Source: Felis catus
Lineage: Eukaryota
Length of the DNA stretch: 64,000 bases
Assembly: GCF_018350175.1 (NCBI RefSeq)
Contig: NC_058386.1
Location: 125,488,001-125,552,000 of the forward strand
Reading direction: 5' to 3'
The notes under the pieces were generated by a model. The model ran no database searches and was not told the origin of the DNA. It worked only from the letters and a program-made list of their open reading frames with translations. Within the stretch, counting starts at the first letter, position 1. The number at the start of each line of letters is the position of its first letter. The position numbers and the translations under genes were made by a program. Below are positions 1-64,000 of this stretch, piece after piece.

Positions 1-2678
1 TCATTCACATCTCCGCCCAGATGTCACTGTCTCTAAGTCCCCATCTGATCCCCTGTCCCTCCAATCACCGCGGCCAGTCTCTTTCCTTCTGATGGGGGTC
101 CCTGTGCTCCCCCACTACACGGCCAGCCCGGGGAGCACAGGGGAGGTGGCTGTGTGGCTCCCGCATGGGGCCCGGCCCACAGCAGGGGCTCAGGAATGTT
201 CCCCGAGCAAAGAATCCATTTTCCAATCCTCCCTTGATGGGAGGAGAGCTCTCAGCTGTGCAGTTCTGAGGAGGCCTGAGGGATGAGGGGTGTTGCTTTG
301 GCACCCTCCCGGCCACTGATCGGAGCCCCAACTGATGAAGGTATGTGTGCGCCTGGGTGTGCCGAGTGTGTGGACAGTGGGCCACGTGGAAGGGAAGGGC
401 AGGAGGAGAAGAACCAGGAGTCCGTTCCTTGCCCTTAGAATCCCAGGGTTGTGCAGCTAGAAGCAACCTCAGATTCTAGAACTTTGTAAGGAGCCCACAC
501 CCACCACATTAAGATGGAAAGACCGAGGCCTTGAGCACAGAGACTTGCTCCCGACATCACATGGCCAGTCTGTCCAGGGCAGAGCTGTGAGCCCAAAACT
601 CTTTCCAGCAACCCCCAGGCTGTATCCCTGGTTCCTGGAAAATCCCGACACCCCTCCCACCCTGCGCTCCAGACACTAGGCTCAGGGTTAGTGTTGGCCG
701 GGGGCCCTGCCTGTCCCAGCCCAAGTCCACGAGTGAGCTCTGTGTGTAGGAGGGGTGGGCGTGGGAGGGCACCTCAGGTTCTGCTGAGCACCCCCCACCC
801 CTGCAAGCTGGCTCTGCTCTCTGGGAGTTTTCTCAAGGTCCCCATGATGTCCAGGTGCCCCAAGACTGACCAGAGTAGGTGGCCAGGTGGCCACTGGGTC
901 CCCAGCGCAGGAAGGACAGCAGGACAGAACTCCACGGGAGCTGGGGAACTGAGAGGGCCCAGGCCTCGCCCCTTCCTGCCTAGGTGGGTAGAAGCGGGGT
1001 CCCTCCCTCCTCCAGACTGCTGTGCCAGAGAAACCTGGGAGCAGGCTTCCTCCCACCCCCAGCCCAGCTAATGGGAACCAGATGGCAGGATGTTTAGTCA
1101 GCGCCTGGGGAGCGGCACGAACAGGGGAAATGGGTTGGGGGCCAGGATTCCAGAATCTATCCCCAGGCAGGGGGAGGGTCAAAGCAAGGGCTCCTGCCAC
1201 AGTCCCAGTCCGACTCCAGGGGCCCACTTTGGGAAGGGTCCTACCCCTCCTCAGGCAATGCCTGGACCGGGAGACAGGAGGCCCGGCCTCCAGCATCTGA
1301 CCTACCCCCCTCTTGGTTCCTTCTCTGTACTGGGGAGGCTGGGAGCGCTCAGACTTCCAGGATCCCCGCCACACCTTCAGCCTCCATTGCCTGAGTGCTC
1401 CTGCCCCCCAGAGCCTTAGCAGACCACCAGCTCGGGACATCCTGTGTCCCCCAGGGCCACACAGGCACACTGATGGCTTCACCTCTGGCTCCCAACGTAG
1501 TTGCTCATGCTCAGTCCACAGACAGTCTCTGTCTCTAGTCTGTGTGTGGCACAGTCCCAGATTCAGGCCATAAACCAGAGCCCTGGATGGGAGAAGGGAG
1601 AGGGTGCCAGCGGCCCCCGTGTGCTTCATATGGGACTGTGAGCTGGCACGGGGGCTCCTTGAGGGCAAAGGTGCAAGCATGTGAATGCTGAGGAGCCCGG
1701 TGAAGACCCTCTTGCTGGAGACTTCCGCCCTGACCCACCCCCACCCCCTCCTGCATCTCACACCACCCCCGCCCCGTGGCCCTGGACAGAGACCTTGAAC
1801 CCCAGATGGTGGTGGGAAGCTCCTTCCAGATGGCCCTTCTTGGCCCTGCTCCCCCCTCCCTGCACCCTCCCCCAGTTTCCCCCTCTCCCCTCCACCCGAG
1901 CCTTGCCCACAATTAACTCATTTTTTCAGATTGCTTCCAAACATAAGTCAACGCTGGACAGAGCTGTAGGAAAAGCTTCCTCAAAGCTGGCCCCAAAAAG
2001 CCATGTGGTGAGACGGGGCCTCTTTGCCAGCCCCCACCCGCCCGCCCTCGGCTCTCGTAGCGGGGCCTGGGGCTGGGGCCCTCTGAGGGTTGGCCCGGAG
2101 GCCTGTGGTCAGATACCCCCTTCTTCGGCCCACGCTCCGCCCCACGGCCCCTTCCCTCGGGCCCGGCTTCCTTTCCCCCTGGTCCACAGGTGTCCCTCTG
2201 ACCAAGAGGGGAGGCGTGGGGCCTAGAGGCATCTTCGGAGTGCCCGATGACGGTGGTCACACTGGGACCCGGCAGCCCCTGGTTCACATGCAGTTTACGG
2301 TGGGGGTGGTGGCACAGCTACGGAGGCTGCAGGATGGGTAACTGTCCCCTCCACCGACTTTTTCCAGAGGAGAAAATGGAGGTCTGGAGGGAAGGGAGCT
2401 GCCTAGAGGTAGTTAGGGAGCTGGAAGGGGGACCAGCCTGAGGCAGGCCTTGTGCCCAGGTGGCACCGGGGCCCCAAGGGCTGGGGTCCATGCTCGCCAC
2501 CCTAGCTCTGCCCAAGTGTGGTTTCCTCCGGAATTGGGAGGCCTCAGCACTGGCGCCCATGGCAGAAGCCCACAGGCTTGGCAGGTTCCGGGCGGCCCTG
2601 GCACCTGCCCCCTATCCCGGGGACCCAGGAGGCCCTGAGGCCTGCTGCTTGCAAGGCCCGGCCCCTCTCCTTTCCCAG

Positions 2679-2875
2679 CCATGGACGGAGGACCTGGCAG
2701 CCTGGGGTGGGCGGCTTGCCCTGTGGTGGGCCTCACAGGCCCACTGTGTGTGCAGACAGAAACCCCATTCATGGGGGCCACTGGGCCTGGTCCAGTGGAG
2801 AATAAACGCGGGCCTTACAGCAAGAGACCAAGAACACTCAAGTCCAAGAAAAACTCAATCTCTCTTTCTCTTCAG
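2679..2875 (+). pseudogene. Candidate ECMX first coding exon with degraded signal peptide (MDGGPGSLGWAACPVVGLTGPLCVQTE...)
   Basis: Polypyrimidine acceptor ctctcctttcccag ends at 2678. ATG at 2681 is in gccATGG context, followed by a moderately hydrophobic stretch. Donor cag|gtggga follows 2875. Confidence 0.4.
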
Positions 2876-3059
2876 GTGGGAAGAGAGGACGTTGGGGGAA
2901 GTTGGGGGCAAGGGTGGGGGGTATTTGTTTGGGGGGGGGGCCTTCCTGGGGGAGGGCTGGGTCAGGGAGGCTCGGAGCACTGCCGCCAGGGCCAGGAGCC
3001 TAGGGAGCGGGACTGCTCGTGTCCCATCCTGCTGTGGCTACCGCTTTCACCTCTCCCAG

Positions 3060-3254
3060 CTATTCACGCCCTCTCTGGGCCCAGGTGGCCTGCGCGGCCC
3101 AAGCGAAGTGGCCATGAAGAGTATGATGTTCCAGTCCCGGCTTTTTGGGTGGGGTGCTGCCCTGGAGGGGTCCCGGCCAGGCAGGCACCGCCGACTCCCA
3201 TGGGCATGCCGACCCTACAGCCGCCGCCGCCCAGCCAGCCGGGGCCCCCCAACG
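3060..3254 (+). pseudogene. Candidate ECMX N-terminal exon (195 nt, open; ...RPKRSGHEEYDVPVPAFWVGCCPGG...)
   Basis: Acceptor ttcacctctcccag ends at 3059 and a consensus donor g|gtgagt starts at 3255. Length is a multiple of 3. The reading frame is ambiguous because two frames are open. Confidence 0.45.
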
Positions 3255-3925
3255 GTGAGTAGGTGGCACCAGCAGGAAAACTCTGGCAAGCGGGGAGCAG
3301 TCTGTCTTGTTATTAGAATTCCCCCCCCCAACCCTGAGGCTGGCGCAGGAGAGAAAGCCGGTCACCCCAAGGCTGCCCGCCTGGTACTCACCTTGGGGGT
3401 TTCAGCAGGAGCTAGGAGGGACCCAGGGGCCTCAGGAAGCCCTCTCTGGAGGGCAAGGAGGAGTTACAGACTCTGGGAGGCCTGGTGCCTGTAGCCCAGG
3501 GTGAGGGCAGGGGGAGGAGAGACACCCCCTAGGAGGGGCCCCAGCAGATGGGGCTGGAATAATGGATCCAGCTTTGTTGGTTGGGGAGCCAGCTGCCCCG
3601 AGACCTACTGAGGAGACCGGGAGAAGTGTGGGAGGCTGAGAGTGGCAGACCCGGGGCTTGGGTGGGATGCCATAATGGGCCCCAGTAGACCAGCTATGGT
3701 GTGACCTTCGTCCCATATGCCAGTGGTTGGCACCATACTTGGTTGCCCCACCCCAAGGCCTGAGGGCGGGATGAGAGAAGCAGTGGGTGGGCCCAGGCCC
3801 CCACCCCCCGCAGATAGCAGGATCTGCAAGGGAGGCCCATGGTCAATGTCACCATGTGTTAGAGAGGAAGGAGGCAAGCAGGGTGACCCGCTGGCCACTG
3901 GCCTGCTTGTGACATTGAGCAGCAC

Positions 3926-3929
<4 letters not shown>

Positions 3930-3965
<36 letters not shown>
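3930..3965. repeat. (CT)17 microsatellite
   Basis: Direct observation of a perfect dinucleotide run. Confidence 0.97.
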
Positions 3966-3970
<5 letters not shown>

Positions 3971-4250
3971 CTCTCTCGTGCTTGGGGTCCCCCACTCTGG
4001 GGCTATGAAAAGGCGTGCGGGAGACCAAGGAGTCTCTGATACTTGGTAGCCTGGGAGCGGCGGGGGTGGGGGGTCTATGACAGAAGGCTGCAAAGTCCTG
4101 AGGGCAGGAGAGAGAGGCAGAAGTGAGGCCTAGGCAGAGAGAGGAGGGAGGTGGGCCAGCCTGTGACTGGTCTCCCCACTTAGGAAGGAGGTATGGCCTC
4201 AGCCACACAGGGGTCCCAACCAACTGAGCCCACACTGGCTCCTTCTGCAG

Positions 4251-4648
4251 ATCAGGTGCGACCCACCTTCGGGAACCGCAGCCTGGACCAGCCACAGGTG
4301 CAACCCACTTCCAAGGAAGGAGCCCACAAAGCCCCCGCCCAGCACCCAGCACCCAGCTCGAAGGCCCCCACAGGCCAAAGCTGGCTCAGAGGGAGGAGTC
4401 ACCCCGAGCAGCCTGGGAGCAGGAGTGGTGTCACAACGAGGGGCCTAGCAGCAAGCGGGCCCAGCCACAGACCATAGCCAAAATGGGGGCTGAAGCAAGG
4501 CCCCAGGCCACCAAGCTCGGGCCCTTTCAGGCCAGCAGGGCCTCCCGAGCCCAAGAAGGGACAGTGGCCACCAAGGAGGGCCAGGGCAGGAAGGCAGGAG
4601 GCCAGGCACCCAGGCGATAGGGCCCAAAGCCCAGAAGGCCCCCCAAAG
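4251..4648 (+). pseudogene. Candidate ECMX P/Q/K/R/A-rich linker exon with stops and a net frameshift
   Basis: Acceptor ccttctgcag ends at 4250; donor aaag|gtgaga at 4649. Length 398 nt is not a multiple of 3. TAG at 4475-4477 in the entry frame and TAG at 4618-4620 in the exit frame. Confidence 0.5.
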
Positions 4649-4905
4649 GTGAGAACCGGCCAGGACAGGTAGCCCCCAGATGAAGCCTGCAGGGGGTGAT
4701 GGGGCTGTGCCTGAATCTCAAGTGGCTGAGGCTTGGTCACACGTCTCCCAATCATACCAGCGTCACCAGCCCCTCGGGCCCCCACCCTGCTGTCAGTGTG
4801 CCCAAGCTGAGTGGCCCCGCGTACAGGGCCCCGGGCGAGCTCCTGTCCCTCAGCAGGCCCCTGTTGCTACATGACCAGGCTGGGGCTGTGTCTGTTGTCC
4901 TCTAG

Positions 4906-5184
4906 GGGCCTTCCACCAACCTGGCTCAGGGGGCCGGCACCGAAAGAAGGATCATGGCCAAGGCCAAGGTGGCCGCAGCACCAAGAAGACCACAGGCCAC
5001 GGGCAAAAAAGGCCTAGAGGCAGGCACAGGCACGGGTTCACGGACCTGGGCACCTCACAGCAGGCCACGCCATCCCTGCCAGCCTCCTGCCTCCTGACCC
5101 AGGAGGCCATCACCCGCAGCAATGTCAAGATGAAACACGTCCCTGCCCTGACTGACCCTGGCCTAGCCATGCTCCACCTGGCAG
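4906..5184 (+). pseudogene. ECMX exon: basic linker plus LRR N-cap (...SLPASCLLTQEAITRSNVKMKHVPALTDPGLAMLHLA)
   Basis: Acceptor tcctctag ends at 4905; donor gcag|gtcggt. Open for 279 nt. Aligns to ECM2 [36 protein letters not shown]. The second cap Cys is now Arg (cgc, 5115-5117). Confidence 0.85.
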
Positions 5185-5453
5185 GTCGGTGACCCCTTTC
5201 CTCCACACTCACCCTTATGGCAGGAGTAAGAAGGCCACGCACTTGGGGTTCTCCTCTAGTGGGTCCTCGGCCACTGTGGCTGCAGCATCGCTGTGCCTGG
5301 AAATGGCCCACCTACCTGTGCGTCCTGGTTAGCAGTGAGAAGATGCCCTGATGCCCAAGAGCCGGCTCCTCCGGTCCATGTTGGGGAGGTACCGAGTGGC
5401 AGAGGGGAGGGGGACAAGGGAGCGCAGAGTCCAGCTGCCCTGTGTCTGCACAG

Positions 5454-5569
5454 AGCATGAAATGGCCAAGATCCCATCCCGCACGTTCCCCGGGCTGCCA
5501 AATCTGCGGCGGCTGGACCTGAGTCAGAACAAGCTGGATGCCCGAGGCCTGCACCCCTGTGCCTTCAAG
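5454..5569 (+). pseudogene. ECMX LRR exon (EHEMAKIPSRTFPGLPNLRRLDLSQNKLDARGLHPCAFK)
   Basis: Canonical LxxLxLxxNxL repeat; matches ECM2 [39 protein letters not shown]. Boundaries are cag| and |gtgtgc. Confidence 0.92.
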
Positions 5570-5981
5570 GTGTGCAGCACCCTTCTGCTTGTGCTCCCGG
5601 GAGGAGGGCCGGCAGGTCTGAGATGGCTCCAGGCGGCCACCGTGCCTCTCCCCACCCTGCCTGGGGTGATCAGGCCCGGAGGAGGTGCTGTGCAGACCAC
5701 CCAGCATGGTGGGCTTCAGTGATTTGGGACAACACGGTCCACAGCTGGGTGTGGAGAGCAGCGTGGATCCTTGGACCCCCACAAGGGATCCTTGCGTCCC
5801 CACAAGAAGTTCTGGGAGAAACCGAGCAGCGATTCTCAAAACCCGCAGACAGACCTGCTCCAAGCCGCAGTGCAACCAGATAGGTGTCCCTCGGGCAGAA
5901 TCAGCCCAAAGCCATGCCCAGAAGGCCTAGCCTGCCTAGTGGCACCGCGGTCCCCAGCCCCCTCTTCCCCCTGCCCCCCAG

Positions 5982-6049
5982 AATCTGACACGGCTGAAGC
6001 TGGATGGGAACTCGCTGTGCACAGTGCCAGCCCTGCAGCAGCTTTCAGA
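5982..6049 (+). pseudogene. ECMX LRR exon with internal deletions (NLTRLKLDGNSLCTVPAL...)
   Basis: Strong acceptor ending at 5981. About 68 nt, roughly half the equivalent ECM2 exon (~136 nt). Donor position is ambiguous (GT at 6050, 6052 or 6058). Confidence 0.75.
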
Positions 6050-6310
6050 GTGTGGGGGTGGGCCCTGGGGGCAGGAGTTGACAAAGCCAGGCCTGGGAAG
6101 GGGGGCGGGGGGCGGTGGGGGGCTGTTGGTGAGGCAGAGGAGAAGTGCGGGCGAGGGGAGGGCCACCCGGGGCAGCCTGGCTGGAGGGCAGAGAAGGGAG
6201 GACTGGCTGGGACAGTGGCCCTGGCCTCTAGGAGCTACACAGGGAGTTCCCAGGGGGCCCCCAGACCCCTGCAGTCAGGTCACGTGCCTGTCCGCCCACC
6301 TGCCCTGCAG

Positions 6311-6464
6311 GGCTCAGCCGGCTGCTGACGCTGGAGGTGGAAGGGAAACAGCTGCAGTATGGCAACATCTCATCCCTGGCCTTTCAGCCCCTACACAGCC
6401 TGCTCTACCCGGGGTTGGACCGAAACTGCGGACCATCCTACCTGGCCTGCCAGCCTCCCTGCAG
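6311..6464 (+). pseudogene. ECMX LRR exon with 4-nt deletion frameshift (GLSRLLTLEVEGKQLQYGNISSLAFQPLHSLLYPGLDRN / LRTILPGLPASLQ)
   Basis: Boundaries ctgcag| and |gtgagc. Matches ECM2 [53 protein letters not shown]. Frame switches at ~6426; 154 nt versus 158 expected. Confidence 0.9.
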
Positions 6465-6834
6465 GTGAGCCAGTGGGTACAGCTGCCCATGAGGATAGTT
6501 TTAAAGATAAACCCACAGAGCCTCGGTGCCAGAGGGCCTCTTCTCTGACTGACCTAACCTTCCTGAGGCCCACAGTTGGGCCTTGAGGACCGTCTTCGAC
6601 CTTCTGGGTGTCCCTGAACAAGGCTCAGGCCCGCCCTGGGCCCCCCGGCCCCCCTGTGCTGGATGGTGCTCTTTGAGGCCGTGAGGAGCCCTGGCACAGC
6701 TGGAAGGTGTTGCTGGGATCCTCTGCAAGATGGCCATGGCCCCAAGAGGGACAGACATGGCAACACCTGCAAGGGGATAGGGAGCCAGGCCAGGCAGGTG
6801 GGCCCCTCACCCTCACCCTCAGCCCTGGCCCTAG

Positions 6835-6953
6835 GAGCTGTACCTGGGCACCAGTGTCATCAAGGAGGTGACAGAGGGCATGCTGAACCACAGCCTCGGC
6901 GTACTGGTGCTCCGGGAGTACCTCCTGGCACCCCGTGCTTGGATTGACCTTCC
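6835..6953 (+). pseudogene. ECMX LRR exon with in-frame deletions and dead donor (ELYLGTSVIKEVTEGMLNHSLGVLVLREYLLAPRAWIDLP)
   Basis: Matches ECM2 [47 protein letters not shown]. The expected phase-2 donor gtgagt reads gagagt at 6954-6959. Confidence 0.85.
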
Positions 6954-7402
6954 GAGAGTGCTGCCGCCCGACCTGGCACTGTGTGAGCTTTACCCCAATG
7001 GGCACGCGGATGCCCGAGAGGGGGGATTCACTCAGAAGGACCCAGAGAGTCACAAGGAGGGGTGGCTCCATTGCTTTCGGGCCTGGTCTCAGGTGGGTCA
7101 GCTGGGTCATCTGCCTCCCTGCTCAGGGCTCAAGGTGACCTGGGCCCTGAGCCACCCACCTGCTACTCCAAGAGTTTCCTCTGTCCCTCCCACCCAGCAA
7201 GATCCCCAAAGCCACAGAAACCCCTTCCTCTGCTGGGAATTGCCCTGTAGGCCCCCAGCCAGCTCCCCTGGGAGGTGGTGTGGGCAGGGACAGAGGGGCA
7301 GCAGGGGCAGCGGGAACTGGCCAGGTGCTGAGTGAGATCAGCTAGGAGGTGACAGGGCAGGAAGGTGCATGGAAGAGGTGGTGGGCACGGGAAAGAACAG
7401 CA

Positions 7403-7846
7403 TGTGGGTGTCCTGGGGCATACCAGACAAATGCCACATACAGGGTAGCTTAAGATAAACAGATTTCTACTCCCACAGCTCTGGAGGCCGGAAGTCTAAA
7501 ATCGAGGTGTTGACAGGGTCACACTCCCTCCACAGGCTCTAGGGCACAATCCTTCCTCGCCTCTTCCAGCTTGGTGGCCCCGCGTGTTCCTTGGCTTATG
7601 ACCACACCACTCTAGTGTTGGCCTCCGTTGTCACATGGCCTTTTCCTCTGTGTGTCTCTGTGTCTGTCCTCTTTTGTCTCTTATAAGGACACTTGTCTGT
7701 CATTGAATTTAGGGCCCTCCCTAATCCAGGATGAGCTCGTCTTGAGATCCTTCACTTACATAGGCAAAGACCCTTTTGCCAAATAAGGTCATGTTGACAG
7801 GTTCGGGGCAGACGTATATTTGGGGGCTACTATTCACCCCACTACG
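7403..7846 (-). mobile_element. MLT1B-like MaLR solo LTR in an ECMX intron
   Basis: Diagnostic blocks cacagctctggaggccggaagtc, tcttataaggacact...tcattgaatttagggccc, gcaaagacccttttgccaaataaggtca and terminal ttcaccccactac. Confidence 0.85.
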
Positions 7847-9048
7847 GGAAGGGTCCAGAATGAGTCCTTATGATCTGGTTTGGACAACTGGGTGGAGGTG
7901 CCAGCAGAAGGGATCCCGGAGGAGACTCGGCTCTTACAGGCACTGCCTAAGGAGTAAGGACGTGGTCCTGGGAGCAAGCAGCAGGAGGGCTGGGAAGTAC
8001 AATCCGTGGGGTCTGGTGACCGCCATGGCAGGGCAGGGGGTGGTAGGCAGGGGTCAACAGACACTCCAACCGTACATTCCAGGGACCAGAGCCTCCCGCC
8101 CTGTACCCTCATGTTCCAGGAAAATGTTACCAGGACGTTTGGGTTTAATTATTCTTTTTTCCTCCCCCCCCCCTTGCCAAGGGGGCAAAGGAAAGCAGAC
8201 AGCAGCCTAGGGAGGGGCCTCCCAGCCACTGTTCCACTCCCACCACGGGGCCTGGGCAGGGGGCCGGCGGCCGGTCAAGGCCTGCTGGTGCCGCCCCGCT
8301 TTCCTCTGGCTGGTGGAAGAGGAGGGGGCCCCTCCGCTGGCAAGGCGGAAGCCCTGGAGCCCCAGCCCCCGTGGGCTGAGGGGCGGCATGGGCCCCAAGG
8401 CCAAAGGGCTGGCCCACCCACAGGAGCTGGGGATGTCACAGCCCGCGTGGAGTGACCTGGGCTGACGTCCACCCAAGCTGCACCATCTGCTTCCCTGATC
8501 CCTCAGGGTCCCCAGCCGCGGCCCCTGGGAGCCTTAGTTTTCTCTCCGTCCCCATCCGTCTTCTGCTGATCAGACTGAGTGAGACAGGAAGAGGACAAGA
8601 GAGTGTGTAAGGACGAGAGGAAAGGGCTCTGGAGCTGAGCGGGGCAGAGTGGAGACAGACTGAAGTGGGCCAGCACCTGTATCTGCACTGCTTTGTCCCC
8701 TGGACGTTTTAGGAGCCCCCGAGGCGGGGGAAGGAGTGGGAGAACGCTGGCCTCACTAGCCCTGTGGTGAACTGGGAAGGGCCCCACCCAGATCCCCTTT
8801 TCCCAGCCTCTTCAGACAGAGGAGGACGCAGAAGCCAGACAGGGCCTGGCCTGACTCACGGTCAGGCTGCAGCTGGCCTCCCGGCCCTTCCCAACGGTTG
8901 AGAGCTCTGGTGGCCTCTGCCACCTGGGAGCCAATGCCCACTCTCTTCTTGGGTGTGGACCAGGCACCTTGATTTGCAGCTTCGGCTGTGGCTGCGGTTT
9001 CTCCTGGGCACCACCGGCTCACCCCACACCTGAACACCCATCCTGCAG

Positions 9049-9373
9049 GAAGCTGGAGACCCTCGACCTGTCCCACGACCCGCTGGTGCACGTGCCTTCC
9101 TTCCGCCACGGGGCCTTCGGCGCCTGCCACCACACCACAACCACACAAGCGCATCCCCGGCTACGCGTTTGCGCACACGAAGCCAGGCCTGGAGCTCCTG
9201 TCCCTGTCCCACGAAAGCCTGTGCACCGACGGCGTCCATGGCGTGTGCTTCCTCGGCCTTCGCGCCTCCCTGACCAGGCCGCTGCTGGATCGCAACCAGC
9301 TGCGGGCCGTCCCCCGGGGCCTCGGGGGCCTCAGGGGGCTGCGGGGGCTGCGTCGGAGCCACAAGAAGATCAG
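9049..9373 (+). pseudogene. ECMX large LRR exon with two 1-nt deletions (KLETLDLSHDPLVHVPSF / PRGLRRL / KRIPGYAFAHTKPGLELLSLSH...RSHKKIR)
   Basis: Boundaries ctgcag| and ag|gtgggg. Collinear with ECM2 [23 protein letters not shown]...[22 protein letters not shown]...NNNKIR. Frameshifts at ~9104 and ~9145. Confidence 0.92.
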
Positions 9374-9812
9374 GTGGGGCTGTATGCCTGGCCCAACACG
9401 CTGTCCCACTACGCCCCACTGCCAGCCAGGGGAGAGAAGGGCAGCTGAGGCCGGGGGCGGGGAGGGGGGGCCCTGCCTGGAAGGTGGGCCCACGGGAGGA
9501 GCCCATCACTGCTCCTATCCATATCCACCTTGGTTGTCACGACAGGAGGCCGTGCCCAGTGGTTGGCAGGCCCGGGCAGCCACGGTGGAGGGCTGCAAGC
9601 GGCAGAAATCTGGGCAGGGGTGGCCAAGGGGGAGGTGAGAGGGCCCTGGCCCAGAGACAAGAGGGCTGAGCCTCCAGTGGGGAGGTGGCAAGTGGTGGCC
9701 GTGACCTGCGTGACCAGCTTCCCTGGGTCTGTTTCTCTCCTCTTGTATGACACCTGCCTCTGCTTTCTGGGGTCTTCACTCCTCCACTTGACCCTGCCAC
9801 CCCACTCTATAG

Positions 9813-10209
9813 ACAAGTGCCCCTGAATTCCATCTGTGTGACACTCCAGTGGCTCAGGACTCCAACCTCATCCCCACGCACCTGGAAAACAGCCTTATTG
9901 ACCGGCGCCGCATCCTGCCCACCGCCTTCTCCTGCATCTGAACCTGCCTCGGCAGTGTGGTCCTCCGGCCCCAGCAGGGGGCAGGGGCTGGGGAGGGATC
10001 CTGGGATTCCTGCCCCCCTCTGCTCCTTAGGACTGGTTGGGGAGGGGGGGGGCCAGGTCTACCTCCACTTGATCTTTGCACTACTAACAGAAAGATCTAG
10101 AAGACCCAGCTGTTTCAGATGCTCCCACTTCCCATTGACTGCTGAGGCCCCTTCACTTAGTAAATGGCCCAGCAGGGTACCGCGCTGGTCTGCACTGGAA
10201 CATAATAAA
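9813..10209 (+). pseudogene. ECMX terminal exon (QVPLNSIC / DTPVAQDSNLIPTHLENSLIDRRRILPTAFSCI*...VVLRPQ) plus 3'UTR and AATAAA
   Basis: Matches the ECM2 C-terminus NILPEEIC...[38 protein letters not shown]. There is a +2 (GT) slippage at 9835-9840, TGA at 9939-9941 (probably CGA>TGA), and AATAAA at 10204-10209. Confidence 0.9.
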
Positions 10210-13200
10210 TGCATCTCATTCAAGCCCAGAAGCCTCCATCAGCCTCCCTCTCTCCCTCCTGGATTTAAGCTACACTTGCGTGCTGGCTGTCTATTGTGCA
10301 GGCAGTTAAGAGGGCCTGCTTCTAGAAGCTTCTCCAAGAGCCTCCCCAGCCCCACCCACCCCGGCCAGGGTACTGAAGTCCCCAGTAGCTCAGCCCCAAG
10401 CCATCTGGGGGCCAGGCTCACCTCAGTTGCTCAGGACAGTATCAGTACCTCTCTTCAGGAAGCATCCCCGTCCCAGGTGTGGACCGACACAGATGGGCTC
10501 TGCTGGCAAAGCAGGCTGATGTGGAGGCCCCTGGTGCCTGCCCTTCGTCCTAAAACCACTCACACTCACACCTGTACCAAGGCCGGGGACACCCCTCATC
10601 CCTCCTCCCCCTAACCCAGGTCCCAGGGCCCTCACCCTGGTCCCCCACCCATCCCCGGTGCATACACATCCCCATGCCAGCCTGAGGGTCACCATGGCCC
10701 CACCCAAAGCCCTTAGAGGCAGGGGCAGGCATCAAAAGACGTGGGACCCAAATGTACCTTTATGAGACCTGGTACCAGGGAAGGGTAGGGAGTGCTTGGT
10801 GTGTGGGAGGCCAGACCTGGCCGGAGATGCTGACTGTCTGGCGGGCGAGGCAAATGCACACACCAGCAAGCTGTGAGGGCTCAACCCTGCCGAGCGCCGA
10901 GGACAAGACAGGACCGCCATGCTGGGTGGGGACACGGGCTTTGCAGAGCCCCCTGAAGCCACTGGGGCAGTCCCTCTGCTTGTGCGAGGGGACCACTGGG
11001 AGCAGGGTAGGGTCACCAGGTCAGCCTTGACAGCTCACGGTGCCACCATACCTGGTGCTGGGGCGGGTGAGGGGTTGGGGGGGGGCGGGGCACAACCAGC
11101 CAAGAGCACAGCTGACCCAGCCCCCTGCCCCAAGGGAGTGAGAAGCTCATGGTGGTGTGAGGGCCAGAGAGAGAGCCAAGTGACAGGCATCAAGGATGTG
11201 GCAGGAGCAGGACGGGCCCCAGATTTCAGTGCTGCTGCTGGATGTGGGTGGAGTGAAGGAAAAAGGGCACCAAGTCCCCCAGTGCAGACGCCTTGCCCCG
11301 CCACCACCTCTGGCTGGGGTCTAGGACTATGAACTGCAAGTCTTATGTGGGTCCCATTCCCGCAGCCAGTCCCCCACCCCCAACCCTCATCCCTACCCCC
11401 ACCCTGGAATTCTCAGCAGAGAAAGGGCCAGACTCAGGCAGGGGGCGGGGAGAGGCCTGGGAAGCTAGGGGAGTGTTTGCTTTGGACTCATCTTTACATT
11501 CCTTCTCCTCCGGGCCCAGGCCCGCAGATATGGCACTTCCTGTTTGGGCTGGGTCAGAGGTCAGCAGCCCTAGAGGCGCTGGCCCGATGGGAGGGAGGGC
11601 CTGCCTCGTTCCCAGCTCTCATGAACCCTCCTCCCCAGCCAGCCGCCTGGCCTGGGCCCTGCACTCCTGCTCCGGTCAACCCCCGGTCCCCTCCTCCCCC
11701 ATAGTCATAGAGGTCAGGCCCTAGGGAGGCACAGGAAGTTCAAGTTAGGTGACCCCCCCCATCCCCCGTGGGCCTCCCCTTCCTGCTGCTCTTACCTCTA
11801 CTGAGCAGATGAGGCCAGAGGGCCTGGGAGAAGGGCCACACCCCAAGGCCCACCTGCTTGTCAGGGCAACCTGGCCTTGAGGGACAGAGAAGGGCAAGGG
11901 ACACAGGAGGCAGGCAGCCCAGGTAGTTACTGGGGTAAATTCCACTTCAGACCGGCAGCTACTTGGCCCTTGGGGCTGTTGTCAGGTGGGCTGAACCCAG
12001 GCCTGGAAGCCTGTCCTTGATCTTCCTGAGCAGAGCTGGGCCCAAGACAGCACAGACGCAGCCAGACCCCTAGTGGATGTCTCCCATTGGGCTCCCCAGA
12101 AACACACTAGGACTAGGAAGCAAGGGTTAGCTCACAGGGAGTTTACTGGGACGTCTTGGGGCCACCACCTGGGGGAGGGGAGGACAGGAACAGGAGTGGC
12201 CCAGGGAGAAGGTGGCCCGTGACTGATGACCGTCCAGGCAATCCCCACGGGGGCTCTGGAGCTGAGCCAGTCCTGAGTCGGGGCAAGGGGACTGGGAGTC
12301 TATATAACCCATCATCCTTGCGTGGGGCTGCCCAGCGGAGAGTAACATTCTCTCCTGAAGGCACAGGGTGCCGGCAGCTGAAGGCCAGGACCTTCAGTCC
12401 GACAGGGGAGATGGCCCAGGCAGCACGGCATGCCCACAGTGGGACATCCCCGGACAGAGCCCCAGCCGAGTGTAGCCGAGACCTGCCGGTGCGACCAGGC
12501 CCGCCCGTTGCCCTGCGCCCACGCCTTCCTCACCGGCATCTCTGACCCCATATCCTCTACTCACGCATGCCAGCGTGGCAGCGATTACTGTGCTCCTGTT
12601 CAGGGCAGAGCTGGCTCCACTGGGGCATACGGTGGTGGGCACGGCCCGGAGCGCTGGGCGTCTGAGGGGTGACTGCAGTCAGGTGGCAAGAAGGGCGGCA
12701 CTCGTCCGCCCCCAGATTGAGACAGGGGTATTGAGGTGGTGGGGGTGACACTGAGGGGAAGGACGGTGGGGACAATGCAGACCCAGAAGGGGACACCTGG
12801 GCCAACAAGTGCAAGCAGTGGAAAATACGGACAGGGAGCAGATGTGTACCCCTTGGGGCCAACCCCCGTCTCCTTCCCCGGGACCTCAGTGGAATGTTGT
12901 CCCACTGCCCACCCCTCCCAGCTACAGGCCCAGAGTCCTGCCCATCGGCTTCCAAATTCTCCGACCTGCCTGCTCCTTTCTGTCCCCGGTGCCCCTAACT
13001 GAGGGCCCGCCTCCCGCCCCTTGCCAGGCTCCCTGCTTAGCTTTGGGCACATTTGCTTCCAAGCCTTCCTCCTGCCTCGTACCGTGGTGGCAAGCTTGGT
13101 TCACATCCGGGAGAAACAGGCCCTGGAAGGAGCAAAGGATATGCCCGGCATGGTGTGCCCATGCCTGGGCTCCCCTCCCATCCTTGCCCGTGTAGCAACT

Positions 13201-16139
13201 GCCACCAGGGCAGCCACGCAGGGCCCATCCAAGAGACACTGGCCACCCGGCCCCTTCCCCTGTGCCTGCCCTCACCCACTGCCCCAGATGGAGCCTCCTG
13301 GCCCCACAGGCAGCAGGAAGACCCAGGGGCGGGTCCTGGGTGCCGGCCTCCCCCCACCTGGGGAAGACCATGGCAGCCTCCCCGTATCTCACCGGCTTCT
13401 TGGGCAGCCCACAGATGCCTCCCTGAAGCACAGCCCCCTGTCCACCTTCCCTCATCTAGCCACACCCCAGACCATGCCTCTCTAAAGATAGCTAGACACA
13501 GGCCCAGCCCCCATGGAGACCCCTCTGGGCCCTGAAATTATAGCCCTGACGGCCTGGGGCTGAGAGCCACTGTGTGATTATGTCCTCAGGGGCAGGTCAA
13601 AAAAAGCTCTGGCATAGAGAGTGCCAGCTTTCACTGGCCGCACCTCAGCTATCGGAGCTGGGAAACTTCCAGATAGTGGAGGCTCGGCTCACTCCGCGGC
13701 AGCTCAGTTTCCTCTTGGGCCTGTTCAACATGAGCCTCATCCAGAATGGTTCCTAGCCCCCTGCACCCAGAGGGTCCCCCTGAGCACTTAGGCATGGAAC
13801 CTCAGGGCTTCAGGATGTTACGACTCCAGCCTCCAGGGACCCTCGAGGTGGGAGGGGCTGCCTCCTGGTGACTGTGGGCCTGGTTCTCACCCTGTCCCTG
13901 CCCAGCTACTCAGAGTGTGGAGCTTGGTAGTGGATGAAGCCAGTGGGCTGCGAGTGACAGTCACGTGCAGGGCTGTGAACTTGGAGATGCTGGCTTGCCT
14001 TCAGGGGCTGCAGCGCCCAGGAGTCCTGAGGGCCGTCTCTGAGATCTCGGCTGAGTTCCGGGCAGGGTCACTTGCTCGAGCAGTGACCTTGATATGCATG
14101 ATATGTCCCTGCCTGGGCATTTGTCCAGAAGGCAAAGGCGTCAGGGCACTCCCTTGGTGAGACCACTTGCTTTGGGCCGACTTTGCAAGGGTCCTGTGTG
14201 GGCACCCCAGGGAAGGTAGCCCAGGGTGCTGCTGGAGAGCCACCTCCTCCCAAGAAGCCCTCTCTGCAGCCCCATCCAGCGCTAGTACCTGGGCCTGTGC
14301 AGTTTCCTTTGTAACACTCATCAGAGTTGGTCACCATCATGCTTCTTCGAGCACATCCTTGCTTCTGGTCCAGCAGCTCATGTGCTCAGGGGGGCGGAGA
14401 ACAGTGAGGCTGACTGACTCTGTGCCCAGGGGAGGGAAAGAGAGACAGACGGGAGATCTAAGGAAGGAGTGAGGAGCAGGAGGGAAGTGAGGAGGGAAGA
14501 ACAGATAGGGGAGTGATGCGTAGAGGCAGACAGGGATGAGCAGGGACCCAAGCAAACAGTGCAAGGCAGAGAGGCCAGGAAGGCCCCAGAAGGGGGCTGG
14601 CAGAGGGCCCCTGGAGCTCAGGGCCATGCTGTTCTTTCCAGGCCCCAGAGGCTCACGGGGCCAGCCCAGCCGGGTGGGCTGGAGCTCAGGAGGAGCTCCC
14701 TCAGCTGCCATCACCTTGGTAGGGGCCTTTTCAAGCCCTTGGGAGCCCCGCCTGCTGGGCCACCTCCCAGGGCCCCAGACTCTGCCCTCCAAGCAACCCT
14801 ACCAAAGACAAGGTTTCGTGCCCCAAAGGGAGCGGCCGCTCGAAGCCTGCCTGCTGTGTGCCCCGCTTCTTTCCTGGGCCTCCCCCCTCTAACTTTGAAG
14901 GCAGGGCACAAACAGCTGCAGGCCAGCTGTTAGGGGACGGGCTGCCGCTGACTCCAGGTCCTTCACACACAGCCCTACAGGATGGCAGGGGGCTTGGATT
15001 GCCCCACCCCAGGAGCCCCCCACAGCTGCTTACGGGCCCTGCCTTCCCCTCTGCTCCCTTCAGCCTGCACACACTCCCACCTTAGCACCCCTGCCCCTGC
15101 CAGTCCTCCTCTCTCCCGACCCGATACCCCTGCCCTGCTACCTTCGAGCACCTTCCCTGCACCCTGGGGCTGCAGGCCGGGTACCGGAGAGCTGGCTGGG
15201 GCAGCTAGGCGAGGGCTCGCTGCAGTCTGACCTGGGGCACCAGGATCACCCCTGCAGCCATCCCCTGCAGGATCACTCTGCAGCCATTTGGGGAAAGTGT
15301 CCGGGCTAGGGCTCTGGGGCCCTGTGTGCTGGTATCCCAGAGTCCGGGGCATGCCGGGAGAGGACCTTCGTCACCCATGGGTCCACGCTGGCGGGGGCCG
15401 GGGTCTGCCTCCCACGGCCCCCATGACCCCCATGACTTGGCCGGCCCTGTCCACCGAGTGTTCTTGTGGAGCTAAGACAGCTGTGCCTTGGCCTCCTTCA
15501 GAGCCTGGGGGCCTCAGGAAATGCATGCGCTTCCTTCCTGCCTTGCCCTCCATGCTGCCTTCCCCTGCCTCCTGTCGCCTCCTCCCAGCACTGGGAGGCC
15601 AGAGGGCAGGAGGCCACTGCTCCTGCTAGCCAGCAAGGACTTGCTGTCCCCGGCACAGCTTCAGCTGGGGTCGAGGTAGTTCCTTGTGCTTCAGGGAAAG
15701 CCGAGGCCTGGGGACAGGGAGGGGAAGAGGGAGGCCCAGGACTGAGGTGCTGCCTGGCTGGTCTGGGAGTGGCCCCCAAATTAGAGGGCCAAGCCGGCCG
15801 AGTGACTCAGTGGGCCTTGGGCCGGGCGTGCAGTTATGCCTTATTGCAGACTGCAAACCACAGACACAAGAGCCTTCCAGGCGCAGGAACCGTATTTACA
15901 GAAATATTGCCCCAGATGCATCCCCCAGCTGCAGGAAAGAGCTCCAGGGTGCATAATGCCCTGTGCACAGGGCGTTGCCTCATGGTCACCCCCAAGCTCC
16001 CTCCAGGAACGTGCCTGGCTGACGCCCAAGGGTGCGCACTGCGCGGGGGACAGTGAGGTTGCCCCACCTACTTGTGGTGATACTCTCCCCTCCCCTGCTC
16101 CCCACACCCTCTGCACCTTGGTATGTGCTGTTCCTTCCA

Positions 16140-16295
16140 CTGCCAATGTTTCTCTTTGGCCCCAAGAACCCTCTAATGTACTCTCTGCCCCTATAGATTT
16201 GCCTACTCTGGATGTTTCGTGTGGAATCACAGTATGTGGTCCTTGGTGACTGGCTTCTTTCACAGAGCACGGTGTTTTAGACATGTTGTGGACAC
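16140..16295 (-). mobile_element. Old L1M 3'-end fragment
   Basis: ctatagatttgcctactctggatgtttcgtgtggaatcacagtatgtggtccttggtgactggcttctttcac resembles antisense L1MB/MC 3'UTR. Confidence 0.7.
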
Positions 16296-17759
16296 GTTTT
16301 TCCTCCCATGCAGCCATGGTTGGGGATATCGCAGCTAAGGGAGGCTATCTTCTGTGATATAGTCTTTCTACTGCCAGCGATGTTGGGAGTGTGTCTCCCA
16401 TAAACAGGAAAAAACAAACATGGAGACAAATGATGCGTGCTCCCAGCCAAGACCCTGTTTTTCCCACATCTCCCTTCTCCATGGTCCAGCCTGGAAGCTT
16501 CTTGAAGGCAGGCACCACAGCCTGGTCAGGCCACCATGTGTCTCACGTCCCCGGCCGGGGCCCCTGAACTGAAGCTGGTGCACATGGGAGGGGGAAGCCG
16601 CACCCCCAGGCGGAACCTTCTAGATCCCACCTGCACGTGGCCCGGGACAGCTGGCCAGGTAGGCAGGACACTCAGACCTATTCTCCTTGGACCCACCTCT
16701 TCCTGGCGTCCTTCAGCCTCTGCCCGGCTGGTCCTCTATGCAGTTTTCTCTTTTGATCCCTGGGGCATTGTGTTCCATCTTGTGGCCTGCTTTACTTTCC
16801 CCCCTCTCTGTTTCCTTTGCAGAACTCAGTGTTGCTCCCTACCTTGGTTTCTAGCTCCATCTAAACCCTCACCTTTGTTCTGGGAGCAGCGCCTGCAGGA
16901 GTCTTCCTCAACGCGGCCAGGCTCTTGGCCTCACTCCGCTGGACGCTGGGGCACAACAGACCAGGGGAGGATTGGGGACCCCTGGACGGGGAGGAGGTGT
17001 GCTAAGGCCCTCGGCTCTACCCGCAGGTGGAGCTGGGTGCGTCCTGGCCCTCAGGAAGCTGCTGAGCTCCCAGCGATCACGTGGGGTGGTGGCTGACGAT
17101 GGCCTCTTCCTGGGACGCTTGGCAGGCTGGCCCACTTCGCCCCTGTCAGTGGCCAGCACAGGGCTCAGCCCAGAGGAAGTGCCCACCCACAGAGCATTCA
17201 TTGCGTTGTAGGGGACCGCACGGATTGAGCAAAGAAAGATGACTCACTCTTCCACTCTCAGCTTGTCTGAACCTCAGGGCTGGCAGGCGAGGGAAGACCC
17301 TCAGAGTCTGTGATGCCTTCCTGTCCGTCCCTCGCGGAGTCCCGTCTTGAGATCACACAGAGAGGACCCGTCCTGTGTTTTAGGGCAAAAAGGGCTGCAG
17401 CGGGGTGGGGGGCTGGGGTGTCCAGAGTACCTGGGAGCCTGCCTCAAGCCCTTCCAGAAATCCACAACAGCCGCCTCCCTGACTGCAGAGAACCACCTCC
17501 TTGTTCAGGCCCAGGCTGCCGGAGGTTCTGGGCGGGCTCAGAACAAAATTCCAGGGGCCACTCGCTGGACTAGCAACCAGAGGCCGCCTCCCCCTTGTCT
17601 CCCTTCCCTTTCTGCCATCTCGCCTTCGCCTGCAAGTGCCAGCAAGATAGTTCCCGCCCCTCTCTGGGCCTCAGTGTCCCTATCTGGGCAGTGGAAAGTT
17701 TGACTCTCTAAGGCTGTGCCGGCCCAGAGACACCAAGGGTCCTTGTGGGAGTGGGAGTG

Positions 17760-18040
17760 TGTCCCTTCCCCATGCGCGGGGGGGGGGGGGGGGGGGAGGG
17801 GGGGAAGGGGAGGGGGTGCAGCTAGCCCAGCCGTCTACAAGAAAATTGCTCCCTTTGAAGCTTCCAGGGGGGCCGGGAGGCCTGCCCCCTCCCTCCCTTC
17901 TTCCCTCCCTCTCTCCTTCCCTCTCCGCCCCACCAGCCCCCTCCCTCCTTTCCTCCCTCCCCGCCCCCTCCCGCCGTCCCCTCCCTGTCGGCCAGCCCGC
18001 CCAGCCTTTAGCCTCCCTCCCACCGCCTCTGTCTCCCTCT
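17760..18040 (+). promoter_or_regulatory. BGN: BGN TATA-less proximal promoter (G-tract, CCTTTGAAG motif, C-rich Sp1/KLF-type tract)
   Basis: gccgtctacaagaaaattgctccctttgaagc and the downstream pyrimidine-rich tract match the BGN promoter as I recall it. The region lies directly 5' of exon 1. Confidence 0.75.
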
Positions 18041-18168
18041 CTCCACAAACTGCCCAGGAGTGAGCAGCTGCTCTCGGAGGGCCCGACGGAGACGGACAGA
18101 CACACTGACTGCCTGACACCCAAGCCTGCCAACTAGCCAGCCTGTGCCCGGCCGCTTGCCCTTCCCAG
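18000..18168 (+). other. BGN: BGN non-coding exon 1 (start approximate)
   Basis: ccacaaactgcccaggagtgagcagctgc...gccaactagccagcctg resembles the BGN 5'UTR; donor ccag|gtaggg follows 18168. Confidence 0.85.
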
Positions 18169-19067
18169 GTAGGGCCCCCACACCAGCCCCACACTGTCCC
18201 CACTGTGTCCCCACGCCGGCCTTGAGCTGCCCTCCTTGTCTCATCCCTGGTTCCACTGTGCCCTCGCCATCCTCAAAATGCCCCCACCATCCGCATCCCT
18301 ACCCTTGTCCCTGCTGCCCCCTCACCCCCCTCTCCTACTCCCAGGCTGTCTGTGATCCCCAGATTCCCGCCAGCGCTGCTGCGGGCTCCTGGCCCGCACC
18401 CCTGCGGCCCCCTTAGTGCTTGTCCCTTTTTGCATTTTTTCCCCACCCCCCTTTCCTCTCCCCTCTGACCTCACTCAGCTGCACTCCATATCTGCCCTCC
18501 CTGTCTCCCTCTCGGGTTCTTCCCCGTGACTGGCCCCACAGAGCATCGCTCAGGGCATGGCTGGGTGGCTGGCATCCCAGCTCGGCCAGCGGCTCTTCCT
18601 TCACCGCCGGTCCCGAGTCCCGAGCGCGCCCCGCACTCCTGCTCTGTGCCTCCACACTGGGAACACGGGTGGGAGGGCTCAGTGCTAGGGAACAGTCCCC
18701 ACTGTCCCTGGTGTGGGCTCACAGACTTGGTTTCCCAGGCTGCCTGCCCAGGTATTTCTCCCTTACCCACAGGCTAATTCCCTTCCTCTACGTCCTCCTG
18801 GCTGAGGTGGAGGTCCACAGGGCCCTGGCCCTCGGGGGCCCTGGGTGGGGCTGCCCGGATGGCTCGGCTCTGTCTGTCCCCAGAACCCCCTTGGACTGAG
18901 ACTCAGAATGCGGGGCTGTGGGCAGAGAGAAACTCAGGCAACCGTGCCGTGTTACCCTAGGCAGGCCTGGCTTTGGGCCTCGCATGGCTTCTGGGGACCC
19001 TGGGGAGAAGTGAGGCCACAGGCCCACTTCCAAACTAGGACACCATTGTCCCAGGATGGGTGCCTTT

Positions 19068-19270
19068 TTAAAAAATGTTCTATTTACTTATTTGTGAGAG
19101 AGAGCATTAGCAGGGGAGGGACAGAAGGAGAGGGTGACACAGAACCCCAAGCAGGCTCCACACTATTACCCCAGAGCCCAACATGGGGCTCGAACCCACG
19201 AACCGTGAGATCATGACCTGAGCCGAAATCAAGTTGGACGCTTAACCGACTGAGCCCCCCAGGTGCTCCC
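19068..19270 (-). mobile_element. Feliform Can-SINE (SINEC_Fc type), full length, with target-site duplication
   Basis: Antisense tRNA-derived head (gctcgaacccacgaaccgtgagatcatgacctgagccgaaatc...cgcttaaccgactgagcc), GA tract and T-rich tail. TSD caggatgggtgccttt at 19052-19067 and 19271-19286. Confidence 0.95.
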
Positions 19271-22200
19271 CAGGATGGGTGCCTTTAAGGATCAGTGAGG
19301 TTCAAGAGCTCTCTGACCAATTGCCCTGTCCCCCAGAAGCAGCACCCCCCCCCACGGGTGCATGGGGCAACTCTGGAATGGAGAGAGAGCCTCAGGTCAG
19401 AATCAAAAGTGTAGTGCAAGGTTACCCCCAAAGTTCTCTGGGAGGGGCCGAGCGGTTCCTGCTGGTCTCACTCCCACTCCATCCATCATACAAAGGGGGC
19501 AAGTGAATCCCAGAGACGGGCAGGAACCTACCCACAATTGCACAGCAAATCAGGTGCAAAGCTGGGGCCAGGACTCAGGGCTCCCGACTGACAAACCCTG
19601 GCTATTGACCCCATACCACCCAAGGAAGCCTGAAAGTCACTGGGGCATTGATAATGACAGCCTGTGGCCAACTGCACCTCCTGGGGATTGGAGTCAGAGG
19701 TGACAGGGCCACTGGCCCCTGTCCTGCAAGCTCCCAAGATGGCGGGCATGCTGAGGGGCCTGCCAAGCGACTTAAAAGAAGAGCAAAGGAAAATGGAGCT
19801 CTCTGTATGTGCCACCGAGTGCCATGGAAGGTTGGGGGATGGGAGCACCCCCTCACTGCTCCGTGGGTGCGGCTGGGGCCTGGGCACTGGTTGGTTCTGC
19901 TGAGCGGAGCAGGAGGCCCAGAGTACTCCAGGCCAGGGTCATGGGTTGGGGCGGGTAGGGTAGACCTTGCTCAGGTCAGAGAGACTGTGGTGGAACAGTG
20001 TTCACTAAGGGCCACTCTGGCTGCAGATATGGGCCAGTCCTGTCCTCAGCGTGCTCCTGCATCCGTGTCCTCCCCCACTCGCTGGCTTGCCAAGTCTCCA
20101 CCCTGCAGGGACTGATTGGCATTGAGACAAGCGGGAGATGCTCGGGGCTCCCTGGATGCCAAGAAGGAAGGCTCCTGGGGATCTGCATCCAGGGGCAAAG
20201 GTCAGCGGGGAGTGAGAGTGCATAGGCGCAGCTGCAAACACGCACGTGAGCGCCTCCTGGCGACACGCAGCTGCCCTGAGAGACTGTGCAGGCTGCCCAC
20301 GTCTGGCCCACGGGACATCATGGTTAGTCTTTGAGGGCAGGACTGGGGGGGCAGGGGGGATGTTGAAAGGACGGCACCACGCCGGACAGCGAGAGCAGAC
20401 TGGGAGCCAAGGAGCCGCTGCAGAGTGCCGCCCCGGTGGGCCCGGCCCACCCGTTCGCTCCCTGGGCCACCTTTAAGCCCCAAGGACCCAGGGCACAGTG
20501 GGCATTAACCACCCACCGCTTTCGTGCCCTGCCCTGAAGCAGGGTCCGGAGTCCCCGTTTAGCAGATGGGGAGCCTGAAGCCCAGCTTTTTCGCTGCCGG
20601 GCTGGTGGCAGTTCTGTGCAGCCTTATTTCAGAAGCCCAGAAACCTGGCCTGCCGGCCCCTGTGACCAAATTTCTCCCCAGCCCTACCAGTGGCCCTGGC
20701 CCACTGGAGGAGCGCAAACGAGGAAAAACAGGAGGAAAAGGGGCCTTTGAAAGGCCCCAGAGCGTCCCTTCCTGGGCTGTGCCAAGTCCCCAGAAGGAGG
20801 CGGAGCCTTCCAACAAGGCCCTCCCATCTCTCCCAGCCCCCCTCCTTCCTGGACCGCGTCCCTCTTCCCCTCCTGGGAGAAGCCCCGCAGACACCACACG
20901 GTCGGGACTGTTCCAGCAGTCACTTCTCCTCAGTTGCCTGGGGACACAGCCGTGGCACGAGAGAGGGGCGGTCTCCCAGGATTTCCTTGGAGCACACAGG
21001 CACAGGCAATGGCCCAGGCGTGTCCACCATGACCCCGCAGATAGTCCCAGCTGCAGCTCCGGGGCCTCATCTGCTGAGCCACTGGGTCCTTTGTCCTGCA
21101 TGACCCCAGGGCCCTTCCCTCACCTTCCTTGCACACCTTCCAACACCCCTAATTGTGAAAGAAGTCTTCACATCCCCACCCACCACACCCTTCCCATCTG
21201 TCACCCAAGAGTGACAGAGCTTGTTCTCTGCCCAGAGCTGCCTCCTTCCACACCCGTGGGCCCCACTGGTAGGAGGGGACATACCTGCCCAGGGCTTCTC
21301 TCAAATTGAGGGGCTGGGGATGATGGTCGCTCTCCCAGGGCATCCTCCTATGAGCCGGGGAGGGGGGTAAGCAAAGGCTCCCGCCAAAGGCGGGGTCCTA
21401 GCAGCTCTGGCCCCTCCTGTCAGCTGGCACCTGGGGCAGTCAGTGCCCCTCCCCTCCCTCCTGTCGTCTTCTGCCGAGACACTGGGACCCACACCTTGGT
21501 CACCCACAGAACGCCTTCTGTAAATCCCACCTTAGAGGGAGCCGGTAGGGAGCAGGCAGAGGGGGCTCGGCTGGAGGAATGGGGTGGGTATCTGCTCAGT
21601 CCTGTCCCCCCGGGCCTGAGGCCCGTTGAGGCTAGCTGGCCAGCCCCGTGGTCAGGCCCTTCCGTCTTCCAGAGCCCATTTCCCAGTGGCCCCTGCGGGA
21701 AGGCCCCTGTGGGCGTGGGGCCTCCTCAGCCACTTCGTCTAGGGGGTGGGTGGCTGTGATCCATCCCCCCAACCTGGGCCCACAGCCCCAGGGTCCCCCG
21801 GGGCCTCCTTCACTCCCTCTGGGACTCAAGGTTCCTGGAAGCAGCCTCACACCCACCCCATTTGGCTCCCCCTCCCTCGATCTGCTCTGGGTCGGGGCAG
21901 TGGTGGGGTGGCTGCGGAGGGGACCTTCTCCCAGGGGGCCTACCAGCCTGCAGCATCACTCGGATGACTCACCTGCCTCCTCCCTGTGGTAACACATCTT
22001 GAAGTTTTAAGGGGCAGGGCTGTCTACCCAGCTTCCTTGCACCCAGCTCTCCCAGTCCATGGCATGGGAGAGCCAAACTCTGCAAACACCTGGGGCTAAC
22101 CTGCAGTTTCCCCCCCACCACCTGCCCCTTGAGGGTCAGATGGCCAAGGGGGACACAGCAGTCAGAGGCTGAGGTGGCCGCTGGATCGGGAATTTGAGGA

Positions 22201-25200
22201 AAAGACGTGCGACTTCAAGGAGAGGGGCAGAGGGCAGAGAGAGGCTGGTTCTGGCGGCCCTGTCCTAGGAGACCAGAGGCAAATGTGCGGTTCACCTTCT
22301 TGCAGTCTGAGTCCCTGCCTACCCTTGATTACAGTCCGCCAGGACCTTAGAGGCCGCCTGGCTACAAGCAGGCATGCACTGGGGGAGCCCTGTGAGGGGC
22401 TCTGAGGGGCCAGAGCCCCTGGCAGAGAGCAGGGAACCTGATGCAGGGAAGGGGATGCAGGAAACCCCGGGCCCAGGAAGGCAAGGGCCTCACTCGCAGG
22501 TGCCTGGCCACTCTCCTACCCAGAAAGTGGGGCCAAACCCCCTTGTCTTGGCCTGGCTCAGGTGGGGAGCAAGGCAGGCGGGGCGCCATGCTCTGGGAGC
22601 CGGGCTGAGAACATCTCGCTGTGGGGTCTGGGGCCTGCTAGGACCTAAAATGCTCCGGGGCAGTTCCCTGGCCTGGTGACCAGGGGTCTTGATGCCTTTT
22701 CCGTGTGACATCCCTGCAGGCCCGTAGCCAGCACAAACAGCAAGGTTGCGATTGGCCTGGTGGGTGTGTTGGGGCCAAGGAGGGGCGTATGGCCCCACCG
22801 CCAGTGGGGATCTCCTGATATTGGCAGTCAGAGGATTCATGATGCAAGCAAGGGGGCAAAGGCCCCACAGAGCAGGGCCCTGCTTTCCAATGGCATCACC
22901 TCCCAGCCTAGGTGAGGGAGCTGCCAAGGAGTCTTTCCCAGGGCCCCAGAGGCTGGTCTGCCCCCCCCCCCCCCCACAGCACAAAGAATATAGGGTCTTG
23001 TGGCTTTGGGACCTGTGGCAAAGTCTGCAATCACAGAGGGTGGGGCCAGACACAGGCGCAGGTAGGCAGAGAGTGGAGTCCCAGTTCTACCATTTCCTTA
23101 TCGTGTAGCCTTGGGCAAGAGTGTGGGGCAAAGTCTGAGCCTCCATTTACCTATTCAAGCCTCGCTTTCTTCTTTTGGTCATTGGGAGGGCCATTAAGAA
23201 ATCATTTGAGTCCCCTGCCCCGCCTCTGGCAGGTAATAACATCCTCCCTCTTCCCCGAAGATTCTAGAATGTGGTGAGCAGGGGTTCAGGATTCCTTGTG
23301 AGTGGGAGAAGGAGGAAGGACACACAGCCCAGGTGTGAAAGGACCAGGAAACTCAGGATCCCCAGCTGGCTTGGGTCATCTGCTGCCTGACTCCTGGCCG
23401 ACAGTTTGACTCTCCTGTTTTCCAGAGGTTTCCTGGCAGGGTGGGAGAGGGGTGGATGGCTCTCCTGGACGCTGTGGGGAGAGAGGTCCGGCCTAGCCGG
23501 CACCGGCCACCCCACCATCTCCCCGGTACCAGCGCTCTGCACACAGCCAATAGGTTGGCTCCTGGCTGGCTCCCTGGGGCCTCCAACCCCCACATCCAGG
23601 TCAAATCCGTACCTGAAGGCTGACAGAGCACAGGACCCAGCTCTGTCCAGTCACACCAGCAGTGTCGGGGCCATGGCAGGAAAGAGCAGCTCGCGCTGTA
23701 GCCTAGAGGGCATGCGGGGGCGATAGCGGAGGGCCCAGCGTGGCCTGGGGTGTGGACACAGATGGGGTGGGGCTCAGGGCCCGCCCCTCCCCTCTCCAGC
23801 CACCAGCCGCTCACGCAGTCACCCCTGCATACGTGTGCACGTGCAGGCTTCGGCAGACCCATAGCTGGCACCCAAGTGTAGATGAGATGCTGCCGGGGGT
23901 GGCAGGCTGGGGCCTGGGAGGGCAGCGAGGGGCAGCTGGGCGTCAGCCTGCGCAGTGTGCCCACCTGTGCAATACAGTTGTGGACAGCGCCCCTGCCCCT
24001 GGCCTGTTGTTTGAAGCTGGGCCCTGAGGGCTTTGGTGGACGGAGAGGGGCGGTGAGGGGGGAGGGGGGAGGGTACCCTCTGCTCAGCCCGTCTCCCTCC
24101 CACCCGTCCCCATCCACGTAGTCCTAGGGATGGGGCAGGGCTAGGGAGACGGTGGCACGCACGCCGGAGTTCAGGTCGGGTTGCTCGCTGGGGCCAGACA
24201 CCCCGGGCTGAGGCCTCGGGACAGTGCCCGGCGTCTACGACTTGGCAGCTGCGGGCCACGCATCTGCAAGCAAGCTCCCAGGGCATGCCAGACCTTAAGT
24301 CCTGCTCCCGCCGCCCTTGGCCTGGCCTGAATGCCTGGCACGGCACCCCCATGTTCTCAGAGGCCGCCAACGCGTCTTGTTTGGCGCTGACCTGGAACGG
24401 TCGCGCTCCGAGGACTGTGCTGGCTTTCGGAGGGCTAGACAAGGAAGGCCCTATTGGTTTGGCGGCACAGCCTCCGGGAAGCCCGGCCTTTTCCCTTGCT
24501 CACACCTGTGGGCACTGGGCCGGAGGCCTCACCGCCATTACCACTTCTTTCCTTGGCCCTGAAGGGCGGGGTCCGGCGAGCTCCAAGCACACCTCGATGG
24601 GGCTCAAGGCCCTCCCTGAAGTCCTTGGGGACACCCCCTCGGGTTCACCGACCGGCCGGCCCCCTGCTCCCCGTGCAGTTCTACCCGCCGAGTCTTGTGC
24701 CAGCTCCGGGAGTGGAAATAAGGCTCTGCTGGGAAGCCTGCCCAGCCCCCACCCCGCCGGCCTGTCCACTGCCTGGGCCGGGCCAAGAGTGGGGGCGGGG
24801 GAGAACCGGCCAAACCTCATCCTCTGCCTCTATCGCGGGGCCCTGCTGTGGGACCTCCAAACCCTCGGCCTCGGTCCCTCCCCCCCAAGAGTGAGCCTGC
24901 GCTGGAGTCCAGGGCCCCTCCCTCGGCCTCTCTGTGGCCCCCAGATGCAGCCATGTCAAGCACGGCCGGTTTGAGCTGATTCATCTCCTCTGGAGTCCCC
25001 ATTGCCCCAGGACGGGTCCTACGAGCCCACTTGGAGCCTGGGTGGCCAGTCCCACCCCGGTGGGCCTTCCCGGCGCCTGCCTGTCCTCTACCCTGGGGGC
25101 GGGGGGCAGCCACGGGAGGACAGAGGCTCCCTGGGGAGACCCCCAGCCCTTCTCAGCCCCCCCAGGCCAGAAGAGGCCTGTTTCTGCCCACTTTGCCTCA

Positions 25201-27608
25201 CAGCCGCCCCTGGACCCGGCCCGACCACCCCAGCCACCCCCACCTGTCCAGGTGGACCGTGGATCCCAAAGCCTTCCAAGGCTCCCACTGGGCGTTCCAG
25301 CCCTGACTCATCCCCCCGTGAGGTAGCAGCTTTGGCAGGGGTGCCGGGCAAGAGGGGAACAGTCTCCTCCCTCTCTCCCATTCCATCTTGCTCTCCTGCC
25401 TCCATTCTCCCCTTCCTGTTCTCTCCTACCACTCCCCCTCCTCCCAGCCCTGGGCATCCACTGGCTCCCAGACAAGGGCCCCAAGCAGCGGCAGCAGGCA
25501 CTCGAGGCCTCGGCCTACCCTGCTGTGTCCCGGAGGTTGCAGAATCAGGGGAAGAAGGAGGGACACACCGTCCAGGTAGGCAAGCACAGGGCCTTCTCCC
25601 TACTCGGCCCCATGACCCTCTGGGGGCTCCCCTGGGTCCTGCTCGGCCAGCCCGGGGCTGGCAGGACCTGGGGCGTGATCGTGGGATCTTGAGGCCCAAA
25701 GGAGCCGGGGAGACGGGGTCCTCTCCCGACATGGGGGATCCTCACTCTGCTGTGTGACCTGGGACAGGCAGGCAGCTTCTCTGAGCTCATCACTGGGGGC
25801 CAGCCCTCAGGAGGGCTGTTGGGACCTGCTGCGGGTGCTCCGGGGCTGACTCTCCAGCTGAGTCCACTGAACCATGCCCTGGGTCTGTGACCTGTGCCTG
25901 ACAAGCACACCGCAGCCCTGGCAGCCAGAAAGGCGGCATGCTTCTCTCCCACTCTGTCCTCGGGGATGGCGGGAGCCAGGGCACGCTCTATGACCCCCTC
26001 GGGGCTGGCCTGAGGAGTGTGGAAGGGGTTGGCGAGGCTGGGATGGATAGAAAGCCGAGGCTCAGAGCAGTTGTGCCCAGACCTGGAGGTGGCCCCTGGC
26101 CTGCCGGTGGGAGGAGCCCAGGGGAGCCTGCAGGGGCCCGGGCTGGCCCAGGGAAGTGGCGGCCAGGGCCACACTGCACACAAGGTGCCGGCCTAGAGGA
26201 GGCGGGCTCCTCTCCCCAGGACTCCTTCCACATTTGCAGCCAGCAGTTGGGCTTAGGGGTCACCCAGACCCACTGAAGCCCCTGACAGCCCCTCCCCCAT
26301 CCAAAGCGGGCCCGAAGTGAGGAGGGACTCCCGGGGGTGGGGCGCAATGGGGGCTACAGGAAGCCCCTGGAAGCCAGCCAGGCTCACTGCCCACAGATGC
26401 GCCCAGGGCAGCCTCAGTCACCCGAGCCTGGGAGGGAAGCAGGGCAGGCACACATGCCTGTTTCACGAATGGGGCAAACGAGCCCGGCTGGGACTTTCCT
26501 GGGAAATCCGAATTGGTGAGGACGGCGGGAGAGGCAGGGGCCCCGGCCTTTTCCTGTACAGGAACTTCTGGATGGGAGAGGGGAGGAGGGGGGTAAATAT
26601 GGGCACCTGGGGGCAGGTTCGGGCAGAGGGCAGCCTCCCCCTCATGCCCACCCCGCTGCCTGGCCTGGGGGAGCCTTCAGACAAGCCTGATCCTGCCTGC
26701 CACCCAGCGGCAGCCTGCTCCCCTCTGGTGGCCTCTCCAGGGGGCTGGGCCACAGGCAGAAGGAAGGCAGGAGCAGATGTGGGAGCCCTGGGGCTCTGCA
26801 GGCCAAGCCAGGGGAAGTCTTGTGGGCCAGGAGAGGGTGCTGGGGCCCCGAGGAGCAATGGGGGGGGCCGCACCCCCTCCACCTCAGCGGTTTCGCCCCT
26901 GTCAGGGAGGACGCTCCTCTCTTTCTCCACACGGCCTCCGGGGCTAGCCCAGGTGTCAGCCCAGCGTGCCCAGCCTGGCCTCTTGGCCTCTTGACTTTCT
27001 TTGAAAAATGTGGACGTGCTGCAAGGGGGAGCTGAGGCAGGAAAGGAAGTGACTCATGGTGGTCTAACTCCATCCCGACTGCGCCCACATTGCCCTGAGC
27101 ATGTGGGATTGGCCGTGGCCACAGTACTACATTCAAATCCAAAGTCTTCAAAGCCTGTAGGGGGCAAATGGTTGCCCTTCCCTCTCTGCCTCCTCTACTC
27201 CCTCCACTAGCCTCCCGGAACCCCCCACCAACCCCCCCCCCGGCAGGCTGCCAGCTGACTCAGTGGTACGTGGAAGACAGCAGAGGGGGTTAGTGCTGCA
27301 GACTCGCTAACTGGCAAGGCGATGCACTGCCCATGAACCCCCCAGGCCTGCCTGAGATCAGAGGGGAGCAGAGGGAGGTGTCTCCTGCCTGCCCGCACCC
27401 CCTCCCTCTGCCGCCTCCTTCCCTGCCACTCCCACCCTGGGGTCTGGCCGTCCGCAGTGAGGGATGGCGAACGCGGTGCCATCACATGCAAAAGCTCAGC
27501 CCCTGGTATTTGGAGGTTTGCCAGGAGGGGGCCCCGAGGGCAGGGACCAGTGGTGGCTGGGCCCTCCTGACAGCCCCTCCTCACCCCGGCCTCCCAGGCA
27601 TGCCCACC

Positions 27609-27849
27609 ATGTGGCCCCTGTGGCTCCTCGCATCCCTGCTGGCCCTGAGCCAGGCCCTGCCGTTTGAGCAGAAGGGCTTCTGGGACTTCACCCTCGACGA
27701 CGGGCTGCCCATGCTGAATGATGAGGAGGCTTCAGGTGCCGAGACGACTTCAGGTGTCCCGGACCTGGACTCCCTCACGCCCACCTTCAGCGCCATGTGT
27801 CCTTTTGGCTGCCACTGCCACCTGCGGGTCGTTCAGTGCTCCGACCTGG
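27609..27849 (+). CDS. BGN: Biglycan coding exon 2 (signal peptide, propeptide, two Ser-Gly GAG sites, N-terminal Cys cluster); exon starts at 27598
   Basis: [52 protein letters not shown]...[18 protein letters not shown]; class I SLRP CX3CXCX6C motif; donor gtcagt at 27850. Confidence 0.99.
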
Positions 27850-28152
27850 GTCAGTCCCGGGCCCAGGGTGGGATGGGTGCATGAAGGTGCAGGCCCGGCC
27901 TGAGCGCCCTACCAAGGAGACACATGTGTGTCCCGTGGGATGGGCGTGAAAGGGTGGGGTCGGGGATGGGGTGACCCCACACAGGGTCCGGGGACTCCTG
28001 GTTTCAGCGCGGAACGCTGTCCAGCTGTTCGTTTGCAAAAGAGCAGGGAGTGAGGAGGGCCCTGGTCTACGGTGGAGGCCTTGTGTGGGTGTCCGTGGGC
28101 GCCCGTGTCACCGTGCTCTGAGCTGCTCTGGGGCTGGGGCTCACGCTGATGA

Positions 28153-28305
<153 letters not shown>

Positions 28306-28488
28306 TGAGGCGCTGCGAGGAGGTGGGCAGTGTGCAGCTGAGGAGTTGGGTGCTTGTGGGTGTGCACACGTATGTGTCGGGTGCGAGAGGGGACTGGGGA
28401 CCCACAGAGTCCTGCGAGAAGTCTGGAGGCGGGCTTGGTGGGAGCGCCCCAGGTCACGGGTCACATGTGGGGATGTCTGCAGCCGTAA

Positions 28489-29055
<567 letters not shown>

Positions 29056-29280
29056 TAGTGCAGCCAGCCAGCCAGCCAGGGGCCACCAGAGGCCAGGCCA
29101 GAGGAGCTGAGTGGGCTGCGGTGGAGCCCCACCTTGATCTCTGGCTCCCCTCCTTTTCCTCCTGCTCCCCTTACCCCCTGAGGCCAATGCCTGGGCCAAC
29201 GCCCTTGGGAGCTGATGGTCTTGAACAGCCAGGAGTTTGCAATTAGCCCAGTAAATCACTGGAGCTGCTTTCAGGGGTAG

Positions 29281-29607
<327 letters not shown>

Positions 29608-29610
29608 TAG

Positions 29611-30205
<595 letters not shown>

Positions 30206-30691
30206 TGAGGAAGTAGGGAAGGCAAGCGGGGACTCCCCCGGGGCTGGCAAGGAAGGCGGGTCATGGGCGGAGAGAGGGTGTGAGGGATGAGAGGGAGCCG
30301 GCCTGCTAGACATTGCAGCTGAACGTCTCCTAGGTGGGCGGGACACCAGAAAGGCACGGCAGAGCCGGGGAGGTCAGGGAACAGTATGCGCACTGGAGGT
30401 GCACGGATTTGTGGTGAGACGGACGGGTCCAGCTCGGGACAGGAAGTAGGCTGATGAGGGGGTGCAGGGTCTTGCCTGGGGTTCTCAGGATCCCCCCCCC
30501 ACCACCACCACCACTCCGGTCCTGGCTTGGCTTCCAGTCTCTTCCTCGGCCCCAATCACACTAGCCAGGAGACCTGCCATTTCTACAGGCTGTCCGGTCA
30601 GAGCCAAGTCGGGACAAGCTCTGCATCCGGGGAGGGCGGGGGAGGGCGGAGCAGCCCGGAAGCTGCCGGGGCGAGGCCCAGGCCCGGCTCA

Positions 30692-30738
30692 GCGCGCCCT
30701 CTAGCGGCCGGTGTCCTCTCTGCCTCTAGAGGGCGCTG
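30692..30738. promoter_or_regulatory. Pair of divergent CTCF-like motifs in BGN intron 7
   Basis: Minus strand CGGCCGCTAGAGGGCGCGC (30692-30710) and plus strand CTGCCTCTAGAGGGCGCTG (30720-30738). Confidence 0.6.
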
Positions 30739-31398
30739 CTCCAGCCTGAGCACTCCCCCCCCCCCCCCCCCCCGCCCATCGTGAGGTTCCTTACCCTCTC
30801 TCTCTCCTGCTTCCTCTGTCCCTCCCCTAGAGAGGGGCTTCGGGGAAGTTGAGAGCTGCTAAAGAGCAAGTACCCCTGCGCACTGGACGGAAGAGGGGGC
30901 CACGTGCAGGCTCCTTCTCCTGTCATATCTATGGGTCTCTGGAGTGAGAGGCTGCTGCCCCGGGGGCAGGCCCGGAGCCCGGGGAGCCCAGAGGGAGGGC
31001 CAGGGACCCTCTGTGAGCCCAAGGTGCCACCTTTCCTGCATCGATACCCACGTCCCATCCCTTGACCCCCGCGTGCCCCTCCCTTCCCACCCACCACACA
31101 CCACACCGGGGCCCTTCGTCTTGGCCCCTGGTCACATACCAGTGCCTTAATCCCATCCAACAGCCTCGTGACCACCATACCCAAACCTCGCTTTGCTCCT
31201 CCCCACAATGGAAGAATCATATCCTGGACCTCAAAGGGCAGGCGCTGTGATTAAATCACACCCATGAGGTGGCCAGGTGGGACCCAGCCCGGAGGGAGGG
31301 CCCAAGCCCTCTGTCGTCTGCCCTCTACTTGGCCCACCCAGGCCAGTACAGGTTCGGAGGGCAGTCAGGGGTGACTGGGCCACCGGCACTGGGCCTGA

Positions 31399-31617
<219 letters not shown>

Positions 31618-32634
31618 NNNNNNNNNNNNNNNNNNNGGTGGCCTGGGCGGGGTCTCTGGGGAGCGCAGCAGACATCCCGAAGGGGAGGGCAGAGCGAGCG
31701 AGGGAAGCCAGTGCCCAGCTGCACCCAACCCAGCCCCCGCCCTTGATCCTGGACCCCAACGCGCTGCCTCCCGACGCCCTCATCCCGACTCCCAGGCATG
31801 CAGATGGGGCACAAGACCCAGCCGCCGTCACGTGTGCCTTGGCTTCAGAGCTGCCCCTGCCCCCCACTTCATAGCCACTCAGAGCACCCTCATAAAGCTT
31901 TCTTCCCATTCACCCTAAGATCAAGTCACCCAAGGCTCCGGTCCAAGGAAGACGGTCCCTGGGTCTAGGGGGTGGGAAGGGGCTAAGAGGGAGGAAACAG
32001 CCCACCCCACCTGCCTGGCACGCATTCCTTCTTCTCATGTACTTCCAGCTTCCAACCCTCCTTAGCCTGGCCTGCTACCCCTGGCCTTCCATGCTCCCCC
32101 CACCCTTCTGCAAGTTCACGGCCCATCTACCCCAGCCTCCTTGCTCTACTGGCCTCTAGACCAGTGTCTTCCTGTCTGTTTCTCTGTCTCTCTCTGTCCC
32201 TCTCTCTGTCTCCATCCGTCTCTCTCATCCTCCCTCTCCTCGCTCACATCACTGAGCTGGGTCTGGTGTCTGTCTCGCTGGGCTTCTGCCCAGCCCCAAC
32301 CTAGGCAAGCCAGGGGGCAGAGGGCAGCTGCCCCCAAGCCTGCCCTGCCCAGACTCTGCCCCCCCCCACCCCGAGTCTGGACAGTCCTGGAGGAGGCCAG
32401 CATGTGGAGGTGATGCACCCTGCGCGCAGTCCACAGTCCGAAGGGGAGCACTGGCCCAAGAAAAGGCCCAGCATCCCGCTGGAGTCGGCAGCCAATTTTC
32501 CTTGGCCTTTCCCGCCCCGCACGATGGCTAGTTCCCCCCTCCCTTCACCTTCTGGCCCCTGGTATGGTGGGGGTTTCGAGCAATCACACCCAGCTTGAGG
32601 AGGAGCTGCTTCTGAGGTCGGTTGTTGTCTTTCA

Positions 32635-32640
32635 ATTAAA
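32635..32640 (+). terminator. BGN: BGN polyadenylation signal (ATTAAA variant)
   Basis: ttgttgtctttcaATTAAAgaaacactgtgca followed by GT-rich sequence, about 1 kb after the stop. Confidence 0.75.
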
Positions 32641-33121
32641 GAAACACTGTGCACTATGGCTGTGTGCGCCGCCGCTCTCGGGTGGCATTGGGGACTGAGC
32701 GGGGGGGGGGGGGTCGGGGAGGGTCACGATGTGCGGCTGGCGGCCAGGCTCTGCCTGTTCGTGTCCACTCTAAGCCTCGGGCTTCCTCTTTCTTGCTTTC
32801 CCTGCACTCAGGCAAGAGTCCCCAGTACCTCCAGGTCTGAGACTGGACAAGAAGGCCCCTTCCACTTCTTTCTAGGCACTTCCATTGCCCCAGCTGTCCT
32901 TCTCCTGGGCTCCTAAAGCAGGCCTGGCTGAGGGAGCATCTGCCCACCCAGAGTGGAGCATTTGCCAAGCACCAGCCAGCCGAAGAACCCCAGATGAGAC
33001 TCTCACCCTGAGAGGGGAGCCTGGAAGTCCTAGGGGCCCCGCATGTCTGTCCTAATGGGATTTGCCGGCTCAGAATGAGGTTAGATCCTGGCTGCTGTCA
33101 AAGCTGTGTGCGGCATCCAAG

Positions 33122-33140
33122 TCAGCACCAGGGGGCGCAC
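33122..33140 (+). promoter_or_regulatory. CTCF-like motif downstream of BGN
   Basis: tcagCACCAGGGGGCGCac versus consensus TGGCCACCAGGGGGCGCTA. Confidence 0.45.
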
Positions 33141-35228
33141 TGCCACGCAGGCCGGGCCTCCTAGGGCCGCAAGTTGTGCGAGGCCGCCTGTGCTGGCCTG
33201 GCCTGGCCTCAGGGCAGACACACTGTGTGCCAGCAGAGCCAAGCCCAGGTTGCCATATTCTGTCAGTGGCTGCCAAGAAAGGACCCAGAACATGGCCCAA
33301 GAAGCCTACTAGCTGGGGATACAGGACTGCCCCAGAAAGGGCAGCATGAGACAGATGGTCCCCAGAGCGATGTGCCCTCAGACGGCAAGCCCAGAAGACC
33401 ATTGGCATCACAGCCGTGATGCTCCACGGCAATTTCTGCTGAGCTGGGCAGGCCCAGGGCAGGGGCACTGGCCAGGGTCCACCAGTCACTGTCTCAGTCA
33501 AGTCCCCTCACTGGCCAGAAGAGGGACAGCCGGCACTGGGGCCCGGAGGAGACAGAAACATGGAGTCCGGTGGGAATGGCGGGTCACCTGGCAGAGCAGG
33601 GGACAGCACCCTGCAGGCGGGACCCACACTCTGCCCGCACCAGAGGCGTCGAGGCACCCAGGGGACCACTTGGGCCCGTGGCAGGAGCCCAGGGAGGCAA
33701 ACAGGGCCACACCCCACAAGAGCTTGTGAGTTGTGGTTGGAAAATGGGGTTCCCTACCCAGAGCAGTTGGTCAGAGATGAATCACTTAGTCTCACTGTGC
33801 CGTCCAGTGTGTTGCAAACTATTGGAGGAGGATGATGACCATGGTCATACAAAAGGTGAGAGTGATCGGGCTTAAAAATCAAACCCATGGCAACCCCAAG
33901 GCGATCCGTGCCAGGCACCAGCTGCCAGCCCCCGTATACTGTTCCATGTACACGTTATGCCAGGCAGAGTGCCCTCCTCATGGAGCTCCGCACCTGGCTG
34001 AGGTCACAGGGAGCCCCAGGTGGCAAAACCGCAGAGGGCTGGGGGGGGGCACCCTGAACTGTGAGTACCTGCATGGGCTCAGGGGCGCCCCGTTAGAAAG
34101 CCCCAGCAATGCCAGAAAGGTGGCAGGAAAGACGGAGGAGCGGCCGGGTTCCAGCCCTGGACTTGGGGACAGATTGAACGTGGGGCGACAGGAAGGGAGT
34201 GGGCAGGATGGGAGTGTGGGACCCCCACATCTGAGGCCCCTGGAGGAAGAGGAAGGGGCCGCAAGGAACATAACCTGCGGGGGAGAGCACCCCAGGCGCC
34301 GTGGGGGTGTGGGCGCAGCTCAGGGGGAAAGCCTAAGGCTGAGAGTGAGCTGAGGCAGGCACGTGTGCATACTCGCACACACACGCACACTCGCACATGC
34401 ACACACGGGGCGACAAAAGTTCCGGGAGCAACTCGCTCAGGGGGGCCGTCTTGTGAAAGCAGCGGCTGCCAAGCAGTGGACCCAGGGACAGGGGGCTGGG
34501 CTGCAGGACATTTCCAAGCGCTCACCGCAGGTCAGGTGCCTTCTGGATGTGGTGCGGCCCAGCTGGAGCCTAAGCCGAATCCACTGCTTGGTTTTAGACA
34601 AGTTAGAGCTTGTTGAAGGGGCAGCCAGCCAGGTGTCCGTCTGTAGATCATGGCCGGGGATGGGGGCAGGGCACCTCAGAAGGACAACCCCTCCTTGAAG
34701 GGCCTGAAGGGGCGGTGGAGGGGCTGATTTGAGAACTTGGAGGGGTGGTGTTCATTCGCTTCCGGTCCCCCCTGCGGTCTCCAGGCCCCATCCCCATGGG
34801 CTCCAGCTCCAGTCTTGGGAGGGCAGAGGCTGCAGGCAGAGGCAAAGCCAACTCCACTCTGGACACGTGGGGCCGGGCGCCCTCACCAGGGTGGCCCGGA
34901 GCCACCACAGCCCTAGAGAGCCCAGGGCCACCGCGGCCCCGCGGGGCCCAGGGCCTGCTGCACACAGGCTGCCAGGGCAGAGGCGGGGTGCCCGGGGTCT
35001 GAGCTAGCCCCGAGGCTGGAGCAGGCTGGCGGGAGGGCTTGTGCTCAAAAGGCCGCCCAGCCGCAGCCAGGCCTGAGTTGTTCCTGAGCATGAGACTCAG
35101 CCCAGGCTGTCCAAGACCTCTGGGGCACAGTTTATTGAGGCTGAGCACCTGAGACGCCCAAAGGGAGGTGTGCTGCAGGCAGGGTGCTGGGGGGCCCAGG
35201 ACTTTCTCAAGGGCCAGGTCAGGGACTG

Positions 35229-35670
35229 GTATGAATTTCCCAGGGATGCTGTAACCAAGGACCACGAGCAGGTGGCTTCAAATGGANNNNNNNNNNNNNN
35301 NNNNNNNNNNNNNNNNNNNNNNNNNNNNNNNNNNNNNNNNNNNNNNNNNNNNNNNNNNNNNNNNNNNNNNNNNNNNNNNNNNNNNNNNNNNNNNNNNNNN
35401 NNNNNNNNNNNNNNNNNNNNNNNNNNNNNNNNNNNNNNNNNNNNNNNNNNNNNNNNNNNNNNNNNNNNNNNNNNNNNNNNCGTGTGTCAAATGTCCTTCT
35501 GCCTCCCTCTTATGAGGACACTTGCCACTGCACTTAGGGCCCTCCCAGATACTCCAGAATCATCTCTCCATGCCAAGATCCTTAAGCACATGCGCAAAGT
35601 CCCCGTTTCCAAATCAGGTCCCACTCTGGTTCCGGGGCTGCAGGTGAACACTGACCCGGGAGGTCCCAGC
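35229..35670 (-). mobile_element. MLT1B/C-like MaLR LTR, interrupted by the gap
   Basis: gtatgaatttcccagggatgctgtaac...ggtggctt before the gap; ctcttatgaggacacttg...ttagggccctccc...ccaagatccttaa...gcaaagtccccgtttccaaatcaggtc after it. Confidence 0.8.
35287..35480. other. Assembly gap (194 N) inside an MLT1 LTR
   Basis: Run of n. Confidence 1.
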
Positions 35671-37851
35671 GTGATGGTGGTCCCAAGGCCTTGGAGGAGT
35701 AGGGGAGGAAGAGTCTGTGACGTCAGCCAGGGAGAAAGTGAACACTCCGAAAAGAGAGGGCCCTGGGACCCAGCCAGAAGTTCCCCCACTTCAACGCTGG
35801 GCTGAGGAATTGCTGTCCCCAGAGACGGCTGTGACAACCACAGCAAAAGTGGCAGTAGAGAAACCAGGCAGGGGAGGGGTGGCAGCTGCTGGGTCCAGGG
35901 GGAGGATCGTGGTGGCAGGTGGCTTAGGACCTGGGAGAGAAAGCATCCGGGCAGTGGAGGAGATGGCGGTGGGGGGCGGGGAGCGGTGAGGTGGAGGCAG
36001 GTGACAAGGGGGGTGGCCAGTAGGAAGAGGGAGAGTGGGTTCCTCTCACACAGTGCATGTGTGAAGGCTGGAGAGAGATGGGCCTGAGGCTGGGCCTCTG
36101 GTTCTTGGCTTTGTTTCTTGGGCCAAGAGTGCCGTTGAGATGGTCCCGGGAGGAGACAGATGACAGGGATCCATTGACAATATAAGAGTGAGGGAAACTG
36201 ACCAAGGCCCAAGGCTCCTGATGGGGCAGGACAGGCCAAGAGCACAGTGGGGACGAGGTGTGGGGCTGAAACGAACAGGGGAGGGTGCAAGGAAGCAGGG
36301 AGGGCTGTGCCACTAAGCCAAACACGTCCCCCTGCTACGTACATGCCGAACCCCGGCTGTGGGCCTCCCTGGGGCTGTCCCCCAAGCACTCTCAGTACAG
36401 AACACAGGGCTTGATGTAAAGAAGAAGTTTCTTGAAAGCTCTCCCCGCCCACCTCTTTATAGACAGAGAAGCCAAGAGGGGCTGGCCAATGAGCAAGCAA
36501 AGGGCCATCAGTGACCCTGGGACAGCTTCCCTGGTACCCAGGCTCCCTCACTCCCAGATCTGAGACTTCTCTCTTGGCCTCAGGGCCACAGGCAAGGGAC
36601 CAACTATTTTGAACCACAGAAAGGGGGCCACCCCCTCTCCTGGCTCATTAGCTGTTTGGGGATTGCCATTTGCTAGAGACGGGATTTTCATGACACCCCG
36701 TGGGGCTGTGGCTCAGTGCCTTCAGCTCTCCTGCAGGCCACATACCTTGATCCTTGGCCAGCTGACTGTGACCACAGTGGGCCTCATCACAAAGGCATGT
36801 ACCCCTGGGAAAGAGGCAAAGGGGTGGTGCTGGGTGTTCCCTGCTATTGATTTTCTCCCCTCAACCTGTTTCTTCCCCCTCAGTGTTCAAGGGCAACCCC
36901 AGCAAACAGGTGGCCTGGGCATAGCACAGGGAGGGGGGGCCCGTGTAGCTGTCCAAACAAGGCAACCAGCTCTGAGCTCTGGGAGCAGAATGGACCCCCC
37001 ACGTGGACAGCAGCCATCAGTAAAATGGACATGGCCTCAGGGGCAATCAATACGTCCCCTGGTCTCTGGAGGAAGGCAGTGACACAGTCCCAAGGGAGTC
37101 TCAGCTCTTCTCTTCAGCCGCTCCCAAGCCTGCACATGGAAGGCTCTCCCCTCCCCCTCAGCACCCATTTCTTCCCCACTGTCGTCCCATAGCTGCTGAC
37201 ACCCGTCTGCGAAGAGGCTGACCGATAACTGAAGGAGGCTCCCGTAAGGGCCACCGAGGAAGGCTGGGCCCAGCAGCCTGCCCCATCTCCCCTGGCTCTA
37301 GAGCCTGGGGCCTGGGACAGAAGGACTTGCCGCGGGGCCACACTCCAGGGAGCCCGCCACACCCTGGGGGGCCAAGAAGGGAACCCAGCTTGAATACGTG
37401 GGGTAGAGGAGGCCACAGGCTTTCGGGAGGCGCTCCAACCGCTCAGGGCTCCACTTCCTAGTGCGGATGCCACGGGGGGTGGGCTGGCACCCTATCCCCT
37501 GGCCAGGGCGAAGGCCCGCCCAGCTTCCCAGTTGGCTCCAGGTAGGGCGTGGCGCCCCTTTGAGTGTGGGCTCCAAGGACAGCGCTGAGCTCGCGATGGA
37601 CGCTCAGGAAATCAGGGACTTGCTTTGGCTTTTAGCTTCCATATTCTTGGCACAGCGTGTCAGGCAGGCCGGGCGCCGGGGCTGCTGTGGGGCCAAGGGA
37701 GCCAGAGTTGACGACAGCTGACCCTGTGCGCTAGTGCAACCCCCCCCCCCCCGCCGCTGCCCTCCGTGGGACAGCCAGCTAGCTTTCCAAGAGCAGACAC
37801 CCAGGAAAAGTGCATAAGTATCAGGTAGGAATGTGTGTGAGCGAGCAAGTA

Positions 37852-38088
37852 AGCGTGTGTGAGAGAGCGGGTGTGAGCTCTCGTCAGCGTGTGTGAGAGA
37901 GCGGGTGTGAGTCCACATCAGCGTGTGTAAGACAGCATGTTGAACCCGTGTCAGCGTGTGTGAGTGAGCGTGTAAACCCGCGTCAACGTGTGTGAGGGAG
38001 TGGGTGTGAGCCCGCGTCAGTGTGTATGAGTGAGCAGGTGTGAGCCCGCGTCAGCGTGTGTGAGAGAGCGGGCATGAGTGTGCCCGTG
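37852..38088. repeat. ~34-bp minisatellite, about 7 copies (consensus agcgtgtgtgagagagcgggtgtgagcccgcgtc)
   Basis: Units can be read off directly from 37852 to about 38088. Confidence 0.9.
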
Positions 38089-39239
38089 ACCTTCGTCTAC
38101 ACTGAGAGGGGCCAGGTCTCAAGGGCTCTTCATGGGAGCAGCTGCTTCCTGCGGGCAGGTCAGACTTTGGGGAGGTGTGACAGTCCCCTGGCCGACCCTT
38201 TTGTCCTTTAGGTGTCTGTCACCGTGGCACCTCCTCACAGAAGCCTTCCCTGAGCCCCCAGCACCATCTTTCGTGTCCCCCTATCAACATTCCCCGAGGG
38301 GCCCTTACCCCAACCCGTGACCTCACCTTCACTCTGCCCGCCAGCCCCCTGTTTTGTGGTCCCTGCTGCGTCCCCAGCGCCCAGTCCGGGCCTTGCATAG
38401 AGGACACCCCGGGGCCCTGTTTGTCCAAGGCAAGAAAGAATTTGTGGCTGTGTCCACATGTCTTCTACCTGACACACTCTTGGGCTCTGAGCCCTGCCTG
38501 CTCTGGGACGGTGATGTCACTGTGGGCCTGTCACTTCTCTCTCCTACAGAGTCAGCCCCCTTGCACTTCTACTTCATGGTCACAGATGGTGGCAAAGGCC
38601 TCATCTGAGTTTGGAGACACCCACTGTCCCTGGAACTGGGAAGCTTGGGACTCCGAAGACAAGTGGCATGGGTCAGCCAGCTCCTGCCTGGCTGCTGAGC
38701 GTTTGTGGGCATGCACTCGGCTCTCCGTCCACGGGTGTGGCCAAGTGTGTTTGTGGATATGGGTCTTCTCAGCACCAGGGTTGTGTGTCTGTCTCCACTC
38801 ATGTCTGGGATGTTTGTGTCCCTGTGCATCTGTCCCCGGGTGTCCACCCAGGGCGTGCAGTATCTCTGTGTCCTGTGTGACTGTGTTTATGTGATAACCT
38901 TTTGGGGTCACCAACTTTGAGAATCCATCGTAAGCTCCAGCTTCCTTCTCAAAACTGCTTTCAGTTGTCAGACTCCCAACAGCAGGCAGTTTCAAGAGTT
39001 ATCACAAACCCCTGGGACACCACAGGGGCCCAAGAACCCCCGGGGGCTACGAACCAGCAACCCAGCTCCCCACTGCACTTGACTGTTAGGGACAGGACCC
39101 AGAGGGCAGGAGTCTTGAGAGGAAGCGGCAGCGGGTGCCCCAGTCGCTGCTCATCGCTCTTTCTCTATGCTCCCAGGTGCCAGGGCCCCCAGGTTTCCAG
39201 GCCAGCCCGCCCCCCACCCTCCTTCCAGCGCCCTCAGGG

Positions 39240-40010
39240 GGCACTGGCTGGCCGGGAAGGGCAGGCACCCGGGCGCATCCTAGGGGACAGAAGGGCGCAC
39301 GCCGGGAGTGTGGCTCTGGAGCCCCGCGGCCCCCGCGCGGCGCGCCGCCCCCCGCGCCCGCTCCCTCCTCCCTTCTCCTCCTCCCCCCCCCCCCCCCCGC
39401 GCTCTCTGCCTCCCTCCCTCCCTCCCTCCCTCCGCGCTCAGAGCTGCGGCTGGAGCCGAGCGCGCCGCGTCGCCCGCCGCCGCCGGTGCGGAGCGTGGGG
39501 AGCACTCGGCCGCAGCCCTCGCCTGCCGCGGAGGGTCGCGCCCGGCGCCTCCGGCCAGGCCGCCCTGTGCCCGGGCCTTTCCGTCCTTGGAGCGGATCGT
39601 TGCCCGCCGGGCGTCCGCCTGCAGCGACAGCAGCCGCTGGAGCCGAGGCCGCGGCGTCGGCCGTGCCCAGGACCTGGTAAGTGGTGCCCGGGGCGCGCAG
39701 GCAGGGGCGGGCGGGGCGGGCAGCCCGGCAGGTGGCGCGGCCCGCAGGTGGGGGGACGCGGGTCCCCGCCCACGGCACCTGCGCCCCGCGTCCGGCCTGC
39801 GTGTCCTTGCCGCGCCTCGCGTCACCCCGGGGACCCTGGGCCGGCGGGCAGCGCCCCGCACCCCGCGCCCCGCATCCCGCGCGCACGCGCATCTGCGCCC
39901 GGGGGGGAAGAAAAGGCCGCCGGGGGCTGCGGGCGGGGTCCTGGGCGGGCACAGTCTGGGCGCCCGGGCCTGGGCCAGAGCCAGGCTGCGCCGAACGCAC
40001 CTTCCCGGAG
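39240..40010. promoter_or_regulatory. ATP2B3: CpG island / ATP2B3 promoter
   Basis: Very dense CpG, GC boxes (ggggcggg) and C-rich tracts, upstream of the ATP2B3 coding exons. Confidence 0.85.
39430..39676 (+). other. ATP2B3: ATP2B3 non-coding first exon (start approximate)
   Basis: Consensus donor ctg|gtaagt at 39677 inside the CpG island; the next clear exon is the ATG exon at 57296. Confidence 0.7.
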
Positions 40011-40864
40011 TCTCTTGACACCCCCTCCCCCCCCTCCATGCCCTCACACTGTGTCATCTTCCCCCAACACGCTGAGAAACCCTCACACGTTCCCACACTG
40101 CCCCCCGCATGCCCACACGGCTGCCCTGCAGACCCTGCCGCGGGGTCCGGGCAGTGCAACAACGAGCCTCCCTGGCCACACTTGGGTAACTCCTTTTCTA
40201 TCCCTCCACGCGAAGCTGTCCACCCCCTCCTCACCTGTGTGACCTTGGCCAGATGGCTTCTCCGCCCAGCCTCAGCGTTCTCTAGGTTTAGGATTCTGGA
40301 ATTTGGAGGCTGGTATGGCATTTCCCAGAGGAGGGAGCCCTGGGTCTCCGCCTCGGACAGTCAGGTTCTCTCTCTAGGACCCGGTCTCTTTCCTTCTGCC
40401 GTCCCTGCAAGCTTAGCAGCTGGCCGGCTGACGAGGGGTGGCAGGCAGGACGGGGGCATGGCCCAGGGCCGATCTGTAGGGATCCTTGGAGTGAGGGTGG
40501 GTGAGAGGTTGGGGGAAGGTGTGGAGACACTCCCTCACCAAACAGGACAGGGCCACTATCCCTCAACTAAGAGCTTGACAACCCGGGTCCAGGCAGCTGA
40601 GTGGGGCCCCTAGGCATTCCTGACCCTCAGACCTGAAGTGGGTCCCTGCCGGCCAAAGTGTCGACTCCAGCCTTGACCCCGGCCATCCCAACCTCCCCTG
40701 GCTGCCAGCCTGGAAGGCATCCCCCTCGTTGCCCGCTAGCTCTGTGCCCTCCCCACTGCCCTCTCCCTTTAGTGGTCTGTGAGCATTTTAAGGCAGGGAC
40801 CTCTTGAGTGCCCAGCACAGGCCCGGCTCAGAGTGGGTACAGGTTTCGGTGCGGCACGTTCACG

Positions 40865-40960
40865 ACCTTGACCTCACTGAATCTGCAGAATCACCCAGTG
40901 AGGAAGGCAAGGCTGGGATCTTTGTTCCCATTTTTCAGTCGGGATAATTGAGGCCTCAAG
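40865..40960 (-). mobile_element. MIR fragment
   Basis: cccatttttcag...aattgaggc resembles the MIR core. Confidence 0.5.
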
Positions 40961-42184
40961 CGGGGAGGGGTCCTGGCCCTACATTGACTGGCTGGGTGGA
41001 GAGCTGGGGACGCTGCCAGCAGCCTGGTGGGGCAGAGTGCCTCCCACGTGTCCCAGCACCATTGTAAGCACCTTCCTGGACTCCCCCCACCCTCCCCCCC
41101 CCGCCCCCCGCCCAGCTGAGTCTCTCCGTCAACACCACTGTTTGCATCTCCCCCTTTCACAGTTGAGGAAAGCAAGGCCAGGTGGCTGCTGAGGAGGGAG
41201 CCGGGAACCCCTACCAGAACCGGCCCGCAGAGTAGAGGGCTGAGGCACTGCCAAGGCCTTGGCCTGGCAGAGGGTCTGAGGGTGGAGCTGGCCCCTGGAC
41301 AGGGAGCCAATTGGAAGGGGCCGGGCGGTTTCGGTCCCAGGGCATGGATCGTCCCTGCTGTTGGCCTGGAGGAGAGGGAAGGCCAAGGACACAGCTAGTC
41401 TTGATCAAATCAACCTGGTCCCTGCCCAGCGCTGCCAGGTGGTTTGAGCGAAGGGGCAGGCGGCTCTGGCACAGAAGTGTGGGGGGGACGGGTGGGGAGG
41501 GGTAACGCAGGCAGATGGAACCGGGGTGGCGTGGGAGGGGGCTTTGCGCAGAGCCAGAAGGAAAGCCATTCCTTGGGGAAGGAAGCCCCCGAGGCTAAGA
41601 GCACTCTGGGTAGAGAGCTACAGCGGGTAGCAGAAATGCTACGGCAGGGCCCTGAGGGGCACAGAAGGTTGGTCGGAGGTGTCTTGGCCCAGGCAGGAGC
41701 TCCGTTTTGGTGCCAGCTCTGGGCCCGATGGTCTTCGTGACCTTGGCCAAGTACCTTCCCTGCTCCAGGCCTGGAGCTTTGGAGGTTGAATCATTTGTGA
41801 GCGAGTGGGGAGAGGCCAGGCCCCGAGTCAGTGAGTGCTCTCCACCCCAGCACATCTTCTCCCAGCCCAGGAAGGCAGCCAAGGGTGCTGGGGTCAGCTT
41901 CGGTCCCTCCGCCTCCCCCAGCGTAGCTTATAGAGAGGGGCCCCTTGCCTTCCCGGTGGCCAAGGTGAGGGCGCCCTGGGTCCCCGGGGGCTTCGAGAGC
42001 TGAGCTTCAGCTGGTTCTCCTGAAGCCAGCAAAGCCAGGCCCGGCTTCCTCCTCCTCCTTACAGATCAGGTTGTCAGCACATAGGCGGGCTATGCATTGC
42101 ACTCCCTTCCAATTCTAAACCGAGGGCTGCCGTCTCCGGCAGAGGTTACAGGCACATTCAGTAATGTCAGTAATGACGGTAATA

Positions 42185-42385
42185 GTGATGGCACTCGTCT
42201 TGCGCCAGACAGCGTTCTCAGTGCTTCACACACATCGCCTCGCTTCATCGAAACCACAACCAGTGAAGCAAGAGCTGTTACTGTCCCCATTTTGCAGGTG
42301 AGGAGACTGAGGCCCGGAGGGGTTAGGCAACACGCCCAAGGTCACGCAGCCAGCAGGTGGCAAAACCAAGATTGGAAGGCAGACC
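42185..42385 (-). mobile_element. MIR SINE
   Basis: ccccattttgcaggtgaggagactgaggcccggaggggttaggcaacacgcccaaggtcacgcagccagcaggtggca is an antisense MIR core. Confidence 0.85.
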
Positions 42386-43225
42386 ACCAGTGGTACACAT
42401 GAGCTGATTGTCGCGGGCACTTCCTCTGTGAAGGAGCAGTCTCAGTGCGTGTCAGTGGCAGCTGACAGATGGGGACCTGGGCTGTGGCACCAAAAGCAGA
42501 TGCTCACCTCTAACCGATGGCGCGCTGCCCCGGGGCCTCGCCAGTGCCATCTGTGAGATGGGCTCAGGAGCCAGGCTCCGGCTGTCTCTTTGCTGGGGAG
42601 GGCAGGCAGAGACCTGGAATGTGCAGATGTCTCCTCCACAACCCCCCCTCCCCGCCCCGTCATTTCCCGGAAGCCACTTCTTCGGCCGAGGCTCCGGCTC
42701 CTCACCGCTCCTCGCTTCTCTGCCCCGCCTGAGCAGGCAGAAGCCAGGCCAAGTGGCGCCCGGCGGGAGAGCCCTCCCCTGCCTATGCACCTTCTGTTGG
42801 GTGGGAGGTGCTGGAAGGTGGCCTGGGGTACAGCCTGGGGAGCGGGATCTGGGCCCACACGTCACCAGGAGGGAGGGAGAGAGGATCCCAGATCCGGCAG
42901 TAAAGGCTGGGCGTCCTGAACTGCCAAAGTTGGGAAGGGGAAGAGGCTGAGGTCTCATGGCCGAACCCAAGCCAGAGGTGTGGGGGTGAAGTGGCAAGGC
43001 CCAGGTGGGAAGAAAGGGCTGGAGGTTTCTCCTGACCCCCACCTCTGGGGACCGGAACAAGAGGTTTCCAGAGGGCTGCCCGGTCAGTGTTACTGGGGAG
43101 CACCTTATCTGAAGTGGTCCTGAGCCTGCTTTGGGTTCTGCGGATGGGCCCCTCAGTAAGACGGGACCTTTTCACTCAAATGCGAGGCTCTTGCCTGCAG
43201 CTACGATCTCAAGGCACCGCCTACA

Positions 43226-43424
43226 GCCTCGCCGTCCAGTGCAGTAACCACTAGCCGCAGGTGGGAATTTAATTGAAATGAAGTAAAATTAAAGGGTTAG
43301 GGCCTCTCAGTCACACTAGCCACGTTTCAGGTGCTCAGTGGCCGCACGTGGCCAGTGGCTACTGTATCAGACAATGCACATAGAGAGCACTTCCTTCATT
43401 CCAGAAGGTTCTGTCACGCAGCAC
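43226..43424 (-). mobile_element. MER3 (hAT-Charlie) DNA transposon relic
   Basis: ctcagtcacactagccacgtttcaggtgctcagtggccgcacgtggccagtggctactgtatcagac...cattccagaaggttct, with an AT-rich centre. Confidence 0.8.
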
Positions 43425-43769
43425 CACTTCAGGGCCACTGCAGGGCAGACCCCAGTCCTCACCCAGACCCCGAGCTCACTCCCCTGCCCGTCCCCCGTTG
43501 GCCCCCTGAAAGGGAGCGGGCCGGCTGGGTGTGGACACCTCAGGGCGGTGTCTGGGGAGTCTGGGGGCCTTGTCCACAATTGCCAAGGGCTGGCCCTGGT
43601 GCCCCGACAAACGAGGCCCCGGCACGCTAGCTTGGGGCAAATCTGGAGCCGGCCCCACTCCCTTCTGATGAGGCTCCTGCCGTGTGCTCAGGCTCGCTCA
43701 CCTGGAACATGCCGGCGGGGCCCAGGCGGCTCCGCACAGATGGGCGAGGCTCTTGGGTTTCAAAAAAAA

Positions 43770-45340
43770 AAATAACGTTTGTGTCTCTCCATTTAAAAAT
43801 AATGCTCTTAACATGCATGCTGTTTATAGAAGATTCATAAAACCCAGAGAAGTAGAAGACGTAGGAACCCCCCTCGGTCCTATCGCCAAAATGCAAGCCA
43901 GTGTTTCCATCTTATAGGACTCGTTGCCACGCCGCTTTCCTTGCATAGGCTATTTATTTTCACATTACTGTAATTATACCATGGGCACAATTGTGTAATC
44001 TATTTTTTACTTTACATAAGCAGTTTCTTTATTAATATAATCCCTTCCTAAATGAATTTCTTCAAAATGGATATGGTTTAATTTTTTTTTTAAGATTTTG
44101 AAAGCCGTAAGTGCTTCTTGCAAAAATCAAGAGAGAGCTCGAACTGTGCTCATTTGCCCATTCGACGGCGACGTATCAAGCACCCAGGATGTATCCAGGA
44201 GGGCCTCAGGACTGTAATTACAATGTTTAATGGCTGAATAATATTCTCTCAAGAGATTATAACTCGCTTAATTATTTGGCTATTTGTGGAGATCCAGGCA
44301 GTCGGATCCGTTTTGCTGTCATCCTTGAGGCTCTGCGGACAGAAGCTCATTCTGCCAAATTGTTCTCCAGAAGGGCTCTTCAGTACATCCGAAAGCCTGG
44401 CCCACTGAAGCCTTGCCAGCCTTGGGTATTATAATCAAACAACCTGGCATAAATATCTGGGGCCAAAATATCTACTTCGATATCGGTTTCTTCCATGGCT
44501 CCTGAGAGTGAGCATTTTTCCACGGGTTTACTAACTGTATTTCTCTTTTCTAGTGATGCGTCTTTTCCTCACCTGGTATTTTCCCGGTGGGTTTGAATAA
44601 ACTTTCCACGTGAAGGATGTCGACAATGTAGCACACTTGTTCCAAGTCACTTTTAAAATTCTTTGCTCTTTGCCTTTGAATTTTTTCTTGTACCAGGTGA
44701 ACACTTTCTATGCCACATTTTTGGGGGATTTCTTCCCCTGCTTCTGGGCTTACAAAATCCCTGACAAAACCCTGAGAGCTATCCATTTCTGGGTTTGCCC
44801 TGCACGTGTGTGTGAGTGCGTGTAGTTGTACTTTTAAGATTTTTAACCCTTTCATTCGAGGGTGGACAAGCTTTTTCCACAAAGGGTCAGATAGTATTTT
44901 CCCCTTGGCAGGCCACACAGTCTCCGTCCCGAATGCAGACAGGACAGAAATGAATGGGCGTGGCCCTGTGCCAATAAAACTTTATTCACAAAAACACTTG
45001 GCTGCCAGATTTGGCCCTTGGGCCATGGTTTACCAAACCTTGTTCAAATCCAAAGGAAATCTGTCTTGGGGAATTATAGGAGGCGAGGATCTAAGGTACA
45101 CTGTTTTCCTGAGGGCCAACCCATCATCCCTGTTTCTTTTATCAAATGATTTGTCACCCAGCTGATGTGTGATGCCTCCTTAGTCCAGACGGATTCTGAC
45201 GTGCGGGAGGGTCTGTTTTGGAGCTGTCTGTCCCATTCTGTGGACCCGTCTGTGGGCTCATGCCTTTTATCTTTTAATACCTAACCTGCAGTCACACCTT
45301 AGCAATCTTAAAGCAAAACAAACCTCTTGCTTTCCACAGA
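43770..45340 (-). mobile_element. AT-rich block of ancient L1M (L1ME/MC-like) fragments, interrupted by MER58A
   Basis: Abrupt AT-rich composition with L1 3'-like blocks (tttaatggctgaataatattct; ctgccaaattgttctccagaagggct). Boundaries approximate. Confidence 0.55.
44858..45042 (+). mobile_element. MER58A DNA transposon relic
   Basis: aaagggtcagatagta...gaatgggcgtggccctgtgccaataaaactttattcacaaaaaca...gatttggccc. Confidence 0.85.
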
Positions 45341-47320
45341 CGCTGTGGATTTTCCTCACAGAGATACACAGGGGGAGGCGGGTGTGGGCAGGAGAGTGTG
45401 ATCAGAAGCAAAGGCTCACAGCTGAAGATGGCCAGACAGCCCAGGAGCACCAGAGCCTCCTGATTAAGAAACAGAGAAGCAAAGCTGGCAACCCAGGAGG
45501 GGACAGGGAGATGTGGGGATCACCGCGGGCCGCCCCCACCCTGGCTGCCGGGGACGCAGACGACGGGGCTTTGGTCTTTTTGCTTTTCTTTGGGAGTCGC
45601 GTCTCTGGCTTGCCCCGGAGGAAGGAGTATTGGAAAGAGCCACCGCAGTCAGGGTTCCCCCTCACTGGCCTGGGAACACCGTGGGTCCCTTCACCGTCCC
45701 CATCCTGGGAATCCCCGCGCGCTGCCGTTTTGGCACAAACCCTGAACGCGGGTCGAGGCGCGGGAGCAGACACCTTCGGCTTGACGAGGTGATCGCCGGG
45801 ACCCCTCGATGGCGGCCCGGGACGTGACCCAGTCACGTCGACCAGCCCTACGGAACGCGCTCGGCGCCCTGGGCGCATAGGATGGCGAGCGGCCTGGGCA
45901 CGTGCCTCCCGGGCCACGTTCGTGCCTCCTCCCGCCCCGCCCGGTCCAGGGGACCTTCCCTGACTCCCGTCCCCTCAACGGGCTTCAGCTCTGCTCTTCC
46001 TGGAAGACCTCGGGGCCAAATTTCCCGTCTTGCTTTAGAGCCACAGGCGTGGGAGGGGTGCACTGGGTCCAGGGACAGGGCAGTCTGGGCTCCTCGGGCT
46101 ACTGGGGTCCGCGAGTGCTGCCCCCTGGGTGGGGTGACCCCCGCGGTCAGAGGGAGGCTCATACCTGAGTGGCCCCGCGCCGGCAGCGGGACCAGAGCAT
46201 GGGGCACGGGCACGGGCCCCTCGAGGGCGGCCGCCACCCCATCTGTTCCCTCCTTCCCGCGGCCCCTGGCTCCTGGCTGATGGGCTGTGGTGTGGGGTGC
46301 GCCGAGGGGGAGACTCAGACACCACCTTGTTGTCACCGTCCAGCGGTCCCACCGTGAGACGGGTCCTCCTGCCTTCACACCAGCCCTCGGTCCCTCTCGG
46401 CACCTCCCAGGCCTGCAACAGCTTTGCGGCATCCTCTCAGGGCTTTGTGGGAAATGCTTCTGGATTTGTGTGCCGGTCCTCCGCCAGACATAGGCTTTCA
46501 GGACCTGGCAGGGCTTGATCTGTGTGATTCAGATAGCAGCCAGGCCCCTGGTGAGCCTTAGGTCCTGCCCTGGTCGCTAGACCCAAGCCTGGAGCCCTCG
46601 CAGAGGCCCCTCCCCCGACTGCAGCCTCCAAGGCACCGTCTCCTCCATCAGTGTATTGGGCAGCGGGCCTCCGAAGTCAACCTGGAAAGGTGGCGGGAAC
46701 ACTTTGGTGTGCCAGTTCTTTGCGTCTGGGTCACAGAAGGCCAGCTGGGCTCAACTCCCATCTTTAGTCTGAACATGTCTTCTCTGCTCCAGCCAGCACC
46801 CTTGCCACTCCACAGCCAAAGGAAAGGCCAAGGCCAAGGTCTTTTCTGAGTGCTCAGAATGACCCGTGTCTAAGTGGCGATGGTCTTGGTCAGTTCATTC
46901 TCCACGTTGAGTTAGCTTTATGGACCTGACTTGAACCTCTAGCCTGAGTTTGCCCACAAGTCTCCCATCCCCCACTGGGGCCTGGTCTTCTGGACTCTTA
47001 CTGGCCACGGGGACGTGGGTCTCCTTCTTCAACAGTCCTCCTGGCCCCTGACTTTGACCCAGTGAGTGTTCCCAAGGGCTTCAGCCTGTTTCCAGAAACC
47101 AGATCCTCTCCCCATCAGGACCCACAATGGGGCCTGCATGGACCCTACCCCCAGGGGACACCTGTGTTTCCTGACAGTCTCCTTGTCTAGTCAACCCTGG
47201 GCCTGCAGTGTCCCGTGGCCTTCAGCTGTCTATAGTTTCCTTAGTTACTTGCCTAGGCCTTGGGTGCTTGCAGTGGCTTACAGCTGCCTTTGGGGATTGG
47301 AAGCTGGCAGGGACAGCCAG

Positions 47321-47341
47321 CCCAGTACCACGGACAGAGCT
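47321..47341 (+). promoter_or_regulatory. RE1/NRSE (REST)-like element in ATP2B3 intron 1
   Basis: ccCAGtACCACGGACAGaGCt versus consensus TTCAGCACCACGGACAGCGCC, with the canonical 2-nt spacer. Confidence 0.55.
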
Positions 47342-48579
47342 GGGGAGACTTGTGGGGAGGATTGGGATCGGGCACTCCTCATTCTGTCCCTGTGTTCTCT
47401 ATGAAGGCCTGGAGGGCAGGGATCTGCTACCTCCCAGACCCCAGATGTATTTTCTCTGCTCCTTTGTGGGCTGGAGAAATGCCCCAGAGGCAGCCGTGGT
47501 GTTTCTGGGTCCCCTCCTGCCTGCTACTCCTGAGACCACACGCCAGGCCACGCTCTGCCCTCTGCGGGGCAGGCCCGGGACCTCACTACCCGCCAACTGC
47601 TCGTGGGATAAAGCAGGAGGGGCGTGGGCCAGAGTGTGCCAGACCACGGGTATGGGGGGAGGGGGCGGCTGGCTCAGGCTCCCTGCTGCAATGCAGTTCT
47701 CTCCTGAGCAGCCCGCTGTAATTGGATAATTAGTGTCATTATGCTTCCTGCCCATCAGCTCTCCTCTCCTGCTCTCTCGCACTCTCCTTTTCCAGCTCTC
47801 GCCTTCTCTGGCAGGAAGACAGATGACTGCCTTCCCCAGGGGAGAGTGGTGACCCCCACAACGACACTTCAAGGCCCCAGCCAGAAAGGGGCTTCCGACT
47901 TCCCTCTGGGACCCAAGGGCACCTGGTGCTCTGAGAGCCACCCGTGTGGGAGTGTGGACTTCCCTCCAGAAGCATCCTGGGGAGCCAGCTGTCCCCACAG
48001 GACCTAGCACTCTCCAGGAGAGATTCGCGGCCCTGGCCAGCTTGAGGATGGCCCCAGAAATGAGGAAGCCTCTGAGCATTGCATACAGCCAGCCCCTGAC
48101 CAAGTGGAATGTTCTGGCCTCACTAGTGGAGCCGGGTTCTGACCTATGACTCCTGGGGTCCAGATGGGCTCAGAGAGAACTCAGGGCTTCAGGGCGGATG
48201 GAGGGCGGGTGGGTGTGGCAGGTAGATGAGTCAACAGGGGGCATTCCCTTCATCGTCTTCCTGATGGAGACCTGACGGGCACCAAGAAACCCTCCAGGAA
48301 AGAAGGTGCCCTGGCGACCTTGTTAGGTATGCGGGCACGGTGTCTCCCTGTCCTCAGCAAGGAGGAACAGTGATCCACTTCCCAGACTCAAAAATGGACA
48401 CCCAGAGAGGTTGAGGGACTTGGGCCGACTCAGACAGCCAGGCTACAGTCCCAAGCCCTGAGGTTTACGGGGACACATTGCCTGTCTAGACACTTTGTTG
48501 AACTCTTTTAATTGGTTTTAATCATGTGTTCATTGCTTTCCCGGGGTTTCCTGGGCAGTCACTTGGCAGAGGGACAATG

Positions 48580-48730
48580 TAGAACTCTCTGGAGCCAGAC
48601 CACTTGAGTTCACGTTGGCCTCTGCTCCTTGCTGGCTGTGTGACCTTCAGTGAGTTCTTCGGTTTCTCTGTGCCTCAGCAGTGATGTGGAGATAATCACT
48701 TAGCAGCTTAGAGGCTCATGGCACCAAGCA
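48580..48730 (+). mobile_element. MIR fragment
   Basis: ctggagccagacc...gctgtgtgaccttcagtgagttcttcggtttctctgtgcctcag. Confidence 0.7.
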
Positions 48731-48949
48731 AATGGGTAACTCCGTAAAGCGTGGAGAAGGGTTGCCTGTGACCAGACTGCCATTCTGTCTCTCTTCAGTA
48801 CTCCCATGGTTCTGTTTTCTGCTTTGGCTAGGGCTTCTAGGACCACGTTCCAATACACAGGCGAGAGGGAGCCTAGCTTCGGGTCATCGCATGTCCCAGA
48901 GAGCACATGGAAGTGTGGGCCTTTGTTAGGTCATAGAGACTTCGGGGAG

Positions 48950-49236
48950 ACATGGGGGGAGCAGGCAGATGGCGACATTCATCCCCTTTAAGGACACAAC
49001 CCTAAAGTTGGCCCTATCCCCCTTTTGTTCCATGTGTAGTCCAAGGGTAAGGTGTGTCCCTGTCCCATTTGCTTGAATGCCATTGGCCAAGACATAGTCA
49101 CATGGTCATATGTAGCTGTACCGGAATTGGGGGAATGTAGTCATTTTCCTGGATGACAAGATGCCTGATTAAAAATTAAAATCCAACATTGGAAAAGAGA
49201 AACAGAAATCGGGGAATGTCTAGCAAGTCTCTGCCA
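48950..49236 (-). mobile_element. MLT1J-like LTR fragment
   Basis: ccattggccaagacatagtcacatggtc...gggaatgtagtc...ctagcaagtctctgccaca terminus. Confidence 0.7.
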
Positions 49237-49745
49237 CAACCTCCTGGGGGTTCTTAGCACTTCCTAAAGCCATATTATATAAACAGAATGCAGATCTGGA
49301 GGCCAGGCCTTCCCCAAGTGTTTTGGCCATCCCTTCTTGTCCCTTCTGAGGGCAGGGTGGTGTCAACACCTCTGAGGAAATGCATGCTAGCATGTGGGCG
49401 ACACGTAGGGAGCGGGACCACACTTCCTGCAGGTAGAGTGGCAAGAACGGTGGCAATGGCCTCCGGGAAGCCCCGCTTCTCAGCTCCTCTGGGTCCCTGC
49501 CACCTAATAGGGCAACCATCCAGCTGAGGCGGAGTGCGGGTGCTGTGGAAGGTCACTGAGGCCACACGGTGGGGGTAGGGCGTGTGCAGAACGATCTGCT
49601 CAGGCTTCCATTTCAGACAGGGGATGCTCCTGCAAGTTACAATTGCCACGGGCAGAACCATGGGCTCACCGCCAGTCGCCAGTCGGGGCAGGGGGATTCC
49701 TGCGATCACTGGACACAGCGCGAAAGGGGTGGCAAGACCCGTTTG

Positions 49746-50356
49746 GTTTTTCAATTGTGGTGAAATAACGCGTAACATCAAATTTGCCGTCTTCACTATT
49801 CTTTTAAGTGTCTAGCTCAGCGGCATTGAGTATATTTACTTTGCTGTGCAACTCTCCCCTCCGTCCTTCGCCAGAACGTTGCCATCTTCCCAAACTGAAA
49901 CTCTGTCCCCGTTGGACGCTAACTCCCCTTCCCCTTCCCCCAGCCCCGCCCCGCACCCACCATCCTGCTTCCTGTCTCTCTGAATCCGACTGCTCTGGGC
50001 AGCCCATAGGAGCGGAGTCCTCCGGTATCTGTCCTTTCGTGTCTGGCCTCCTTCACTCAGCCGTGTGTCCGAGGCTCATCGATGTGGGAGCAGGTGTCTG
50101 CCTCCCCTTCCCTTCCAAAGCTGAATAACGATGCATTTGGTGGACAGACCACATTTTGCTGATCCATTCGTCCCTCGATGGGTCCTTAGGGTTGCTTCTA
50201 GCTACTGGGAGTCATGCGGCGTGGAACATGGGTGTGCCAATCTCTTAGAGACCCTGCTTCCAATTCTTTCGTAGGTATAGGCCCAGGCGTGGCGATCGTA
50301 CACATGGTGTTTTTGATGAGCCGCTGTTTTCCGTAGCAGCTGCACTCTTTTACGTT
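49746..50356 (-). mobile_element. L1MB (L1MB3-like) 3' end
   Basis: aattgtggtgaaat...catcttcccaaactgaaactctgt...ccaccatcctgcttcctgtctct...ccacattttgctgatccattcgtcc...gaacatgggtgtg. Confidence 0.85.
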
Positions 50357-53300
50357 GTCTGCAGGGGCTTGTTTTCACTGGACAATCCTGGATACTCCCT
50401 GGAGCCCCTGAAGGCAGGCAGCCGTGTGGCATCAAACCTGGCTGAGGCCTGGGATCCCCAGGCAGAGGGCTTTACAGAGTCCCAGTGCCACCCCCTTCTG
50501 ACTATGGAGCTGCGACTGGGGCTGTGCATTTTTAAAGCCCCTTGGTGGAAAGGGGGGCCCTCCGGGTCTGGCATGCGCTGCTCTAGATCGAAGCACTGGG
50601 CCATCAATTAGCAAGGGGTACTACAGACGTTCACCCACCCATAGGCAGGGGCTGCACCAGGTAAACCCCAGGTCCCTGCCACCTAGTCTAGACTTGGGTT
50701 TCTCTGGGTTCCAGAACCCTCCTTCACCCGGCTCTAGTCAGCAAGGACCTCCCGATGCTTGAAGTCCGTGCATCTGTCTTCCTGCTGGTCTCAGACAGTC
50801 CTTTGAGCCTGGACCAGGCGCTGGATGGGAAGCATCCTTCGCCCTTGCTGGCAGCCCCCAGCGGGTCCCTGAGGTGGCCCTAGTGGCCTGGTTGCAGCAC
50901 AACAGTCCCTCCCTGGGGGCAGCCCTGCAAGGGCAGACGTGCCTGTGGACGGCCGCGTGCGTCAGTTTGGGGAGAGGGGGCCATGGAGTTATTGTTTTTG
51001 CCCAAAGCTGTTCGCTGTGAGCGCTGCTTGGCGCGTGCACAGATTGTACCAGGAACGAGGGGGAGGAAGGAACGGAGGGGGGACTGTCCCTTTAAATCTG
51101 TTTTCTCTGTTTTATTTCCTTCTTTCTTCCCATCCTCCTCCTTCCACTAGCACAAGTGGTGGAGCTGTGAGGGCCCAGGAGCTGCAGTGACGGTGCCTCT
51201 GAAATATTAATGAGGCTGTTCTCTGCCTCAGCTCCCCCCTCGACGCCCGCTCCCTCCCTCCCCAGCCGAATGCAGGCTTCATCCTTGGAGCCCTCTTTTC
51301 TCCTACCAGGTGGCAAGCCAAGGTGTGCCGAGCAGAGGGGAGGGACAGGGGCCGGGCAATAGAGAGGGCCCAGCAAAGGAGGGGGTTGCGAGAGAAGTCA
51401 AGGGTCACAGGGCTGTCCAGCCACATGTTCACCTGCCTGGGATTAAAACCAGGCCCAGGAGAGGGCAGGGCTCTGCCAGTGGGGTTTCCGGAGGGCCCCT
51501 GCACCCACTCCCCACCTGCTCTCGGCTGGCCACGCCCCACATCTGCAGGTGTGAGGGAGGCCTGGGCCGGTATATGGGGCCCTCGCGCTCTTCCTCTCTG
51601 GGTTCTGTAGGGCCTGGCCTGGGCTCCAGGTGCCTGGAGGCAGAGAGAAGAGGGGACGGTTTTCTCAAGGAATCCCCACAGTGAATCACACTGCTGAGCC
51701 GTGGGTTCTTCTGGCGGTGGGTCTGTCGGGAGATGCCAACAGGCAGTGTGCATCGTGGGGGGCAGCGGTGGAGGGCATGTGCCTGGGTGGGCCCTCGGGC
51801 CCACATCTCCTGCCCTCTGACCCTGCCTCAGACGTGACCTGGCTGTGCCGGATTCTGCTCCGTTCTTGCCTCGGGCAAGCGCAGGGGGAATATTCTTGTC
51901 ACCAGTTTACTGACCGCAGGGCTGAGGGCACAGTGACTTGAGAGTGACGCAGGGACCCGGGACTTCCTGGCTTCTAGTTGGTGCTCCCGGCCAGCCTCCA
52001 TCCATCCTGGGGTGGGGGCGGGGAGCGGTGCCTGGCAGCAAATGCCCTCTCACCAGCCCGGGGACACATGCCCGCTCAGACACACGCGGCAAGCACGGAC
52101 TGGTGGTAACGTCCAGTGGCCGCTGCCCACAAATGAGTGCGACCTCTGACTTGTAGGGTTTCACCCTCTGTTCCTGTCCCCTCTGTGAAGGCGACGGCGG
52201 GCAGCCCACACAGAGTAGGGACTGAGCAACATGGAAGGCAGGTCCAGGAGGTCTGGGATCATTGAGCCTCCCCGAACCTCAGTTTCTGCATCTGTGAAAT
52301 GGAGAAATGTGTCCTTGCCCCTTGTTTATGAGGTACAATGAGGAGAGCATCTGGAGTAGGGGCCCGAGAGAAGGGAGCCTGGGAACAGAGGTGCTCCCAC
52401 CTCATTCAGGAAGCTCCTACCTTCCTGGAGGGTGGTCGGCTGCCCCGGGCCTTAGGGGAGGTGGTCAAGGAAGCAAAATGGGGGATTTGGGCAGATTAAG
52501 TCAAGGGTGCTGGGAGATCCCCCCAAACCTGATTAGAAGTGGCCAGGAAGGGCCGGCGCAGAGGGGACGAGGACTCCTGGGTTTCTGGTTAGGCAGACTT
52601 GAGTCAGTGGGCCTACGGACAGGGGGCGTCAGGCCACACTGGAGGGAAGGGTCCAGAACACGGTTGGGTGACTGGTGTGAACATGGGCGATCTCCTGCAG
52701 TGCTCTGGTAGCAAGCAGCCTGTTGAAAGTCCCAGAGCAAGGGTGAGATGGTCCCGGGGACCCACTACAGCTCACTACTCTCGTCATCGCACTGCGCGGG
52801 CCAACTTATGCCACGACAGAGCAAGTATCGGAAGGTGTGAGTCCGTCCCTGTGAAGGTTTGCAATTCAATTAAGCCAATTAAGGTCTGGAAGATGGTACA
52901 TTGCCTGCACTTTTAGTGCCTACAAACCGTTCTAGGCAGCCAGCCCAGGCCGGAAAGCCTCTGTCGGGCCTGTAGAACTGATAGGCCTGGTCACTTCTGT
53001 TCTCAGCCATTTCAGTGATGGCTGCCGTCCTTATTAAGAATGAGAGAGGCAATTGCCCAAGCTTACAGAGAACCAGAAAAACAACAGTATATGCCATTTG
53101 ATCTCTACAGCAGCCAACAATCACTCAAGACAGACTTTGATTTAACTGATGGCTCCTGTCTGGCCTACAGAGTTAATGAAGATGAGGAAGGTTAGCATGA
53201 GCACAGTCTTTGACTTGAGGGGGCCCCCCCAGAGCTGCGTGGAGGCCCTGGGCACACTGCAAGTAGCCTGCTGGGGGTCAAGGCATCCCTGCCCTGCATC

Positions 53301-55489
53301 CCTGTGCCCCCCTCATGCTCTCCAGGAAGGCGATCCACACCCTGCCCCTCAAAAAAAAAGACTCCCCGCTCTTCCTTGGCCAGCCAGGCCCCTGTTCGCT
53401 CCCTCCTCCGGGCCCCCATCCCCAGCCAGGGCTGACCATTCAGTGAACTTCCTGCCAACTCAATAACCGCATATCTCAAAAAGCTTTCACCCCTGGGAGT
53501 GGGAGAGAAAGCAGAGAGCCATAGGAGCGGTCGGCGGATTAGAGACTCGGCAGCGATCAATTTTGGCACAGACTTTCTGGAGAATGTTCCACTTGAATTG
53601 CCACTCAAATTCGTCAGAGGTCATCAGGCAGAGAGGGGACAGCAGGCTGTGCGGGGCGGGGCACATATGGAGTGCTTGGAGCCGGCGAGGCTGTGCGTGG
53701 CGGCCAGGTGAGCGCTGACGCGGGTAGACGGGCGTGGGGTACAGGCGGGAGCAGGAGAGGAGCTGGCTTTTTGCTTGAGGGGGGCGGCGGGGGGTCACCT
53801 GCACCGGGGAAAATGGTGACCCAGAGCCGGGTGGTGACAGGCTGCCCAGCTGGAGGGAGACAGGCGACGTGGTAGGCGGGGACACGGGGCCTGCTCGGCG
53901 GGGGATGAGGCAGAGGGACCAGGCCACAGCCGCAGGCGGGGTGCCAGGGGACGCTGAGGTGCAGAGGAGCAGCAGGGCTAGCTGAGAGGCGGTGGTGAGG
54001 GCGGGCACGCTCTGTGTCCCACAGAAGGTCAGGCCTCGCCTCCCTGCTCGGCTCCCTTACCGTGAGTCACCACAGGCACAGGAGGCCTCAGTGATGACAG
54101 CACACCGATTGGGAGCAGCTCAAGGACCCTGTGTGGCTGTCTGGGCCACGGCTGTTGCTCAGTCGAGGGCAGGGCCACGCCTGGGGGCCGAGTAAGGAGC
54201 AGGAGGCAAGGACAGGGCTCACCTTCAGTGAACCCTGTTTTCAGGGAGCGGGCGGGAGAGGCCGGCGCCTCCGGTGGAAGCAGGCGTGTGAAGGTGTGAC
54301 CTCCACCAGCCTGAGCTGCTGTCTCCCACCACCTGCCTCAGAGCCCACCCAACTATGGGCCATTCCTCTGTCATCCCCAGGAGCCCTCCAGTGCCATACG
54401 GGCGGGGTCGGGCGCCTTCTACCTGAGCCTTCTCTGAGTGGGTACAGGTGCCGAGAAGATAAAAGGGTTCCAAGGGAACAAAATCATTCATCTGACTTCG
54501 CTTTTAGAAAGAACCCCCACGGAGTCCCTACACAGCTAGCCCCAGGGGCCTAGGTGGAAGGTGTGGGATGCAGGCCCGGGGCCTGCCTGCCAGGGGCGTC
54601 AGAGCCTCCCTTGTGCTCACCACTCCCCTCAGCCTGGGAGGAGGGGCCTACAGGGCGACCCAGGGTGCTGTGCTCAGGGACAGTTGACTCTCCCCACCCC
54701 CTGCCGGGACCCACACAGCCCATAGATGGGTGTTCTCTCAGCAGCTGAGTGTGCCCGGGACCTACTCGCCGGGGGCTCTGTGCCTATGGCAAGCCAATGC
54801 CCGCACACGTGAACCAGCCCCTGTCCCTCCCGTCCAGCAGCCAACAGGCCAGGGGGCTGGGGACACAGAGCCCAGCCCTGCAAGTTTCACCCAAGTTGCC
54901 TGGTATGTGGGAAGGGAGACACATGGCAGCGACACTCGGGGTCAGAGAAAGGAGGGGAGAAGGGGCACCCAGCAGGGGCGCTGTCCTGAGCCACAGTCTG
55001 GACTGGGGAAGGAATCTGGCAGGACGAAGGCAGGGGTGGGGGCGACAGGCAAGGCCATCTAGAGAGGTCAAAAGCCACCAACGCTGCCTCTGATGGCTCC
55101 TGAGATGGCCTGAGGTCGGGACAGCCAGGTCTCCCAGTGGCCAAGCCTCTGTTTCCCGCGCTGGTGAACGGGCCAGTGATTCCTACGGCTCCCACCCAGG
55201 TGCGTGGGCCACATTCGCAGAGCACCCCCGAAGGAGCCCCACGTGCCATGGAAATGAAAGGTTTGCTCGCTTGAAGCTCTGCGTGCCGGTGCTCCCGGGA
55301 GCTCAGGGTCACCCGTGTTGCCTCCGCCCTCTCCCCCACGTGCCGAATGACCTAGCAGCTGACTGCAGCCCTCCCTCATCTCTGGGCTTCTGCCCCTCCA
55401 GTCTGGCGTCACCCGGCAGCCGTCTGCTCGGTGATGGCCCATGTCATTTGTGGCCCCGTGGGATCCGCAGCCCCATTCCCCCACCGACC

Positions 55490-55760
55490 CGTCCTACTAC
55501 CTGTCTTCTCCTTAGGATCAGAACACTCTTTCATCCAGAAGAACGGCTCGCTCCTCCCCCTTGTTCTGGTCTTTTCGCAAACGCGCCCCTGCCAAGAGGC
55601 CTTCCCTGCCCCTACCCCCAGCGGAAACCATTCTGTCCATCACTCTGTCACCTGCTGCGAACTCACCTCCAAGCCAGAGAGCACAAGGATGCACTCAGTG
55701 CTGTCACCTCTGTGTCCCCAGCACGGATGGCCAGTGCAGGCCTGTAGTAGATGACAAAGT
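55490..55760 (+). mobile_element. L2 3' fragment
   Basis: gaggccttccctg...tcacctctgtgtccccagcac...cagtgcaggcctgtagtag resembles the L2 terminus. Confidence 0.5.
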
Positions 55761-57401
55761 GGAAGGATGGGCAGTGGGAAGACGCGTGGGAGTGGAAAGG
55801 ACGGCACGTTCTCGTGTCTGCCATTTTGTTCCCACATCTTCCGGCACCGAAGGCTGCTCCATGTGGAAACTGTCTAGAGGATTAACACTTAGGTGCCCAA
55901 ACTTATAAAATGGGGATCACTTTCGATGGGCATTTTTTGAAGTGCCTCCCTGGGTCCCAGGCCTCCTGGGTGGGACTGCCCTAGGTATATGTGCCTTTTT
56001 TGGACACGGTAGGGTCAAGCGTGCAGAGGAACTAAGGCCCCCACATGTTCTGAACCCCCTCGGGCCGGTCTTGTCCCCTGAGGGTTGTGGTGCACCCCTG
56101 CTTCTGGTGTCCCTGGGTGGGACCTCTCCTGAGAGTAGGCGCCATAGGCTCTGGGCTGTGTTTCCACGGGCAGTTCTAGATCAGGAACCTGCATTGGTAG
56201 CCAAGTTTTGCTTCCAAGAGGATCCTTCGGAGCCTGCAGCTTCCCCAAAGGCAAAAGATTGGGCCCAACTGAGCCATGCCGTCCGGAGGCCTCTTTGCTG
56301 TTGTGAAGGCCAAGGCCATGTGCACTGACACTAGTTTAATCCTGGGAGTTTGACCTTTGGGGATGCTTGCACTCATGCTCCCAGCCTGTGTGTGTGTTGT
56401 GGGCAGCCTCCCAATTCATCGCCTGGAGGGCAGAAGGGTGTGGCGGGGAGGGGACGGCACCGTGCTGTGGGCGGGCTGATGGGGAAGTCGCCAGTGACCT
56501 GTGGCTGCTTTCCACCTTCTCCTGTGCGCCCTCTCCTCCACCCCTCCTCTTCTCCTTTTATCCCCTCCTTTCCCCTCCTGCCCTCCCTCTCCCTCCTTAC
56601 CCCCTCCCCCCAGGCCACCTCCCTTCCTTGCCCCAGACCCCCCAGGTGCCCTCGGGGCAGCAGAGACACCCTGCACACTAAGTCTTGACCTGGCTCCCGG
56701 CTGGCCCCGCCCATGGCCTGGCCTGGCCTGCTCCCTGGACCCCCCGCGCAGCCCCAAGCCTGAAACCGTGAGCCCCAGAGGCTGTGCCAGGCCGCTGCAA
56801 GGGATTTATAGCACGTCTGCTACGCCGAGCGAGTGTTAATCAGGCAAGAGCAGGGAGCATGACGGAGGGGACAAGCTTTCACCCAAGGTAGGGCACGGAC
56901 ATGAGAGAATTGTGGCACAGATAGCCCACCCACCCGTGCCAGTAATCAACCCCAGGACATCACCTCTGCTTCAGTGTGGGTTCCCAGACGGATTTGGGAG
57001 GCAGTCAGAGTCTCCGTATCGCAACAGCAGACCCCTTCCAGGAGACACGAATGCTCCCTCCTTCCCCACCTAGGCGAGTCCTCCTGCCTTGGGTACTCGG
57101 GCTGGGCAGGACTAGGGGATGGCCTGGCAGCTGGGCCTGGCAGGGCATGAGGGCCACTGACCCAACCTAGGAGGTGAATTTTGCAATCGGCAAGTCATGG
57201 CTCAGACTGAGTGCCGATTTTCGGAGAACGTTCTGGAAGAGTGGACCTCAGTCTTGTCTCAACTTCGCCCCTGGCTTCTTCTCACCTCTCCCCAGGTGTC
57301 CGTGCTCGGCCACTTCCCCGCTGCAGCTCCCTCCACTACACCTCACCCAGGCACTGGGACCTCGGGTGGCTGCCTGCCCCTAGCTGAGGCCGCACCTGTG
57401 A

Positions 57402-57698
<297 letters not shown>

Positions 57699-60600
57699 TA
57701 GGGTCATGGGCCACCGGACACTCCCCCCCGGTCTCCAAGGGCCATCCTGAAGACGTCCCGTACCCCCGGGGCGGGCCTGGCCGAGGGCCGGGTGGTGCTT
57801 CTGCAGCAGCTTCCGAAGCACTCTTGACCCTGACTGTGCCCTCCCAAGGAAGCCATCCCGCCCCCGCCCCCGCCACCACCGAGCGGGGGATGCTCTGTAG
57901 GGGGGTGAGGGGGATCGTCCTCTGGGTAACCTGGGGTCCTCCGGGAGCCGTGGCCTGACCCCCTCCATCAGCAGCAGCTCCCTGCTCTCGCCTCTTTGGA
58001 TTAAATAGAAATCAAGCAAAAGAGGAGGGAAGGAAGAGGACGGCACGGTGTCAGGCTGGGCCCCAAACTGAAACCCCAGAAGCTCTTCTGGGCAACAGGG
58101 CAACAGGGTGGGACAGAGGGGGAGGAAGGCCCGGCCCCTGTCTGTATGCTCCAGGCCGTGTGCCCAGCCCCGTGTCCAGTTAAGGGGCACAGGAAAACGA
58201 GGGTGCCGGCCCTCTGCGGGCTTGGGTTGCAGGGGGCTCTCTCTGGAAAGGGGGGGCAGAGTGCTGAGTGGAGGTGCCACTGGCCACAGGCTGTCCCAAA
58301 GAAGCAAAGAAGCAAGTCTGGTGCTTGGGTGGTTCAGCGGCAGAATTCTCCCCTGCCAAAGAGGTGCAAGCCTCAGGCAGCATAGATCTGAGGAGATCTG
58401 CTGCCCGGAGCCTTGAGGAAGGCTGAGGAGCATTGTCTAGAAGGTTCCAGAGGCAGAGGCCTGACCGCCACCTTGGGTCCCTGCCTCGGCCCTGTAGCCC
58501 TTGCCCCCTGCACTGGAGGCAAAACTGTGCCCTGCTCTGCACCAGCCTTTCCCAGTCCTGCCTGCTGGGTCTGCTGGGAGGCCGGGACCACCAGGACCCA
58601 GGCTTGGCCCCAGATTCCAGGAGTTGGAGTGTTTTCTGGCCCAGCTGGCACCTCCCTGGCAGGGCTGCTAGGGCTGTCCCAGCCCAGTGCCAGGCCTGTT
58701 CTCAGCCAGCCCTGATTTATCTCATCAGCTCCCATCTCAGCTGTCACACCTTTGTCCACCCAGGGCTCTGGCCGTCACCCTTGTCTGTTGCTCCCTGGCC
58801 CTATCTGTCTGTGGATGGCACATGGGCTGGAGCAGGGGGTAGAGAAGGCCCACCCGGGAGGAGATGGGCCCAAGGGCCGGGTGAGAGGGTGCCCACCCAA
58901 CCAGGTCAGGAACTCCAAGCCTAAGTGGCCTTCTCAGGGCCGCCTGGGTCTCTCTTGTTTTGTGCTCTGAAGGGACCCAGCCTGGTGTGTTGTGTTATCA
59001 GGGCAGATGGCTTGGCTCGGGGCCAGAGGGATCTCTCTCCTTCCCTCCTCCTTGCCCCCCCCCCGCCCAGGATTTGGGGCTAGGGGGGAGGCTGGGGTGG
59101 AGGGCCATTTAGCCACAAGGGCTCTGGCCTCTTCCAGATAAAAGGAAGCAGATGGGCTTCAGCTGGCAGCTCTTTCCTCTGCCTGTCAGGCCTTGTTAAA
59201 TATTTAAAATGTCAAGGCCCCTGGGAACCTGCCTGATTCTGCCACAGCGGCTCTGGAGCTCGCCCAGTGCCTGTGGAGGGGCGGGCATGAAGAAGGGCAA
59301 GTGCCCAGGTGGGTGGCCAGGCCGCAGCAGAGGGAGCCGGCCAGGCCTGACCTGCCTCCTGAAGAATGAGCAGCACGAGGACTACCCCTCCCCACTCCAA
59401 GCCCAGGAGCCCTGGCCCCCAGTACACCTGCCGACTTGGCCCCGGAGTGTTCACCCACATGTCCCCACTCCTGCCCAGACACAATGGCCTGAGCTTTAGG
59501 AGGGGCCGGCTTAGCCGCACCCTGGGCCCCACATCAATCCCCTGGCAAGGTGTGCTGGCAGATGGGTGCTTTGGGAAGGGTGGGGGGCATGGGGACGTGC
59601 ATGGTGTACTGGGGGGGGGGAGTTTTGTCTGTTCTCGGCAACAAGCACGTCAATGGGCTCAGGCTTTGTAGCTATCCAAGAGGATTCCAGAAGCCAGAGA
59701 ACCCGGGTCTTGGGCCAAGCTCAGTGGGAAGCCCACCAGGGGGACCTGGGCCCCAGCCCTTCCCCTGTCTGGCCTTTACCAGCAGCAGTCATGGAAATGA
59801 GAGGGCGGATTATCCAAGAGCCGCACGATGTGGTCCTAATCCAATTCTGATGGCATCTGGCCTCTGCTCTGGGCAGGACACTCATCTGTGTCCAAGCCAA
59901 CCAGCCGGCCCCTGCCCCAGCACCTGGACCTGGGCCGCTGTGGGGGCCTGCCAACTGGGCACATGCTTGGAGCCAGAGGGGCTGCAGCTACCTTCTGGCC
60001 CCCACATGAGTACCTGAGCAGCTGTCTGGACCCCCAAGCCCAACAGGAAGGCCATGGTCTTGGGCTGGTGCAGGGCAAGGGAGAGAGAAGCGTTGCTAGA
60101 GTATCAAGGGCAACCCAAGGCCAAGGGACAGGCTGACAGTGGGAGGGGAGGAACGGAGCCAGCTCACTCCTGGGGAGGGGGCCCCAAGGGCCTGGCTTCC
60201 CTTGGGGACAATCTGGCGTATGGGGTGAGGCAGGCAGGATGCAGACTTATGGTGGCACAGGGACCCATGGGCTCTCTCTTGAGGGTCTCCAGATCCGTGC
60301 CCTTTCTCGAGGCAGGGGCAGTGGAAATTCCGGGTGTCTGGGAGAGCGGGGGTTCAAGCACTTCCATAGTACTGACCTCACTTTTCATATCTCTTGTAGC
60401 TTAAAGACGCAGGCCTCAGTTAAGAGTGGGGCACAGGCCCTCGGCTGGGACCCCAGGCCCTAGGAGCTGAGGTCCTGAGCTTGTCCCAGACACCCAGGTG
60501 GAAAGTTGCAGCCTTCAGAAACCGGAGCCCCGGCAGGGCCCAGGCACCATGAGGCCTGGGGAGAAGGGCAGGGGCAGCCGCAGCCCCGCTGGGTGCGGAG

Positions 60601-62582
60601 ATGTGCCCAGGCTGTGCCCGCTGTGGGCTTTTGCTCTCGTCAGGCCTTCCACCTCTGGTGGGCTCCACCCTGCCCCTCCCCAGGCCCCTTCCCTGCCTAG
60701 TGGACAGCCACCCTCCTTCCTCCCAACTCTTTCTGCACCCCACTTAACACTTCCTTGCTATCAAGTCCTATGTGCCTTCCCAAGCCAGCTGAGATCACCC
60801 CCATAAGCTGGGGAACCCGCCCCCCATCTGCCCTGCCGGTAGCTCCCTGCCCCCGGGAACTGCAGTCCAGTGTCTGCCCACGAGGTGTCAGTGTGGAGCC
60901 GGACCCTTGGGTTCAGACCTAGAAGGAAGCAGCATCCTGAGGGATGAGGGCGGGGCCAGGGGACGGCGTCCAGTGGGCCCGCCTCTGGGGAGGGTGGCCA
61001 AGTGGATGTCTGGCCTCGGGAGGAGGTAGCCTGGATGTCAGTTCCACATGGAGACTTCTGGTAGCTCCAGGCATGGGCCTGAGGGGACTCATGCTGTAGA
61101 GGCAGAGACCCAGAGGGCTTGGTGCGGGCCTGGGTGGGAAGTGGGCTGTCCCAAGGATGAGAAGTAAGGTAAGGGCCCAGCCTCGAAAGCCAGAGCTCAC
61201 CCCTTGGTGGATGTTGATTCTGAGCCCTTCATCCCAGCCCCAACACACTAGAGTGCCTGCGATGTGGCGGGGGCCTCCCAGGGCTCTAGAAGTCCGGGTC
61301 AGGCCTCTCAGCCTCTCAGCCCTCCTTCAACATGTTTCACCTGCTCTGGCCACAAGGGGTCCCCACTGAGACCGGCTTCTTCACCCTTCACTCTCCTCAT
61401 CCTCTGCCTGGTGGCCTGGGGACACCGTGGCATCAGTATGAATCACTCACTGACAATCCCAGAGCCTCAGAGACATTCACCAAGTGCCACGTGTGCGGCC
61501 CCAGAGGAGGCAATAGGTGGGGGCGTGGGCAAGGCAGGGAGCTCACGTCCCATCCCCGCCCTTCGCCGTGACCCCCAGCTCAGAACTCGAGGTTGGCACT
61601 GCAGCGGGGTCTAGGGAAAGCGTTAGGAAGGAGGCAGCTGACTCCAGACGACGGCCACGAGAGCTCGGGGCGGGGGCAGTTCCTACGTACCTCCTGGTGC
61701 CACGGGTGCCACACCCATGCTCAACAGTATGGGCAAAACCAACGATGCTTTGGGGCCGCCAGAGCCGACTGTCTCCCGGGTCTCGTCAGATGACACAGGT
61801 TCTGTGTCCCGCGCGCATGGCTTGGCCACGCCCCCCTGTTGATGGCTTAGCATCTGTGAGGCTCCGTCATCCTGACCTAGGGTCAGGTGCACAGGGCAGC
61901 AAAGGAGTCCTGGGCTGCCAGCAAGAGCTCTGACTCACAGGCACAGGGCCCTTTCCCTCCCTGGACTCAGTTTCCTCCTCTGGACCCTAGAGGGATTGTA
62001 CGAGCACCTCGGCCCACTCACAGCCCACAGGGGATCAGCTACCCTGGGCCTGGCTGACAGCAGCCTGCCACACCTGTGCCCTCCATCCCAGTCTTGTACC
62101 AAGCCCTGCACTCCTGCGAACGCCTGGGCTGTTCTCTTCTCCTGTCTCCAGGTGACACTTGGCCATCCCTGGCCCAGCTGGGTTCCCTCTGCCCACCCCC
62201 ACCCCATGGTGGCCGTTATCACCGTCCTTCCCATCTGCCCTCTGAAGGGACCCACCGTAGCCCATAGACCTCCCCGAGCATATCGGGAGGACGACCGAAC
62301 CCTTCCTCATACCAGGGGCTCCGCATTGTTGCGAGTCGCGCGGTCGCACGCCTGAGCTGTCCAGGCAGCTGGAGGGCACACACGCCCACATACCTGTCCT
62401 CGGGGTTTGCAGAAAGGCTTGGAGGACCGGGCAGGTGCAGTTCCCGCCTTCCAGGGGCTTTCAGGCCAGAGAACAAGACAGGCACTCTGGGCGAGCAGGG
62501 GAGAAAGGGGCAGGGCCTCACGCTGTTGGCCCTTCCCATCTTCTTGCTCTGTGTCCCCGCTCTCCATCCCTGCACCACACAG

Positions 62583-63663
<1,081 letters not shown>

Positions 63664-64000
63664 TGAGTCGCCCTTCTGGCTAGGGAGTCTGAAGTTTTTG
63701 CCCCCAAGAGGCCAGAGTGGCCCGTGGGAGGCCTGATGGTGGTCGCTCTAGCCACTGGGGAAGGAAATGGGTGCTCCCCGCCTCAAAGGGCCCCTAATAT
63801 CCTGAGGAAAGCTCCTAGAACGTTTTGGCCTAGCCCAGCATTTATCCCGGTGGCAAATGCAGTGTGACACAGGACAGAGGGGCTGGAGGCCCCAGGTGGA
63901 CCCTGTGAAGACCTCACCTTGTGTTTCTGGGCAAGCAGCTGCTCATGTGTGCGCCTCCGGGTCCCCTCCAAGCCAGGAATGAGGCTTCGTTCTAGGATTA

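Follow-up and report, generated by a model that had tools for sequence, protein, structure and literature searches.

The DNA between positions 3114 and 10001 of the window, which is the entire 64,000-nt stretch of Felis catus DNA analysed here, contains on its + strand, in their ancestral order, all nine exons that code for ECMX, which is the X-linked paralog of ECM2. We are highly confident that this locus is the cat ortholog of ECMX, a class A/I SLRP gene positioned head-to-tail upstream of BGN, and that it has become a pseudogene, presumably a unitary one: it occupies the ancestral locus, its introns were kept, and functional orthologs exist in other species. The loss of ECMX in the cat seems not to have been described before.

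Locus and recovery of the ECMX exons

ECMX was named in 2008 (Park et al.; PMC2637281) and is listed in databases as "extracellular matrix protein 2-like". Its defining synteny is the place upstream of BGN (PMC2637281). In the window, BGN (biglycan) remains about 19 kb downstream of ECMX and both genes are encoded on the + strand; the BGN coding exons were located at 29383..31488 (match to 2ft3 biglycan, E 3.9e-31).

By means of tblastn with the intact ECMX sequences of dog, fox, zebra, banteng, elephant, monito del monte, and echidna, a series of exon-like blocks was recovered, which agree, each repeat in turn, with repeats I-XV of horse ECMX (PMC2637281, Table 3). The exons were searched and aligned singly, one row each, and identity counts were added up across the rows. 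The cat pieces share 249-252 of 336 residues (74-75%) with ECMX from dog, zebra, and banteng. The match of the blocks is not due to chance. The cap, LRR I-IV, LRR VI-XV, and the LRRCE cysteines can be aligned with intact ECMX; LRR V is mostly deleted. Protein searches did not return a full-length felid ECMX, which is weak negative evidence with respect to a second intact copy.

Exon structure and lesions

All features described in this section lie on the + strand. The most upstream block, 2506..2711, has tblastn matches only to N-terminal extensions of the gene models from raccoon dog and elephant seal. Placental ECMX proteins otherwise all begin at the signal peptide, which corresponds to position 3114 in the alignment. 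Judged from these matches, the upstream block is probably 5' UTR or promoter-proximal sequence rather than conserved coding sequence. The first-pass annotation had let the gene begin at 2679, with an ATG at 2681 that falls within this block; the start has to be shifted to 3114, where the conserved ATG and the signal peptide are found.

Exon 1 (3114..3254) has kept its donor GTGAGT. A 1-nt deletion directly after codon 5 (~3129-3130) shifts the frame within the signal peptide, and a 24-nt in-frame deletion is found in the same exon. Exon 2 (4251..4648) encodes the basic low-complexity N-terminal region and is flanked by an AG acceptor and a GT donor; it contains a frameshift due to a 1-nt deletion at ~4370-4371 and a stop in the ancestral frame (TAG, 4618-4620). 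Exon 3 (4906..5184) comprises a basic segment, the LRRNT cysteine cap, and LRR I-II. One of the invariant Cys residues of the cap has become Arg (TGC>CGC at 5115-5117). The frame of exon 4 (5454..5569; LRR II-III) is open and matches Pfam LRR_8 with an E-value of 9.9e-06, and the consensus Asn of LRR II is a His. Of exon 5, a remnant at 5982..6047 corresponds to LRR IV, from which 9 nt and, separately, about 12 nt have been deleted in frame. The 3' part of the exon is missing after about 6047; the donor is gone, as are about 46 nt that covered most of LRR V. A search for the lost exon end in the flanking introns gave a best local score of 32, which equals the control maximum.

Exon 6 (6311..6464; end of LRR V, LRR VI-VII) retains its GT donor and measures 154 nt instead of the expected 158, owing to a 4-nt deletion at 6426. 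Exon 7 (6835..6953; LRR VIII-IX) has in-frame deletions of 6 nt and 15 nt, and its donor is dead (GA for GT, 6954-6955). Exon 8 (9049..9373; LRR X-XIV) carries two 1-nt deletions (9104-9105 and 9145-9146) and replacements of four consensus Asn residues. Exon 9 (9813..10001) encodes LRR XIV-XV with the LRRCE cysteines, followed by the C-terminal tail. Its lesions are a +2 GT slip (9838-9839) and a premature TGA (9939-9941), which lies 20 codons short of the end of the dog protein. An AATAAA polyadenylation signal, already recognized in the first-pass annotation, follows at 10204..10209, about 200 nt beyond the ancestral coding end.

In total, the cat gene has at least 17 lesions. At least ten of them break the frame, namely five deletions of 1 nt or 4 nt and one +2 insertion (six frame-shifting indels), two stop codons, the dead donor, and the truncated exon 5; five to six are in-frame deletions. 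The coding exons no longer form one open frame joined by working splice sites, so cat ECMX does not qualify as a functional protein-coding member. The eight lesions proposed from the initial inspection of the sequence were all found where they had been placed. The deletions near 3129 and 4370, the TAG at 4618, and the in-frame deletions in exons 1, 5, and 7 come in addition to these. The number of seven exons given at that time is correct for the LRR part; the whole gene has nine coding exons. All eight acceptors and six of the eight donors survive. The earlier assignment of a pseudogene that stayed at its ancestral locus with its introns is borne out.

Annotated cat gene models and transcription

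Two cat TrEMBL models and the entry LOC109496649 exist for the locus, and window positions 8976-9392 match a UniRef record of Felis catus with 100% identity. Both TrEMBL models use a cryptic acceptor (AG 8978-8979, + strand; exon start at 8980). One model splices the exon 6 donor to 8980 and thereby skips exon 7; a far-upstream first exon (window positions 283-341) is part of one model. As these database models suggest, transcription of the locus probably continues and yields RNAs that are aberrantly spliced and non-functional, and that would now be annotated as "uncharacterized protein".

The same models, the cryptic acceptor at 8980, and the far-upstream first exon could be taken as signs that the locus was retained, either as a functional RNA gene or as the source of a short new protein (the "uncharacterized proteins" comprise 173 aa and 238 aa), and the survival of 8/8 acceptors, 6/8 donors, and the AATAAA signal would fit this idea. 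However, the open reading frames of the models are mostly out of the ancestral frame or in intron sequence, and just 75 residues follow the ancestral frame, with replaced core residues among them. Furthermore, RNA-labelled sequencing runs do not distinguish exon from intron: the 31-mers of both are present alike, as expected of host DNA or pre-mRNA. Splice sites retained over such a time are not unusual in a pseudogene. We therefore consider a retained function of this kind very improbable. For annotation purposes, the "uncharacterized protein" records that the cat has here are to be read as translations of presumed transcripts of a pseudogene.

Relaxed constraint and authenticity of the lesions

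For an assessment of constraint, the cat sequence was compared with a reference set of 28 intact ECMX proteins, ranging from fish to placentals; 17 placental proteins served as a leave-one-out set. Out of 129 columns that are invariant across the 28 proteins, the cat differs at 24. Among the placental-invariant columns, it differs at 36 of 188 (19.1%), compared to 0-6.5% in the leave-one-out analysis of the 17 intact placentals. The cat has kept nine of the 17 invariant repeat Asn residues (eight are lost) and three of the four invariant Cys residues, whereas the dog has kept all 17 and all four, respectively. Private replacements number 56 in the cat and 21 in the dog. Tajima relative-rate tests with four different outgroups yielded 55-58 cat-only versus 20-22 dog-only changes (chi-square 15-16). 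ECMX also evolves somewhat fast in canids, where 13 changes are fixed in all four species among 220 columns that do not vary in other placentals, so that the dog is an imperfect baseline for the constrained rate. The terminal branch of the cat in a tree built from the exon 8 sequences has a length of 0.67, compared to a median of 0.038. All eight acceptors and six of the eight donors remain, but with 19% of the placental-invariant residues replaced and at least 17 lesions, the gene is heavily decayed, contrary to the initial statement that it is well preserved. The same two findings, like the differences at 24 of 129 invariant columns, the lost repeat Asn residues, and the many private replacements, point to an old loss. 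The sole other felid datum, a 51-aa record from Prionailurus iriomotensis, has two replacements in exon 8 that are otherwise specific to the cat, N>E and S>C, which points to a loss older than Felis.

The presence of 31-mers in sequencing runs was used as independent support for the lesions. In 14 runs (6 studies, 13 samples, Felis catus), the fraction of the 610 31-mers sampled from window positions 4250-10209 that was present was 1.00. Errors of the assembly are therefore not the cause of the breaks, and the indels that the first-pass annotation had listed are genuine in this respect. The region has a G+C content of 61-65% with homopolymer runs, in which single-base indels are easily miscalled, but the notion that ECMX is intact in cats and merely broken in this assembly has next to no probability, given the complete 31-mer support from six studies, lesions that go beyond homopolymer indels (stops, a donor change, multi-codon deletions, a lost exon end), the replacement of 19% of invariant residues, which assembly errors could not produce, and the replacements common to the Prionailurus record.

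Distinction from ECM2 and other SLRPs

Pfam and PDB searches with single exons gave generic LRR matches only and did not name the family. On this basis, a decayed copy of ECM2 or of another SLRP (e.g. a duplicate of biglycan or decorin) might be considered instead of ECMX. When the same columns were compared, however, only 144 of 336 residues (43%) were identical to pika ECM2, versus 74-75% for ECMX. The exon 8 tree places the cat inside the boreoeutherian ECMX sequences, next to the carnivore and artiodactyl groups. The place upstream of BGN is the synteny that defines ECMX, and the N-terminal exons of the cat align with the basic region found in other mammalian ECMX proteins, whereas ECM2 has an acidic RGD region; a VWC-like cysteine pattern is absent from these exons. 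The identity comparison and the tree placement refute a descent from ECM2 or another SLRP, which we regard as practically excluded. An ECM2-type paralog, ECMX, upstream of biglycan had been postulated from the sequence alone; the repeat-wise agreement with the horse, the identity values, the tree, and BGN downstream on the same strand corroborate it, and the best match is not another LRR family.

Phylogenetic extent and timing of the loss

Full-length ECMX with 17/17 invariant repeat Asn and 4/4 cap Cys residues is present in dog, raccoon dog, red fox, and arctic fox. Owing to these four canids, the loss is not carnivore-wide, and of the two levels originally suggested, feliform or carnivore, the latter has to be abandoned. 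Altogether, full-length orthologs were found in 17 placentals, and also in marsupials, monotremes, reptiles, frogs, and fish. Intact placental copies occur in canids, perissodactyls, artiodactyls, bats, elephant, armadillo, rabbit, and rodents. Since ECMX is intact in canids, ungulates, bats, and Glires, the cat loss is independent of the loss in primates, in agreement with the initial proposal that cat and human lost the gene separately.

In the cat lineage, selection on the protein would have ended once canids had branched off but before Felis and Prionailurus separated, presumably tens of millions of years ago, and the lesions would then have built up neutrally. A hand dating from the excess of cat replacements hinges on the assumed neutral rate and is no finer than "tens of millions of years".

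It is conceivable that ECMX is a repeatedly dispensable matrix gene, with independent losses in felids, at least one pinniped, primates, and perhaps most non-canid carnivores and muroid rodents, and with strong constraint elsewhere; we put forward this broader reading tentatively and are slightly more doubtful than convinced of it. If it is true, these lineages are natural knockouts that can be used to learn the role of the unstudied ECMX protein.

Significance

The loss of ECMX in the cat is an ordinary lineage-specific gene loss and alters no general principle. ECMX appears in every SLRP classification, yet it is essentially without functional literature and is often missing from expression databases. 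The cat loss would add to the human pseudogene and to a decayed gene model of the elephant seal, as opposed to the intact and constrained copies of dog, horse, cattle, and rabbit. This contrast shows that some mammals can dispense with ECMX while others maintain it, and comparative biologists are provided with lineages to contrast.

Comparison with known systems

The cat locus shares with ECMX of dog, horse, and cattle the place upstream of BGN, the layout of nine exons, and the order of the 15 repeats. The signal peptide and the basic N-terminal region are likewise those of ECMX from other mammals, and the repeat domain is 74-75% identical. In these species, the gene encodes a full-length protein of about 600-630 aa; in contrast, the cat copy is interrupted by frameshifts and stops, has a dead donor and a truncated exon, and shows replacements at many core residues. 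The sister gene ECM2, which is located on chromosome 9 and adjoins ASPN, has the same repeat architecture and LRRCE cap; it has retained a VWC domain as well as an acidic segment that bears RGD, whereas mammalian ECMX is without either.

Nephrocan (NPC) is, like ECMX, an SLRP whose gene has become a pseudogene in some mammals, whereas others retain it intact. Its loss in human has been ascribed to redundancy within the SLRP family (PMC6293640). Nephrocan differs from cat ECMX in SLRP class, locus, and lineage. Human ECMXP is the same gene as the cat locus and is likewise regarded as a pseudogene. ESTs and a chordoma RNA-seq table indicate that it is transcribed in tissue of the cartilage type. 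Judged by the phylogenetic distribution of intact copies, human ECMXP and cat ECMX are the products of separate loss events.

Identity of the locus

ECMX was named by Park et al. (2008; PMC2637281) as an ECM2-like gene upstream of BGN, with predicted orthologs in human, macaque, cattle, horse, dog, opossum, platypus, frog and fish. In the cat window, nine exon-like blocks occupy positions 3114-10001 on the + strand. In the proper frames they translate into an ECMX signal peptide and basic N-terminal region, an LRRNT cysteine cap, a C-terminal LRRCE cap and, between the two caps, 14 of the 15 leucine-rich repeats. The repeats agree one by one with those of horse ECMX (Table 3 of PMC2637281). 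An AATAAA polyadenylation signal follows the exons at 10204-10209. Farther downstream, also on the + strand, are the BGN coding exons (29383-31488), one of which has a match to bovine biglycan 2FT3 with an E-value of 3.9e-31. The window contains two runs of N (31489-31636 and 35287-35480), the first of which begins exactly past the last BGN coding match, which ends at 31488.

The first-pass annotation had placed the start of the gene at an ATG at 2681. The alignment puts the conserved start at the ATG at 3114, which begins the signal peptide common to all placental ECMX proteins. Just two gene models, both with extended N-termini, match the block surrounding position 2681, which is probably untranslated. 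Intron 1 holds a (TC)24 microsatellite (3930-3977).

A clean 75-residue stretch of exon 8 (9150-9374) was used as a HMMER query against 1.84 billion representative proteins. It is 100% identical to a 173-aa Felis catus UniRef entry named "Uncharacterized protein", whose 90% cluster also includes another cat entry (238 aa) and an Iriomote cat record of 51 aa, "uncharacterized protein LOC109496649". The locus is unrecognised as ECMX in current records.

For comparison, full-length "extracellular matrix protein 2-like" proteins were collected by two word-indexed searches. The set comprises four canids, two bats, zebra, hippopotamus, camel, banteng, deer and a beaked whale, together with elephant, armadillo, rabbit, chinchilla and kangaroo rat; outside the placentals it includes four marsupials, both monotremes, lizards, frogs, coelacanth and gar. 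A pika protein from the representative-protein search served as true mammalian ECM2. The cat exon pieces were aligned as separate rows, not as a joined model, and identities were summed over all pieces between the cap and the TGA. They are identical to ECMX of dog, zebra and banteng in 249-252 of 336 positions (74-75%), compared to 144 of 336 (43%) for pika ECM2. A maximum-likelihood tree built on just the exon-8 piece places the cat sequence within boreoeutherian ECMX, beside the carnivore and artiodactyl groups and distant from ECM2. Together with the BGN synteny, the identity counts and the tree settle the assignment of the locus as the ECMX ortholog.

Inactivating lesions

All eight lesions of the first-pass annotation were found in place. 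The cap Cys is replaced by Arg (CGC, 5115-5117), and exon 5 has lost its 3' part and donor after ~6047; no score over the control maximum was obtained for the missing half in the flanking introns. Four nucleotides are deleted at 6426, the donor at 6954-6955 reads GA in place of GT, and single nucleotides are missing at 9104-9105 and 9145-9146. At 9838-9839 there is a GT dinucleotide slip, followed by a premature TGA (9939-9941) 20 codons short of the end of the dog protein.

Alignment with intact proteins revealed additional damage. One nucleotide is deleted at ~3129, directly past codon 5 and within the signal peptide, and another at ~4370 in exon 2, which also carries a TAG at 4618-4620. In-frame deletions affect exon 1 (24 nt), exon 5 (9 and ~12 nt) and exon 7 (6 and 15 nt). 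Frameshifts, stops, the dead donor, the truncated exon and the relaxed constraint described below mark the locus as a pseudogene.

In a k-mer index search, fourteen runs (one organism, 13 samples, six studies) each contained 1.00 of the 610 31-mers sampled from 4250-10209; therefore, many data sets carry all lesions within this interval in unchanged form. The cat-specific replacements N>E and S>C at invariant positions of LRR XII also occur in the Iriomote cat record. Because these are shared, the decay appears to be older than the split of the domestic-cat and Iriomote-cat lineages.

Relaxed constraint

The sequence and its splice sites had been described as well preserved, which is too generous. 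All eight acceptors are still AG and six of the eight donors GT, but the coding sequence is heavily decayed. Of the columns lying under the cat pieces, 129 are invariant across a set of 28 intact ECMX proteins that ranges from gar to placentals; 24 of these are changed in the cat. For columns invariant in 17 placentals the number is 36 of 188 (19.1%), whereas the leave-one-out equivalent for each intact placental is 0-6.5%. Nine of the 17 invariant asparagines, which mostly belong to the repeat consensus, and three of the four invariant cysteines are retained in the cat, compared to 17 and four, respectively, in the dog. Tajima relative-rate tests with four different outgroups yielded 55-58 cat-only versus 20-22 dog-only replacements (chi-square 15-16). 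In the exon-8 tree, the terminal branch of the cat measures 0.67 and the median is 0.038. This substitution excess, alongside about a dozen indel events, would be expected if the gene had been drifting for much of the time since the cat-dog split.

Timing and independence of the loss

The first-pass annotation had considered a feliform- or carnivore-level loss. Full-length ECMX is present in four canids, and the loss is therefore not carnivore-wide. Beyond canids and cats, the only carnivore protein collected was a 361-aa "ECM2-like" model of the elephant seal Mirounga angustirostris (P0014), which aligns to window positions 2559-9398. It lacks repeats VI-VIII and reads through into the intron past exon 8. 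It is changed at 23 of 147 placental-invariant columns (15.6%) and has just three changed columns in common with the cat. Within Carnivora, this model probably marks another ECMX decay, independent of the one in the cat. The protein searches found no ECMX from bears, mustelids, hyenas, mongooses or big cats, which as negative evidence is compatible with a wider loss.

Perissodactyls, artiodactyls and bats are nearer to cats than primates are, and rabbit and rodents are nearer to primates than cats are. Intact ECMX occurs in all of these groups. By this distribution of intact copies, the loss in the cat and the one behind the human pseudogene, ECMXP, must be separate events, in agreement with the independence proposed earlier. 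ECMX and its human pseudogene are already known; no mention of an ECMX loss in the cat or in felids was found in the literature searched.

Transcript models

In one cat TrEMBL model, the exon 6 donor (6464) is spliced to position 8980, where a cryptic acceptor precedes the ancestral one of exon 8 by 69 nt; this omits exon 7, whose donor is dead. The other (P0152) joins 19 residues from 283-341 (+) directly to the same acceptor, which would place an alternative first exon 2.8 kb before the ECMX start codon. Both models continue through exon 8, partly out of frame, and run on into the intron. If they rest on RNA data, the locus would still be transcribed and mis-spliced, as is common among pseudogenes, young and old. 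The RNA-labelled runs that contain the stretch in the 31-mer search cover introns too and are uninformative on splicing.

Two further database models, named "biglycan" or "biglycan-like", have strong ECMX matches: P0248 from the turtle Chrysemys and P0290 from the African elephant Loxodonta. The turtle model looks like a read-through fusion of ECMX and BGN, because its C-terminal part maps to the window's BGN exons as well. No BGN match was found for the elephant model in the search against the window.

Comparison with known ECM2 and ECMX domains

Cat exons 1-3 (3114-5100) are the region of the window that matches the N-terminal part of mammalian ECMX. This part is basic. In placentals, marsupials and monotremes (database proteins P0203, P0186, P0185, P0002 and P0153, compared with P0008 and P0300), ECMX contains no Pfam VWC domain and, except for one marsupial, no RGD. 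The VWC domain is kept in frog ECMX and mammalian ECM2, and ECM2 has an acidic RGD segment. The domain content of mammalian ECMX is at odds with a review that assigns an RGD and a VWF-like domain to both ECM2 and ECMX (PMC4859157).
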